Origin: Nitrosopumilus sp. | Lineage (GTDB): Archaea > Thermoproteota > Nitrososphaeria > Nitrososphaerales > Nitrosopumilaceae | Reading direction: 5' to 3' | Assembly (NCBI GenBank): GCA_965205675.1 | Contig: OZ242186.1 | Coordinates: 32,001 to 96,000, forward strand | Length of the DNA: 64,000 bases | In this document: positions 1 through 64,000 of the stretch, one piece after another | How the letters are laid out: every line of letters starts with the position of its first letter | Position numbering within the stretch: the first letter of the stretch is position 1 | Notes under the pieces: model-generated | Databases searched by the model: none | Told to the model about the DNA's origin: nothing | The model's input: only the letters and a program-made list of their open reading frames with translations | Program-made: the position numbers and the translations under genes

Positions 1-1
1 T

Positions 2-199
2 AAGAGGGTCGGACAAGACGCATTGACTCAGAGACGTATTACACAAATGCTTAGTGAAATTGCATTATCTGGGATTATTTCTGGCAGGTTAGTACATCAA
101 GGAATTCATGGTAGGACAAAAAAATACAAACTTACAATATCCACTGAAATGATAAAAAAGACATTCAAAGATGATCTAAATTTGCAAGACGTTATCTGA
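2..199 (+). CDS. cdc6: Cdc6/Orc1 replication initiator, C-terminal winged-helix end (partial, starts before the window)
   Basis: Manual translation KRVGQDALTQRRITQMLSEIALSGIISGRLVHQGIHGRTKKYKLT...DVI* resembles the Cdc6 C-terminus; not in the ORF track. Confidence 0.85.
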   Translation, partial: KRVGQDALTQRRITQMLSEIALSGIISGRLVHQGIHGRTKKYKLTISTEMIKKTFKDDLNLQDVI

Positions 200-1633
200 G
201 TTTAAACTGTAATTTTGATGGAAAACTTGGAAAGTTTTTAGATTAACAATTATAGCAATACCCGGATTTGGGGTCATTCCTACACTGGCCTGAAACGGTG
301 TCTGTTTTTGCCAAGAACCAGAATTTATCAACAAAATTCCCTTGTACATATCCAACTGGGCTCTATGTACATGACCTACATGAAAAATATCTGGAATATC
401 TTGAATTACTAAAAGATCCTCCATTTCGGGCGCTATTGGTGTCTGACTGCCATAAATTGGACTAAGATGTCTTGCTCTAAGTAGATGTTTCATTACATTT
501 GTAGGTCTATCATAACTAAGACCCGGTGTAGTCTTTACAATATCATCTATACTTTGCCCATGAAACATTGAAACTATTACTCCATTTAGTGAGACCACAG
601 CTGGATTACCTACCATTATCACATTTTCTCTTTCCCATAAACTCGAATTGTATTTTTTTGGTATAGCTGGCTGTGGCAATGCTCTTCTACCAGGATCATG
701 GTTTCCTGGCATCATGATGATTTTTACATTTTTTGGGATTTTATCTATCAAATCCTCTGCTTTTGTTAATTGCTCTTGGATAGTCTGACAAACCAATTCT
801 TTATTCTGGTTTGGGTATATTCCAACTCCATCTACCACATCTCCGCCAATTAAGACAAATCTAATTTTTCTTGCTACAGGATCTGGACTTGATATCCACG
901 AAACAAATTCTGAGAATTCATCCTCCATGAAATATTTACTTCCAATATGCAAGTCAGAAAGAAATACTGCATAGACATCACTTTCTGATTTGTTTTTTAC
1001 TTGTTCTGGAATGTCTGGCAGAATTAACTCCTTGATGATATGCCCCGAATTTTTTGCAGAGCCTATTCTTGCCATGACAAATTGGTCTATTAGCAAAGTA
1101 CCTGCAGTTTTTTGCAATTCCTTATCAAAAATTATGCCCTCAAATGAGCCTGATGGATCCTCTAAAACTATCTTAGTAACATTTCTTTCAGAATTTCTAA
1201 CACTAACTAATCCACATACATACGAATCATCATCAATTTTTGTACTTTTCAGAGAAGCTGCAGATTTTAACATTTTTGACTCTGGTCTGTTTGAAATGAT
1301 TCGTTTGAGCTTGTTAAAACGGCTAGAAAATAAGGCATTGTATCCTTTAACTCCCTCCCCTGATGTGATCTTCCCAGTTGGATCTGATAACACATTGACT
1401 TCACTTTGTAATGATGAATCTTCTTTAATTCCAAGATATGTCTCTAAATCATCTTGATTAATCTGAAATAATTTCTGTCTAGTCTTTTCTCTTATTATTT
1501 CTTTGATAATTTTCTCTAATTTTTTTACATCTATGTTTTCTAAAATCTTAAAAGCATCTGGATGAATCTGAAATCCTTTGTTTAGTGCATAGTTTAATGC
1601 AAAGGAGAGTTCCTTCTTCATATTAAAAAACAC
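176..1633 (-). CDS. polD1: DNA polymerase D small subunit DP1 (proofreading exonuclease)
   Basis: Calcineurin-like motifs SDLHIGS, GDVVDG, PGNHD, FHG, GHVH plus an OB-fold region. Confidence 0.95.
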   Translation of the reverse strand: MFFNMKKELSFALNYALNKGFQIHPDAFKILENIDVKKLEKIIKEIIREKTRQKLFQINQDDLETYLGIKEDSSLQSEVNVLSDPTGKITSGEGVKGYNALFSSRFNKLKRIISNRPESKMLKSAASLKSTKIDDDSYVCGLVSVRNSERNVTKIVLEDPSGSFEGIIFDKELQKTAGTLLIDQFVMARIGSAKNSGHIIKELILPDIPEQVKNKSESDVYAVFLSDLHIGSKYFMEDEFSEFVSWISSPDPVARKIRFVLIGGDVVDGVGIYPNQNKELVCQTIQEQLTKAEDLIDKIPKNVKIIMMPGNHDPGRRALPQPAIPKKYNSSLWERENVIMVGNPAVVSLNGVIVSMFHGQSIDDIVKTTPGLSYDRPTNVMKHLLRARHLSPIYGSQTPIAPEMEDLLVIQDIPDIFHVGHVHRAQLDMYKGILLINSGSWQKQTPFQASVGMTPNPGIAIIVNLKTFQVFHQNYSLNSDNVLQI

Positions 1634-1676
1634 AATTTGGTTTAATTAAATCTGCGCCCACATCAACCCTCAAATA

Positions 1677-2240
1677 ATGTTCAAGAGGTATGGCAATGTG
1701 AATAAAATTAGAATAATTACATTTTTTGTATTTTTAGGACTGTTTGCAACTGCATATCAAATAGGTTCAATGTCTACAGTGACTGAAGAAGAAGCAAATG
1801 CCTTCATGGCAGAATTTGAAGAACTTGTTTTAGACATTGATGCATTTGGAATATTCACTCATAATACAACCATAGCTCTACCAATGTTTATTCCGGGATT
1901 TGGTGTTGCGTGGGGGCTTTTCTCTGCATGGTCTACTGGGTTTGCTTTTGCTGCAATAGTACTAACTGCGCCCCAACTTAATGAGATTCCTCCACTTTCG
2001 ATTCTTTTATTGTCTCCATTTGGATTAATGGAACTAGTTGCATATTCTATTGGAATTTCTAGAAGTTTTATTTTGATTAAAGCAATTGTGAAAAAAACTG
2101 GTTTGGCCCCACTTGTCAAACCAACAATAATTGAAATTGGAATTGTTGTAAGCCTTCTTTTAGCTGGAGGGTATCTTGAATTTTACATGATAGAATTAGC
2201 ACAAGAAGAAGGGCTAATAGATAACATGTCTGGCTTCTAA
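1677..2240 (+). CDS. SpoIIM-like membrane protein
   Basis: Several hydrophobic helices; IFTHN and PFGLMELVAY motifs. Confidence 0.7.
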   Translation: MFKRYGNVNKIRIITFFVFLGLFATAYQIGSMSTVTEEEANAFMAEFEELVLDIDAFGIFTHNTTIALPMFIPGFGVAWGLFSAWSTGFAFAAIVLTAPQLNEIPPLSILLLSPFGLMELVAYSIGISRSFILIKAIVKKTGLAPLVKPTIIEIGIVVSLLLAGGYLEFYMIELAQEEGLIDNMSGF

Positions 2241-2283
2241 TTTAGATGATAAATTTTTGCGTAAAGGAAAGTATATCTGAATT

Positions 2284-2649
2284 ATGGCGAAATTGAAAGT
2301 TCAAGCAGATCTGATACATCAATTAGCTTTTTTGTAAGATTAATTGAAGAAAGTAAAGATCCATTAGTTTATGGGTTTACAGACAGAATCACAACATGAG
2401 ATGATGCCTATAAAATAATTTACACAATAAAATTATCTGCTTTACCAAAGATTACTTTACAAACAGTTCTATACTCAATAACAAAAATTCGTCACCCTAT
2501 TCTGAACTCGATTTACGTACATTGTAGATTCAAGTTTAAATTTCAGGAATTAGTATAGTTTGGAAGATTTTGGGTCATGAATATTTGTTAGACAGTATAC
2601 AACATCTGATAACTTTACCTTTGATGATGTACAAAATACAGGCAATTAA
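2284..2649 (+). pseudogene. degraded ORF of unknown function
   Basis: MAKLKVQADLIHQLAF... followed by coding-like sequence with frameshifts and stops. Confidence 0.3.
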
Positions 2650-3359
2650 TTTTCCCATTGCCATCTATAATTCATGTATGAATCAAGGCTTACTTGGTTA
2701 AACACCATTACAGATAAGTCAGAAAATTCTTTTAATTCTAATTCTTGCACCGTTCCTTCAAAACTTGTCTCATTTTCAGTTGTTATTGCTTCAAACACAT
2801 GCACTTTCATCTTACGAGTTTCAAAATTATGCATTCGAAGATAAATCGCTATTTCAGAAGGCATGAAGTGCTTTTCTGGTTGTTTCGGCCAAGGTCTTGG
2901 AACTAAAACTACACTAAAACCATCAATCAATGCTTTCTGCAGCTCTAATTTTTTATCTTCTATAGGAGTTGTAACATGCATAGTAATCACTTTGGATTTA
3001 TCTAGAGGAACTTTTGCCCTTGATGCAGCTACTTGAATTGAACTAATACCTGGAATGATTTCAACTTCTCCAAAAATCTCTATTAATCTATCAACTACTT
3101 CTGATTCTGAAAAATTTACATCTCCTGTGAATGGTATTACTAATGTTTTGTCCTCAAGTTCTGGAAGAATTTTCTGATAAGAATCTTCTTGATCATTCAT
3201 AGTAACTTCATAGATTTCTTTTCCAACTATCAAATCTTCAATTGTTTTTAATGTATACTTGTAACCAATAACAACATCACAATTTCGAATTATTTCTCTT
3301 ACAATTTCTGTTATATATTCTGGAGAACCAGGTCCAACACCTACTGCATACACTTTCAA
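2646..3359 (-). CDS. cbiE: cobalt-precorrin-7 C5-methyltransferase (CbiE-like tetrapyrrole methylase)
   Basis: VGVGPGSPEYIT, TGDVNFS and IIPGISSIQVAA motifs. Confidence 0.8.
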   Translation of the reverse strand: MKVYAVGVGPGSPEYITEIVREIIRNCDVVIGYKYTLKTIEDLIVGKEIYEVTMNDQEDSYQKILPELEDKTLVIPFTGDVNFSESEVVDRLIEIFGEVEIIPGISSIQVAASRAKVPLDKSKVITMHVTTPIEDKKLELQKALIDGFSVVLVPRPWPKQPEKHFMPSEIAIYLRMHNFETRKMKVHVFEAITTENETSFEGTVQELELKEFSDLSVMVFNQVSLDSYMNYRWQWEN

Positions 3360-3361
3360 TT

Positions 3362-3853
3362 TTATTTTGTAAATTTTTGTCTGTCTTTAATGTATTGCAC
3401 AAAAGGTTCCCAATCAACTTTCATGTATTTTGTAGGCTCTTTTACAGGATATTTTACCCAATCTTGTGCTATTGAATATTGAAATTTCTCATCTTTTCCA
3501 TCTTTTTGATATTCTAACTGTAATGAACTTCCCCAATCTCTCTCCGTGAAACTTATGTTGGATATATCATCAAATCGTAATTCAATATTTCTATCATCCT
3601 CACTATCATTCATCAAATCTTTTTCGTTGTACCCGTCATGACGAATCATTATATTTTTTGATTTGATAAAATTAATTACTTGTCTTTGAGTGATAGCTTT
3701 CCACCAATTCATTTTAGATTCTGTTTTATGAACAAACATTAAATGTTTGTCAGTTAATACCAACATGCCTTCTTTACCACCAATCGAAAACATTTTTTTT
3801 GATTCTCTCCAAACTGAAACTAAATGTGCCTGAATCTCTTCATCAGGTTCCAT
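3362..3853 (-). CDS. hypothetical protein, possibly PH-like fold
   Basis: 163-aa ORF with G-x-L-V-L-T-D-K-H-L-M-F pattern; 2 nt upstream of cbiE. Confidence 0.6.
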   Translation of the reverse strand: MEPDEEIQAHLVSVWRESKKMFSIGGKEGMLVLTDKHLMFVHKTESKMNWWKAITQRQVINFIKSKNIMIRHDGYNEKDLMNDSEDDRNIELRFDDISNISFTERDWGSSLQLEYQKDGKDEKFQYSIAQDWVKYPVKEPTKYMKVDWEPFVQYIKDRQKFTK

Positions 3854-3926
3854 ACTAGTTCATTTATCAGACTTTGTTAAAAACTAATACAATTAGCTTT
3901 TAAGTGAGCATTTACGGGGAAAATTA

Positions 3927-5414
3927 TTGAATAAAACATATTTGATTTTATCTTTTTCAGCACTGTTAATTGGTTTTGGAAATAATGCGTTTGCTCAATT
4001 CGATGATAAATTAGCAGTTTTAGAAACAAATCTTGGAACTATTATAATAGAATTTTTCCCTAACGATGCACCAAAACATGTTGATAATTTTATTGGCTTG
4101 ACTGAGTCAGGATTTTATGATGGTGTATTATTCCATAGAATTATTCCAGGATTTATGATTCAAGGTGGAGATCCTAATACAATTGATGGCGATCCAAACA
4201 CTTGGGGAATTGGTGGACCAAGTACAAGCGTAGATGCTGAATTTAACACAATCAAACATAATCGTGGAATAGTTTCTATGGCAAGATCAGCTGATCCTAA
4301 CAGTGGAGGTTCTCAATTTTTTATTGTTCATGCAGACTCTAATTTTCTAGATCAACAATACACTGTATTTGGTAGAGTTGTTACTGCTGAAAGTTTAGAA
4401 ACTTTAGATAAAATTGCATTAGTTGAAACTGGTACTGGAGATAATCCATTAGATCCTGAACAAGTTAGACTTGTAAAAGCTACTATAGTTAACCATTCTG
4501 AAATTTCAAATCTTCTTGATTTAGAAGAACCAGAACGTGTAGAATCTGTTGCAATTCCACCAATTGGTAATCAAAAATTTGAAAGTATCGAACATAAAAT
4601 TTCACTCAGTATACCTGAAGGTTGGATGTTACAAGAAGGAGAAAAAACTGCAGAAGATTCCCCTAATTTTGTAGCAGTTGGGCCAAAAATAGGCATAATG
4701 AATCCAAATATTTCACTAACAGTTCAAAACACAAACGGAAAAACATTTGATGAAATAATATCTGAAAAAATTGATATGTTAAAAGAAATTAAAGAATCTG
4801 GAAACTTAAAAATAATTTCACAAGATAAAGTAACAATTAATGAAAATGATGCATTTGTAACTGATGCACAAGGAATATTTTTTTCTAATAGTTCAGACTT
4901 TAATGTACAATTCCGTGAAGTAATTTTTTATTACAATGAAAAATACTATATCATTGCATATGCAAATGGAATAGATGAATTTGATTCCCAACTCCCAAAA
5001 TTTGAGGAAACAATTGATTCATTCCAACTTTTATCTGAAGAGGAGGATGTAGGTGGATGTTTGATTGCAACAGCTACATTTGGTTCAGAACTAGCTCCAC
5101 AAGTTCAACAATTAAGAGAACTACGAGATAATACAATCTCATCAACAAAGTCTGGAACTGCATTCATGACAGGCTTTAACCAATTCTACTATTCATTTTC
5201 ACCTGTAATTGCTGATTTAGAACGTGAAAATCCTCTTTTCAAAGAAGCTGTTAAATTATCAATTACCCCAATGCTATTGACATTATCAATTCTAAATTAC
5301 GCTGAAATTAATTCTGAAGAAGAAATGCTATTCTATGGAACTGGAATAATTTTGATGAATATTGGAATGTATTTTGCAGCACCTATAATAATTATCTATA
5401 AAATTAGAAAATAA
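3927..5414 (+). CDS. secreted cyclophilin-type peptidyl-prolyl isomerase with PsbP-like domain and CFI-box-CTERM
   Basis: Signal peptide; FHRIIPGFMIQGGDP and SQFFI; C-terminal GGCLIATATFGSELAPQVQQLRELRD plus TM helix. Confidence 0.9.
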   Translation: MNKTYLILSFSALLIGFGNNAFAQFDDKLAVLETNLGTIIIEFFPNDAPKHVDNFIGLTESGFYDGVLFHRIIPGFMIQGGDPNTIDGDPNTWGIGGPSTSVDAEFNTIKHNRGIVSMARSADPNSGGSQFFIVHADSNFLDQQYTVFGRVVTAESLETLDKIALVETGTGDNPLDPEQVRLVKATIVNHSEISNLLDLEEPERVESVAIPPIGNQKFESIEHKISLSIPEGWMLQEGEKTAEDSPNFVAVGPKIGIMNPNISLTVQNTNGKTFDEIISEKIDMLKEIKESGNLKIISQDKVTINENDAFVTDAQGIFFSNSSDFNVQFREVIFYYNEKYYIIAYANGIDEFDSQLPKFEETIDSFQLLSEEEDVGGCLIATATFGSELAPQVQQLRELRDNTISSTKSGTAFMTGFNQFYYSFSPVIADLERENPLFKEAVKLSITPMLLTLSILNYAEINSEEEMLFYGTGIILMNIGMYFAAPIIIIYKIRK

Positions 5415-6773
5415 CTACCAAACATCATCTACTTCATCAAGTAGTTTGTATTCTTTTTCAGGTTCACGTTTCATTAGTTTTAGTCTGGAAATATCTCTAT
5501 CAAAGAACAAATCTATTGTCCAATCAAGAAACACACGAATTTTTTTATCGAATGTTGTAATCTTTGAAAGGTATACATTTCTCCAAATTAACCAAGCCCA
5601 AAATCCTGAAATATTCATTCCCAAAAAGGTAGCAATACCTGATCTTTTTCCAATTATTGCCATCTGTCCTTTGGAATGATAAACGAATTTTTCTTTTTTC
5701 GAATTTTTAATCAACGATGTTAAATTTTTAGCAGCAACTTTTGCTTGAGCTTCTGCGATCTGAGCAGTTGGAGGTAACGGTCGTTGTGTTTCAGGATCTA
5801 TATGTAATGCACAATCTCCAATCACAAATACTCCGGAAAAATCTGAAACTTCCAAATAATTATTTACTACAACTTTTCCTTTTTCTGTCTTAAACATTGA
5901 TCTCTTTATCGTATTAACTGGCGTAACCCCTGCAGTCCAAATCAAAGTCTTTGTAATTATTGAATTGATTTTAGACGAATCAATTGAATCCTTTGGATAT
6001 TCATCTAATGATTTGGTAGTAACTTCGTTTCCATCAAAACTAGTAACAGTTGTTTTTAATCTGATGTCAATTCCACGCTCTATCATCTTGTCTTTTGCAA
6101 AATCAGCTAGTTTTTGATTAAATCCAGGTAAAATCACACCTAGAGCCTCCAACACAATCACCTTAAGATCTTCCTTGTGAATTGTAGGGTAGTGTTTTCT
6201 TGCATCTAAAAGAAAATCCATTAATTCTCCCGCTGTCTCAATACCCGCAAATCCTCCTCCCACGACAACAAAATTCAAGAAACTCTTTCTTAGTATTGGA
6301 TTTGTTTCATTCTCTGCCTTTTCTAGCATATCTATTACTCGATTCCTTAGCATTACAGCATCATTGAGTGTCTTCATGGTGTATGCATTTTTTTCAACAT
6401 CTGCCATTCCAAAAAAGTTAGTCTCACTACCTAATGCAACAACTAAGAAATCATAATGTATTGAAATACTTCTTTTGTCCCTAGTTCCCCATAACGTTAC
6501 AAGCTTTCCATATGGATCAATATTTTTAATTCTACTTTCATAGAATTTTATTTTTTTACAAACTGTTCTAATTGGTAAAATAATATGTCTAGTTTCGATC
6601 ATTCCAGAAGCAACTTGTGGCAACATCGGAGTAAATAAAAGAAAATTATCTTCACTTACCATGACCAATTCAATTTCAGGATCATCCCCAAATTCTAATT
6701 CTAATTCTCTAGCACATTTTACTCCTGCAAAACCCCCACCTAAAATTACAATTTTTCTCTTGTTTTTTACCAA
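5415..6773 (-). CDS. type II NADH dehydrogenase-like FAD-dependent oxidoreductase
   Basis: Two GGGFAG dinucleotide-binding motifs; WTAGV, IGDCA, PPTAQIA. Confidence 0.85.
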   Translation of the reverse strand: MVKNKRKIVILGGGFAGVKCARELELEFGDDPEIELVMVSEDNFLLFTPMLPQVASGMIETRHIILPIRTVCKKIKFYESRIKNIDPYGKLVTLWGTRDKRSISIHYDFLVVALGSETNFFGMADVEKNAYTMKTLNDAVMLRNRVIDMLEKAENETNPILRKSFLNFVVVGGGFAGIETAGELMDFLLDARKHYPTIHKEDLKVIVLEALGVILPGFNQKLADFAKDKMIERGIDIRLKTTVTSFDGNEVTTKSLDEYPKDSIDSSKINSIITKTLIWTAGVTPVNTIKRSMFKTEKGKVVVNNYLEVSDFSGVFVIGDCALHIDPETQRPLPPTAQIAEAQAKVAAKNLTSLIKNSKKEKFVYHSKGQMAIIGKRSGIATFLGMNISGFWAWLIWRNVYLSKITTFDKKIRVFLDWTIDLFFDRDISRLKLMKREPEKEYKLLDEVDDVW

Positions 6774-7133
6774 TTACACTCTTCTCATAATTTATATGAA
6801 TATATGCTCAACTGATCCCAACACAAACCATTTAGGCAAATTTTGATGATCATTTAGATCTACGAACAATGTCATTTAGAACAATTCTATGCAATTTACA
6901 GAACTAACAAACAAGCAATGAAATATGTTGCAATTACATTTGCCAAAACCAGCTAAAACTGGCCAGACCTAGAGCCGATGACAGGATCACCATCAATCCA
7001 ATAATGTTTGTGTTAATTACAGGTTGCAGGTGGATTGACCTACCTGTGCAGTACAGTTCCAAATCATCCGCACATAGGAGATTTCAGGATTTCCAGCAAA
7101 AGGGAATATGGAAAAAGATTCTCAAATATGTAA

Positions 7134-7292
7134 TGGTTTCTTCCTAATCTGTTTGTTTGTAATCTTTTTTGGAGCCGAGTATTTACGAACCTTGGAACTG
7201 CTAGACTCATTTTTTATGCTATCTGATTTCCTTGCTTTCTTATTCACATATCCATGTGAATCCCTTTTAACTATTGTCGGTATTTTTGCCAT
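7134..7292 (-). pseudogene. 5' fragment of second IS110 transposase (IS110B)
   Basis: Same sequence as 30207-30365, which continues into MFVGIDLHK. Confidence 0.75.
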
Positions 7293-7299
7293 ATTAATT

Positions 7300-7460
7300 A
7301 CAGCTTACGCTAATACACTCATACTTTCAATCACAGATGAAACCAGACACATATCCATTCGGGGTTCTCCCCCAGTACCATCTTCATCCATTTATTAGGT
7401 GAAACCGCGGTTATAGTTTCGAGGTATTATGCATCCTCAATGTGAAAACGCGGCCAAACT
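7300..7460 (-). ncRNA. candidate IS110 bridge RNA, variant 1 (copy 1)
   Basis: Non-coding spacer after the transposase stop; reverse complement aligns by eye with 29034-29180 and 46094-46243 and shows compensated stems. Confidence 0.6.
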
Positions 7461-7482
7461 CCTAACTGTAATGTTTTACAAA

Positions 7483-8570
7483 TTATTGATGACATTGAAT
7501 AAATTCTCTCCTCTCTTTTAGCATCCAATAAATGACACGCAATAACTTTGATGCAGCAGCAACTGCTGCCTTTGAGGTCCCTCTCTTTTTCTTAATGCGA
7601 TTATAAAATTTTGTAATGTCGCTATCTAGTGCGTATCTAACATGTGCATGAATTGCCTCCACTAGCAACCATCTTAGCATGGTGCTTCCTCTCTTTGTAA
7701 TTCTTCCGTGATGTATTGTATCTGCAGAATTTCTCACCGATGGAACAATCCCTGCATATGCACATAACTTGTGAGAATTTGAAAATCTACTAATCTCTGC
7801 AATTTCTGAGAATATGCTCAATGCAGTGTATGGTCCAACTCCAGGTGTGGATGTCAAAATACACACACCAGGATTATCATTTACCATGCGACGTATCATG
7901 GAATCTATCTTTGCAACCTCCTTTTTGTGAAATTTTATGCTTTGTAGGTACGAATCTATTCTATAACTCTCCAATTTTCCAAGTGCACGTATGTGTTCTG
8001 AGGAAAATGGTGTTGCTTTGATATGGATTCCCTCCTGTAGTGTAATACCATGTATGGAATTCTTCATCTTTACAATAATGCGCACAATCTTGTGTCGATG
8101 TCTTACAAGCTGTCTGTATTGCACAATTGTGTGATCTGGCACAAATGATTCTGCAATGTATTCCTCGTAGCAAATTTGCAAGATGGTACGCATCAATTTT
8201 ATCAGTCTTTTTGAGTGATGATGCTATTATCTTTGTGTTGTATGGATTAGATAGTATAACATCAAGATGTAATTTGTCTGTCATGTGTCTATAAAGGCCA
8301 TACCAGACAGATGATGACTCTAAAACATATTTTGCGTTCTTTGGAATTTTGGATGTAATTTTGCTAATAGCAGAAAAATCACTGGAAATCTTTTTGTTAA
8401 ATAATAATTTGCCAATCTCATCTACTGCTGCCACCTGTACAGAGTTCTTGTGAACATCCAATCCTACAAACATCAAATATTTTTTTTTCAGGAAGGGTAG
8501 TGTGTTTGTTTGCATTTCTTACTTTCTTGATACGAATGCAAGTACCATCTAATTTCCTAGCTGATTTTGG
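7483..8570 (-). mobile_element. IS110-family transposase IS110A, split by a +1 frameshift (ORFs 7961-8515 and 7483-8196)
   Basis: RuvC-like DEDD part FVGLDVHK..LESS..KTDKIDA; C-part TPGVGP..AYAGIVPSVRNSA..GRITKRG..AVAAASKL. Confidence 0.92.
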
Positions 8571-9153
8571 CACATATGGTTATAGTTATCTGCACACAAA
8601 GCAAACAAGATTAGTCTGAAAAAAGCATCAGTTGATTCCTCAAGTGCTGCTGCAAAAAAGGGGCAACGATATAAGAAGAGATGGTTTCAAAAAGATTACA
8701 AGCACAAAAATTCATGTTGCAGTAGAACAAAACGGTTTATCAATATCTATTACAATGGATTCTGCAAATTTTCATAATTTCACAAAATATGGAATTGATG
8801 AAAAAGAAAACATTTCTGATTTTGTAAATGATGAGGAAAATTGTTTCAGTTTATGCAGACGAAATTTGTGATGCAAAATCAATTAGAAATCATTTGAGAA
8901 ACAGAAACATCAATCCATGTATTCCATTTAGAAAAAATAATGATGGAGCAACAAAAAATAGATCATACAAAAAAATATAACAAGATTCGTTATGTTGTGG
9001 AGAGATTCTTTGCATAACTCAAGTGTGGATTCTGCAAGAACAGCAATAAGATATGAAAAGAATTGCAAGAATTATTTGGGACCCGTTTACTTGGCACCAA
9101 TTCTGATGTATTGGAGAGTATTGGGATGAGTTGGCTATAAGAATAACCTTCAT

Positions 9154-9819
9154 TTAGGTTCTCATGATATCTGAATGTAAAATATCATAAGCTCTGGATG
9201 AATCTCTTTCATTTAAAATTATTATTATATTATCCTGACTGAAAAATGCATTAACCAATTCTATCCCATTTACATGTAAAACTTCAGCAACATATGACAC
9301 TACATCTGATTGATTTTGAGATCTAGGTATTGAAATTCTTATTTTTGCTAATCCAGTACTAAACATATTATCATTTACTGACACATTATTGAAGATTTCT
9401 CTAATGTCTTCCATATCTTCAGCAAGGAATCTAAACGAATCAGAAACTCTGAAAAAATCATAATTGTTAGTTATTTTGGAGAATTTATCTAAAATTATCA
9501 TAGGATCCATTTCATTTGAATCCTTCATGGAAAACTTGACATCCATTATACCGTCAGTTAGTGCTAATCTTGCATTTTTCAAAACTGATTCCTCTTTGAC
9601 TTCATCTTTAATTTCAAATGAATCTGCATATCTCTTAATTGCAACAACAACAGTATTGAGGTTCACAGAATTTCCTAGGATTTTTTCAATTTCTGGTTGG
9701 ATCTTTACTGCCAGAGCTGTATAGTTAATCAAATCCATCTTCATGCAATCATAAACTGAGCGATTTCTGGTGATGATCTCTCTTACTACTTCAGGTATAG
9801 ACATGCTTGAAGCTCTCAT
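9154..9819 (-). CDS. ACT-domain-containing protein
   Basis: Archaeal family N-terminus LINYTALA..I; C-terminal ACT-like VVSYVAEVLHVNGIELV. Confidence 0.75.
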   Translation of the reverse strand: MRASSMSIPEVVREIITRNRSVYDCMKMDLINYTALAVKIQPEIEKILGNSVNLNTVVVAIKRYADSFEIKDEVKEESVLKNARLALTDGIMDVKFSMKDSNEMDPMIILDKFSKITNNYDFFRVSDSFRFLAEDMEDIREIFNNVSVNDNMFSTGLAKIRISIPRSQNQSDVVSYVAEVLHVNGIELVNAFFSQDNIIIILNERDSSRAYDILHSDIMRT

Positions 9820-9884
9820 TAAGATTATTATATTATGTCAGTTATAATAGGATTATGTAAAATTTTATCTAAATACTACTAATC

Positions 9885-9910
9885 TTTATATAATGTAATA
9901 CCTATTACAT
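9885..9910 (+). promoter_or_regulatory. TATA box plus palindromic operator upstream of hsp20-cdc48
   Basis: TTTATATA at 9885-9892 followed directly by the perfect inverted repeat ATGTAATA-cc-TATTACAT at 9893-9910. Confidence 0.55.
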
Positions 9911-9917
9911 AAAATAG

Positions 9918-10424
9918 GTGAATATGACAATGTTCTTCGATAGTGAAATTGATAGAATTTTCAAAAAAATGTCAAAATCTTTTTTTGATATAGACGACAT
10001 TTTTGAGGAATTCAAGGAAAATGGTTCTGAATCTGGTTCATATTGTTATGGTTATACCATGACCGTTGGCCCTGATGGAAAACCTGTTGTAAAGGAGTAT
10101 GGAAATGCCAAACCGGGTCTTTTACCAACTTCTGATATACGAGAACCATTAGTTGACATAATTGTCGACGAAAAAGAAAAAGTAGTAAAACTCATAGCTG
10201 AGATGCCGGGAGTTGAAAAATCTGATGTCAAAATTGTTGTTGAAAATAAAACAGTAGAACTTTCAGCAGAACATGGTGAGAAAAAATATCATGCCAAAGT
10301 TCCTGTACAACACAAGGTTGATGAAAACTCTGTAAAAGCTTCTTATAAAAATGGAGTTTTACAAATTGTCTTCAAATTAATTGAAGAAGAGAAACCAAAA
10401 GGCAAAACGGTGGAGGTTGAATAA
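9918..10424 (+). CDS. hsp20: archaeal small heat-shock protein
   Basis: YGYTMTVGPDGKP, AEMPGVEK and ASYKNGVL motifs. Confidence 0.95.
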   Translation: MNMTMFFDSEIDRIFKKMSKSFFDIDDIFEEFKENGSESGSYCYGYTMTVGPDGKPVVKEYGNAKPGLLPTSDIREPLVDIIVDEKEKVVKLIAEMPGVEKSDVKIVVENKTVELSAEHGEKKYHAKVPVQHKVDENSVKASYKNGVLQIVFKLIEEEKPKGKTVEVE

Positions 10425-10454
10425 ACCCCTCGTTAATTTTTTTGAGGTAACGAT

Positions 10455-12590
10455 ATGAATGAAGTAATTTTAAAAATTGATGAAAGTCCACAACAACACG
10501 TTGGAAGAGGTAGAGCAATAATTGATCCTAAAATAATTGAAGATCAAAATTGGAATACTGGGCAAATACTAGAACTAACGTATAACAAAAAAACACATGT
10601 AAAACTTTGGCCAGGTGCATCTGAAGAATATGGTTTAGGTATTATCAAAATAGATGGAATGACAAGACAAAATATTGGAGCTGGAATTGGGGATAAAATT
10701 TCATTAAAAACGGTAGAAGCAATAACTGCCGAACAAATAATTTTGTCACCTACTGAAAAGATTGCTGCAGAAGGATTGCAAGAATATATGATTTACAATT
10801 ATCTTAATCATGTGTTTACAACTGGTGATTCTATTTCTCTTAATACCCAGATGGGAGGTAGAGTTCAGTTTGTTATAACAAGTACAAAGCCATCAAAACC
10901 TGTAATTGTAACAGAAAATACTGTGTTCAAACTTGGAGTTATGACTAAAGCGATTGATTCGGCTGTTCCAAGAATCACATATGATGAACTTGGTGGTCTA
11001 AAAAATGAAGTTCAAAAAATTCGTGAAATGGTGGAATTGCCAATGAGGCATCCTGAATTATTTGATAAAATAGGTGTAGAGGCACCAAAAGGTGTTTTAT
11101 TGTATGGTCCTCCCGGTACTGGGAAAACACTACTTGCAAAAGCAGTTGCTGGTGAAACAAATGCTCATTTTATTTCACTTAGCGGGCCAGAAATAATGGG
11201 AAAGCATTATGGAGAAAGTGAAGAAAGAATCAGAGAAATCTTTACTCAGGCAGAAGAGAATTCTCCCAGTATAATTTTCATAGATGAGATTGATTCTATT
11301 GCCCCCAAAAGAGATGAAGTATCAGGTGAGCTAGAGAAAAGAGTCGTTTCACAATTGTTGACTCTAATGGATGGTATGAAATCAAGAGGAAAAGTTGTAG
11401 TTATTGCAGCTACTAACAGACCTGATTCAATTGATCCTGCACTACGAAGACCAGGTAGATTTGATAGAGAAATAGAAATTGGAATTCCAGACGATGGAGG
11501 ACGATTTGATATTCTTTCTATTCATACACGTGGTATGCCAATTGATGAGAAAGTAGATTTGAAACAAATATCAAAAACAACACATGGATTTGTAGGAGCT
11601 GATTTAGAAGTATTATCCAAAGAGGCTGCAATGAGCTCACTTCGTAGAATTCTTCCTGAAATTGATCTTGACGAAGAAAAAATTTCATCAGAAATTCTTC
11701 AAAAAATCCAAATTACTGATGAAGATTTTAGAGATGCATTAAAAGAAGTTCGACCAAGTGCACTTAGAGAAGTTCAAGTTCAAATCCCAAACACAAGTTG
11801 GGATGACGTTGGCGGTTTAGATGAATTAAAAGAAGAACTCAAGGAAGCAGTTGAATGGCCAATCAAATACAAAGATGCATATGATTATGTTGACGTAGAA
11901 ACGCCAAAAGGAATTTTGCTTTATGGTCCTCCCGGTACTGGTAAAACTCTAATTGCAAAAGCTCTTGCAAAAATGACAGAATCGAATTTTATCAGCATTA
12001 AAGGTCCTGAATTGCTCTCAAAATGGGTTGGAGAATCTGAAAAAGGAATTCGTGAAATCTTTAGAAAAGCACGACAAGTAGCACCATGTATTATTTTCTT
12101 AGATGAAGTTGATGCACTTGTTCCAAGAAGAGGTAGTGGAGGTACTGAATCTCATGTTACAGAAAATGTAGTATCTCAAATTTTAACAGAAATTGATGGA
12201 TTAGAAGAACTACACAACGTTTTGATAATTGGAGCTACAAACCGACTAGATATTGTTGATGAAGCACTTCTAAGACCCGGTAGATTTGATAGAATAATCA
12301 AGGTTCCAAATCCTGATGAAAAAGGACGACAACATATCTTTGAAATTCATACAAAGAACAAACCACTTGGAAACGATGTGAAAATCTCTGAACTGGTAAA
12401 TCTAACTAAAGATTTCAGTGGTGCCGAGATTACAGCAGTAACAAATCGAGCGGCGACTGCTGCTTTGAAGAGATACGTTGGCGCAAAATCCAAGAATGTG
12501 AAGGAGATCCAAATCACCCAATGGGATCTAACTGATGCTGTGGATAAGGTAAGACCTAAAAAGAAAGAGACACCCATACCCAATCCATAA
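10455..12590 (+). CDS. cdc48: CDC48/VCP family AAA+ ATPase
   Basis: N-domain plus two AAA modules (GPPGTGKT twice, IDE/LDE, RPGRFDR twice). Confidence 0.96.
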
Positions 12591-12625
12591 AATAGTCTAA
12601 ATAGTAAGGAAAATGACGTAAAATT

Positions 12626-12844
12626 ATGAAACTCTATCTTGACTTTGAACCTTGCAAAGAATGCAACACAATGATGACTGAGCTAAGCAGCCCTGAAATG
12701 TTATTTGCAGATGATAAAACTAGAGCAGATGAATCTGCAAAATTTCTCAGACATCTAACATATAATCATAATGAAGTAGTTCAAGCTGTGATGGAAGATC
12801 TCCCAAAACAAAAAAGAAGTCAAGAGCCTGATTTTTACAAATAA
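12626..12844 (+). CDS. hypothetical protein (CxxC)
   Basis: 72-aa ORF directly after cdc48. Confidence 0.65.
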   Translation: MKLYLDFEPCKECNTMMTELSSPEMLFADDKTRADESAKFLRHLTYNHNEVVQAVMEDLPKQKRSQEPDFYK

Positions 12845-12919
12845 TCTTCTTTTTCGTTCTTAAAATTAATAATCATATTCATATACAAAAATAATATAAC
12901 ATTATTGTGAAATCATAAT

Positions 12920-13357
12920 ATGAAATCTGTCATTCTTTTTAGTATAATTGCAATACTTGGATTTGTTAGTTTTTTACAGATTACATTAGCATTTGAAACA
13001 GAACAAGAACCAGAACCTCCACAAATCCCTGAACCTAGTCCTGTACCAGAACCTATCATAATGCCAAATCCTACACCTGTACCAGAACCATTTCCAGAAG
13101 AATCTAATTCAGAAAAAATACAACGATTAACTGAAGATAATCATAAACTTAAACAACAAAACACTAATCTCCAAAGTCAGATATCTTCTCTAAAAAATGA
13201 TAACCTAAGACTACAAGATGAAATTTCTGAACTTCATAGTTCCGTACAAGATCTTAAAGAAATTACATTAGAACAAGTTCGTATCATCATGGAATTGGTA
13301 AATCAATTAAAAGAAATAATATTTGAAAAAATATTTCCTCCTACCCTAAATGTGTAG
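12920..13357 (+). CDS. secreted Pro/Glu-rich coiled-coil protein
   Basis: Signal peptide, PEP repeats, heptad region. Confidence 0.7.
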   Translation: MKSVILFSIIAILGFVSFLQITLAFETEQEPEPPQIPEPSPVPEPIIMPNPTPVPEPFPEESNSEKIQRLTEDNHKLKQQNTNLQSQISSLKNDNLRLQDEISELHSSVQDLKEITLEQVRIIMELVNQLKEIIFEKIFPPTLNV

Positions 13358-13493
13358 GATTATTTTGAGATATCTACTCAACAAAATTTAACGTTTTCCT
13401 AACCAAAATAACTCTGTTTCTAATTGTGACGTCAATCATACTAGATTCTATTGCAAACTTTTTTTAATTAATTTTTTCACCATTTATGATATA

Positions 13494-13626
13494 TAGCGAG
13501 AAGCATAAGTTTGTGAGTTATTTTTTAGGTGTTTTAATTTGTTTATTCGTATTTGCCTATAAGGTAAGATCAACTGATTTCGAGTTTTTTGAAATTATTT
13601 AGTTCACGAACTTTTGATCGTCGCTA
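13494..13626. mobile_element. MITE family B (IS630-type ends, TA duplication)
   Basis: TA-TAGCGAGAAGCATAAGTTTGTGA ... TCACGAACTTTTGATCGTCGCTA-TA; homologues at 21143 and 46398. Confidence 0.85.
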
Positions 13627-13628
13627 TA

Positions 13629-13766
13629 CCTTTCATGAATTGATTTCCAGAGGAAACTTTGGATTATCTTGTACTCTTTGACATGGTTTCATGAATTGAT
13701 TCTACGATCTAGATCTTTTGGATTAAAATACTTGATAGTTTATTCAGAATTTATATGCCTAAACTA
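13629..13766 (-). mobile_element. left-end remnant of the IS630 element found at 62445
   Basis: Reverse complement closely matches 62445-62582. Confidence 0.85.
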
Positions 13767-14091
13767 TACCATCCTCATAAAGTCTTTTGAGTTGTAATCA
13801 TTGTTTTGACATCATGCATCAGCCATATTTTGCAATAAAATAAGACTGCATTCCGTACAAACAATTTCACTTCTTTTAGATTCTGTAATTGTAAGCATCC
13901 AGTTGACACCATAATAATTTGAATAATTTTTTACTATGATAATTACTAATGATTATAAAATAAAAATAATATGATTTAGATAATTTTGTATTAAAAATCA
14001 AACTTGACAAAAAATCCCCAAAACTTTTGCTAAGCTAATTCTTAATTCCAATATAATACACAATATAATAAATATTAAAAATAATTTAGAT

Positions 14092-14283
14092 TTATTTCTT
14101 AATAGATTCTAAAGAATGTCCACGATTTGTTATCATTTGAGTAACTGCCTCAACAGTATAATCAATTCCATGCTCTTCTTCAAAATGGTTTCTTAATTTT
14201 TCAATTAAACCTACAGTTTTTTCTTCGTCGAGAATATAAGCACATTCAAAACCATAATCCTCACATCTTAATTTTAATGTCAT
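14092..14283 (-). CDS. DUF1059-like small metal-binding protein
   Basis: C-x-D-Y-G-F-E-C ... H-x-x-E-E-H-G pattern. Confidence 0.75.
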   Translation of the reverse strand: MTLKLRCEDYGFECAYILDEEKTVGLIEKLRNHFEEEHGIDYTVEAVTQMITNRGHSLESIKK

Positions 14284-14415
14284 TCAGTCTGAAAAAATTA
14301 TCGAACCTATAAAAATCATAGAGGCATCTTTCCTCATTTAAAACAGAATTAGGTACAAATCAGATCTAAATTCAAGGTAAATAGCACTAATAATGTCATA
14401 ATATTCATTGAATAT

Positions 14416-14796
14416 ATGAAAGGTCTTGAATTTGTTTTCCTTGCAATTGGATCAGTACTAGGATCTTTTCTGAGATACAAAGTAACTGAATCGCCATTAC
14501 TATTCAATACATTACCCGTGAATGTTTTGATAATCAATATTCTTGGTGCCTTTATTCTTGGTGCATTTGTTGTGCTTTCACAGCATTGGCATCTTGATGT
14601 AAGATATTCTTTGTTTGCCGCAGTAGGATTTTGTGGATCACTTACCACCATGTCATCATTTGCACTTGATTCAACTACTCTATTAGAGAATAATCATTAT
14701 GGTACACTTGCCATTAATATACTAGCTAACGTTGGGTTGTCAATCGCAGCATTAATTGGAGGAAAGTCATTAATGAGTACAATTATCAATAATTAA
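14416..14796 (+). CDS. crcB: fluoride efflux channel Fluc/CrcB
   Basis: LRY, INILGAF and GFCGSLTTMSSF signature. Confidence 0.93.
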   Translation: MKGLEFVFLAIGSVLGSFLRYKVTESPLLFNTLPVNVLIINILGAFILGAFVVLSQHWHLDVRYSLFAAVGFCGSLTTMSSFALDSTTLLENNHYGTLAINILANVGLSIAALIGGKSLMSTIINN

Positions 14797-14802
14797 TTAG
14801 AA

Positions 14803-15033
14803 ATGGTCTATTCATATCAAGTTGTAAAGTTTCAAACAATTTCTTTTGTACAAGGAAATCATTGGTCTCAATCAGTAGGAGATAAAGGAATTCTTTACAA
14901 ATCTCTTAAAGATCCATTTTCAAAACTTATTGTTCAGTCCTCTAATGGTTCAAAAAAATTGTATCGTGTTCCAAAAGATAGGACTGTTGTAGTAACAAAT
15001 GATGCTGTACACTTTTTAGGGGAACTATCTTAA
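14803..15033 (+). CDS. hypothetical protein
   Basis: 76-aa ORF 6 nt after crcB. Confidence 0.65.
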   Translation: MVYSYQVVKFQTISFVQGNHWSQSVGDKGILYKSLKDPFSKLIVQSSNGSKKLYRVPKDRTVVVTNDAVHFLGELS

Positions 15034-15306
15034 TTATTTAAAAAATTGATCAACTTGATCTCTATATTTTAATGCAATTTTTCCAAAGTCTGCAAAATCA
15101 TTTGCAGTAGGATATTTCATTTTCATTGCAAATTGATTTACAAATACAGATAATGCACTACCAATAATTAGGTTGTATACTCCATCTGCAACATTATTTG
15201 AATATGGAAATGCTACTCTAATAAATGGCAAATATGTTTCAGTCTGAGAAATCATTAATTTGATATGTTTTTCAACAAATTCTTCTACATCCGTAGGAAT
15301 CGTCAT
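15034..15306 (-). CDS. hypothetical protein
   Basis: 90-aa ORF, convergent and abutting. Confidence 0.65.
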   Translation of the reverse strand: MTIPTDVEEFVEKHIKLMISQTETYLPFIRVAFPYSNNVADGVYNLIIGSALSVFVNQFAMKMKYPTANDFADFGKIALKYRDQVDQFFK

Positions 15307-15376
15307 AACTATACTTGTATTGATTTCATATAAATAGAACTTTGACTTTTAGGCATGATGATCTTATCTGATAATT

Positions 15377-15568
15377 TCAGCCATGTAACTTTTCTTTTCT
15401 ACTTCTTGGTAAACATTCTAACTGCCTATTATAGCATGGATAAATCATTCCATCAAATTCCCTAAATATTTCACAATAATTACATCTTTTTTGTCCTAAC
15501 AGCATTCTGCCAATTTCAGTTGGAATTACAGCCTTGCACTCTTCACATTCACCTATCCAATAAGTCAC
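15377..15568 (-). CDS. small Cys-rich hypothetical protein
   Basis: CEEC and CNYC motifs. Confidence 0.4.
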   Translation of the reverse strand: MTYWIGECEECKAVIPTEIGRMLLGQKRCNYCEIFREFDGMIYPCYNRQLECLPRSRKEKLHG

Positions 15569-15673
15569 AAAGTAATAATGAACTCTCTAAAGATAAAACA
15601 TTGGCTATTCAGTATTCTACTTTTTGAATTATTTCTAAAATGAAATTTATATTACTAATTTGATTTTTTATTA

Positions 15674-15991
15674 TTGCTTGAACTGGACAAGAAAGTATTT
15701 GGAAACATTACCACTAAAGAAATTATTGGTGCTATTCCACCTGCACTTCCTGATACCAAACATAATCTTGAAAAAGAATTTACATCTTTGTTAGCCGAAT
15801 TAGAAACCCTTTCAAAAAATAGTCTTGAAAAACTCTTAGATGAACAGAAAATTGCTGAAAATCATATCAATAGTAGACCTGGTGCGATGGCATTGGCTCA
15901 AAACAAAATCCAATTATTCAATGAATATAATGAAAAATATATTCAATCAATAAAACAAACTTTAAAAGCGTATAATGAAATATTTAGATAA
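15674..15991 (+). CDS. hypothetical protein
   Basis: 105-aa ORF with HINSRPGAMALAQ motif. Confidence 0.65.
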   Translation: MLELDKKVFGNITTKEIIGAIPPALPDTKHNLEKEFTSLLAELETLSKNSLEKLLDEQKIAENHINSRPGAMALAQNKIQLFNEYNEKYIQSIKQTLKAYNEIFR

Positions 15992-16149
15992 TGGATGATG
16001 AACCAATAGATGATGCAATCTATCTTGATAAAAACTGGAAAATAGTAGATAAGGAAGATGCTGCATTTAAAAAAATATTTTTCATAGATAAAGATGGCAA
16101 TAGTGGAACACGAATATCCGAGATTATGCCAAAATTTTATCCTAGTTGA
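15991..16149 (+). CDS. small hypothetical protein (52 aa)
   Basis: TAATG stop/start overlap; MDDEPIDDAIYLDKNWKIVDK... Confidence 0.45.
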   Translation: MDDEPIDDAIYLDKNWKIVDKEDAAFKKIFFIDKDGNSGTRISEIMPKFYPS

Positions 16150-16490
16150 AAATCTAACTTTGGCACTTTAGTTTCTCTGATATTAATACCAAACATTTTC
16201 ACATCTCGAGCATGAGATATTCCCAATTTTTCTTCTTCCTGTTCTTTTGTTTTTATTTCATCTTCTAGGTCTTTTTGCTTTTGTGTAGGTTCTGTTCTTT
16301 TTGGTAGTTTTTCCCACTGTTTCTGATTAATTATTTGTGTTTCACCAAACACATCATTGACATAAATGGCAGTCTTGCACCCACAGTCACAAATAGATTC
16401 CTTAATCACATAATAATCCTCACGATATTCTGTGGAATAATCAGGTTCGTATCTGTCGGGGTTTATGTTTTGTCTAGGATATTTTGGCAA
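16137..16490 (-). CDS. hypothetical protein
   Basis: 117-aa ORF with CDCGC. Confidence 0.45.
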   Translation of the reverse strand: MPKYPRQNINPDRYEPDYSTEYREDYYVIKESICDCGCKTAIYVNDVFGETQIINQKQWEKLPKRTEPTQKQKDLEDEIKTKEQEEEKLGISHARDVKMFGINIRETKVPKLDFQLG

Positions 16491-16609
16491 ATTTTATGAT
16501 GAAATATCAGAAGCAACACCTTTGGAATAGATTCTATCAAAATTTCACTCCTCCATCTTTCAAGTAATATCCATCAATTAACATCTTTAAAAAATCAATT
16601 ATAGTTCTT

Positions 16610-17360
16610 TAACACACTAACTTATTTTAGAAATTATTAATGCCTATTGAATCTGGAGAAACGTTTTGTTCAAAATGTGGGTTTGTATTACTGAAAAACT
16701 ACAAGAATCTGGTCCAGAATGGAGATCATTTGCACAAGATGAAGGCAACAACAAAGCCCGAGCAGGTGCACCAACATCATTGACAATCCATGAATCAACT
16801 GATAGAAATCTTAGACAGGTATTTAGTAAACTAAATAGACTAAAAGATAAATTTGCAATTTCTGATTCAGTAATTGAAAAAACTGCTTGCATTTCCAGAA
16901 AAACTCTTGAGAAAGCTCTAGTTAGAGATCATTTTATTTCTGCTTTAATGGTATCTGCATATATGCCTACATACTGTGATACTTTTACACTTAGAACTCT
17001 AAAGGCTATAGAATAAGCTACAAATATCAAAAGAAAAGATATTGCAAGATGTTATCGATTATTAGTTAAAGAACTTGATTCGAATATATCAAAACTAATT
17101 CTATTCAATATGTTGCAAGTAGAATTGAGATTGCTGAAAAAACAAAACGACATGTTATCAAAATATTGAAGATATCTCAAGAAAATAAAGTCTCTGCAGG
17201 AAAAAATCCAATGGGATTAGCTGCAACAGTATTGTACATATCCCATGTTAAAATTAGTGGGATAAAACTCAGTAAGATATGGTAGAAGTAACAAACGTGA
17301 CTGAAGTGACTCAGAAATAGACATAAAGGTCTCAAAGAATCACTTGAGAACTGTAACAAT
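16610..17360 (+). pseudogene. tfb: transcription initiation factor IIB pseudogene
   Basis: ESGE..CSKCG, GPEWRSF..ARAGAPTSL, IARCYRLL, GKNPMGLAATVLY, VTEVT.RNR spread over several frames with stops. Confidence 0.9.
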
Positions 17361-17379
17361 AATTTTCATAAATATACAA

Positions 17380-18843
17380 TCAGGATTGATCAGATTTTTC
17401 TTTAACAAATCCACCTTCAATAGAATCAACTAAATCTCCAGATATTTCTTCTGTTATACCTGAATCATCTTTAGGATCTTCTGGAGGTTTAACAAATCCA
17501 CCTTCCACAGATTCTGGAGGTGGAATTTTCTTTGATTTTCCTAATCCAATTGTTGTAATAATCACTGATGATAAAATAATAAAAAATATCAATTGTGGAT
17601 ATGCATCTGCATTTGGCAATCCCATGGTAATTGGATATGTTGCAAGAACTGCAGCTGCTAAACCTCGTGGTATCATAGAATTTGTTACTGCTCTATCCAA
17701 AAGTGAAAATCTTTTTGTTAATGTTATCTTTCCAACAAACACTCTTCCAAAATAAACTGCAATTGTTATCAACACTCCAAATACAAGATATTCTATCTGT
17801 CCAAAACTAGCCATTAATCCTACAAATACAAAGAAAAATGATCTGACTAAGAATGTCAATTGATTATGTGTAGGATCATCAGTCTCGATCCTTGGAAGTT
17901 TGAATCTAAGTACACGTGAAAGATGATTTTTGTTTCCAATCATCAAACCGAATACTAATGCTGTTAATGCTCCTGATTCTCCAAATGAGTTTGCTAGAAA
18001 GAACAAAACAAACAAGACTCCCAATGTGAGCATGTAGGCATGTTGGGCATTGCCAAGCTTTGTAGATACATACATCCATGGAATTCCTACTCCGAATCCA
18101 AGAACTAAACCAACAACAATTGCTCTTCCAATGGTTTCTTGTAGAGTTTGAATATCAAAATGTCCAGCTAAAACTGCTTCAAATAGAATGAATGCAATAA
18201 TTGTCGCTAAGATATCAGTTAAAGCAGATTCAAAACTTAGCATTGATTTTGTTTCTTCTGAAATTTTGACATTTCTCACTAATCCAAACACAATTGCTGA
18301 ACTGCTTCCACCTACAATTGATCCCAACAGAATACTTTCTAACCACAACCATCCTAATCCAAAATGAGCTGCAAGAGTAATCATAACAACGGATAAAATA
18401 AAACCAAGAACTGCAAGTGTAACTGAAAAATGTGCAGTTTTGATAACATGTTTGATATCTAGATTTAGACCTCCATCAAACATGATTATAATTAACGCAA
18501 GAGCAGCAAAGTATGGAACTACTTGAATTACAGCTTCAGGTTGGATGATTCCAAATACCGGTCCAATAATTACACCAAGAATCATTAAAAATGCAACATC
18601 TGGAATGCCGGTTTTTTTGAAGAATGCTTCACCTGCCACTCCAAGAAAAATTACTACTCCCGCAGCAAGCAAAATGACATGAGCTTCAGCGATAGGTCCA
18701 TTTTGAATAGACAATGTTCCGATAGAATTTTGTAATTCTGTAATTTTATTAGAAACTACACTTGTATCAAAACTAAATAATGAAGGTGTATTTTCTGTTT
18801 GCCCTCTAAACAAATTCAAAATAGATAATATTATGAGATTCAT
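17380..18843 (-). CDS. cation:proton antiporter (NhaP/CPA1)
   Basis: Multi-TM; MFDGG, FESALTD and PRGLAAAVLA motifs. Confidence 0.9.
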   Translation of the reverse strand: MNLIILSILNLFRGQTENTPSLFSFDTSVVSNKITELQNSIGTLSIQNGPIAEAHVILLAAGVVIFLGVAGEAFFKKTGIPDVAFLMILGVIIGPVFGIIQPEAVIQVVPYFAALALIIIMFDGGLNLDIKHVIKTAHFSVTLAVLGFILSVVMITLAAHFGLGWLWLESILLGSIVGGSSSAIVFGLVRNVKISEETKSMLSFESALTDILATIIAFILFEAVLAGHFDIQTLQETIGRAIVVGLVLGFGVGIPWMYVSTKLGNAQHAYMLTLGVLFVLFFLANSFGESGALTALVFGLMIGNKNHLSRVLRFKLPRIETDDPTHNQLTFLVRSFFFVFVGLMASFGQIEYLVFGVLITIAVYFGRVFVGKITLTKRFSLLDRAVTNSMIPRGLAAAVLATYPITMGLPNADAYPQLIFFIILSSVIITTIGLGKSKKIPPPESVEGGFVKPPEDPKDDSGITEEISGDLVDSIEGGFVKEKSDQS

Positions 18844-18944
18844 TTATGACTGAATGTAAATCCATCTGGATAAAAGTTAAACTCGATAATTCAGAATTTT
18901 TAGGCTCTAACTGATTTTTAAATAACACATTCTAGTCAAATATT

Positions 18945-19487
18945 ATGAGCGCCACAAACCAACTTCGTGCTGATCATGATCAAATTCGTCGTTTAGAAAA
19001 ATTAGTATCAAAATGTGCTGATGAATTATACAAAGGCACCAAAATACCTTTTCCAGATTTAACAAAAATTGCTATAGTAATTTCAGAATTTGTTGATGCT
19101 ATTCATCATTCTAGAGAAGAAGATTCGTATTTTCCATGTGTTGCAAGTTATGATACATTAAAAGAAGAAATTAGAAAATTCATGATTGAACACGAATTTG
19201 GAAGAAACATAGCACGACAAATATTTCACCATCTTAAAAGATGGAAAGGTGGAGAAGATGCACAAGAGTCTGTATCAAGATATTTGAGAACTTATGGTGT
19301 GTTTCTAAATGATCATCTTAACAAAGAAAACAAATTTTTCGATGATGCAGAAACAAATATTCTATCTAAAGAAGAAGAAATTGAAATGTATGAACAGTAT
19401 CGTTCAGTTTTTGCTATAGTAAAAAAAGTCGATGAAATGATTGCTGAGATTGACTATTTAGAAAAACAACCTTGGGCCAAAAATTAG
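18945..19487 (+). CDS. hemerythrin HHE-domain protein
   Basis: DH, HHSREE, EH and HLNKEN motifs. Confidence 0.85.
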   Translation: MSATNQLRADHDQIRRLEKLVSKCADELYKGTKIPFPDLTKIAIVISEFVDAIHHSREEDSYFPCVASYDTLKEEIRKFMIEHEFGRNIARQIFHHLKRWKGGEDAQESVSRYLRTYGVFLNDHLNKENKFFDDAETNILSKEEEIEMYEQYRSVFAIVKKVDEMIAEIDYLEKQPWAKN

Positions 19488-19518
19488 CGTAAGCTCTTTA
19501 TGGGTTATTCAGATATTT

Positions 19519-20040
19519 TTGTTCATGAAACCTTTCATTCTTTGGATGACTGGTCTTCCTTGTTCAGGAAAGACTACAATCGTAAAAGATTTACAAAAAG
19601 ATATTCCAAACTTGGCAATGCTTGATGGTGATGAACTAAGAGAATGGTTATCTCCAAAAGATTTCTCAAAAGCTGGACGTGATGAACACAACAAAAAAGT
19701 CGCTCATTTGGCAAAGCTCTTGTTAAAACACGATGTTCCAAGTGCAGTGTCTCTTGTATCTCCATATCTTGAGAACAGAGAAAATGCTAGAGAGATTATT
19801 GATGTAGGTAATCAGTTTGCAGAATGTTATGTAAAATGCTCACTTGAAAAATGTGAAGAAAGAGATGTTAAAGGTATGTATGCTAAAGCAAGAAAAGGAG
19901 AAATCAAAGGATTTACAGGAATCGATGATCCTTATGAGGCTCCAGAAAAAGCAGATTTAGTAGTTGATACAGAATATAACTCACTTTCAGATAGTGCAAA
20001 CAAAGTAAAGGATTTCCTCAAAGGAAGAAACCTACTCTAA
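19519..20040 (+). CDS. cysC: adenylyl-sulfate kinase
   Basis: TGLPCSGKTT, LDGD, RDVKGMY, FTGIDDPYE. Confidence 0.95.
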   Translation: MFMKPFILWMTGLPCSGKTTIVKDLQKDIPNLAMLDGDELREWLSPKDFSKAGRDEHNKKVAHLAKLLLKHDVPSAVSLVSPYLENRENAREIIDVGNQFAECYVKCSLEKCEERDVKGMYAKARKGEIKGFTGIDDPYEAPEKADLVVDTEYNSLSDSANKVKDFLKGRNLL

Positions 20041-20847
20041 TTTTTTAAATTCTTCAACTATTTTATCATGAACTAATCCATTTGTTACTAAAATTCCATT
20101 TTGATGACACACATCTTTATTGTTATATGTAATATCGTTTCCTGACATGTCAGTCATTTTTCCACCAGCTTCTGAAATTATACAATATGAAGCAGCCGAA
20201 TCCCACTCTTTCATTTTATTTGTAGTTGTAATGTATGCTTCAGCTTCTCCCGAACTAATCTTTCCAACTTTTAATGAACTTCCAATACTTGCAAAATTTT
20301 CAATACCTAATTTTTTAATAAATAATTTTTCTCTGTCTGATAAATGATGTCTTGAACCAATAGTTCTGCATTTAGAAATTTCTGAAATCTGAGTTACAGA
20401 AATTTTATTCCATTTACCATTTGAAAATCTAAACGCCCCATTTTCTTTTTGTGCAGCAAACAATGTTTTTTCTGTAGGCCAGCTAATTACTCCTAGAATT
20501 GGTTTATTGTTTTTGATTAATGCAATCATCACTGTAAATTCTCCGGTTTTATCAATGAAATCCGAAGTTCCATCCAAGGGATCTACAATCCAAATTGTAT
20601 CTTGTGACAACCTACTTAGATCATCTTTATCCTCCTCAGATAGAATCTGATGTTTTGTTTGAGATAAAATTCTTTTAATAATTTCATTACTCTTTAAATC
20701 TGCATCTGTTACTGGGGAATCATCATTTTTTATAGATGTTTTATAATCACTATTGTAAATCTCCAAAATTCCATCTCCCGCCTCTTTTGCAGCCTGGATT
20801 GCAACATCCAGTTCTGGAATCTTATGAGAAATTGGAATATCTTTCAA
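20032..20847 (-). CDS. cysQ: 3'(2'),5'-bisphosphate nucleotidase CysQ
   Basis: SPVTDAD, LSEE, WIVDPLDGT, EWDSAA. Confidence 0.92.
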   Translation of the reverse strand: MKDIPISHKIPELDVAIQAAKEAGDGILEIYNSDYKTSIKNDDSPVTDADLKSNEIIKRILSQTKHQILSEEDKDDLSRLSQDTIWIVDPLDGTSDFIDKTGEFTVMIALIKNNKPILGVISWPTEKTLFAAQKENGAFRFSNGKWNKISVTQISEISKCRTIGSRHHLSDREKLFIKKLGIENFASIGSSLKVGKISSGEAEAYITTTNKMKEWDSAASYCIISEAGGKMTDMSGNDITYNNKDVCHQNGILVTNGLVHDKIVEEFKKLE

Positions 20848-20856
20848 TTGAAATAC

Positions 20857-21063
20857 CTAAGTTGTAAGTTCTGGTTTTAGTGTCCAGACAACTCCTAGAA
20901 CAATGAATGGAATTGACATTACTCCTATGATGGCAAGTAGTGTATTGAATTGTGTTTCTGATACTTCAGGATTATTTACTATCCAAGGCAATGGCAATGT
21001 AATTACTATCCAAATAATTCCTAAAAGCATGATTAATTTTGCCTTGGATTTTCTATCTTTCAT
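20857..21063 (-). CDS. small two-TM membrane protein
   Basis: Two hydrophobic helices. Confidence 0.7.
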   Translation of the reverse strand: MKDRKSKAKLIMLLGIIWIVITLPLPWIVNNPEVSETQFNTLLAIIGVMSIPFIVLGVVWTLKPELTT

Positions 21064-21142
21064 CAGTTTTTCTCCTTTAGAGTTGTATTAAATTCATGTG
21101 AATTCATTTTATTGATTTTTCACATCTACTGTAAGAATTGTA

Positions 21143-21272
21143 TAGTGAAAAGACAAAGTTTGTGAACTAAATAATTCCAAGAAACTGAATCAGTTGATTT
21201 TATCTAAAGATAAGTAGTAATAAATAAATTGTAACATCTGAGAAATAACTCACAAACTTGTAATTCTCGCTA
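21143..21272. mobile_element. MITE family B, diverged copy in opposite orientation
   Basis: TA-TAGTGAAAAGACAAAGTTTGTGAACTAAATAATT ... AATAACTCACAAACTTGTAATTCTCGCTA-TA. Confidence 0.75.
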
Positions 21273-21619
21273 TATACCTATAGTCCAAATGCATCCTCTA
21301 ATGCAAAACACAATACTATTTTGCATATCTCTTCAAAATACTTGTTTGGAAGTATTACTGCAAAAATTTCAGATAATAATTAAATTTGTTTTAACCAGTT
21401 AATTTGTATTTGATTTTTCACAATACAATATGTTTTCACAAGTAAAAAAGACAAATAAGATCATATTAAAATATTGGATAAACTATTTTTCTTTATTGAA
21501 ATTTTGCCCAACATGTAGTTCTAGCTTGACTAGAAAAAATAAATGCATGTGTAATGCTGATATTGATTTATCTATTAATGAGAAAAGTAATTCAAATTAA
21601 TCTTAATTAATCTTATTCA

Positions 21620-22038
21620 TCATCATTTCCTTTTGAAAAAGAAAAATATTATGAACAAGGATTCATTCGAAAACAAATTGGGCATCTACAATGGGGAATA
21701 AGTCATAACAAAGAAGGAAATTATTGAGTCATCATTAAAAATAAGAGTAATATCAATACTTATGATGATAGAATAGAAAAAGATGGACTTTACCGATAAT
21801 ACTGGTCAAGGATTATCTGGTGATCAAAGTTATGCCAATGCCAATAATTCTGGATTAAAAAATGCAGCATCAAAAGGACAAAAAATACATTTGTTTTGGC
21901 AAGACAATCAAAATAGCAATTACAAGTATATTGGAATAGTCAAAGTAGTAAAAGCAGATGATGGCGGTGAAAAACAGCGTGAGTAAGATGATTATCCAAG
22001 AACCGTAACTATCTTCACTTTGGAGCCTGTAAACTAAT
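21620..22038 (+). pseudogene. SRA/YDG-like DNA-binding domain pseudogene
   Basis: ..LQWGIS..TYDDRIEKDGL / TGQGLSGDQS..N..L..IHLF..YKYIG / VTIFTLEPVN across frames with a stop. Confidence 0.6.
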
Positions 22039-22072
22039 CATCTTTTTTATTCTCTTAACTTATAGAGATCAT

Positions 22073-22933
22073 ATGCAAAATACAATAGCAATTATTTGTG
22101 ATTGTGATGATACTTTAGCGCCTGATACTACTAGTTTACTTTTAGAAAATAACGGAATTGATATCAAATCTTTTTGGAATAAGAACATTTCAAAACAAGT
22201 GAAACAAGGTTGGGATCCTCCAATCGCTTGGATGACAGCGATTGTAGATATGATGAAAACGGGGAAAATAAAGCAAAATACAAATAGAAAATTAGCTGAT
22301 TTTGGAAAAAATATCAAACCATACGAAGGAGTTACAAAATTTATTCCTGAATTAAAAAAAACTATCAGTAAAAATAGTGATTTTGTTGATGTAGGAATAA
22401 AATTAGAATCATATATCATCTCATCTGGTATTGAGGACATCATTAAAGGAAGTTCATTGAATAAACAATTTGATGATATTTTTGCAGGTAGGTTCTTAGA
22501 AGATCCTAAAAATAAAAAAATTACTGGAATCAAATCCAGTGTCACATTTACAGAAAAAACAAAATTTCTCTATGCAATTAACAAAGGTATCACTGGTGAT
22601 GTTTTAAGAAAATCTCCTTATAGTGTAAATGATTCAATTTCAAAAGAAAATCGTAGAGTTCCTTTTGAGTACATGATCTATTTAGGAGATGGACCTAGTG
22701 ATATTCCATGTTTTTCTGCCATTAAAGAAAATGGAGGAAATTGTATTGGAATTATTGAAAAAGAAACTGCTCATAAAGGATATCAACTTGCAAGAGGAAA
22801 ACGAACCACAGTAGGACCATATTCACAAAATTATAAAAAAAATAGTGATTTGTATATGGTTTTAGAAACTATCATTAAAAAAATAGGATATAATATTGTA
22901 GATAAACAACAAAGAAAACAAACTATTGTCTAA
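22073..22933 (+). CDS. HAD-superfamily hydrolase
   Basis: DCDDTL (motif I), IISSG, K, YLGDGPSDIPC (motif IV). Confidence 0.85.
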   Translation: MQNTIAIICDCDDTLAPDTTSLLLENNGIDIKSFWNKNISKQVKQGWDPPIAWMTAIVDMMKTGKIKQNTNRKLADFGKNIKPYEGVTKFIPELKKTISKNSDFVDVGIKLESYIISSGIEDIIKGSSLNKQFDDIFAGRFLEDPKNKKITGIKSSVTFTEKTKFLYAINKGITGDVLRKSPYSVNDSISKENRRVPFEYMIYLGDGPSDIPCFSAIKENGGNCIGIIEKETAHKGYQLARGKRTTVGPYSQNYKKNSDLYMVLETIIKKIGYNIVDKQQRKQTIV

Positions 22934-22939
22934 TTTTGT

Positions 22940-23892
22940 GGAACAATTTCTAAAATTGAATGCTGAACATTAAATCATAGTCTATTCTTTATCATTTTTT
23001 CAATTTCAAGAGGTTGCTTTTTTGCGATATTTTCCTTGCCTCTTGATTGATTCTTCTTTTCCAAATAGTTTATAATCTTCAAAATTTGCCTCAAAATTTC
23101 CATCTAATCCAGTATCTACTTTGGAAATAGTTCCATACCCCCAGAAATAATGCGTTCCATCTATTTTGTCATACCAAACTGCTTTTGCTTTTTCTACCAC
23201 TTTTTTGTAATTTGGATTATGAGGAAAATGATAAATTTTTCCACTAGGATCATCCTCATATGGATTATTTTTAGATTTGTGTCTAAATAGTAAATGATAA
23301 GGAACTTTTTCAGGCGACAATTTTCCTGATTTGAATTCTCCAACATTTTTACATAATCTGGTAGTTATTCAGGAAGTTCTTGGCTTGTAATATTTGAAAT
23401 TATAATTAGTTTTCTTAATTCATTCCTACCGTCATCTACAAGAATCCATTTTTCTGCATTAGGATATACTTTATCAAAACCTAATGGAGTATTTCTTCCT
23501 CCTAATTTTCCGCCATGGCAAATGAAAATATTATTGTCACACTATCTTTGACAAATGCCCTATCACATTGTCTGTTGATTCCTTTCATTGAGGGATTAAT
23601 GTCTAGAACAATGTTATTATTTTTGCCCCAATTTGGTTCATCGATTCCAAAACAATTCCAAAATCTAGGTACAGATACTTCAGGAAGATCATATGTGTAC
23701 CACCATAGATTATCTTTTGAAATAAAATCAACACTATCATCTACATTTTTTTCAGGTCATGGAAATCCAATAATTATTTTATTCCGTTCTGTTGTATGTT
23801 TTTTTAAATTATCTAAAAATATTTTTAGTGGCATTTTGAAGTTCTTTTTCATCTTCTAAGACAAAATATTTTTGATTTTGTTTATTCATCAT
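22940..23892 (-). pseudogene. fragmented restriction-enzyme-associated gene (N-terminal domain plus PUA/EVE-like domain)
   Basis: PRFWNCFG..IVLDINP..GINRQ..ICHGGKLGG, then ORF 23006-23320 YEDDPSGKIYHFP..YFWGYGTI; stops and frameshifts. Confidence 0.5.
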
Positions 23893-23893
23893 C

Positions 23894-26800
23894 TTAATTT
23901 CCATTTTCCTTTGCATCACAAATTGAGGCATAATCACATCTACCACATTTTCTAAACTCTGGTTTTGCATCAAACTCTTCATTAAAAATTGATTCAATCT
24001 TGCCACTTAGGCTTTTTTTGAATTCATTTAATTTTTCTTCCTCGATAAAATGAGGTACTAGTTTGTTGTCCTTTATGTAAAACAAAGATGTTTTCTTTGG
24101 TAGTTTCCCATAGAGTTTCTCTGTTCCCAAAGCATAGATATTCATCTGAACATCTTCTTTGATTGTATTTTTTGTCTTGTATGCATAACCTGTTTTAAAA
24201 TCAATTACTTCATATTCTCCATCTGGAGTCATATCCACTCTGTCAATTTTACCTGAAATTGTTACATTATTTAGTTTGATTTTGAATTTCGACTCTACAT
24301 CAACTGGAGTGTTAGGATTTTTTTCTGCCCACTCAAGATATGTCTTTACCATCTCTTTTGATTTGTCTTTATCTTGAGTCTCTTTGGTTCTTTGATTTCT
24401 ATAAGATGATGTATCCCACTGTTTATCTAAAATTTCAAGTGCTATTTTTTCAGTAGGAACTTTGCCCTCTTTTTGCATTTTGGTCATATTTTCTGCTACT
24501 ATGTGTATTGCAGTACCCACCCCAAAGTATGGCTTTGAAGGAGTAGGGACTCTCAACACATGCTGGAATTTAAATTGCAAAGGACATTCCTCGTAGGTTT
24601 GAATTTTTGATGGACTGAGTCGAAAGTTTTCTTTTTTGATTAGAGGTATTGATTTTTGATATAATTCAGAGTCAATATGAGAATTTTCAGGCGTGATTTC
24701 AAGGATTTTTGCAGGATCAAAATCATCTAAACTCTTGAATTCCTCAAAATGTTTGATTTTTGCCAAATCAATAATTTTCTGGATTGCTGTTTTGAGATTC
24801 ATTTGATTAATTGAATTAACTGCAATTTCTTGATGTTCTTGTTTTAATTGTTCTAGATGATCACCTTGTGCTAGCTGTACATCTGTAGTTGATGTAAATT
24901 CTTCAAATTCAATTAATTCATTTTCCTTAAACTTTAATTCTTCCAAGAATGAAGATGGTTTGGCTTCGGTTTTTCTGTTCTCATAGTTTTGTGCATATGT
25001 AATGTATAGATGACTTTTGGCTCTAGTCATTGCAACATAGAGTAGTCGTTTTTCATCTAAGAGATGAAGTGTTTTCTCATCTGTAGTTCTAACTAATCCC
25101 TCTGCTAAATCTTTTGGCACATAAAATTTCTTAGTTCTTACACGTAATGGTAATTTGTCTTTTGCAGCATCAACTACAAATACAATTTGAAATTCTTTTC
25201 CTTTACTTTGGTGAATGGTAGTTACAAGAATACTGTCTTCTTCTTCTAGTTTTTCAGGTAGTTCCAAATCAAATCTAAATAGATAATTCAGATAGGAAAT
25301 AAAATCGGTAAGACTTTCATCAGGGTATAATGTCTCATATTCTAGTGCATAATTGTAAATTTCTTTGAGTAAAATTCGGTTTACTCTATTCTTAATAGAG
25401 TCATCTTGAATTGATTTTTTGTATAATCCAGAAATTGACATTAAAATTTTATAAATAATGTCACTAGGTCTATCTCTTGATAATTTAGATAAACTTGATA
25501 AAATATCTACAAATTCTAAAATTTCTTTTTTCTGTGTAGTATCTTGACTTGCAATTTCTTGCAAGGATTTTAACACATAATCCACTCCTGGATTATCATC
25601 ATCAGATATTTTCTCACCATAGTGATTAATTTTGGCAATGTTGTATTCTGTTATTCCATGATTTTTTAATAATCTTGTAATTTCTCTACCTGCATTTGCA
25701 GGGCAATTTACCACAGCAAGATATGCCATCACATCTTTGACTATGGGGGTTGCAAAGAGATTATCAGAACCTACAAAATCTGCAGGTAATCCATGAGCTT
25801 TGAGAGATTTGACAAATTTTACGCCTGATTTTCGACTCCTAGCAAGAATTGCAATATCTCCATATGATATTGTCCCTTCAATTCCATCTTCTCGAACTAT
25901 TGGTTTTCCAAGTAGTTTTTTTATATTTTTTACAACATATTCAACTTCGGCGTTTTCATCAGAACATGCACATACTTTGATTTTCTCGCCTTCAATGTTT
26001 TTAGAAAATAATTTCTTTGTTTGACGCTCTTCAATATTTGAAACTAGAGTGCTTGCTAGATTTACAATATTTTGTGTACTACGATAATTTTGATCAAGAT
26101 TTATAATTTTTGTATTCTTAAAATATTCTTCAAAATCATCAAAATTTTTCATATATGCTCCTTGGAATCGAAATATGGATTGATCATCATCACCTACTGC
26201 CGTTACATTCCCATTATCTGAAATTAGTTTGACTAGTTTTAGTTGTGCAAAGTTGTTATCTTGAAATTCATCAACTAGAATGTGTTTGTATTTTTTTTGT
26301 AGTTTTTGCTGAACCAATGGTTTTGATTTAACAAGGTTAACTGTCTCAACTATAATATCATTAAAATCAATCACACTTTTGGCACCCCAGAACTCTTGAT
26401 ATTTTACATAAACACTACACAAATCACTTAATCTATTTATCAAATCTTGCTCTTCATCATCTAATTCTTGAGAATTTTTTGAATCAAGGTATTTGTTTAG
26501 AGATTCCGGCGAGATTAATTCATCTTTGAATGTTCTTATCCCATCAATGATTGCTCGGATTAAATCTTCAGCATTATTTCCTATTGTAACATGTTGAAAA
26601 TTAAATGAATCAATATTTTTAAGACCCCATGCTAGTTGAGCAGATCTTTTGATTACACCTGATGAAATGTTTATTCCTGATTCTAGTACATTGTCTTCTA
26701 GAACTGATTTTGCAAAAGAGTGAAAAGTACTAGTTTCTACATCTGTAATGTCTTGACTTTCTAACCTTTGAGCCATTTCTTCAGTTGCTTTTTTGGTAAA

Positions 26801-26959
26801 AGTGAGACAAAGAATTTCTGATGGCTTTATTCCTGAATTTACTAGATGAAGAATTCTTTCAATGATCACTCTGGTTTTTCCACTGCCTGGACCTGCAACA
26901 ATTAGTAATGGTGAATCTGAATGTTTTACTGCTAATTGCTGTGATGTATTTAATTCCAT
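23894..26959 (-). CDS. UvrD/PcrA-type SF1A helicase fused to a C-terminal PD-(D/E)XK nuclease with 4 Cys (AddA/AdnAB-like)
   Basis: AGPGSGKT, TFH, VDEFQD, VGDDDQSIFRFQGA, NYRS, TIHQSKGKEF, YVAMTRA; LSPS..YEECP, GKIDRVD, IDFKTG, QMNIY, CGRCDYASIC. Confidence 0.93.
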   Translation of the reverse strand: MELNTSQQLAVKHSDSPLLIVAGPGSGKTRVIIERILHLVNSGIKPSEILCLTFTKKATEEMAQRLESQDITDVETSTFHSFAKSVLEDNVLESGINISSGVIKRSAQLAWGLKNIDSFNFQHVTIGNNAEDLIRAIIDGIRTFKDELISPESLNKYLDSKNSQELDDEEQDLINRLSDLCSVYVKYQEFWGAKSVIDFNDIIVETVNLVKSKPLVQQKLQKKYKHILVDEFQDNNFAQLKLVKLISDNGNVTAVGDDDQSIFRFQGAYMKNFDDFEEYFKNTKIINLDQNYRSTQNIVNLASTLVSNIEERQTKKLFSKNIEGEKIKVCACSDENAEVEYVVKNIKKLLGKPIVREDGIEGTISYGDIAILARSRKSGVKFVKSLKAHGLPADFVGSDNLFATPIVKDVMAYLAVVNCPANAGREITRLLKNHGITEYNIAKINHYGEKISDDDNPGVDYVLKSLQEIASQDTTQKKEILEFVDILSSLSKLSRDRPSDIIYKILMSISGLYKKSIQDDSIKNRVNRILLKEIYNYALEYETLYPDESLTDFISYLNYLFRFDLELPEKLEEEDSILVTTIHQSKGKEFQIVFVVDAAKDKLPLRVRTKKFYVPKDLAEGLVRTTDEKTLHLLDEKRLLYVAMTRAKSHLYITYAQNYENRKTEAKPSSFLEELKFKENELIEFEEFTSTTDVQLAQGDHLEQLKQEHQEIAVNSINQMNLKTAIQKIIDLAKIKHFEEFKSLDDFDPAKILEITPENSHIDSELYQKSIPLIKKENFRLSPSKIQTYEECPLQFKFQHVLRVPTPSKPYFGVGTAIHIVAENMTKMQKEGKVPTEKIALEILDKQWDTSSYRNQRTKETQDKDKSKEMVKTYLEWAEKNPNTPVDVESKFKIKLNNVTISGKIDRVDMTPDGEYEVIDFKTGYAYKTKNTIKEDVQMNIYALGTEKLYGKLPKKTSLFYIKDNKLVPHFIEEEKLNEFKKSLSGKIESIFNEEFDAKPEFRKCGRCDYASICDAKENGN

Positions 26960-27108
26960 AGAATTCTCTTTGATATGTTCATAATGTAAGAATTATGTTT
27001 AATTTTAGTCGTAAAATTGATGAAATATGCATATCTATTCGGTAAATTGTTTTAATTCCTCTTTTCTTCCTTTAGATTCAAATTCTTTTGACAGTTCTTT
27101 AATTATAT

Positions 27109-28245
27109 GAGACTTGGGCATAACTAATTCTAATTTTTGAGTCAATTCTCAAATTATTCAAATAGAAAAAGCTAAGGATCTGTACAATATCATTTCATTG
27201 CAACTTCCTGTTCTAAAAATCCCCAACAACATAAGGTATAATCATTCCTTATTGGTGTGTTACATTTGGTGGGACTGTTGTCTTTGTATGAGGAGATACT
27301 GAAACCTGGTAAGACCGTACGTGTACTCTACAATTCTGATGGTACAGCTGTTTATCATAAAGTCATGGATGAGAATTCCAAGCAATAACACATTATATCA
27401 TTTCCTTTCGACTAGAGGTACTGATGATAAATTGTTCAAGGTTTGCAGATTAACTCAAAATCCCAAATAGAAGAACAATTGACAGGTGATTCCAAGTTCT
27501 GCCAATTGGTGATATCGTTGGGACAATGGAAAGCCTGTTTGTATCAGAGAAACTAGTCGACGACATATCTGCATCAGTGGATAGTTCCATGCTAAAAGCT
27601 GCAGGATCCAGTATGGCACAAATCAGATATGAAAAAGAATGGAATTCCAATCTCAGGAATTGATACTGATGCCTTTGACTTTTTCAACCAAAGGGTTGGA
27701 TATTTGGATATAAACTACACATGAGTTGCAGTACTGGAAAATTATCAGTACCATTGTCTGCCAATGTTAGTACTGCAAATGTTCAGGACAACAAGATGTA
27801 TGAAATGCTAACTGAATCTCTTGCAGGATTAGTTGAGAATATTTTAGCAGATCCTGCATATGACAATGGTTCACTGCATCAATTTAGCAACAAGAAAAAT
27901 CTGAGACTAATTACTCCAATAAAACAATACCCGCATACGCCACCAGAGGGAATAAAACTCGTAGAGTTTTATAATTCTGTAATTAGTCAAGAGCTGTATG
28001 CAGATAGAAAAGTCTCAATTGAACCTCTATTTGAGTATCTCAAAGATATTTTTGACATCAGAGTATTGCCTGTAAAGGGATTGCACAATGTCAAATCATT
28101 TGTGTTGGTTTGTGTTCTTGTGTATCAGTTGATAGTATACTACAACTGTGCAATTAGGACAGAGAATCCAAGAATTGTAAAGAGAATGCTGTATTGCTAG
28201 AGAGATATTGGAAATTATTTTTGTAAATCATTATGTCCAAGTCTC
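27109..28245 (+). mobile_element. degenerate DDE_Tnp_1-type IS (IS4/IS5/IS982-like), transposase pseudogene
   Basis: 15-bp TIRs GAGACTTGGGCATAA / TTATGTCCAAGTCTC; fragments SVDSSMLKA, GWIFGYKLH, LADPAYD, RKVSIEPLF. Confidence 0.85.
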
Positions 28246-28277
28246 GGGTACATAATCACCAATTTTTTTTATATTAG

Positions 28278-29232
28278 TAACTATAACCATATGTGCCAAA
28301 ATCAGCTAGGAAATTAGATGGTACTTGCATTCGTATCAAGAAAGTAAGAAATGCAAACAAACACACTACCCTTCCTGAAAAAAAATATTTGATGTTTGTA
28401 GGATTGGATGTTCACAAGAACTCTGTACAGGTGGCAGCAGTAGATGAGATTGGCAAATTATTATTTAACAAAAAGATTTCCAGTGATTTTTCTGCTATTA
28501 GCAAAATTACATCCAAAATTCCAAAGAACGCAAAATATGTTTTAGAGTCATCATCTGTCTGGTATGGTTTGTACAGACACATGACAGGCAAATTACATCT
28601 TGATGTTGTATTATCAAATCCATACAACACAAAGATAATTGCCGCATCCCTCAAAAAGACCGATAACATTGATGTGTATCAACTTGCAAATCTGTTACGA
28701 GGAAGGTATTGCAGAATTATTTGTGTCAGATCATACTATTGTGTAATACAGACAGCTTGTAAGACATCGACACAAGATTATACGCGTTATTGTAAAGATG
28801 AAGAATTCCATACATGGCATTACACTACAGAAGGGAATCCATATTAAAGCGACATCCTTCTCCTCAACACATACGAGCCACTTGGAAATCTGAAAAGTTA
28901 CAGAATAGACTCGCATCTGCAAAGCATGGGATTTCACAAAAAAGAGGTTGCAAAAATAGATTCCATGATACGTCGTATGGTGATTGGAAATCATGATGTG
29001 CATATTTTGACATCGATACCTAGCGTTGGACTGCAAGTCGCGTTAGAATTTATGAGGGACAAGGCCTCGTCTGATAACTGCGAACAATCCTAATGAAAGG
29101 ATAAAGATAGCATTGAGAGAATAGTCTCGTATGGATACATGCCCGCATCTTTTGATTGTAATTCTTCTTTAACGAAAGCCATGCCCTAATGTTTAGAAAG
29201 AGAGGAAATGTATAAAACAATTCACATGGATA
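28278..29232 (+). mobile_element. IS110 element (IS110A-like), frameshifted and internally deleted, both ends retained
   Basis: Left end TAACTATAACCATATGTGCC shared with the other copies; ORF 28293-28847 FVGLDVHK; deletion after IPSVG; right end TTCACATGGATA. Confidence 0.88.
29034..29232 (+). ncRNA. candidate IS110 bridge RNA, variant 2, plus right end
   Basis: Co-linear with 46094-46296 as conserved blocks and variable loops; internal ATGGATA (29131-29137) equals terminal ATGGATA (29226-29232). Confidence 0.6.
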
Positions 29233-29426
29233 ATCATATGCTTCGGCTTTCGTTAGTAACTAGGCAATTCCAGCAGACAATTTCAATAATCTTTGAGTTT
29301 ATGGATTTAGTAATTTATAGTTCCATTAGCTAATAGTATAAATATTAAAAATTATACAAAAATTATTGTTTTTATGCAAATTTTCATACTAAATGTTAAA
29401 TACTTAAAGTTATTATAGTAATTAAT

Positions 29427-29557
29427 GTCGAAAGATATACTTCCTATCGACTGAACTTGCGTAGCCCCGCAGAACGAAAAAGGTAATCAGACGTTAAACG
29501 ACTGACAAATAGAGGAAATCTCTCAAAGTTCTGTAGCAAAGGGGTATACGCCTTTTT
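29427..29557 (+). ncRNA. structured intergenic ncRNA candidate
   Basis: GC-rich relative to flanks; hairpin GTCGA..TCGAC then long stem GCGTA-GCCCC-GCAGAAC / GTTCTGT..GGGG-TA-TACGC; upstream TTAAATA box, downstream T-tract. Confidence 0.55.
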
Positions 29558-29984
29558 AATTTTCTAAAATATCTACAGATACCGAACCTGTTGTTTCACT
29601 ATTTGGATTAATTGTAATTGAAAGAGTTTGCATTTCTGAAATTGTAATATTTCTCTTCCCATCATAATCCCATGTATAATATTCTGATATTCCAGTTTGA
29701 TGTTGTGTTCCAATTCGTTTAAAATCTTCAGCATATTCAAACGAATTTCCATTTAATGTAATTGACAAAACTTTTGGACTACTACCATTTGGAACAAAGC
29801 GAAAAAAATATTCGCCACTCTCAATTGTAAAAGTCGCAGTATATACTCCATCAACGTATACTTTGGGATCTGCAAGTGTTGCATGAAATACTATATTCTT
29901 TTTTTCTATTGGTTCATTTGATGAAAAACTGGCTAGAACAATTACAATGATTGTAAATATGGGAATTATTATTATTTTATTCAA
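29556..29984 (-). CDS. membrane-anchored hypothetical protein
   Basis: N-terminal hydrophobic helix followed by a beta-rich domain. Confidence 0.7.
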   Translation of the reverse strand: MNKIIIIPIFTIIVIVLASFSSNEPIEKKNIVFHATLADPKVYVDGVYTATFTIESGEYFFRFVPNGSSPKVLSITLNGNSFEYAEDFKRIGTQHQTGISEYYTWDYDGKRNITISEMQTLSITINPNSETTGSVSVDILEN

Positions 29985-30068
29985 TAATATTTGTTTTAAA
30001 TTCCATTATAAAAATAAATTCTATCAATACGCTCAAGTCTGTAATTTATACATAATTTAAAAATGGAT

Positions 30069-30365
30069 TTAATTTGTAAAATGCTTTTTGATGGATTCAT
30101 GAGTGTTATCCACTTTGTCATTTTGTAATACTTTGCCTGCATCATCCATTATTGCTACTTGAAGAAACTTCTTGTGCAGGTCAATGCCCACAAACATGCC
30201 TTTCTTTGGTTTCTTCCTAATCTGTTTGTTTGTAATCTTTTTTGGAGCCGAGTATTTACGAACCTTGGAACTGCTAGACTCATTTTTTATGCTATCTGAT
30301 TTCCTTGCTTTCTTATTCACATATCCATGTGAATCCCTTTTAACTATTGTCGGTATTTTTGCCAT
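30069..30365 (-). pseudogene. IS110B transposase, truncated after the first RuvC strand
   Basis: Basic N-terminal extension then MFVGIDLHKKFLQVAIMD. Confidence 0.85.
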
Positions 30366-30372
30366 ATTAATT

Positions 30373-30533
30373 ACAGCTTACGCTAATACACTCATACTTT
30401 CAATCACAGATGAAACCAGACACATATCCATTCGGGGTTCTCCCCCAGTACCATCTTCATCCATTTATTAGGTGAAACCGCGGTTATAGTTTCGAGGTAT
30501 TATGCATCCTCAATGTGAAAACGCGGCCAAACT
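30373..30533 (-). ncRNA. candidate IS110 bridge RNA, variant 1 (copy 2)
   Basis: Same sequence as 7300-7460. Confidence 0.6.
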
Positions 30534-30555
30534 CCTAACTGTAATGTTTTACAAA

Positions 30556-31672
30556 TTATTGATGACATTGAACAAATTCTCTCCTCTCTTTTAGCATCCA
30601 ATATATGACACGCAATAACTTTGATGCAGCAGCAACTGCTGCCTTTGAGGTCCCTCTCTTTTTCTTAATGCGATTATAAAATTTTGTAATGTTGCTATCT
30701 GGTGCGTATCTAACATGTGCATGAATTGCCTCCACTAGCAACCATCTTAGCATGGTGCTTCCTCTCTTTGTAATTCTTCCGTGATGTATTGTATCTGCAG
30801 AATTTCTCACCGATGGAACAATCCCTGCATATGCACATAACTTGTGAGAATTTGAAAATCTACTAATCTCTGCAATTTCTGAGAATATGCTCAATGCAGT
30901 GTATGGTCCAACTCCAGGTGTGGATATCAAAATACACACACCAGGATTATCATTTACCATGCGACGTATCATGGAATCTATCTTTGCAACCTCCTTTTTG
31001 TGAAATTTTATGCTTTGTAGGTACGAATCTATTCTATAACTCTCCAATTTTCCAAGTGCACGTATGTGTTCTGAGGAAAATGGTGTTGCTTTGATATGGA
31101 TTCCCTCCTGTAGTGTAATACCATGTATGGAATTCTTCATCTTTACAATAATGCGTATAATCTTGTGTCGATGTCTTACAAGCTGTCTGTATTGCACAAT
31201 TGTGTGATCTGGCACAAATGATTCTGCAATGTATCCCTCCTCGTAGCAAATTTGCAAGATGGTACGCATCAATTTTATCAGTCTTTTTGAGTGATGATGC
31301 TATTATCTTTGTGTTGTATGGATTAGATAGTATAACATCAAGATGTAATTTGTCTGTCATGTGTCTATAAAGGCCATACCAGACAGATGATGACTCTAAA
31401 ACATATTTTGCGTTCTTTGGAATTTTGGATGTAATTTTGCTAATAGCAGAAAAATCACTGGAAATCTTTTTGTTAAATAATAATTTGCCAATCTCATCTA
31501 CTGCTGCCACCTGTACAGAGTTCTTGTGAACATCCAATCCTACAAACATCAAATATTTTTTTTTCAGGAAGGGTAGTGTGTTTGTTTGCATTTCTTACTT
31601 TCTTGATACGAATGCAAGTACCATCTAATTTCCTAGCTGATTTTGGCACATATGGTTATGGTTATAGTTATC
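30556..31672 (-). mobile_element. IS110A transposase (ORFs 31034-31591 and 30556-31272, +1 frameshift) and left end
   Basis: Near-identical to 7483-8590. Confidence 0.92.
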
Positions 31673-31817
31673 TTTTATTATCATATTTTTTCTGAGATAT
31701 GATTGGATTTGAAATATATGCGATCCAAATCTCTTTAGGTGGTACTTTGAGTCTAGATTGTATATTAGGAAACAAAGTTATGCAGACCAAACTTTGATTT
31801 GATTTTTTTACTACAAT

Positions 31818-32891
31818 AGACCTCTTGCGCAATTAGACATATTTTACCATATTACACAGATTCCTTCACAGCAAGATCCAAAGCTAAGAACAATAACTCC
31901 ATTTCATGTTAACATACAAGCAACTCTCAAAAAAGCCAAAATCCCTTCTCTCTTTTACTGGAGTGACTAGGCAACAGTTTGATGTGATTCTAAGAGACGT
32001 CAGAAAGAATCACCGTATAGAAGAAAAGAAGAGACTATCCAAAGCAAAGAGAAAAAGAAGTATCGGAGCTGGGCGAAAGTTTGATTTGAGTCTTGAAGAC
32101 CAGCTTGTAATGTTGTTTGTTTACTATCGGATGTACCTGACATGTGAATTGACAGGATATCTGTTTGGATTAGACCAGAGCAACGTCTACAGAAACATCA
32201 GATTTAGAGCCTGCAGTAAGAAAAACAGTTCCTATTCCTGCAAAACTATACTCTGATTCTAAAAAGATAAATGATGTACAGCAACTCCAACTGTTCTTTC
32301 CTGAATTAATTGCAATGACTGATGGTACTGAACAACCAATCCCAAGACCCCAGAACAAAAAGAAAAGACTCACTATTCAGGCAAAAAGAAAAAACACACA
32401 ATAAAAAACCAAATCACCATAAACCAGAAAGGTGAGATAATCCACAAACCCCCACATTCTCCAGGTAAAAAACATGATTATGCCATACTGAAAATCAGAC
32501 ATCCAGAACTGCCCGAAGATGTGATGATATTTTATGACCTTGGGTATTTGGGAGTGGAAAAAGATTTCCCAGAACAGACAAGCATTCTACCATACAAGAA
32601 AAAGAAAGGAAAAAAACTGACCATACATCAAAAGGAATGGAACAAGATGCAGTCAAGAATCCGAATAAAAGTAGAACATATTATCTCTCAAATCAAAAAG
32701 TTTAGGATTAATTCTGAGACATTTAGGAATAGATTGTGCAGGTATGATGCAATAAGTGACATCGTATGTGGAATTGTAAATTTCAAGACAAGATGGAAGC
32801 AAGAGTTTGTTGTGATTCCATAAGATTAGAAATTATTTGAAATTAAATTCAATGAAAGATAAGATTTTGTTTGTAATTACGCAAGAGGTCT
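31818..32891 (+). mobile_element. IS5-family ISL2/IS702-like element (DDE_Tnp_4), transposase frameshifted twice
   Basis: TIRs AGACCTCTTGCGCAATTA / TAATTACGCAAGAGGTCT, 3-bp TSD AAT; SFTGVT..F, DGTEQPIPRP, YSGKKKKHT, DLGYLG, RIKVEH. Confidence 0.92.
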
Positions 32892-32944
32892 AATAAAGAT
32901 TGAAACCAAAATTCTAGCACGAAAAAGAAGTGATTCGATTTTTT

Positions 32945-33577
32945 CTAATCAGATTTCCATTGCAATAAAGAATATATCATTTCAATAAAATCTGAAAACC
33001 CCGAGTTCTCAGTCCTACTTGATACTGAATCTGTTTTAATGACTTGGCATATGCCATCTATCAGTTTAGTACCATGCCCACACAAGGGTTGAAGTTCTGA
33101 ATCTACAGTAACAGGCTGTGTTTTAATGACTTGGCATATACCATCTATCAGTTTAGTACCATGCCCACACAAGGGTTGAAGTTCTGAATCTACAGTAACA
33201 GGCTGTGTTTTAATGACTTGGCATATACCATCTATCAGTTTAGTACCATGCCCACACAAGGGTTCATCAGAAACAGTTGTAGATGTTACAGCAGAAGACA
33301 GAGTTGTCGCATTAGCAGATGGTTGTTTTGCTATATCATGGCACAACACATTACCGCAAACTTTGGAACTGTTGATTTTGCCAGAGCCTCCATTAGATTT
33401 TCTCTCAGATGGTATATCTTCTGATGTTTGCTTGTAGGTTGCAGTATTTGTTTGGTCGTTTTGTTGAGAGTCAGGATGATTGGCAGTGTTATCTTGTGTC
33501 TGAGAATATGAAATATCTACAAATGGAATTGCAAGTACTAAAAACAACACAAAAACTAAATTATAACTGTAAATCAT
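32945..33577 (-). CDS. secreted protein with Cys-bridged 29-aa repeats
   Basis: Signal peptide; VCGNVLC; three copies of PLCGHGTKLIDGICQVIKT. Confidence 0.8.
   Translation of the reverse strand: MIYSYNLVFVLFLVLAIPFVDISYSQTQDNTANHPDSQQNDQTNTATYKQTSEDIPSERKSNGGSGKINSSKVCGNVLCHDIAKQPSANATTLSSAVTSTTVSDEPLCGHGTKLIDGICQVIKTQPVTVDSELQPLCGHGTKLIDGICQVIKTQPVTVDSELQPLCGHGTKLIDGICQVIKTDSVSSRTENSGFSDFIEMIYSLLQWKSD
33032..33264. repeat. 87-bp coding tandem repeat (~2.7 units)
   Basis: Units start at 33032, 33119 and 33206 and are nearly identical. Confidence 0.92.
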
Positions 33578-33578
33578 A

Positions 33579-36500
33579 TCAATTCTCAGTACATATTGTC
33601 TGGTATGAAATATTCTGAGATACAGAAATTCCAGAACTTAATAAATTATTTGCATACTTAAAATTCATTCTAGATGAAACATCAATAGAGTCACCAGATT
33701 CTAGATTTGTTGCTATATCCTTTCTTGTATCTAGATGCATCCAAGTATTATCAATATATACTTCAGTTAGAGGTACGGATATTGGAGAATCATTATCTAC
33801 TGAAAACATTCTAAGAGTATCTATTGTTTGAACACCAGTGTTTGTGATTGTTTGTTGCTTTGTATCCGTAAGTAACGAAAAGGCATCAGCATCACCATGG
33901 TCTATAGTTGAATACTGCAGGGATATCTGACAAGTGTCAATACTTTCAAATCCTCTATCTACATAATATGTGCCAGCTAGGTACCATCCTTCATCATTAA
34001 TACCGTACACTGCATAGCTTGCATCTGACAGATCTCCAAACTCATCTAATGATACATTACCCAATGCACCATTATTTCGTTGAACTACATCAGGAATATT
34101 ACTTGCAATATCGTCAACTGATGAGCTAATACCTGCTTGCTCCATTGCAAGACCTATTGCCCAGATACTATCATATGAAGAAAAAGCATAAACGCTTGGA
34201 ATATCATCTTGAAATCTCAAATCCAAAGCAGATTTTAATTCAACAAATCTGGTAGAAGTACGATCTGCATCAAATATACATGATCTAAAATTAACATCTG
34301 ACATAAAAGATCTGATCAGAGGATCATCAACAAGACTGGAGCTAAGCACATTGGAATCTGAGCCTGTCCAAGATACCTGCCGTAGTATGGGGTAATTCAT
34401 AGATTCTTGTATAATATCTTCCAAGTCAAATCCAACATACAAAATCGCAATCTCATCTGTACTGTATGGCGAGTTAGCAATAGTATTAGCTAAATCTGAT
34501 ACCAAACTAGGAAACTGTCCATCACATGTAATATCTGTACTATCAGAACACCCTGTATATTTTCTTTGATTATCAGAGTCAGTCATACCCCCAAGGGCTT
34601 CAAACTCAGCAGATGTAGTCTGTGCAAGTCCACTACCAAAAGTATTATCAATATACAATGGAATTAGCAATTTCTTGCCATCATTATACATCAGATTTGC
34701 AATGGCAATTCCATGTTTATCATCGCTAGGTGCCAATCTAAAAATATTATCCTCGATTTGCAAGGATTCTGCAGTAGAGCAACAACTAACCAAAGACAAA
34801 TCAGCATTTTGTGAATCAATCAAATCAGTTTTGATCTTAGTTAGGCCAGCAGAAATTGATGGACCAGAAATAAATGAAACTCCGTCATCATACAATGAAG
34901 TAGCAGCTTGTAAAGAAAAATCAGCATTGGTCTGAGAATCTCTAGTATCTATGGAAAGTCTCCATTGGGCATCTTTCCCTAACAAGTACTGGTTAAAATC
35001 AGATACGGCAGTCAATGTAGAATATTTCCTATGAGCTCCTGCATTGTCTTGTCTGCCTGTTTCTGGAATTATTGCACCAATGTTAACTATGGTTTTATCA
35101 ACTCTCTGCCACTTTCCATCAGATGCAACTCTAAAAGTTTGATAATCATTAGGCGTTCTCAAATCACCATTTACATCTAAAGAGTATGTTCCTAGTGCAC
35201 CGTCATACTGAACAATAGTATCTTTTAACAAAGCCCGTACTGACTCATAGTTGTTATTAGATTCAAGTAAATTCCCTAAAAGAAATACACTATCATATGC
35301 AGCATTTGAAAATGTTGTAAAAGTAATACCAAAGGATTCTAACTCATCTTGTAATTCAAGTGAGATAATATTTGATTCTGTACCAAATGAAACAGATGTA
35401 AGGTTTACTTGGTTTGCAAAATCATCATCGATTATAGTTATATCGTTTGCAAGATTACTACTGCCATACCAAGAGACATGATTTAGAATGCTGTCTGAAT
35501 CAACTTCATCAGACAAATCAATAAAGTTCTGGGCAGAGCCGATAAACAACAAGGCAACATCTGTATTATCTGAAAATGAATTTACTGAAGATTCTAAACT
35601 AGTTACTAAGTTCGTATAATCTGAATTATTAATAAAAGAATGGATATTTGCAACATCAGCATCAAAAAGACCGGCATAATCATTTCCCCAAATATCATCC
35701 AAATGAGCAATCACAAAAGATGTCTTTTGATCTTGTGATATGATATCCGATAATGCAACAGTCTCACTTAAAACATTTGGAATTAGACGATAGACATCAT
35801 CATCTAAAAGAGCAAGTGATATTGCACTAGAAACAGGGGAGACTAAGATTGAATCAGTAAGTTCTATAAAAGAGATAGCTTCTGCAACTGCAGAACTTGT
35901 CGTAGGACCTACAAAATATCTTGTAGGATTTTTAACGAAATAACCAGTTCCAAATATTAAATCATCAGTATCATGAGCGACAACCCAAGATCGATAAGTA
36001 TCAGATAAACCTGTAGAAAAATTCACCATGGAAAACTCAAGCCATGCACCTCCTGAATCTCGAAGTGATTTAATGTAATTGGTAATTGTAATGTTGCCAT
36101 TATTGGTAATCGTATTAGCAATATCCTCAGAGAGAGGTCCTACCATGGAAGGATCATAGCCATGAGATGCCATGTACAGATCCTCTGAAGCAGTAACATT
36201 AATCACAAAAGGATAAAACAATTCTGTGTTTTTATCAAAAGCACCAGTAATTCCTACAAACTTGTTACCATCAGAATTCATATCATATGTGGTAATGACA
36301 TCGTCAAGTATATCCATCAAATCATGTCCATACCCATCATCTCCAAGAGGCGGATAATAACCCGAACCAATAACCAGACCAGATTCTTCATGGTACACAA
36401 GCAAGGAGCGTTTTATATCACGTTGACCATCTGTATCAGGAATAACAAATTCATATTGATACCACATCTCATCAAATCCACCATCTGAACTTAGCATATT

Positions 36501-38279
36501 ATAGACTGAACTAAATTCTCTATCCGAATTCTCTATCAAATCACCAATGTGTTTTCCCTGCAAGTTTGCCTGGTCAAAACCGTGTTCTACAATTATACCG
36601 TCGCTATTTATCACAAAAGGATACAAAAGATCTCCTCCTATTTCGGGTAGATTGTTCCAATTACTAGAATCATTAGGTATTGCTGAAAATGGATTGTTCA
36701 TATCACTAGAATCATAGTTATTATCAATCACATCATCAATTACTTGTCGTAGCTCATCATGATAAAAGTCATCATATACACCATAGTGTACGGCATTTAA
36801 TGCAGGAAGCACACCATTAGTTATATCTATGGTAGTCAATTTAATGGCCACATCAGATGTTTCAAAGTTTCTGCTGGCAAGTGCAAAAGTTACTGCAAAA
36901 TCATCATCAAACAAAGGCGCATTGCCAAGATCAAGCAGTGCGTCAATATTTATAACATTTACAGGAGTGTCGTCAACAAAAGATATTACATATCTGCCAT
37001 CTGCATAATATGTACCAATTCTCTGCCAGGTATTATCTTCAATTCCAAATACTCCAAAATCAACTGATGTCAAATCCCCAAATTTATCAAGAGTAATATT
37101 CCCTAATGAACCATCATCATAATTATTTATTATATCTGTAAGATCTACTCCATCATAATCATAATTGGCACCACCTGCAGCATCTATAGCTAAGCCTATC
37201 ACCCAGATACTATCATATGCAGAGTAGACATATTTCAGTAGGATCTCATCTGAGAATGAAGATGTCAGTCTAGAGTTTAGTGATGCAAATCTATCAGTAT
37301 CTGATTCAAATTCAAATGTGTATGTTCTAAAGTTTGTATCAGTCAGAAATTCACTGATTTTAGAATCATCTACAAGTTCTGTTTTTAAAACATCAACATC
37401 AGAGCCAACCCATTGAACTAAACGTAACGCAGGATACTTTGATGCCTCTGATATAAAATCCTGTGAGTTGAAACCAACATAAAAAATAAAGATTTTGTCA
37501 GCTCCTACTGTTTTGATTTGTTGTATTACAATATCATTTAGATCAGAGATCAAAGATGGGAACTGATCATCACAAGTCGGGTTGGCATTTCCATAAACAT
37601 CACCATTTTTATCAGTACAATTACTATATGATAAAATTCCATTATAGTTAGTATGTGATACACTTAGCTCATCTGATGTTTGATATATGGCAGTACCATC
37701 TAACTCTTCAAACGCACTAATAGTACTAACAGATAATCCACGACCAAAAGAATCATCAACATGTACTGGAATCACCACAGTCTTGCCTTCAATATGCATT
37801 AAATTTGCAATTACTGATCCATGTTTTGCATGACTAGGAGCAAGACGAAAAATATTATCTGTTATGGCAAGCTCAGAAGATGTAGAATAATAACTGACTA
37901 GAGACAGGTTTGTATCGATATCATCAACAATTGGTTTTATTTCATTAATCGAGTCAGAATGTGCAGGACCTGAGATAAATTCAACGCCTCGATTTATCAA
38001 AGTCTCTGCATTAGTTAATGCTGTATCTGCCTCAGAATTTGTATCTTGTATATCTACTTCAAGACACCAATCTTTTTGGTTATCTACAAGATATTCATTA
38101 AAGTCATTAATTGCCTGTTGTATTGCATATGTTGTTTGTGAGCCAATAATGTTTTGTAACGAACCAGTTTGTGGCACTAGCGCACCAATTGTTACGGCAT
38201 TACATTGCTGAGCTGAAACTGAAGGTACAGATGTTATGAGAATCACTGTCATCAAAAATAATAATATATGAGATTTCAT
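33579..38279 (-). CDS. giant secreted protein: three LivJ-like type-1 solute-binding domains, two Cache domains, C-terminal beta domain
   Basis: Repeated IGAL.P.TG, FISGP..S, IFRLAPS, YSAYDSIW, G.LG.I.LD.FGD; Cache-like YPFVIN..HG..W..Y/F....K/YRS....LVIGSGYY twice. Confidence 0.85.
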   Translation of the reverse strand: MKSHILLFLMTVILITSVPSVSAQQCNAVTIGALVPQTGSLQNIIGSQTTYAIQQAINDFNEYLVDNQKDWCLEVDIQDTNSEADTALTNAETLINRGVEFISGPAHSDSINEIKPIVDDIDTNLSLVSYYSTSSELAITDNIFRLAPSHAKHGSVIANLMHIEGKTVVIPVHVDDSFGRGLSVSTISAFEELDGTAIYQTSDELSVSHTNYNGILSYSNCTDKNGDVYGNANPTCDDQFPSLISDLNDIVIQQIKTVGADKIFIFYVGFNSQDFISEASKYPALRLVQWVGSDVDVLKTELVDDSKISEFLTDTNFRTYTFEFESDTDRFASLNSRLTSSFSDEILLKYVYSAYDSIWVIGLAIDAAGGANYDYDGVDLTDIINNYDDGSLGNITLDKFGDLTSVDFGVFGIEDNTWQRIGTYYADGRYVISFVDDTPVNVINIDALLDLGNAPLFDDDFAVTFALASRNFETSDVAIKLTTIDITNGVLPALNAVHYGVYDDFYHDELRQVIDDVIDNNYDSSDMNNPFSAIPNDSSNWNNLPEIGGDLLYPFVINSDGIIVEHGFDQANLQGKHIGDLIENSDREFSSVYNMLSSDGGFDEMWYQYEFVIPDTDGQRDIKRSLLVYHEESGLVIGSGYYPPLGDDGYGHDLMDILDDVITTYDMNSDGNKFVGITGAFDKNTELFYPFVINVTASEDLYMASHGYDPSMVGPLSEDIANTITNNGNITITNYIKSLRDSGGAWLEFSMVNFSTGLSDTYRSWVVAHDTDDLIFGTGYFVKNPTRYFVGPTTSSAVAEAISFIELTDSILVSPVSSAISLALLDDDVYRLIPNVLSETVALSDIISQDQKTSFVIAHLDDIWGNDYAGLFDADVANIHSFINNSDYTNLVTSLESSVNSFSDNTDVALLFIGSAQNFIDLSDEVDSDSILNHVSWYGSSNLANDITIIDDDFANQVNLTSVSFGTESNIISLELQDELESFGITFTTFSNAAYDSVFLLGNLLESNNNYESVRALLKDTIVQYDGALGTYSLDVNGDLRTPNDYQTFRVASDGKWQRVDKTIVNIGAIIPETGRQDNAGAHRKYSTLTAVSDFNQYLLGKDAQWRLSIDTRDSQTNADFSLQAATSLYDDGVSFISGPSISAGLTKIKTDLIDSQNADLSLVSCCSTAESLQIEDNIFRLAPSDDKHGIAIANLMYNDGKKLLIPLYIDNTFGSGLAQTTSAEFEALGGMTDSDNQRKYTGCSDSTDITCDGQFPSLVSDLANTIANSPYSTDEIAILYVGFDLEDIIQESMNYPILRQVSWTGSDSNVLSSSLVDDPLIRSFMSDVNFRSCIFDADRTSTRFVELKSALDLRFQDDIPSVYAFSSYDSIWAIGLAMEQAGISSSVDDIASNIPDVVQRNNGALGNVSLDEFGDLSDASYAVYGINDEGWYLAGTYYVDRGFESIDTCQISLQYSTIDHGDADAFSLLTDTKQQTITNTGVQTIDTLRMFSVDNDSPISVPLTEVYIDNTWMHLDTRKDIATNLESGDSIDVSSRMNFKYANNLLSSGISVSQNISYQTICTEN

Positions 38280-38651
38280 TGTTTAGATGTTAGGATATAA
38301 CAATAAATTCTTTTAGGGCTCTAACATCTTCAGTAGATGGGAAAGTAACTCAAGTTACACATTCTAGAAAATAATTATTTTTGTTATTTCTAAAATAATG
38401 AATAATTATCTTTACAAAGAAATATTTGAGAATTTCAATTGATATTATTGGTTTGTGATTTTGTACATTAGTTTCTTCTGAGATAATCAAATTAGCAATT
38501 ATCCATGCATTGTACAAAATCAATGAATAGTAAAAATACAACAATCTTATGGATTGGTTTGAACTGGTGGTTTTTGGTCTGAACCTTCCCACACATGCAT
38601 AGCCTGTTTCAATCCCCCAACGTTTCTTGTAATCAGTTGGAATGTTTTGTA

Positions 38652-39741
38652 TACCCCAGATCATAAGTCTTTTCAATTTATTGTTCTTGCAAAATACTGA
38701 TACATATTCAAATTGAATTTGTGCGTTCTAAAATATTCCATAACTGTATACCTCATTTCATGAATAGATTCATAAAATTCTGATTCAACATTAACATGTT
38801 TGCACTGTCTCCAAACCTCTTCAATCATACTCAAATGTGGAGAACCTCTTGGAAGATATGCCAGTTTAACATCTTTGTTTTTACGCAGATATTTTTTTAC
38901 ATCATTAGCTTTGTGTTGCGGTGCTCTATCGACGATAACAAATATTTTTCCAAATTTTCTACGAGCTGCTTCCAAATAATCTATAAATGCAATTGAATTA
39001 AATTTTTCATACGATCTAAAAAAACTTTGATTATCATCATTTCCATAAACCAAAAATCTTTGATGTGATCCTCTCCAATGCACAATTAATCTTTGGTGTG
39101 CATCTGTCCAGTATTTTTTGCCAAGACGTACATCGTCTACAAATACTGATTCGTCTTGGATAAATACTGTAAAACCTTTCTTTTTTGCCTTTTCTATGCG
39201 TGAAATGATGCGGTTTTTCCACTTGCGACATACATCCTTGGATGCGGCACGTACATGTAGTTTTTGTGGAACCTTTGGTTTTAGATTCCATTTATGCATC
39301 AAACGACGCACGTGAGTGATATGATATGTAATGCGTGTTCTGTAAAATATGAATTGTATCAGTTTTTTTGGAGTCATGCCGTCTGAAATTTTCTTAAATG
39401 TACGCTCTATTTTTTGTAATTTTTTGTGTGAAATTAATGGCGGACGGCCAGAACGAGGGAGATCCTCCAGGCCCTCCAATCCATATTTTTCAAATGAATC
39501 TAGCCAGTTCCTTACAGAGTTGTAGGTACAAAACATTTGGTTGGCAGTTTCAGCAATTGTGGATTCGTTGATTTTAATCTTACACATTGCATGCAGTCTT
39601 TCCTTTTTCTTACCGTACTTTTCTTTTTTGTAGGCCTGGAGTAACTCGTCATTTGTAATGTCCATGAAATTATTTCTAACTACTGATCAAAAAGTATTGC
39701 TATTTGTTTTGAAAAATTGCAAAGAATTATGCTCCAAGGTA
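38652..39741 (-). mobile_element. IS630-family element with single-ORF transposase (38673-39665)
   Basis: HTH..RSGRPP, FIQDES, IVDRAPQH, LSMIEEVW; TACC..GGTA ends with TA duplication; removal restores the ISH3 frame (YN-I-QNIP). Confidence 0.92.
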
Positions 39742-40592
39742 TATGTTATATGATATTTCTTTTGGTGAAATATTTGTTGCAAACACAACATACTGATCAA
39801 TAATATCTGATTTTTTTCTTGCATTTTTGTTTGGCAGAATAACTAGATTAAATGATTCTACATGTCCTGATGATGATTTTATTGTGTATGGCGAGATTGA
39901 CTTTCTATCTCCATTAACGTATTGTACAATTGCATCTTTGATTCGAGAATTCTTTTTTGCAGGCATTAGAAATTTCAGATTCTTTTGTTTTATTTCTGAA
40001 ATTGTTCCAGCTGTGAAAAACTCCCTATCCACTAGCAATAGTTTAATCTTGATTCCATTATTGATGCCATCAGAGAGTAATTTACGCACAAAATCGGCAT
40101 TTGATTTGTTGTCATACAAAGGATAACAACCTAATTGAGCCCTGATTCTTTTTTCAACGCACTGCATGGTGCAGTAACTCTCAAAATGAGTAGTACTGTT
40201 TTTAGATTTTGATTTTATTAAAGAATGGTTTGGCAATTTGTCATATCTTGGGATTAGATGTTTGTCAATTGCTACAGTAACTGGTTGTTCCAATACTCCC
40301 AATTCTTGTAATTTTGATACTGTACTATCTAGTGACTGATGTAATTGAATCTGCATTGTTTTTTGTGATATTTTTGATATGATTTTTCTCAACCATAAAC
40401 CAGTTGGAGAAGCATTATCTGATTCCATTGCCAGTCTCTTTAATCCAGATTCAGAATATGAATTTCCCAAACACAATGACATGACAGAATTGTGTGCATC
40501 TGCATTGTGGAACCGTGAGTTATTTTTACTAGAGCATGGAAACAATAAGATATTGTACATTATTTTAGTGATAATCTCAAATGCTTTAGATA

Positions 40593-40732
40593 AGACCTCT
40601 TGCGTAATTATAGAGATTTTTTCTCAAATTTTGTATTTTAACAGAATTCATACCTGAAAATTCAAATTTTTCAACCAATTTGAAAAATCCTCCAGCAAAA
40701 TTCACGCCTAGAAATAATTACGCAAGACGTCT
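40593..40732. mobile_element. MITE family A (140 bp, ISL2-type ends)
   Basis: TIRs AGACCTCTTGCGTAATTAT / ATAATTACGCAAGACGTCT, TSD ATA; reverse-complement copy at 55250-55389. Confidence 0.92.
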
Positions 40733-40884
40733 ATAGTATCACGCCTTGGTGTGTCATGGTATCAAATGAAGTACAATGCATATTTGATGGAGTGACATAC
40801 TTCCATCAAGCTTTTTCTATCTGAATAGATTGATTGAATAATTGATAGTTTTTGATCTAAATTGAGTTACTTTCCCATCTACTG

Positions 40885-40959
40885 AGATTCAAGCTTGATG
40901 TTGCAAATTATATCTTTAGAAATCCCGCAAAAATGTTCACGAACTTTTGATCGTCGCTA
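40885..40959 (+). mobile_element. 3' end of an IS630 transposase carrying the MITE-B terminus
   Basis: RFKLDVANYIFRNPAKMFTNF* ends inside GTTCACGAACTTTTGATCGTCGCTA-TA. Confidence 0.65.
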
Positions 40960-41042
40960 TAGAAATCCTATTTTCTTGTGAAATTTCAATTCTTGTGACA
41001 AAAATAATTTTTTTAATTTGTTTTTTAATTAATTCAAATATT

Positions 41043-41942
41043 TTAATTAATTTCTATTTCTAACAGATCTTTTGCAGTTATTACTGAATCATGAATTTTT
41101 AGTGCTTCATTCAAATGTTCGATTTCATCTTTGTATCTTGCTGAAAAATGTGTTAAAATTAAATTTTTTACTTTAGCATTTTTACCTAAGGTTGCAGCTT
41201 GTTTAGCAGTAGAATGACACGTATCTTGTGCCCTTTGTTTTTCTTCCTCTAAAAATGTAGAATCAAATACAAGATAATCACAATTTTTAAAAAATTTTTC
41301 TAATTCTATGGTGGGCATCGTATCACCAGATATTCCTATTTTTTTACCTGGTCGCTTTTCTCCTAATACCTGATCTGGTTTTATTTTATTATTATCAACT
41401 ATAATTTCATTACCTTTTTGTAATTCACTCCATAGTTTACCTTTGGGAATTCCCAATTCTTTTGCTTTATCAAGATCAAATCTACCAGATTTATCTTTTT
41501 CTTCAAATAAATATGAAAATGCTGTAACTGAATGATTTGCTTTACAAACATGTATTGAAAATTTTTCATCTTCAAATACTTTACCCTCTTTGATCACTGT
41601 TATCAAAACCGAAAATGACAATCCAAAATTTAATACTTTAATGTTCGCTGCAATAAATTCCTCAATTCCACTTGGTCCAAAAATTTCTAATGTTTCAGTT
41701 CTATTTTGCATAGACATTGTTTGTAGTAATCCTAAAATTCCTACACAATGATCTCCATGTAGATGTGTAACAAACATTTTCATTTTTTTGTTCCACCCAA
41801 AACCTGATTTCATAAAAGATATTTGTGCTGCTTCACCTGCATCAAACATCAGGATCTCGCCATCTTTCTCTAAACAAATACATGACAGTCCCCTGTTTTC
41901 AGTTGGTTGAGCTGCTGATGTGCCCAGAAATACAAGTTTCAT
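41043..41942 (-). CDS. rnz: ribonuclease Z
   Basis: FLGTSAAQP, DAGE, THLHGDH, SGDT, HST, THFSARY. Confidence 0.96.
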   Translation of the reverse strand: MKLVFLGTSAAQPTENRGLSCICLEKDGEILMFDAGEAAQISFMKSGFGWNKKMKMFVTHLHGDHCVGILGLLQTMSMQNRTETLEIFGPSGIEEFIAANIKVLNFGLSFSVLITVIKEGKVFEDEKFSIHVCKANHSVTAFSYLFEEKDKSGRFDLDKAKELGIPKGKLWSELQKGNEIIVDNNKIKPDQVLGEKRPGKKIGISGDTMPTIELEKFFKNCDYLVFDSTFLEEEKQRAQDTCHSTAKQAATLGKNAKVKNLILTHFSARYKDEIEHLNEALKIHDSVITAKDLLEIEIN

Positions 41943-42886
41943 TTAATTAGAATTGTTCTTGTCAAGCTTTTATGCCTATAGATATGATATTTTTTCAAGC
42001 CTTTTAATTCAGAATTAAAATCTAGCTCTTCTTTGTACATTATTGCGACTTTTTTTTGCTTTGGTATAATTGAAAAAAATTTCTTTAGTATTTCTTGAGG
42101 TTTTTCTGTGGTTTTTGAGGCTATTCCATATGGCAAGTCTGTTACAATTCCGTCAAATTTGTCTGAAATTTTTGATAATTCTTGAAATTCAGATTTTATT
42201 ACTTCAGAACGATATTTGTTAGCTTTGAGATTTTCTTTAGCGATATCACACATTTTCTCATCAAAATCTAATCCAATTCCACGAATTCCCATTGATTCTG
42301 CTTCAAGAAGTGTTGTACCTGTTCCACAAAATGGATCACAAACAGTCTCTCCTTTTTTTAGTCCTATCAAATTAATCATCACTCTTGTTAATTTCCAATC
42401 TAATTCATGAGGATATTTTTTAATCTTTTTTGCTCTAATTTGATTTCTAATTCGTTTTGAAAACCCAAAGAAATTTTCAGTATTTGTAAAAATTAAGTAT
42501 ACGATAATATCTGGATTTTTCAAGTTTACTTTTATGTGAGAAAATTTTGATATCATGTCTCCCATCGAATTCTCTAATTCTGGAATGTTAAATTGATTTG
42601 AAGATAAATTAACTATTCTACAAACAAATGTTTTAGTATTTTTTAAAATTCCTATATTTTCTTCATCTAAAAATAAACCAGACATTTTTCGTAATATTTG
42701 ACCTGAGGTTTTTACAAATGTAGCTCGTTTTGCTATTTCATTCCAATTAGTTTTTGATTGAACAACAACTAAATTTGATATAACTTTGATTTTAGAAAAT
42801 CTATCATATATTTTTGCTATGGAATTAATTTCATCTATTGCAAGTTCTAAATAATCTTTAGATAATATAAAAAAGCTTTCTGGCAT
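41939..42886 (-). CDS. tRNA (guanine-10-N2) methyltransferase Trm11-like
   Basis: THUMP-like N-terminus; DPFCGTGT, TDLPYG, HKSLTR. Confidence 0.8.
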   Translation of the reverse strand: MPESFFILSKDYLELAIDEINSIAKIYDRFSKIKVISNLVVVQSKTNWNEIAKRATFVKTSGQILRKMSGLFLDEENIGILKNTKTFVCRIVNLSSNQFNIPELENSMGDMISKFSHIKVNLKNPDIIVYLIFTNTENFFGFSKRIRNQIRAKKIKKYPHELDWKLTRVMINLIGLKKGETVCDPFCGTGTTLLEAESMGIRGIGLDFDEKMCDIAKENLKANKYRSEVIKSEFQELSKISDKFDGIVTDLPYGIASKTTEKPQEILKKFFSIIPKQKKVAIMYKEELDFNSELKGLKKYHIYRHKSLTRTILIK

Positions 42887-42888
42887 TA

Positions 42889-43764
42889 TTAAATTGCCTT
42901 TGCTATCACATTAGATATATCTACAACAGATGTTTTACCTGGAATTGTATTTGCACTAACAATTTTTGTAACTCCTGCTTTTTTAATTCTTTTTTCTGCA
43001 TCATTCATTAGTAATGCATGTGTACATGCAACATAGATTTTTTTACATTTTTGTTTTTTAAGAAATTGTGTAGCTTTCACAATACTTTCACCAGTACTAA
43101 TCATATCATCAACTAAAATCAAATCCCTATTCTTAACTACATCAACATTTTTTGTAATTATCTTTACTTTACCTGTTTTTCTATCTCTTTTCTTCATCAA
43201 TGCAATATATTTTGAACCTAATTCTTTTGCAAATTTTTTTACTCTATCTTCACCTCCTTGATCTGGTGATACAACAAGAGGGTTTTTCAGGCTCAATTTT
43301 TTGAAATATCGTACTAGTTCGGGAATTGCAGAAACATTCTTTGCTTTGATGGTAAAATGTTTGAATCCAATCATACTGTGAATATCAACTGCAATAATTT
43401 TTGATGCTCCAGCTCCTCTAAACAATTTCCCAAGAACTTTCATTGTTACAATTTCTCCTGGTAAAAATTCTCTGTCTTGTCTTGCATATCCCATATATGG
43501 AATCACTGCAATTACTTCTAATGATGTTTCTTTTACTTTTGTAATAAGTGATAGTGCTTGAATTAGATTTGTGTCAACTGGGGGATAAATCGATTGTACA
43601 ATAATTGATTTTTTTTTTGATATTTTTCCACTAAGAGTTATTTTACTTTCACCATCAGCAAAAACTCGAATTTCTGATTTTACAACATTTGCTTTTATTT
43701 TTCTAGCTAGTTTTCTTGCTACATCCTCAGAAGATTTTCCTGCAATCACTGATAATTTATTCAA
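42889..43764 (-). CDS. prs: ribose-phosphate pyrophosphokinase
   Basis: FADGE, PYMGYARQD, VSPDQGG, VDDMISTG. Confidence 0.96.
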   Translation of the reverse strand: MNKLSVIAGKSSEDVARKLARKIKANVVKSEIRVFADGESKITLSGKISKKKSIIVQSIYPPVDTNLIQALSLITKVKETSLEVIAVIPYMGYARQDREFLPGEIVTMKVLGKLFRGAGASKIIAVDIHSMIGFKHFTIKAKNVSAIPELVRYFKKLSLKNPLVVSPDQGGEDRVKKFAKELGSKYIALMKKRDRKTGKVKIITKNVDVVKNRDLILVDDMISTGESIVKATQFLKKQKCKKIYVACTHALLMNDAEKRIKKAGVTKIVSANTIPGKTSVVDISNVIAKAI

Positions 43765-43805
43765 TAAGAAATGTCAATTAATGGGATTCTTAAGTTTTGA
43801 GAAGA

Positions 43806-45548
43806 TCATTCATCTTCTCCACTTCCACGCCCAATATCTCCTAAACCATATCTGTCAATTATCTCATTTCTTTGGTCCTTCAGCTTGTCAATTTCTTCTT
43901 GTTCACGTTTTTCATCACCTTGGTATACTGTTCTAATTGGCCATGGAATTCTAACATCATATCTCTTGAATTCTTCATACATGATCATTCTCATATCAGT
44001 TTTAGTCTTGAATTGTGCACCATAATCTCTAACATAAACCCATAACGAAAAATCTAATGCAGAATCATTAAATTGATTAAATCTTACAACTGGTTGATTA
44101 ATATCTACATGAATATCTTTATCACAACCACAGCTTGATTGATTATTTTTTAAATAAGGACATCTAATTTGTCTAATAAGATGTCTGCCGTTCCTATCTA
44201 CTACTTCCTTCATCGCACGTTTACCAACTTTTACAAGAATTGCTGAAACTTGTTTAGGATCATTAAGATACGAAACACCCACATCTACAATAGCAGGCAC
44301 CATCTTTATTCCCTGAGTATAGTTAATCACCTGTGCATTAACTAATTGTCTTGTAGGAATTATTGCAATTGATTCGTTTAATGCATCCCTAAGATAGGTT
44401 ACTCTAGGCGTAATTTTGTGTACGTAGCCATTGTACCCAGTATCTAATTTTACACGCTCACCTTCTACAAATATCTTATCTTTTCGAATGAGAATATATG
44501 CAAAATAATTTTGCATGGTTTCTTGTAATGCTAATCCTAAACCAATTGCTAAACCTCCTGTAGCTGTAGCAAGTACAATTAAATCTATTCCCCACCAAGA
44601 CACAATTCCTAAAACTGTTGCAATAAAAATTCCAACTGGGAGAATTTGTTTTGCAGACTTTGGTATGCCTTCTCTTTTCTTTTTAGCATATCCTGGAGGA
44701 CGAGAACTAGGAATTAGTGGTTCATACCCATTTGTTCTTTTTTCCTCTCTCCAAACATCAATTGGAAATATCTCATCAGGTTTTGCACCTGGTTTTAATT
44801 TTCTTCCAGATTGATTACTACCAGTTATACAGTTTTGATAATATTTTTCATATTTTACACGCTCTGATTTTTTCCACTCTTCAAATGGATCATCAATTAA
44901 TTTTTCATATCCCCCAATTGGATTTCCTTTTGTAGTTCTAAACTGTTCTAATTCTAACATACCTTCTTCTGTTTTCAACATTTCTTTGAATTTTTCTTCT
45001 TCTAGTTCTTCTGGGGTAACATTTGGTGGAACCCATTTGTACAATTTATGAAATAGATCTCCTTCATCATCAATAAATCCCCTCATTTCAAACCATGCAT
45101 CAAAATCTTCTTTCTCTAAGGTAGATTTTTCTCGTTTTGTTAATCCAATTGGAACAAGATGAGAAATTGTATATCCTATTACTAAAATATTGAATGTGTT
45201 GAGAATCTTTGCAAATGTTTCTGCAGATGATATATTTTCACCATCGATTGTTGATAAATCCTCTCCAAACAAAACTCCTGTTTGTATATGTACATTAATT
45301 GCTGTGATTAGTGCAATCGCAAAAAATGGCAAAACTGCTCTACGTACAAATCGTGAAAAATGCGGTCTTTGATAATAAAATTTCTGAGAGCCAACCCAAG
45401 ATGAAAATTTTTTGTACCCAATAGCTATCCCAATTATCCCTAAAATCATTATTGAAAATGCAATTTGAAGTGATTCAGACGAAGCTATAAGCTGAGAAAC
45501 TGTTTCAAATTCACCTGCAGAAATTTGTGTCAAGTCTTCTTCAGCCAT
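43806..45548 (-). CDS. MscS-family mechanosensitive channel with a large insertion
   Basis: GGLAIGLGLALQETMQNYFA, VGVSY, FNQFNDSALDF, IPWP. Confidence 0.85.
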   Translation of the reverse strand: MAEEDLTQISAGEFETVSQLIASSESLQIAFSIMILGIIGIAIGYKKFSSWVGSQKFYYQRPHFSRFVRRAVLPFFAIALITAINVHIQTGVLFGEDLSTIDGENISSAETFAKILNTFNILVIGYTISHLVPIGLTKREKSTLEKEDFDAWFEMRGFIDDEGDLFHKLYKWVPPNVTPEELEEEKFKEMLKTEEGMLELEQFRTTKGNPIGGYEKLIDDPFEEWKKSERVKYEKYYQNCITGSNQSGRKLKPGAKPDEIFPIDVWREEKRTNGYEPLIPSSRPPGYAKKKREGIPKSAKQILPVGIFIATVLGIVSWWGIDLIVLATATGGLAIGLGLALQETMQNYFAYILIRKDKIFVEGERVKLDTGYNGYVHKITPRVTYLRDALNESIAIIPTRQLVNAQVINYTQGIKMVPAIVDVGVSYLNDPKQVSAILVKVGKRAMKEVVDRNGRHLIRQIRCPYLKNNQSSCGCDKDIHVDINQPVVRFNQFNDSALDFSLWVYVRDYGAQFKTKTDMRMIMYEEFKRYDVRIPWPIRTVYQGDEKREQEEIDKLKDQRNEIIDRYGLGDIGRGSGEDE

Positions 45549-45664
45549 ATATAATCACCATTCTAATCAAATCCATGTCCTAGAATACAAAGGTTAACCC
45601 ATATTATCATTATTTTTTGAAATTCTAAACAAATTATTTTCAAGTTCAAAAACTTTATGCCTAA

Positions 45665-46106
45665 AAGAGACGGATATTTACGGTAGATAATTCTACTCGA
45701 GGATGATGCAATACTAATAAACTCATTCCTGAAATTGGTAATTATTCTGTACTAGTGATATCGTTAGAAATTGCAGATATTGATAGATTCAACAACTCTT
45801 ACAAGTTATGTGCATATGCAGGAGTTGTCCCATCAATTACCAATTCTGCAGATACAATAGTCAGGGTACCATCACAAAACAAGAACGCATGACATTGAGA
45901 TGAGTTCTGACATATGCATATACACTCAAGCAGTACATACAAAGAATAGTGATATTACTAAATTTTACAATCGTATCAAAAAGAAGAGAAGATCATCCAA
46001 AGATGCAGTTGCTGCTGCATCAAAGATTCAACGAGTAGTTTATTGGATGTTGAAAGACAGGAGAGAGTTTATGGAATATTACAGTCAGGATTCCAAGTCG
46101 CGTTAA
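45665..46106 (+). pseudogene. IS110 transposase C-terminal remnant
   Basis: IPEIGNYS..EIADIDRF..KLCAYAGVVPS..NSA; FYNRIKKKR..AVAAASK. Confidence 0.85.
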
Positions 46107-46296
46107 AGTTGTTGAGGGACAAGGCCTTGTCTTCTAACTCTAAATAATCTTAATGAAGAGATGAGGAAGGTATTGAGAATACAGTCTTGGCATGGATACA
46201 TGTTTGCATATCTCTTGATTGAAATCATTCCCTAGCGAAAGCCATCTCTTGATGTTTGAAAAGAGAGGAAATGTATAAAAATAATTCACATGGATA
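46094..46296 (+). ncRNA. candidate IS110 bridge RNA, variant 3, plus right end
   Basis: Homologous to 29034-29232; internal CATGGATA (46191-46198) equals terminal CATGGATA (46289-46296). Confidence 0.6.
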
Positions 46297-46397
46297 CAGT
46301 TTGTTTCTGAATATGTCTCAAAGTATTCAGAATTTCTTGGTTCGTGCAATTGTATGCTCTACTTTTATTCTGATTTTTGACTATGTGGCTTGTTCTA

Positions 46398-46529
46398 TAG
46401 CGAGAAGCACAAGTTTGTGAGTTATTTTTTAGGTGTTTCAATTTGTTTATTCGTATTTACCTATAGGTAAGATCACCTGATTTCTAGTTTTTTGAAATTA
46501 TTTAGTTCACAAATTTTTGATCATTGTTA
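46398..46529. mobile_element. MITE family B copy
   Basis: Closely similar to 13494-13626 and TA-flanked. Confidence 0.85.
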
Positions 46530-46531
46530 TA

Positions 46532-46850
46532 CTCCTTTTGAGGAATAATCAATTCTTTTCATTTTTTTTCTTGTATGGCAAAACACTGGTTTGATTTGCA
46601 AAATTTTTTTCAATTCCTAAATATCTAAGATCATAAAATTGCAATAACCCTTCAGACAGTGTTAGGTGTTTTGATCTGTAGATTTCATAGCCATGATAAT
46701 TGCCAGGTGTATGAGATGGTTTATCAATTATCTTGCCATTCAGATTTCATATGATCTGATTCTGTACTATGTATTTCTTCTTTTTTCCTGAATAATGGTT
46801 CTTTCTGTTAATACGATCTTTTGGGATTGGATATTTTGTATCATGAACTA
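46532..46850 (-). pseudogene. ISL2-like transposase internal remnant
   Basis: NHYSGKKKKY..QNQI, FYDLRYLGIEKNFANQTSVLPYKKK, similar to 32370-32640. Confidence 0.7.
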
Positions 46851-46881
46851 ATTTGAGGATAATAGAATAATTTCTAGAAAA

Positions 46882-47720
46882 GAGTTACATAGAAATCATC
46901 AATATTTTACCTGATGATTCATTAAACTAACCATACAGATATCATCAAATATTCATCATTTTATGAAAAACAAATACCAACGCATGATTTCCCTCATGCA
47001 CCGGATTCTAAAGAAAATGAATGTTTCACTGTTTTTGCATCCAAAATCAAAACACACATTTTCAATACACCAAAACACATCATACTGCTAGATTGAGTGA
47101 CGTTTTACTGCATGTTGCAATTGGCAGATTCATTGGAATGATATCTCAGGGTGCAATATTTGCAGAAATTGATGCAACAGGATTTGAAAACAGACCTGCT
47201 AACACCATTACTATTCTTACAGATGCAATCTCAGGCATGTATTTACAAAAATGTCAGCAGGATCTGATATGAAATCCCAGTTGATTTGTGCAGTTGTGAT
47301 TCAGTACTATCCCGTATCTCATGATATCAAACATTTCCCAAAACCATTCTCTCAAATGTATGATGTTATTCCAATGAATACAATGGTGTTAGAGAAAGGA
47401 TATGATGCAGAATCAGTTCATAAGCAAATTAGAGATAAGAGAATATTCTCTCAATCATTCCCAGTTAGAGTGGATAATCCAATTTCATATACGCATGGCA
47501 AATATAGAAAACTGATGAGCAAAGAATTTGATGAAACATTGTACCATGAACGGAATAAAACTGAGACAGTATTTTCTGTAGTGAAAAGAAGGTTTGATTC
47601 TGAAATCAAATCATACAATGATGCTATGAAAACAGAGTTACTCTATCGAGTATCGGCGTATAATGTCATAGAATGTGTTTGATCTCTGCGTTAGTTTTAT
47701 GGATGATTTCTAGGAAGCCC
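46882..47720 (+). mobile_element. degenerate IS5-family (ISH1-like) element
   Basis: IDATGF, HDIKHF, KGYDAE, YHERNKTETVFSVVKRRF; degenerate IRs TAGAAATCATC / GATGATTTCTA. Confidence 0.75.
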
Positions 47721-47763
47721 AGAAAAGATAACTTTTATCAAGGGTGAATGTACTATTTACAAA

Positions 47764-49119
47764 ATGACCTATCAAGAATCAGTATGGGGTGATTCACCAT
47801 CACTAAAATCTTATACATTATCAAATTTTCGTACTCTTCCACAGATTCAAAATCTTTCTGAAGAAACTCAATTTGAAATGGAAGTGGTTGGAAATGTATT
47901 ACCATTTAAGGCAAATAATTATGTTGTTGAACAATCAATCGATTGGAATAATATTCCAAATGATCCAATATATGTTTTAACTTTTCCCCAAAAAGGAATG
48001 TTAAAACCAGAACATTACAAAAAAATGGAAACTACTTTAAAAAATAATTCTGATAAAAAAGAAATAGCAAATGTTGCAAATGAAATTCGTTTACAATTAA
48101 ATCCTCATCCAGCAGGACAAATGGAACTTAATGTTCCTGCATTGAAAGATGGTACCAAATTATATGGAATGCAACATAAATACAAAGAAACTTGTCTTTT
48201 CTTTCCTAGTCAAAGCCAAACTTGTCATGCATATTGTAGCTTTTGTTTCAGATGGCCACAATTTGTTGGAATGGATGAAATGAAATTTGCCATGCAGGAA
48301 GGAGAGCAACTATCTCAATATATTTCAGAACATCCAGAGATCAGTGATGTGCTTTTCACTGGTGGTGATCCAATGATTATGAAAGCAAAAATATTTTCTA
48401 AATATGTTGATACATTAATTGAATCAAAAATCCCAAATCTTAAAACAATTAGAATTGGAACAAAAGCTCTTTCTTATTGGCCTTACAAATTTTTGACTGA
48501 TTCTGATTCTGAAGAAATGTTAGATGTGTTTAGACGAATTACTGATAGTGGTTTACATCTAGCATTTATGGGACACTTTAACCATCTAAACGAATTATCT
48601 ACTGATGCTGTAAAATCTGCAATCAATGAAGTAAGAAAAACAGGAGCACAAATTAGAACGCAATCTCCATTATTAGCACACATTAATGATGATGCCGAAA
48701 TGTGGGCAAACATGTGGACTACACAAGTCCAATTAGGCTGTATTCCATACTACATGTTTGTGGTAAGAGATACTGGAGCTCAACATTATTTTGGTGTTCC
48801 TTTAATCAAAGCGTATGAGATTTTTAACAAAGCATATTCATCTGTAAGTGGATTAGCAAGAACCGTTCGAGGACCTAGTATGTCTGCTACTCCAGGAAAA
48901 GTTCAGGTAATAGGAACGACGCAATTAAATGATCAAAAACTGATAGTTTTGAGATTTTTACAAGGCCGAAATCCTAATTGGGTAAATGAACCATTTTTTG
49001 CAAAATACGATGAAAATGCAATTTGGCTAGATGATTTGAAACCTGCATATGATGATAAATTCTTCTTTGAAGATGAACTTGATGCTATCAAGGCATCAAA
49101 AGCTACTTCACTTCAATAA
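47764..49119 (+). CDS. KamA-family radical SAM 2,3-aminomutase-like protein
   Basis: HKY, CHAYCSFCFR, TGGDP, RIGTK, HFNH, PYY. Confidence 0.88.
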   Translation: MTYQESVWGDSPSLKSYTLSNFRTLPQIQNLSEETQFEMEVVGNVLPFKANNYVVEQSIDWNNIPNDPIYVLTFPQKGMLKPEHYKKMETTLKNNSDKKEIANVANEIRLQLNPHPAGQMELNVPALKDGTKLYGMQHKYKETCLFFPSQSQTCHAYCSFCFRWPQFVGMDEMKFAMQEGEQLSQYISEHPEISDVLFTGGDPMIMKAKIFSKYVDTLIESKIPNLKTIRIGTKALSYWPYKFLTDSDSEEMLDVFRRITDSGLHLAFMGHFNHLNELSTDAVKSAINEVRKTGAQIRTQSPLLAHINDDAEMWANMWTTQVQLGCIPYYMFVVRDTGAQHYFGVPLIKAYEIFNKAYSSVSGLARTVRGPSMSATPGKVQVIGTTQLNDQKLIVLRFLQGRNPNWVNEPFFAKYDENAIWLDDLKPAYDDKFFFEDELDAIKASKATSLQ

Positions 49120-49199
49120 TTTTATAATTTACCTGACTAATTTGACAATTCTATCTTACTAGATAACATTAGTAAAGAAATTCATTAAAAATATCAAAA

Positions 49200-50645
49200 T
49201 TGAACTTCGAACAAGTATTACAAGCTATTCAAGATGAAAATATCTCTTTCATAGATTTCTGGTTTGTAGATATTTTTGGTGAACTTCATAATGTTGGAAT
49301 GCCAAGCTATGCAATTGATAAAAACAGCTTTGTTAATGGTCTTGAGAAGTTAGATGCAAGTTCAATTGTTGGCTTTAAATCTGTAAATAATTCTGATATG
49401 ATTTTAATGCCAGATCCAAATTCTTTCAAAATTCTTCCCAATGATTATGATCCTGGTAATAGAAGAAATGCAAGAATATTCTGTGATCTCTATGACGGTA
49501 ACACAAACAAAGAGTCTAGATATAACCGAGATTCGAGAGGCATTGCACATAAAGCAGCAGAAAAACTTAGTGAATTTGGTTTTACTCATACTAATTGGGG
49601 ACCTGAAATAGAATTTTTTGTATTTGATGCAATCAATGTTTATCCATCACCATATGCTGCAACACATTCAGGAGGTGGTTCTGGTTACTCTATTGAATCT
49701 AAAGAATCACCATGGTCTAAAGGAAATGTAAGTACTGCTATAGATATCAAAGAAGGATACTATCCATCACAACCCAAAGATACCCTTGAAGGATTCAGAA
49801 AAGATGTATGTGATGACTTGTATAATTATTTTGGAATAAAAATTGAAGCCGAACATCATGAAGTAGCAACTTCAGGTCAATGTGAAATTAATTTAGTTTA
49901 TGATGAAATGATTGACATGGCAGATAATGTAATAGCTGTTAAGAATTTAGTTAAAGTCAAAGCTAAACGAAAAAATAAAGTTGCAACTTTTATGCCAAAA
50001 CCAATTTTTGGTGATAATGCATCTGCAATGCATACACATCAGAGCTTATGGAATGGGAATACAAATGCAATGTATGATAAAAATGATGATGTTGCACAAA
50101 TGAGTCAAACTGGAAGATATTATGTTGGAGGAATTCTTAGTCATGCATCGGCATTATGCGTAATTTCTAATCCTACGACAAATTCTTATAAACGCCTTGT
50201 TCCTGGATTTGAAGCACCTGTCAATGTATGTTGGGGATTAGCCAATCGTTCTACAGCAATTAGAATTCCAATGTATAATAGAAATCAGGAAAAGAGTAAG
50301 AGAATAGAATATCGTGTCCCTGATCCTACTGCAAATATCTATCTCTTAGAAGCCGCATTGTTACTAGCAGGATTAGATGGAATAAAAAACAAAATTGATC
50401 CTGGAGATCCAATTGAAGAAAATGTATACAAACTTTCTCCAGAAAAGAAACGAGAATATAACATTGGCTCATTGCCTGTTTCATTAAAAGGCGCACTTGA
50501 TTCACTACAAAGTGATTCAAAATTCTTAGAAGAAGTCTTTACTAATGATTTCCTAGATCAATATTCTGAGTTAAAATACAAAGAATATACTGCTTTTGCA
50601 CAAACTCCTACAGCTTGGGAAGTTTCAATGTATGCAGATGCATAG
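49200..50645 (+). CDS. glnA: glutamine synthetase type I
   Basis: DASSIVGF, GPEIEFF, HHEVAT, TFMPKP, NSYKRLVPGFEAP, RIEYRVPDP. Confidence 0.96.
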   Translation: MNFEQVLQAIQDENISFIDFWFVDIFGELHNVGMPSYAIDKNSFVNGLEKLDASSIVGFKSVNNSDMILMPDPNSFKILPNDYDPGNRRNARIFCDLYDGNTNKESRYNRDSRGIAHKAAEKLSEFGFTHTNWGPEIEFFVFDAINVYPSPYAATHSGGGSGYSIESKESPWSKGNVSTAIDIKEGYYPSQPKDTLEGFRKDVCDDLYNYFGIKIEAEHHEVATSGQCEINLVYDEMIDMADNVIAVKNLVKVKAKRKNKVATFMPKPIFGDNASAMHTHQSLWNGNTNAMYDKNDDVAQMSQTGRYYVGGILSHASALCVISNPTTNSYKRLVPGFEAPVNVCWGLANRSTAIRIPMYNRNQEKSKRIEYRVPDPTANIYLLEAALLLAGLDGIKNKIDPGDPIEENVYKLSPEKKREYNIGSLPVSLKGALDSLQSDSKFLEEVFTNDFLDQYSELKYKEYTAFAQTPTAWEVSMYADA

Positions 50646-50716
50646 TTGGTACAAATATCAATCAATTCATAGAAATCAATAGAACGTTTTTAAAATCAAA
50701 TTTAGTTTTTTCGAGT

Positions 50717-51373
50717 ATGAAATTAAGATTATTCATATTGTCATTGTTAGTATCTTTTGGTTTGCCCATAATCGCTTATGGACATACAGTTGATGCTCTA
50801 GGAGAATATAGAGTAGAAATTGGTTGGATGAATGAACCAGTTGTATCTGGGGAAACCAACGCAATCGAATTTCATGTAAATCCATTAATTCCTTGTTCAG
50901 ATATTTCCGAATTACTCAAATGTGCAGAATCACAAGAATTTAAAGATGGAATTTCAGATTTAAATGAAACAATAAAAATTAAATTAATTTACAAAGATGA
51001 TACTATTACACTTCCATTAGTTCCTGATCATAATATTCCAGGAAAATATTATGCATTTGTAAATCCAACTGTTTCTGGATTTTATCAAGTAAACATCTTA
51101 GGAACTATTGTAGATACTCCCATAAGTTTATCAATGCACCCTCCAAAAGTTGATGAGCGTTCTTACATAGAATTTCCCCAACCATCTGATATCACAGTAC
51201 AACAAATGATTGATGGACATACTGCATTAATTGAAGATGTCAGTGATCTAAAGGAATCAATTACCATTCTGGAAAATAAATCATCTAATAATATTGGTTA
51301 TGTTGGAATGATTGTTGGAATAATTGGAATTATAATAGCAATTTTTGCAGTTATAAAATCAAGAAGAAATTAA
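50717..51373 (+). CDS. secreted, membrane-anchored hypothetical protein
   Basis: Start moved to MKLRLF (signal peptide ending AYG-H); IGWMNEP motif; C-terminal TM helix. Confidence 0.7.
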   Translation: MKLRLFILSLLVSFGLPIIAYGHTVDALGEYRVEIGWMNEPVVSGETNAIEFHVNPLIPCSDISELLKCAESQEFKDGISDLNETIKIKLIYKDDTITLPLVPDHNIPGKYYAFVNPTVSGFYQVNILGTIVDTPISLSMHPPKVDERSYIEFPQPSDITVQQMIDGHTALIEDVSDLKESITILENKSSNNIGYVGMIVGIIGIIIAIFAVIKSRRN

Positions 51374-51472
51374 CAATTATATGAATTTGAGCCATGTTTA
51401 CCATATACTTGATATTCTATGTGTAATAACCTACAAGTGTAGGAATTTGAACAAATAATTTTGGTGTAATTT

Positions 51473-52630
51473 ATGGTTAAAAGTAATTATGATATTTTAG
51501 GAATTATAGAAGGTTCATCTAAAAAAGAGATTCGTGATGCATTTAGAAGATTAGCTCTTCAATATCATTCAGATCGTGGAGGAGAAAATGAACAATTTAT
51601 CAAAATTAAACAAGCATATGATGATCTAAAAATTGGGAAAAAATATCCGGAAACAGATAATGAAAAATTAAAAAACTCCAAAGTTTATTCAAGTGATTCT
51701 GAGGCTGATGTTAGAAGAAAAAACCAGATTTTAGGTCAAGAATTATTCAAAGAAATGAAGGCAGCTGAGGAATGGGCTGCAACACTGAATAGTTCAAACT
51801 CTACTGCGTCTAGACTATTTGGATCAAAGACTCTTGGTGAAATTGAATTAGAAAGAAAAGCTAATGGATCTTTATCTATTAAAGGAAATTTTATGGCAGG
51901 GAGTTTAACGTACGATGGCTCAATAGTAATGCAAGGTAGTGTTACAAGTCCATCTTGGACACAAGAATATCAAACAAATATTTGTCTAACCACTGGAGAT
52001 TTCAAATTTGTTAATCCATTAGAAAATAAATATAAAATTGATAACGGTGCTAAAATAATTGTAGAAAATGGTAATGTTGTTGTTGGAAATGTTTTTGGTA
52101 GAAAATTTCGTGTTGAAGATCCCCAAGGACGTATAGGCGTATTCCAAATACAAGAACATAGAACTCATATTTCAGCTCCAAATGGGAAAATTATTGCAGA
52201 AAATTTGATAAACACTGTTTTACTTGAAGCCGATTCAATTATAGTTCTTAATGTAGAAGATGATGTAATATTATCTGCAAGAGAAATTTTATTTTATGGA
52301 GGAAAATTTACTTATGACTCAGTTATTGAACTGAAAGAGGGTGGATTGATAAGATTTTTTGAGAATTTTTCTATTCAAGGTTTGAGTGGTGATGCAATAA
52401 TTAAACTTGAAAATGGTAAAAAAATCCGACTGTTTGATCTTAAAACTAAAAAAATAAAAGATTTGGCTGATGAACTTGTTCCCAATAAAGAAAATTACAC
52501 CAAAGATTCTACCATGGTAGGCAATGGATTTACAATTACATATGAAATGCTAGATAATCTATCATTGAAATCCATTAAAAAACAAAAGCAAGGATGGGCA
52601 TCAAAATTTAGATTCTCTAAAAATAATTAA
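51473..52630 (+). CDS. J-domain protein with beta-rich C-terminus
   Basis: NYDILG..IRDAFRRLALQYHSDRGG..F..IKQAY (HSD in place of HPD). Confidence 0.8.
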   Translation: MVKSNYDILGIIEGSSKKEIRDAFRRLALQYHSDRGGENEQFIKIKQAYDDLKIGKKYPETDNEKLKNSKVYSSDSEADVRRKNQILGQELFKEMKAAEEWAATLNSSNSTASRLFGSKTLGEIELERKANGSLSIKGNFMAGSLTYDGSIVMQGSVTSPSWTQEYQTNICLTTGDFKFVNPLENKYKIDNGAKIIVENGNVVVGNVFGRKFRVEDPQGRIGVFQIQEHRTHISAPNGKIIAENLINTVLLEADSIIVLNVEDDVILSAREILFYGGKFTYDSVIELKEGGLIRFFENFSIQGLSGDAIIKLENGKKIRLFDLKTKKIKDLADELVPNKENYTKDSTMVGNGFTITYEMLDNLSLKSIKKQKQGWASKFRFSKNN

Positions 52631-52677
52631 TTTTGATAACTAATTTAGGCATTAATTACTGATTCTTCTAAGTTTAA

Positions 52678-54420
52678 CTATGTTCTTCTAACTTCAAAAA
52701 TACTGTATCCATATTTTTCTTTCATCTCATTGGATGAAAATTCTATAAATTGATACTCATCAAAATTTTTCAAAATTTCATACATGTTGATTCCAACTAC
52801 CATGCTATTTTTTGGACATAATGAATTTATCTTAAAGCATCTATTTACTGTAGGTCCAAAAATATCTGAAATATTAGAAGTTGTACTTTTAGCAACTTTA
52901 ACAGAACCATATGTTATACTGATTTTATAATCTAATTCAGGCATATTTTCTGCGTTGAGCTGCTTTTTTAATTTATCATGCGAATCAATCATTGATAAAC
53001 AACATTCTAAAATATTTTTCATTACTGCAGAATTATTAGGATCAACCTTTGCAAATCTAAACATTAATGCATCTCCAATATTTTTTACAACTTCACCATT
53101 ATGATTCTGAACAATTTTTGCCATAAAATTTAGAAAAATCTCATACATTTTGGTGACACTTTCATCTGATAATTCGCTTGAGATTTTAGTAGAATCTTTC
53201 ATATCTATAACTCCCACACAATCATTTTGCACGTCCTGAGAAAATTTCAACAAGATTTCTTCTTGTTGTTTGATTACATCTTCTTTTTCTTTAATTTCTA
53301 TTAACGATTCTTCTAATTTTTGTGCCATTGAGTCAAATGCATGAGATAATTCCCCAATTTCATCACCCGTTGTAATGTTAGTTCTTACCTCAAAGTCTCC
53401 ATTTGCAATTTTATTAGCAGCATTTTTTAATTTGAGAATTGGTCTTGAAAGTGATTTCGATATTAAAAATGCAACAACTCCCATTCCTAATGTGATTGCT
53501 ATTCCCGTCTGAAATATCCTATCTTGAAGAATATCTATTGGTTTTTTCACTTCGGTTTGATCAATTTCTACAAGTAATACTATGCCTACGTCATCTATAC
53601 AATAAGATGCTCCATAAACTGGAACATTTCTATAATCTTTATAAAATCCTAAAAATTTTTCTCCTTCATTAAAACATTTTTGAACAGCTAAGGTATCTAC
53701 TTTCTTTTTGAATATTACATCTTCTATAAATCTAGATTCAGATAGCATCATTAATTGATTATTTACAATGTATACTTCACCAGATTCTCCCAAACCACTT
53801 CTATTAATCAAAACACTATCAATTGATGTTGTTCTCATTCTAGAAATTATTACACCTATTGCTTCATCTCCTTTTTTACTATCATCTGCAAAAATTGGTG
53901 AAACAACAATTATTTTTTTATTGATTTTTGCTGGTTCAAACTCGATAAAAGATTCGTTTAATCCCTTTTGAAAAAATGAATTTTTAGAAAAATCTTCATT
54001 TGTATTACCACTTAGAGAATAGAAAATTTTTCCGTTTTTGCCAATTATTTTTGTATCTTCAAATTCTATTGAAAATCCAATTAATTCTTGAAATGCTTGT
54101 ATTTGAATCAAAAAATCTCTGCGATTTTTTTCTTTGTATTGTTTTAATTCATTTTCAGGAACTTTATTCATTTCTGAAACCAATAATTGAATCATCGGAT
54201 CATTTGCAAGAATATTATTTTGTTCAATTCTTGACTCAAAAAGTAATCTTAGCGTTTCTCCCCGTATTGCTGATTCTCCAAACAACTGATCTTCTACTCT
54301 TTCTAGTAGAATTTGATCAGCATAGTTAAAACTAAGAAATCCTATTATTGAAAGTGCAATAACAGACACAATCATTACCAAAAAAATGAGTTTTTTATCT
54401 AGATTAATTGAGATTGACAT
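52678..54420 (-). CDS. membrane adenylate/guanylate cyclase-like protein with Cache and HAMP domains
   Basis: TM-dCache-TM-HAMP (DEIGELSHAFDSM); IDMKDST, VKNIGDALM, DIFGPTVN. Confidence 0.88.
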   Translation of the reverse strand: MSISINLDKKLIFLVMIVSVIALSIIGFLSFNYADQILLERVEDQLFGESAIRGETLRLLFESRIEQNNILANDPMIQLLVSEMNKVPENELKQYKEKNRRDFLIQIQAFQELIGFSIEFEDTKIIGKNGKIFYSLSGNTNEDFSKNSFFQKGLNESFIEFEPAKINKKIIVVSPIFADDSKKGDEAIGVIISRMRTTSIDSVLINRSGLGESGEVYIVNNQLMMLSESRFIEDVIFKKKVDTLAVQKCFNEGEKFLGFYKDYRNVPVYGASYCIDDVGIVLLVEIDQTEVKKPIDILQDRIFQTGIAITLGMGVVAFLISKSLSRPILKLKNAANKIANGDFEVRTNITTGDEIGELSHAFDSMAQKLEESLIEIKEKEDVIKQQEEILLKFSQDVQNDCVGVIDMKDSTKISSELSDESVTKMYEIFLNFMAKIVQNHNGEVVKNIGDALMFRFAKVDPNNSAVMKNILECCLSMIDSHDKLKKQLNAENMPELDYKISITYGSVKVAKSTTSNISDIFGPTVNRCFKINSLCPKNSMVVGINMYEILKNFDEYQFIEFSSNEMKEKYGYSIFEVRRT

Positions 54421-54554
54421 TTTATTCTATGTTTTTTTTATGTGAATATCAACGCTTCTTGCGTAATTATACTTGAAGTAATTCTTTGAAATGATAATTA
54501 TTTGCAATATTGAAAATAATCTTAGCTGTTTAATTAACTAAATTGTGCCTTTAC

Positions 54555-55700
54555 AATATGAGATTTTCTTACTATTATTATCAATTTTTTTAATTTGTCC
54601 CAACCTCTGTATGTACCGAAGAATATATCATTGATATTCCACTTTGTGCATATAATCCTGAACTAAATACTTTAGGCAGAAGTGTGGGTATGTTCCACCT
54701 CAACTGTACGTAATTATTGGTACTACAATTACCTAGTATACTGATGACAATGAAGATCATACCGTAACAAGTGGAGAAAGTTAAGGAAGATTTGATCGTA
54801 CAAGCGACAATTTTGGAAAATCTAATGATATTTTTGATAATTGCAGATTTATGTCAGGCACATCATGATCATACAAATTTGAATAATCTGGAACGTTTTA
54901 TTATTATTGTACAATTTATTATTATTGTACAATTTATCTTTGGATGGAAAGAGTTGTTATATTTGAAAAACAAATCCCTGATTATCTACACGATGCAACT
55001 GGTACAAAATTAAAATTTTCTTTGTTGCAATATACTCCTGATAAAAATATAAAAGTAAATCTAATTTGGGATCCACCTATGATTAAAACCCATGAAAAAA
55101 TTCAATTTATTTATCATTTTTGTGATCTAAAAATAAATTCTAATCTTACAGAAATGAAATACAATTTTATAATATTTCAAAATGAACAAAAACTCTTTAG
55201 AGATGAAAATTAAATCCGATTGGTATAGATTATAGAAATTTTATTTAGTAGACGTCTTGCGTAATTATTTCTAGGCGTGAATTTTGCTGGAGGATTTTTC
55301 AAATTGGTTGAAAAATTTGAATTTTCAGGTATGAATTCTGTTAAAATACAAAATTTGAGAAAAAATCTCTATAATTACGCAAGAGGTCTAGTGAATCAGA
55401 TTCTATCATAATTAGAACAGAAGGCATTCATTCACTTTCAGTTTTAGCTGAAGACAGTATTACTGTATTTGGAGATATTCAAAGCAGAGAACAACATTCT
55501 GTCGATTTTACTACAGCCGGTTTATAATAACACTAAAAAATTATCTCATGAAAATTATCATACAAAACCAGCTCAATGACTAACTATTTACTATGAATTC
55601 ATGCTATTCATCATTTTTGCTCCTGGCATCATACTTGTTGTTGCCTTACTTTGATTAAAGAGACAACCAAAGATCAAACACCTAGTACTGTTAAAATATA
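54555..55700 (+). pseudogene. plastocyanin/cupredoxin-domain protein pseudogene interrupted by MITE A
   Basis: EEYIIDIP..AYNPELNT, HTVTSG, YYCTI..WM, IPDY.HDATG, WDPP in broken frames. Confidence 0.7.
55250..55389. mobile_element. MITE family A copy
   Basis: Reverse complement of 40593-40732; TSD AGT. Confidence 0.92.
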
Positions 55701-55736
55701 AAATAATAAAAAGAAATTAGAAATTGATGAACTAAT

Positions 55737-56036
55737 CTAATCGATTAGTTCAGTCCAACCTTTGACGAAGACTGAGTTCTTGTAGAGCGGAACTGGTTGT
55801 CCAACAGTAAAATCTATTGGTCTCATCCAAAAGATTGCTTTTGTTGGGCACACACCAATGCATGCACCATCAGAAATACATCTTTCTGGGTAAAAGACAA
55901 ATGCTTTACCTCTCTTCCAGCCTTCAACTGGTTTTACTCTAAGGACATCTGGTCCAAGTGTGGTACAGATTTCTACACATAGTGCACATCCAATACACAT
56001 TTGTTCGCTGATGTCTGGAATAATTCCTACTGGCAT
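55737..56036 (-). CDS. 4Fe-4S dicluster ferredoxin
   Basis: CIGCALCVEIC and CISDGACIGVCP. Confidence 0.92.
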   Translation of the reverse strand: MPVGIIPDISEQMCIGCALCVEICTTLGPDVLRVKPVEGWKRGKAFVFYPERCISDGACIGVCPTKAIFWMRPIDFTVGQPVPLYKNSVFVKGWTELID

Positions 56037-56089
56037 AACAAAATTATTTCTTGATTTGGTCTTAATATAATTTGCCTAAAAATATCATC

Positions 56090-56125
56090 TTATAACGGCG
56101 TTTGATATTTTATAACGGTGTTTGA
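56090..56125. promoter_or_regulatory. direct-repeat pair upstream of the ferredoxin gene
   Basis: TTATAACGGCGTTTGA and TTATAACGGTGTTTGA with 20-bp period. Confidence 0.5.
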
Positions 56126-56179
56126 ATTTCTGATCGCAATATTTGAGTTTGAGAAGATTCCTTTTTCCTACTCTATATT

Positions 56180-56761
56180 CTAGTTTGATTGATTCAATGT
56201 ATGAATTATTAAACTATTTTTAATTTTTTTAAGAAAATAGAGCCCCGTTTTCTCTGATTTGATAATGTGTTTTCCACCCGGTGATAATATCCACTTATTA
56301 TTTTCTTTCTTTCGTGCCATTCCAGTTATTATGATTGATGATTCACAATGATTTCCAATTGATGATAGTAGCATTATACATGAATTAATAAATCTGGTAG
56401 ATTCCAACTCATCAAACAAATTGTACATGCCATTGATTGAATCAATAATTACTAATAGTTTCTCTTTTGATGATTTAACAATAATTTCTGCTAATTCTTT
56501 TTTCCAATTAATCTTGCTTGGATAAAAAATTGTTAATTTTTCTTTTTTTTGCATCATCTGGGATTGAACATATCCAGTATAAAGCAAGTCCATATCGATG
56601 AAAATTATTTCATCTTCGGTTGAATTGATTAATCTATTAAGAAATTCAATTTTATGGAATGGTTTTGAACATAAAATAACATTTGGATTATTCTGTTCAA
56701 ATTTAATTCGAATTTGTGTTAAATCATTATCTATAACTTGCTCAGGATTTTTATCCAACAC
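56180..56761 (-). CDS. hypothetical protein, degenerate RecA/P-loop-like
   Basis: IFIDMD and LVIIDSING strand motifs. Confidence 0.6.
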   Translation of the reverse strand: MLDKNPEQVIDNDLTQIRIKFEQNNPNVILCSKPFHKIEFLNRLINSTEDEIIFIDMDLLYTGYVQSQMMQKKEKLTIFYPSKINWKKELAEIIVKSSKEKLLVIIDSINGMYNLFDELESTRFINSCIMLLSSIGNHCESSIIITGMARKKENNKWILSPGGKHIIKSEKTGLYFLKKIKNSLIIHTLNQSN

Positions 56762-56787
56762 TACATTAGTATTTTACAGATATAATA

Positions 56788-57939
56788 ATGAATTTGATAT
56801 CAAAAGATATTTCTGATGATTTTCCATCATCTGAGAAAATTTATCTAAATAATGCATCTGTTTCTTTAATGCCTATCCAAAGTATTGAGGCCATGAAAGA
56901 ATTTTTAATTACATATAATTCCATTGGTCCAGATTCAAAAGAATCTGAACCTTTTATTAGTGAAAAATTACGAAATGTGAGAAAGACTATTGCTAAAATT
57001 ATTTCTTGCCAACCTGATGAAGTAATTCTTACTCAAAGTACAACTGATGGAATTAATTTTGTAGCTAATGGATTATCATTTAATAATAATTCTAATATTG
57101 TAATTCGTGGAATGACACACGAGCACCATTCTAATTTTTATCCATGGATTAAACTAAAAGAAAAAATTTCAATAAAAAATTTACCAATTGATGAAAATGG
57201 TTTTTTTATATTTGATGATTTGAAATTATCTATTGATAATAATACAAAATTGGTTGCATTAAGTCATGCATTATACAATACAGGTTCAATTATGCCTGTA
57301 AAAGAAATAGGAAAATTCCTTGAAAATAAGGTTCCATTCTTTATTGACAGTGCTCAAACTATAGGTTGTATTGGAGACATTGATGTCTCAAAAATTAAAT
57401 GTGATTTCATGTCTTTTAATGGATCTAAATGGATGTGTGGTCCTATGGGTACAGGATTATTTTACTGTAAAAAAAATTCTAGTGAACTATTAGAACCCAA
57501 AACTATTGGTGGCGAGTCTGCAATTATTTATGATGATTCAAAATTAGCATACAAAGAATTACCAGACAAATTCCAAACTGGATTTAGAAACTATGTAGGT
57601 ATTGTTGGGTTAGAATCATCTGCAAATTATTTATTAAAATTTGGTATGAATAACATACGTGACAAAAATCAATACCTATCAAATCTTTTCAGAGAAGAAT
57701 TATTAAAAATTCCAAACATCATTTTATATGGACCAGAAGATCCAAATGTTAGAACAAGTATCATTTCCTTTAACATCAAAGGATTTGATTCACAATATGT
57801 GATTGATAAACTTGAAAAACAAAATATTGTTTTAGCAATAAGAGAAATAATGGATAAAAAAATCATACGAGCATCACCTCATTTTTTCAATACTGAATCT
57901 CAGATACTTGAGGTAATTGATGTAATTAAGAAACTATAG
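56788..57939 (+). CDS. class V PLP-dependent aminotransferase (cysteine desulfurase-like)
   Basis: YLNNAS, STTDG, EHHSN, DSAQ, GSKWMCGP, RASPHFFN. Confidence 0.88.
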   Translation: MNLISKDISDDFPSSEKIYLNNASVSLMPIQSIEAMKEFLITYNSIGPDSKESEPFISEKLRNVRKTIAKIISCQPDEVILTQSTTDGINFVANGLSFNNNSNIVIRGMTHEHHSNFYPWIKLKEKISIKNLPIDENGFFIFDDLKLSIDNNTKLVALSHALYNTGSIMPVKEIGKFLENKVPFFIDSAQTIGCIGDIDVSKIKCDFMSFNGSKWMCGPMGTGLFYCKKNSSELLEPKTIGGESAIIYDDSKLAYKELPDKFQTGFRNYVGIVGLESSANYLLKFGMNNIRDKNQYLSNLFREELLKIPNIILYGPEDPNVRTSIISFNIKGFDSQYVIDKLEKQNIVLAIREIMDKKIIRASPHFFNTESQILEVIDVIKKL

Positions 57940-58206
57940 ATTTCCTTGTTCTTCTATTACCATCATTGTTAGTGTTGATTGAACTTTGCTAATCTTTCTA
58001 ACTTTGTTGGTAATAATTGCACGTAGTTTTTCAGCATCATCAGATGATAATTTTAGGACGATGTCATATACTCCGTACACGCCTTGAATTTCAAACTTGA
58101 TATCTTCTTCTGCAAGAATTTGTTTTACTTCATTGATGATTGATTCATCTGATCCTAAATCAGAATTTAATAGAACATACGCTGTAGGCACAAGGGGTTT
58201 TTTCAT
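57934..58206 (-). CDS. Lrp/AsnC ligand-binding (RAM) domain protein
   Basis: AYVLLN..VYGVYDIVLK..VRKI..VQSTLTM. Confidence 0.88.
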   Translation of the reverse strand: MKKPLVPTAYVLLNSDLGSDESIINEVKQILAEEDIKFEIQGVYGVYDIVLKLSSDDAEKLRAIITNKVRKISKVQSTLTMMVIEEQGNL

Positions 58207-58266
58207 GAGACAGTATTTAACCTTTCATTGTTCAAAGTTGATTAATCTTCAACACATTGTAATAGT

Positions 58267-58908
58267 GTGAAGTCAATAGATTTATCACTTACAATATCCG
58301 AATCTATCCCAAGTTTTCCTGGTTCTCCTACTCCACAATTCATTAGTTGGTCTGACATTAACGATGACGGCTATAATCTTGAATTATTATTTCTAAGTTC
58401 ACACACAGGAACACATCTTGATGCACCATATCATTTTGTTAAAAACGGTCAAAAAATCCATCAAATTCCACTTGATAGATTAATTGGGAAAGCTGTTCTA
58501 ATAAAACTCAAAAAAATAAAAAATACATCAATTACAAAATCAGACATAATATTATTTGAAAAAAAGAACGGTAAAATTCCAAACCACTCTTCAGTTTTTT
58601 TCTTTACAAACTGGCAAAAAAATTTGAAAAAAAATAATTATTTTACTGAAAATCCAGGTCTAGATACATCCTCTGCAAAATATCTTGCATCTAAAAAAAT
58701 CAATTTAGTTGGAATTGATTCTCCCAGCATAGATCTTGGAAAAGATGAATCATTTACTGTACATTATATCTTATCAAAAAATAATATTCTGATAGTAGAA
58801 AATTTAACAAATATGGATAAAATATCATCTACAAAGTTCAATTTTACAATTCTCCCATTGAAACTAAAGGATGCAACAGGTTCACCTGTACGCGCAATAG
58901 CGTCATAG
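58267..58908 (+). CDS. cyclase family metal-dependent hydrolase (kynurenine formamidase-like)
   Basis: HTGTHLDAPYH, GIDSPSID, ENL, GSPVRA. Confidence 0.9.
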   Translation: MKSIDLSLTISESIPSFPGSPTPQFISWSDINDDGYNLELLFLSSHTGTHLDAPYHFVKNGQKIHQIPLDRLIGKAVLIKLKKIKNTSITKSDIILFEKKNGKIPNHSSVFFFTNWQKNLKKNNYFTENPGLDTSSAKYLASKKINLVGIDSPSIDLGKDESFTVHYILSKNNILIVENLTNMDKISSTKFNFTILPLKLKDATGSPVRAIAS

Positions 58909-58959
58909 AACATATTTGATTTCGTAATACTAAAAATATAGAATAATTATGAATTCATC

Positions 58960-59454
58960 ATGAGTAAACCTGGAAATATTTGGAGAAAGGTTCATGGTAA
59001 AATTACTAAAAAACCTACAAACTTTTCTTGGTTGATTGAAGAAAAATTAGCAGGTTCAGGTATTCCCACAAGCACAGATGAATTCAATTGGATTTTAAAT
59101 CAAGGTGTAAAGTCAATTGTAACTATGACTGAACAGGCATTACCTAATGATTGGGTACAAAATATTGATTATCTTCATATACCAACCCCTGATTTGACAG
59201 CTCCTGACATGGGTAGAATAGATTTAGCAGTAGATTTCATACATGAACAAATCAAAACTGATCAAGCTGTAATGGTTCATTGTGCAGCGGGAATGGGAAG
59301 AGCAGGAACAATACTTGCATGTTATTTTATCAAATACAAAAAATTTTCAGCTAATGCTGCAATTAAAAAAATTCGAGATAAAAGACCTGGTTCAATCCAA
59401 TCTAAAGTACAAGAATTAGCTATTGGATTTTATGAAAAACATGTAAGGAATTAG
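58960..59454 (+). CDS. dual-specificity protein phosphatase
   Basis: VHCAAGMGRAGT catalytic loop, RPGSIQ. Confidence 0.92.
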   Translation: MSKPGNIWRKVHGKITKKPTNFSWLIEEKLAGSGIPTSTDEFNWILNQGVKSIVTMTEQALPNDWVQNIDYLHIPTPDLTAPDMGRIDLAVDFIHEQIKTDQAVMVHCAAGMGRAGTILACYFIKYKKFSANAAIKKIRDKRPGSIQSKVQELAIGFYEKHVRN

Positions 59455-59455
59455 T

Positions 59456-59602
59456 TTAAACAAATTCTGAAACTAATTTTCCATCCACGACTTTAATTTT
59501 TAAGGTTTTATCCTCTTGAAAAATTAAAGTTAGTCCACCGTCTGCATCAGGATCTTCTACTTTAACAAGTTCTAACATTTTGATTGGGTCAAATTTTTCC
59601 AT
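59456..59602 (-). CDS. small protein (48 aa), paralogue of its neighbour
   Basis: MEKFDPIKMLELVKVEDPDADGGLTLIFQEDKTLKIKVVDGKLVSEFV; below the ORF-track cutoff. Confidence 0.7.
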   Translation of the reverse strand: MEKFDPIKMLELVKVEDPDADGGLTLIFQEDKTLKIKVVDGKLVSEFV

Positions 59603-59611
59603 TCATATCAC

Positions 59612-59764
59612 CTATTCTGGAATTGATACGGTCTCAATTTTGCCATCAATTGCTTTAATGAACATAAACCTGTTATCTTTGAAGATAAATGTAATTCCTC
59701 CTTCTTTGTCAGGCTCTTCAACTTCAAGTATTGGTTGTCCTAACAGACCATCATATTTTGCCAT
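59612..59764 (-). CDS. small protein (50 aa), paralogue of its neighbour
   Basis: MAKYDGLLGQPILEVEEPDKEGGITFIFKDNRFMFIKAIDGKIETVSIPE. Confidence 0.7.
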   Translation of the reverse strand: MAKYDGLLGQPILEVEEPDKEGGITFIFKDNRFMFIKAIDGKIETVSIPE

Positions 59765-59932
59765 TAATAATTACCCAAAAAAGTTCCTTATATCCCTAAT
59801 TGACTGGAATATTTTTTTATAATAACCGCTTTTTCAGGCATGTTTAGCTTCAAAATGTAACTGTACAACACTGATTTTACAGTTAATTCTTTTTTAATAT
59901 TTCATTTTTTATCATAATCTGATATTGAGTAT

Positions 59933-60208
59933 ATGACAGTCAAAAAATCCTTACAATTACTTGATTTTCTAATTGATTATGAAACAAGAATGCATACTGC
60001 CATGAGTGACCCATCAAAATCCTGGAATATTGGAGATGATAGTATAGGCAAACTTGCAAAGACACTTTCAGACTGTCATAAAGACAATATCCGAGTTTTG
60101 GATATAATCAAAAAAGAATTAGTTCCAAATTGTAAACATCCAAAAAAGATGAGAGATAAGACTGCTGATGGGCAATGGTATTGTATGAATTGTAATTTAG
60201 ATCTCTAA
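59933..60208 (+). CDS. hypothetical protein with C-terminal Zn-ribbon
   Basis: CKHP...WYCMNC. Confidence 0.65.
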   Translation: MTVKKSLQLLDFLIDYETRMHTAMSDPSKSWNIGDDSIGKLAKTLSDCHKDNIRVLDIIKKELVPNCKHPKKMRDKTADGQWYCMNCNLDL

Positions 60209-60233
60209 TTTCATGACTAAATAATATGAAATT

Positions 60234-60890
60234 TTATTCTTCAATACAATCGTTGAATGAATCTACACCATCAAATTCAATTTTTCCTATACATGGATCA
60301 TAAATTCTCTTAAAATTCTCTGGTCTGCTTATTGTCTTTATTCCAGCAAATGCTCGAATATTGGCATTTGGGAATGCATCTCTCAGTCTATTTGCAGCTC
60401 CAATGAATGTAGATCCTCTGGTTATGAAATCATCTATTAGTAAAATTTCATCAGGTTCAGAAAGTTCTTTTTGAACTGCCATCGTATCATAATGTTCTTG
60501 AGCTTTTGGTCTGTTTACATTTGAACTTGTATGGGATTTTCGTAAAGGACTTGTACGTTCAAGACATGAACTGACTTTCTTTCCTAGACCATTATTCACT
60601 AAAGCAGTTGCTAAACGTTGTGGAACCCAAAGTGTATTTGCTTTAGTAAGAGAACTACTTGGAGTTGGAATAAGGATAGAATTTGCTTTAAAGAAATGAG
60701 CAAAAGGAAGTTTTTCTAAATTATTCTTAATTCCTTTTGCTATGTATTCTGTCATCAGAATGTTTTCTTTTTCTAAATATCCATCACTCTTCAATTTTGC
60801 TTTAAATGTTCTTGAACGAGCCTCTTCCTCTGTATTTCCACGAGGGGAATATGTAAGAAGAGATCCAAAATCAATATTATTAATTTTCAT
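60234..60890 (-). CDS. type I phosphoribosyltransferase (ComF-like)
   Basis: LIPTPSS, LER, ILLIDDFITRGSTF PRPP-binding loop. Confidence 0.88.
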   Translation of the reverse strand: MKINNIDFGSLLTYSPRGNTEEEARSRTFKAKLKSDGYLEKENILMTEYIAKGIKNNLEKLPFAHFFKANSILIPTPSSSLTKANTLWVPQRLATALVNNGLGKKVSSCLERTSPLRKSHTSSNVNRPKAQEHYDTMAVQKELSEPDEILLIDDFITRGSTFIGAANRLRDAFPNANIRAFAGIKTISRPENFKRIYDPCIGKIEFDGVDSFNDCIEE

Positions 60891-61591
60891 TATTGAAATA
60901 CATCAATTACTTCAAAACGTGTTGGTAGTACTTCAAGTATATCTGATGGATCAGATAGTTCTACTGCTCCATGTTCAATCATTTCTGTAGGCCAATCTAA
61001 TTCTTTGTCGTTCACAACAGATTCCCATATGAATAATGGTCTTCCCATTCTGAGAGTTTCCCACCCTTGATGTTTTGAACCACTTGTTTTTCCAGCTTCT
61101 ACAATTACTGAAGCATCAGAAATAAGTGCCATTGTCCTATTTCGTATTACAAAATTTTTCCCAGTAATTGGATAACCTGTAGGGAATTGTGAAACTACTA
61201 GATGACTTTTCATTAATTCTTGTTGAAGTTCATAATTTATTTTTGGATATGCTTTGTCTAACGGTGTACCAATTACAGCAATAGTTTTCCCATTCATGTT
61301 TAATGCTGTTACATGTGCTGCAGTATCAATTCCTTCAGCAAGTCCACTAACAATAATTACTTGATTATCGATGAGCACTTTTGCAATTTTTTGAGCATTT
61401 GCAATTCCTTGTGTAGATGCTTTTCTGGAACCAATGATTGATACTTTTGGGCATGGTAATGGAATATCTAAAGAACCTTCTACGAAAAGTGGTCCTGGAT
61501 CAGCTTTTAATTCAATATCATTAAGTGGGCGACCTAGAAGTTGTGCCGCATTAATTGACGAATACTTCTTTCCCTCAAGCATTACTATCAC
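60890..61591 (-). CDS. DprA/Smf-like Rossmann-fold protein
   Basis: IIGSRKAS, IVSGLAEGIDTAAH, AVIGTPLD..YP, FVIRNRTMA, IVEAGKTSGS. Confidence 0.92.
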   Translation of the reverse strand: MIVMLEGKKYSSINAAQLLGRPLNDIELKADPGPLFVEGSLDIPLPCPKVSIIGSRKASTQGIANAQKIAKVLIDNQVIIVSGLAEGIDTAAHVTALNMNGKTIAVIGTPLDKAYPKINYELQQELMKSHLVVSQFPTGYPITGKNFVIRNRTMALISDASVIVEAGKTSGSKHQGWETLRMGRPLFIWESVVNDKELDWPTEMIEHGAVELSDPSDILEVLPTRFEVIDVFQ

Positions 61592-61747
61592 ATCTTACGA
61601 GATCTAGTCTTTTTAATGCTTTCATGATGACTTGTATTGACTAAGGGATAATTGGCAATAAATTCGTCTAACTAGGCAAAATATGCCATCTTTTGGTAAT
61701 GTAGAATCATAAGAAAAGGAATAATTCAATGAAAAATAAGTAATTTT

Positions 61748-62452
61748 ATGAAAAAATATGCCATTCCAGACACAAATATTTTCCTGCATTATGATATTTT
61801 GAGTGTAGATTGGTGTAAAGAATTAGAATCAGATGAAGTTGAAATTATCGTTTGTTCAACAGTTTTGAAAGAATTAGACAACAAAAAATCTGATGGTAAT
61901 CAGAAAATATCTGATAGAGCAACAAAAAATTTGTCTATAATAGAATCTCACAATTCAAGTAAGGAAGAGATACGAAAAAATGTAAAACTTTCTGTAAATA
62001 TCAAAGAACCATATATTGATTGGAGGGAATACGGTTTAGATTCTAGTTTGAATGATGATAGAATTTTAGGATTTATCATTGAACGAAAGAATACAGACGA
62101 TGATGTATTGATAACCAATGATCTAACTCCAAGAATAAAAGGTAAGGAAATTGGTATGTCAGTAATGAAATTAAGCTGTGAAATGTTACCTGATCCTAAA
62201 AATGAAGAACGAAAAGAATTTGAAAAAATGAAAAATAAATTACAAAAATTTGAAAATAAAATACCAGATCTATCAATCCAATTAGTTTCAGAAGAAACCA
62301 AAGGCGATCTACCCAAATTCACTCTTAAAGAAATTCAAAATCTTTCTACTAAACAAATTGAAGAAATGGTATTAAAAAAAGAACAAGAACTTAGAATAAC
62401 TTCATCTCCATCTACATTAGGTATTTCAGCATTCATGATTGATATAGTTTAG
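61748..62452 (+). CDS. PIN-domain nuclease, 3'-truncated by IS630
   Basis: PDTNIFLH, VLKELDNKK, NDDRIL, LITND; stop codon lies inside the IS end. Confidence 0.85.
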   Translation: MKKYAIPDTNIFLHYDILSVDWCKELESDEVEIIVCSTVLKELDNKKSDGNQKISDRATKNLSIIESHNSSKEEIRKNVKLSVNIKEPYIDWREYGLDSSLNDDRILGFIIERKNTDDDVLITNDLTPRIKGKEIGMSVMKLSCEMLPDPKNEERKEFEKMKNKLQKFENKIPDLSIQLVSEETKGDLPKFTLKEIQNLSTKQIEEMVLKKEQELRITSSPSTLGISAFMIDIV

Positions 62453-63379
62453 GCATATAAATTCTGAATAAACTGTCAAGTATTTTAACTCAAAAGATCT
62501 AGATCGTAGAATCAATTAATGAAACCATGTCAAAGAGTACAAGACAATCCAAGGTTTCCTCTGGGAATCAATTCATGAAAGGTACAAGCATTAATTTTTT
62601 GAGAAAAGCATGCAAGAATGAAAAAAATGCAAAAGCAAAGATAAGATTAAAGGCTGCAATACTAAGAAAACAAAATATTCCGTATTCTGTGATATGTGCA
62701 AGTCTGGATGTCATACCATCAACTCTGTCCTACTGGCTAAATCGAATGGATGAAGAGGGAATATCTGCATCACGCCGCAAGAAATATTCTGGTTCTAGAT
62801 GTTTTTTAAATGAAAAACAACTAGTATCATTAAGAAATGATCTGATTTCAGGTCCTCAGAGATTTGGATTTAATCAATTCATGTGGAGTACAAGAATGGT
62901 AATTACACATGTGAATAAAAAATACAACACCCTATACTCTGCACGTGGAATGCGAGAATTGCTACACAGAATTGGATTTTCATCTAAAAAACCACGTCCC
63001 ACACATCATAAATCAGCCTCAAAAGAGGAACAAACCCGTTTTAAAAAAACGCAAAAAGGAGTATCAAAAAATATTCCAAATTGGGACATATCACGCTATG
63101 TCTGGATGAGTCAACAAACAAGATAGCACCTAACATAAAGCGCGGATGGTATCTTGCAGAGAATAACATTACCACACCAATTAATTACACTCGAGAAAAA
63201 TTTCAATCATTTGGTGCATTGGGGAATAACGGTGTATTTTTTTGCAGGTTCTATGATAAATCAAACACAGACTCATTTCTTGATTTCTTAAAATCCTTGC
63301 AGAAACAATTTGGTAAGAAACTGTTACTGTTTGCAGACAATGCATCATACCACAAAAGTGTCAGAGTAAAAGAATTCTC
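62445..63379 (+). mobile_element. IS630-family element (ORFs 62527-63126 and 63081 onward, -1 slippery site), interrupted by IS481
   Basis: HTH, WST..IGFSSKKPRPTH, TTTAAAAAAAC, CLDES, FADNASYHKS. Confidence 0.9.
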
Positions 63380-64000
63380 TGTTCTTTCCAAAAATTATTT
63401 CGTGTCACTTTCATGAGTAATTCCTCCATAGAATACTTGGGTCTATGAGTATTTCGTTTGTTATCATCTTAGAGTGATACGCATCAGATGGTGTCTCCAT
63501 GTTATCCAAGTCTAGTGCGCCATGAACTCTAATGTGATTGTACCAATGCATAAACTGCTCCACTGACTCAAAGTATTCTATTTTACACTCAAAGATATCC
63601 CAGAACTTTTCTAGCTTACCATTTGTTTGTGGATGTCTCACTCTTGTACGAGAGTGCTTTACGTGATGTCTCATTAGTTGCTGCTCAAAGTCTACTGGCT
63701 TGTTATGATCAAGAGTATTGACATTTGATGTGAACTGTTTTCCATTATCAGATAGTACAGATGCGGGTCTACCGTGATTCTTTATTGCATCAGATAGTAC
63801 TGCAGAAGAATTCACAGATGTTGCCTCATCATACACTCCGAAACCCGTGATAAATCGTGAGGCATCATCTTCAAATGCAATTAGTTGTTTTCCTGCCCAA
63901 CGTGAATCATGTATTGTGTGCCAGTCAGTATGCCACAATGAATTTGAATATTCACGTTCATACCTAATCCACTTTCTTCTCATCTTTTTCCGTGGTTGCT
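63380..64000 (-). mobile_element. IS481-family element (rve transposase, partial)
   Basis: RYER..NSLWHTD, EDDASR, LSDNGKQF, HPQTNGKLEK, WYNHIRVH; terminal TGT at 63380. Confidence 0.9.

What the first reader, a model, noticed from the sequence alone, without database searches (positions are those of the whole stretch)
30022..31672. Tandem IS110A-ncRNA-IS110B unit present twice
Seen: 7134-8590 and 30207-31672 are near-identical and contain transposase A, the RNA-like spacer, and the start of a different IS110 transposase B (FVGIDLHK vs FVGLDVHK) about 10 nt after the RNA scaffold. The usual right end (GAGGAAATGTATAAAA..TTCACATGGATA) is absent, and B is truncated at different points in the two copies. 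Inference: the pair moved as one unit, either a two-recombinase element sharing one RNA or B inserted at A's right end; the RNA could also be B's left-end RNA.
Basis: partly seen in the sequence, partly recalled or inferred. Interest (0 to 1): 0.7.

Follow-up and report, generated by a model that had tools for sequence, protein, structure and literature searches.

The report
Insertion sequence that targets its sibling's end
Two related RNA-guided jumping genes sit head to tail in this archaeal genome because the first one carries a guide RNA that matches the left tip of the second, a natural case of one mobile element homing onto another.

Summary
The two near-identical stretches are real (99.2% over about 1459 nt). 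They are not one element. Element A (about 1335 bp, IS110 family, IS1111-type) keeps its own right end (TTCACATGGATA) and sits 5 nt inside the left end of a sibling element B (1335 bp). Only copy 2 holds B's start codon. Copy 1 holds just about 115 nt of B's non-coding left end.

A and B each encode their own structured RNA after the transposase gene. In 20 relatives this RNA has 28 conserved pairs, 11 with compensatory changes. Its first internal loop covaries with the flanks of each element (21 guide classes, 48 sites, 0 of 20000 permutations).

A's loop matches AACTATA|TGTGAATA, the left tip of B and of a third sibling, C. In this genome 9 of 9 A right ends abut that tip. All 10 unoccupied copies of the motif are left ends of B or C.

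The same tandem occurs in two related Nitrosopumilus genomes. So A homes onto sibling ends. The tandem then probably also spreads as a unit: the B copies in tandems share private variants, and a relative holds the unit at two unrelated sites. This is a new variant of a known kind.

The parts
7249..8580 (-). Element A, copy 1: ACCATATGTGCC...GGGATTCACATGGATA. It comprises a left end, a frameshifted transposase gene and a 3' RNA module.
   Evidence: Boundaries come from comparing solo B and C left ends with A-B and A-C junctions and from motif coordinates. IS110-family domains were found.
7483..8473 (-). Transposase A gene, copy 1. ATG at 8473, stop at 7483-7485. The frame is broken near 8160, where GGAATAC stands in place of the in-frame GGAGGATAC.
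   Evidence: The intact 330-aa form is seen in relatives.
7319..7468 (-). Bridge/seek RNA core of A, copy 1. Basal stem; loop 1 with UUUUCACAU (5' side) and AAACUAUAAC (3' side); loop 2 with AUGGUAC and GAAUGGAUAUGUG.
   Evidence: Single-sequence fold. Consensus fold of 20 relatives and pair counts. Guide-flank covariation.
7134..7248 (-). Left end of element B (TGTGAATAAG...GAAGAAACCA), non-coding part only. B is missing from here to its right boundary.
   Evidence: 96.6% identical to the left end of five solo B copies. Followed directly by TTACATATTTGAG of the interrupted IS4/IS5-type gene.
8581..8590 (-). GATAA (host target, left half) plus CTATA (the outermost 5 nt of B's left end, cut off from B by A).
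   Evidence: Solo B reads flank-ATAA-CTATATGTGAAT. The tandem reads flank-ATAA-CTATA-[A]-TGTGAAT.
7004..7133 (+). One half of the IS4/IS5-type transposase gene (DUF4096) interrupted by copy 1. The other half starts at 8591.
   Evidence: Pfam PF13340. Uninterrupted paralogs elsewhere in the genome.
30322..31656 (-). Element A, copy 2 (1335 bp).
30556..31549 (-). Transposase A gene, copy 2. An extra G in the run at 31235-31237 breaks the frame.
   Evidence: Contigs of 4 of 4 public runs carry a form with one letter fewer at 31235.
30392..30541 (-). Bridge/seek RNA core of A, copy 2 (identical to copy 1).
30073..30321 (-). Element B, truncated. Left end 30321-30198, ATG at 30197, 42 codons, homology to B ends at 30073.
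   Evidence: Contigs of runs X1 and X2 bridge 30073 into the flank. A contig of X4 runs on into full B there.
31657..31672 (-). GATAA (host) + CTATA (B's outer 5 nt) + an extra ACCATA. The 6-nt duplication looks like a scar of A landing in the left end of another A.
   Evidence: The scar reading is inference.
28278..29238 (+). Third, decayed relative. A-type left end and 5' half of the gene (91%) joined to a B-like RNA module and right end (89%).
45704..46296 (+). Fourth relative: the 3' half of a B-like element (79%) with its RNA module and right end.

Best explanation
A and B are two separate IS1111-type members of the IS110 family of RNA-guided DEDD recombinases. Each has short subterminal inverted repeats (ATGTGAAT / ATTCACAT), a 330-331-aa recombinase gene, and a roughly 150-nt two-loop bridge (seek) RNA encoded after the gene.

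Step 1 (well supported). [quoted passage not shown] The 3' side repeats the left half of the target plus the first two bases of the element. B's loop reads ..AATAA|TTACAA, a chromosomal site. A's loop reads AACTATA|TGTGAA(T)A, which is the junction made by the left tip of B or of sibling C. A therefore inserts, always in the same orientation, 5 nt inside the left end of a resident sibling and creates the tandem.

Step 2 (inferred, moderate support). The tandem keeps B's outermost CTATA on its left and B's right end and RNA on its right. B's donor loop (AUAG pairing with CTAT) can therefore still read both ends, so the 2.7-kb pair can be moved as one unit into B-type targets.

Step 3 (inferred). 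Recombination between the similar 3' parts of the two genes in a tandem yields hybrids. These carry the A recombinase with a B-like RNA module, and they go on transposing with new guides.
For: Family. PF01548 + PF02371. NF033542 'IS110 family RNA-guided transposase' at 229 and 247 bits against a cut-off of 140.

Boundaries. Empty paralogous sites read CCAATAATTACA. With solo B they read CCAATAA-CTATATGTGAAT...CACATGGATAA-TTACA.

RNA. 28 consensus pairs in 20 relatives, 99.3% of cells paired, 11 pairs with changes on both sides against 2 or fewer in all six slid controls, 0 of 500 shuffles reaching the observed values on four of five measures.

Target loop, 5' side. The reverse complement of the 5' guide matches the cognate right flank at 7.46 of 9, against 4.88 for non-cognate flanks (48 sites, 21 guide classes). 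0 of 20000 label permutations reach the observed sum.

Target loop, 3' side. The 3' guide against the left flank also gives 0 of 20000. The order (top-strand match on the 5' side) is the one reported for IS1111-type seekRNAs (PMC11187229, section 9).

Donor loop. Left ends starting CT go with AUAG in 9 of 9 distinct element types. Left ends starting CC go with AUGG in 8 of 9. The one exception is a hybrid whose outer end is CTAT.

A's target. 9 of 9 A right ends in the genome abut TGTGAATAA: 8 are B and 1 is C. The motif AAC[TC]ATATGTGAA occurs 10 times unoccupied, and all 10 are left ends of B (6) or C (4). In the A-C tandem the 5 nt before A are C's CCATA, not B's CTATA.

Relatives. The A-B tandem (96%) is in L053 and L054, and A plus a B left end is in L051. 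In L073 an A-like element stands before a different family member, and its guide UAUUCACAU is a 9 of 9 complement of ATGTGAATA.

Unit spread. Six fixed differences separate the 5 tandem B copies from the 5 solo B copies. Homology between L053 and L054 covers exactly the unit (2671 bp, 98.6%) and the flanks are unrelated.

Hybrids. Hybrids with the composite left end CTATAACC... sit at several sites, and the flanks fit their own guides (L042, L045, L050, L070, L074).
Against: No RNA, circle junction or excision product was seen. Only assembled contigs of public runs were on hand, and they showed no joint across A.

The single-sequence fold of A's non-coding region is not more stable than shuffles (z = -0.88). 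The structure rests on comparison between relatives.

Because the element ends are inverted repeats, A's 5' guide UUCACAU is also identical in sense to A's own right end TTCACAT. Its assignment to the target rests on analogy with the other 20 guide classes.

G000's A guide has one mismatch to the B tip (ATGTGAAAA against ATGTGAATA).

Every A copy in this assembly is frameshifted, and 8 of 10 full-length B copies carry a 2-nt lesion near codon 15. Current activity would therefore need recombinase supplied in trans.

All six tandem-specific B variants lie in B's first 236 nt next to A. The rest of B is mosaic with the solo copies, and the A copies are mosaic too. The genealogy is therefore blurred by recombination.

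Three tandems have CCATA rather than CTATA before A although B follows (571887 in G000, L053, L054). This needs an extra recombination step or a B variant that was not seen.

The kin are not independent. The donor-loop covariation may reflect only one or two evolutionary changes.
Confidence: 0.75

Rival explanations
1. The tandems arise only by repeated, independent insertion of A into resident solo B copies. The pair never moves as a unit.
For: A's guide fits every B or C left tip. An independent A-into-C event exists. The window copies carry a different B-left-end variant from the five full tandems. Every tandem lies in a B-type target, as expected if B arrived first.
Against: The B copies of the 5 full tandems share 6 variants absent from all 5 solo copies. 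If the labels were dealt at random on a 5|5 split, the chance would be about 1 in 126 (my arithmetic). In a relative, both B copies found are in tandems, share the same broken frame (199-aa ORF), and the homology stops exactly at the unit's ends. Hybrids show that the composite left end is competent for transposition.
Confidence: 0.25
2. A-RNA-B is one composite element with two recombinases that share the single RNA between them.
For: A and B are adjacent 8 times in this genome and in two relatives. The RNA lies between the two genes.
Against: B has its own homologous RNA after its gene, with guides matching B's flanks. Five solo B copies and several solo A-type hybrids exist. A also stands before C. 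A has its own right end and a donor loop that fits its own left end.
Confidence: 0.04
3. B inserted at the right end of A, or the RNA is B's upstream (IS110-subgroup type) RNA.
For: In the IS110 subgroup the bridge RNA lies upstream of the gene (PMC11208160, passages), which is the position this RNA has relative to B.
Against: B's first 5 nt (CTATA) lie upstream of A, not next to the rest of B. B's guides (AATAA / TTACAA) do not match A's right end. Solo B copies lack the RNA upstream. The RNA's guides follow the IS1111 order.
Confidence: 0.03
4. The repeat is a segmental duplication, a product of homologous recombination only, or a misassembly.
For: The genome is very repeat-rich. Flanks have been shuffled between copies: for example, tandem 996k has the left flank of 929k and the right flank of solo 1109k. 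Three tandems share one left flank.
Against: The homology of the two window copies stops at the element ends and the flanks differ. At least six different left flanks exist. Empty paralogous sites show simple insertions. Contigs of two public runs bridge the junction between truncated B and its flank at 30073. The same architecture recurs in other assemblies.
Confidence: 0.03

Closest known systems
IS1111-group insertion sequences with seekRNA / bridge RNA (ISEc11, ISKpn4, ISPa11; Siddiquee et al. 2024, PMC11187229; Durrant et al. 2024, PMC11208160)
   Same: DEDD recombinase of about 330 aa (PF01548 + PF02371). The long non-coding region lies after the gene. Subterminal inverted repeats are present. 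The RNA has internal loops in which a top-strand match lies 5' of a bottom-strand match of the target. Different relatives have different targets.
   Different: The host is archaeal (relatives are titled Nitrosopumilus). No Rfam family matches. A's target is not a host sequence but the tip of a sibling element. Placement in a tree with IS1111 itself was not tested.
[quoted passage not shown]
   Same: A site-specific IS110-family element whose preferred target is the end of another mobile element.
   Different: Their target is an unrelated Tn3-family transposon. Here the target is the left tip of sibling IS110-family elements. The product is a head-to-tail pair of two RNA-guided elements that can recombine with each other and may move together.
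ISPpu9 modular transposition in Pseudomonas putida (PMC12288879; abstract start and passages)
   Same: An IS110-family unit made of two abutting modules with internal and outer end boxes. The modules are found together or apart and are proposed to move as A-B, A-B' or A'-B' segments.
   Different: There the second module is a small-RNA gene and circles were shown by experiment. Here the second module is a complete second IS, and movement of the pair is inferred from sequence only.
IS621 bridge RNA (IS110 subgroup)
   Same: Two-loop logic. One loop reads the target and the other reads the joined element ends, and both strands are read around a short core.
   Different: In IS621 the RNA is upstream of the gene and the order of the guides is reversed. 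Here the core is within ATAA/ATA rather than CT.

Membership tests
IS110 family (RNA-guided DEDD recombinases) | N-terminal DEDD/RuvC-like domain plus C-terminal Transposase_20 domain | tested here: met
   PF01548 and PF02371 in the intact A of a relative and in the two halves of the window's A. NF033542 at 229 bits (B) and 247 bits (A) against a cut-off of 140.
IS110 family (RNA-guided DEDD recombinases) | Site-specific insertion without long target duplication; a short core is shared by the target and both junctions | tested here: met
   Empty site CCAATAATTACA against occupied CCAATAA-[B]-ATAA-TTACA: 4 nt are ambiguous. For A in B, 3 nt (ATA) are ambiguous.
IS1111 subgroup | The longer non-coding region lies downstream of the gene | tested here: met
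   A has about 104 nt before and 234 nt after the gene. B has about 124 nt before and about 210 nt after.
IS1111 subgroup | Subterminal inverted repeats of 7-17 bp with short terminal extensions | tested here: met
   In B, the left end CT-ATATGTGAAT pairs with the right end ATTCACATGGATA, giving an 8-bp repeat ATGTGAAT/ATTCACAT. The repeat is weaker in A (ATGTG).
IS1111 subgroup | In the RNA, the segment complementary to the target's top strand lies 5' of the segment complementary to the bottom strand | tested here: met
   compared with PMC11187229 section 9.
IS1111 subgroup | The recombinase groups with IS1111-type recombinases in a tree | not tested
   No ISfinder reference set was on hand. 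The length of 330-333 aa fits the 330-350 aa range given in PMC11187229 section 6.
Bridge / seek RNA | Conserved structured RNA with internal loops | tested here: met
   28 pairs, 11 with compensatory change, 99.3% of cells paired, slid controls give 2 or fewer compensatory pairs. No Rfam family matches.
Bridge / seek RNA | Loop sequences covary with target flanks | tested here: met
   5' guide against right flank: 7.46 against 4.88 of 9, 0 of 20000 permutations. 3' guide against left flank: 0 of 20000 permutations.
Bridge / seek RNA | A second loop matches the element's own ends (donor) | tested here: inconclusive
   AUAG goes with a CTAT left end and AUGG with a CCAT left end in 17 of 18 distinct types. 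AUGGAUA equals the right end in all. These are few independent changes, and the paired stretches are short.
Bridge / seek RNA | The RNA is made, binds the recombinase and is needed for movement | not testable with these tools
   No RNA holder was listed among the public runs.
IS that targets the end of another mobile element (IS4321/IS5075-like behaviour) | Insertions are confined to a fixed position in the terminal sequence of another element | tested here: met
   9 of 9 A right ends in G000 meet this, and 4 of 4 A-type elements in relatives (L051, L053, L054, L073). This is a likeness in behaviour, not membership of that IS group.
Composite or modular IS110 unit (ISPpu9-like) | The pair excises and inserts as one segment | tested here: inconclusive
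   For: tandem-specific B variants and the unit at two unrelated sites. No circle junction could be looked for in raw reads.

The most novel reading that the evidence does not exclude
Homing of one bridge-RNA element onto the tip of a sibling works as a natural 'docking' step. It builds head-to-tail pairs that are mobilised as a unit by the downstream partner's RNA. Through recombination between the two recombinase genes, it also swaps whole guide-RNA modules between recombinase lineages. That would be a route by which IS110-family elements acquire new target specificities, and by which a defective element hitch-hikes.
Probability: 0.35. Interest if true: 0.7.

Novelty: new variant of a known kind. 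Interest (0 to 1): 0.55.

Why it matters
Bridge and seek RNAs are being developed as programmable recombination tools. How their specificities change in nature is poorly documented.

This locus gives, from sequence alone, a family of about 20 naturally reprogrammed guide sets in archaea. One member's guide is aimed at its siblings' own tip.

It also shows three kinds of product: tandems, a probable co-mobilised pair, and recombinant elements carrying one lineage's recombinase with another's RNA module.

It offers a simple explanation for IS-in-IS stacking in very IS-rich symbiont-type genomes, because landing in another IS is harmless to the host.

It also provides concrete, testable guide-target pairs for an archaeal IS1111-type system.

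Tried and rejected
Rfam. No match in the whole window at gathering score, and none in 7100-7520 at E up to 1.

Folding energy. The single-sequence fold of A's 3' region does not differ from shuffles (z = -0.88), so energy alone says nothing.

Same-genus and same-order representatives. Only 3 of 40 other genomes gave weak DNA matches (67-85% identity). The informative relatives came from the protein-based scan.

Public runs. 'No RNA holder listed'. All four laid runs are assembled contigs. No joint across A or B was listed and no contig bridges the left junction of copy 2 at 31672. Excision, circles and expression therefore could not be examined.

A tree against B tree. The A copies differ at few, mosaic sites, so a test of congruence was not meaningful and I dropped it.

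Empty site for copy 1. The paralogs carry 2 nt (TA or CA) that the occupied copy lacks, so it is not a clean before-and-after pair.

The scoring placed A-type elements against the outer host flank, where they score 1-4 of 8. This fits the reading that their left target is the sibling's tip, but that register was chosen by me afterwards.

Earlier notes of the scan held nothing on this element.

Literature searches found no paper in the held library that describes an IS110-family element aimed at a sibling's end, or these Nitrosopumilus elements. Supplementary tables of PMC11208160 and PMC11187229 (target lists for hundreds of IS) could not be opened and may hold such cases.
Full report
OBSERVATION. 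The window's two stretches, 7134-8590 and 30207-31672 (both read on the minus strand), are 99.2% identical over about 1459 nt. Their flanks are unrelated. Each holds an IS110-family recombinase gene split in two by a frameshift: PF01548 in the first ORF and PF02371 in the second. A 234-nt non-coding stretch follows the gene.

Three details of the finding are wrong. First, TTCACATGGATA, the 'usual right end', is present at 7260-7249 and 30333-30322. Second, the start codon of the second recombinase (MFVGIDLHK, ATG at 30197) lies outside the shared stretch and exists only in copy 2, where that gene breaks off after 42 codons at 30073. Third, copy 1 holds only about 115 nt of the second element's non-coding left end (7248-7134) and then runs straight into an IS4/IS5-type gene (PF13340) that the whole insert interrupts.

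TWO ELEMENTS, NOT ONE. I laid the whole 2.01-Mb genome in the script box (33.7% G+C, one contig) and searched it with BLAST.

The last 118 nt of the 'unit' are the left end of a separate 1335-bp element, B. B occurs full-length ten times: five times alone and five times directly behind A.

Paralogous empty sites read CCAATAATTACA. The same sites with B read CCAATAA-CTATATGTGAAT...TTCACATGGATAA-TTACA. B is therefore bounded by CT...GG, with a 4-nt ATAA that cannot be assigned to either side.

In every tandem the order is flank-ATAA-CTATA-[ACCATATGTGCC...A...CACATGG-ATA]-TGTGAAT...B. A (about 1335 bp) thus lies 5 nt inside B's left end, with 3 ambiguous nt (ATA). B's outermost CTATA is left on the far side of A. 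This excludes the idea that B landed at A's right end.

THE RNA. B has, after its own gene, a non-coding region homologous to A's.

A protein-based scan of one genome per species returned 75 loci, nearly all from MAG records titled Nitrosopumilus, Cenarchaeum or Nitrosopumilaceae.

The 3' regions of 20 diverse members fold into one consensus. It has a basal stem and a first stem-loop with a large internal loop of about 10 nt on each side. A second stem-loop has an asymmetric internal loop. There are 28 pairs, 99.3% of cells are paired, and 11 pairs show changes on both sides. The six slid controls give 0 to 2 such pairs, and 0 of 500 shuffles reach the observed values on four of five measures. 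The single-sequence fold is not more stable than shuffles (z = -0.88), so the case rests on comparison. Rfam has no matching family.

THE LOOPS READ THE FLANKS. I extracted the two sides of loop 1 and the flanks of each element.

The reverse complement of the 5' side matches the DNA just right of the element. The cognate mean is 7.46 of 9 against 4.88 for non-cognate pairs (48 distinct sites, 21 guide classes). With one site per class, 0 of 20000 label permutations reach the observed sum.

The 3' side repeats the left flank plus the first two bases of the element, and again 0 of 20000 permutations reach the observed sum.

This order, with the top-strand match on the 5' side, is what Siddiquee et al. 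report for IS1111-type seekRNAs (PMC11187229; I read the abstract and sections 6, 9 and 13). It is the reverse of IS621, where the 5' side pairs with the bottom strand (PMC11208160, passages).

In loop 2 the 3' side carries AUGGAUA, which equals the right end of the element. The 5' side carries AUAG where the left end starts CTAT (9 of 9 distinct types). It carries AUGG where the left end starts CCAT (8 of 9). The exception is a hybrid whose outer end is CTAT. This fits a donor loop, but it rests on few independent changes.

WHAT A'S RNA READS. B's loop 1 (UUGUAAUUAU / UCUAAUAACU) specifies ..AATAA|TTACAA, its chromosomal site. A's loop 1 (UUUUCACAU / AAACUAUAAC) specifies AACTATA|TGTGAA(A)A, which is the junction formed by the left tip of B.

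Several tests bear on this.
- 9 of 9 A right ends in the genome are followed by TGTGAATAA.
- Eight of these are B. One, at 953-954 kb, is the left end of a third sibling, C (61% identical recombinase, 333 aa, four copies). In that case the 5 nt in front of A are C's CCATA rather than B's CTATA. This shows both an independent insertion and that these 5 nt belong to the target element.
- The 13-nt motif AAC[TC]ATATGTGAA occurs ten times unoccupied in 2.01 Mb, and all ten are left ends of B (6) or C (4).
- In one relative the same A-B tandem (96% identical) occurs at L053 and L054, and A next to a B left end at L051.
- In another relative (L073) an A-like element stands before a different family member. 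Its guide UAUUCACAU is a 9 of 9 complement of ATGTGAATA.
- The extra ACCATA at the left of window copy 2 (also at 566 kb and 1408 kb) is what would remain if A had landed in the similar tip of another A (AACC-ATA-TGTGCC). That reading is inference.

One caveat applies. Because the ends are inverted repeats, UUCACAU is also the sense of A's own right end. Assigning it to the target rests on the family-wide pattern.

DID THE PAIR MOVE AS A UNIT? Evidence for:
- The five tandem B copies share six variants (alignment columns 108, 111, 114, 225, 234, 236) that none of the five solo copies has.
- In the relative, L053 and L054 are homologous over exactly the unit (2671 bp, 98.6%) and nowhere else. 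Both carry the same broken B frame.
- The tandem keeps B's CTATA at its outer left and B's right end and RNA at its right.
- Hybrid elements prove that such a composite left end works. They carry the A recombinase up to its last codons, then a B-like C-terminus, RNA module and right end. They sit at several sites, and the flanks match their own, different guides (L042, L045, L050, L070, L074).

Evidence against, or unclear:
- All six tandem-specific variants lie within 236 nt of A. The rest of B and all of A are mosaic.
- The window copies carry yet another B-left-end variant (a private 3-nt insertion).
- Three tandems have CCATA before A although B follows.
- No circle junction could be sought, because only assembled contigs of public runs were on hand.

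I put unit movement at roughly even to somewhat better odds. The ISPpu9 work gives an experimental precedent for modular movement of abutting IS110-family segments (PMC12288879, passages).

STATE OF THE GENES. None of the A copies in this assembly has an open frame. Seven have CGAGGAGGGATAC where B and all A-type genes in relatives have CGAGGAGGATAC. Copy 1 has GGAATAC, one copy has another 3-nt difference, and one is interrupted there.

Contigs of 4 of 4 public runs carry a form with one letter fewer at window 31235, which restores the frame. It accounts for all the depth in three runs and 9125 of 13539 in the fourth. Intact A therefore exists in sampled populations, or the assembly has a systematic error at this site.

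Eight of ten full-length B copies share a 2-nt lesion near codon 15. Two solo copies are intact at 331 aa. C has three intact copies. Movement of the window's copies today would need a recombinase supplied in trans.

UNEXPLAINED. In copy 1, B is missing from about its nt 119 exactly to its right boundary, so that GAAGAAACCA abuts the target's TTACATATTTGAG. Other B remnants break at nt 110, 179, 202, 256 and 815 without such precision.

COMPARISON AND NOVELTY. A and B meet the tested features of the IS110 family and of its IS1111 subgroup. Tree placement was not tested.

An IS110-family member aimed at the end of another mobile element is known for IS4321/IS5075 and the Tn21 family. I saw that paper only as a title in reference lists.

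Relative to what I could search (supplements closed), three things are new. The target is the tip of sibling RNA-guided elements. The products are tandems, a probable co-mobilised pair and recombinants with swapped RNA modules. The setting is IS-rich Nitrosopumilus genomes, and a 2026 survey names a Nitrosopumilus MAG as the archaeal genome with the highest IS content (PMC13343696, passage).

Verdict: a real feature and a new variant of a known kind. The mechanism of step 1 is well supported by comparison. Steps 2 and 3 are inferred.

Noticed in passing
window 31235-31237 (and about 8160 in copy 1); all A copies genome-wide: Every A copy in the assembly is out of frame at the same GGAGG(G) site. 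Contigs of four public runs carry a form with one G fewer, which restores the 330-aa frame. This is either strain polymorphism or a systematic assembly error.
   Followed up: partly
G000 contig, B copies (e.g. 202.7k, 815.2k, 1774.4k and all five tandems); not in the window's truncated B: Eight of ten full-length B copies share the same complex 2-nt lesion at codons 14-16. It removes the first catalytic region. Only the copies at 617k and 1109k are intact.
   Followed up: partly
window 7134/7133: B is deleted from about its nt 119 exactly to its right boundary, leaving A plus 115 nt of B inside an IS4/IS5-type gene. The precise outer breakpoint suggests a recombinase-made deletion, but no pseudo-site was seen.
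   Followed up: partly
L042, L043, L045, L050, L070, L074 (a relative); G000 755.7-754.4k; decayed copy at window 28278-29238: Recombinant elements. They carry the A-type left end and recombinase, a B-type C-terminus (…EFVQNYS), a B-like RNA module with various guide sets, and the composite left end CTATAACC. Their flanks fit their own guides.
   Followed up: partly
G000 953.0-956.3k (locus L088): A sits in the left end of sibling C. C is itself cut after about 30 codons by a 1.15-kb element present in about 17 copies.
   Followed up: partly
G000, flanks of B copies (e.g. left of 1109.4k): B's chromosomal targets lie inside other repeats. One 172-nt left flank recurs about 30 times at 90-100% identity. 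Another target lies in a family of more than 15 copies. The genome is extremely repeat-rich.
   Followed up: no
L057 (1281-nt contig of a MAG titled Campylobacterales): A 55%-identical family member with the same two-loop RNA lies on a tiny contig binned with a bacterium. All other relatives are Nitrosopumilaceae, so this is possibly a binning error.
   Followed up: no
window 33032-33292: Three tandem 87-nt units (99% and 72% identity to the reference unit) lie inside a 210-aa minus-strand ORF (32945-33577). They encode a repeated 'PLCGHGTKLIDGICQVIKTQPVTVDSELQ' module behind a hydrophobic N-terminus.
   Followed up: no
window 40593-40733 and 55249-55389: A perfect 141-nt inverted repeat with its arms 14.5 kb apart. 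Not examined.
   Followed up: no
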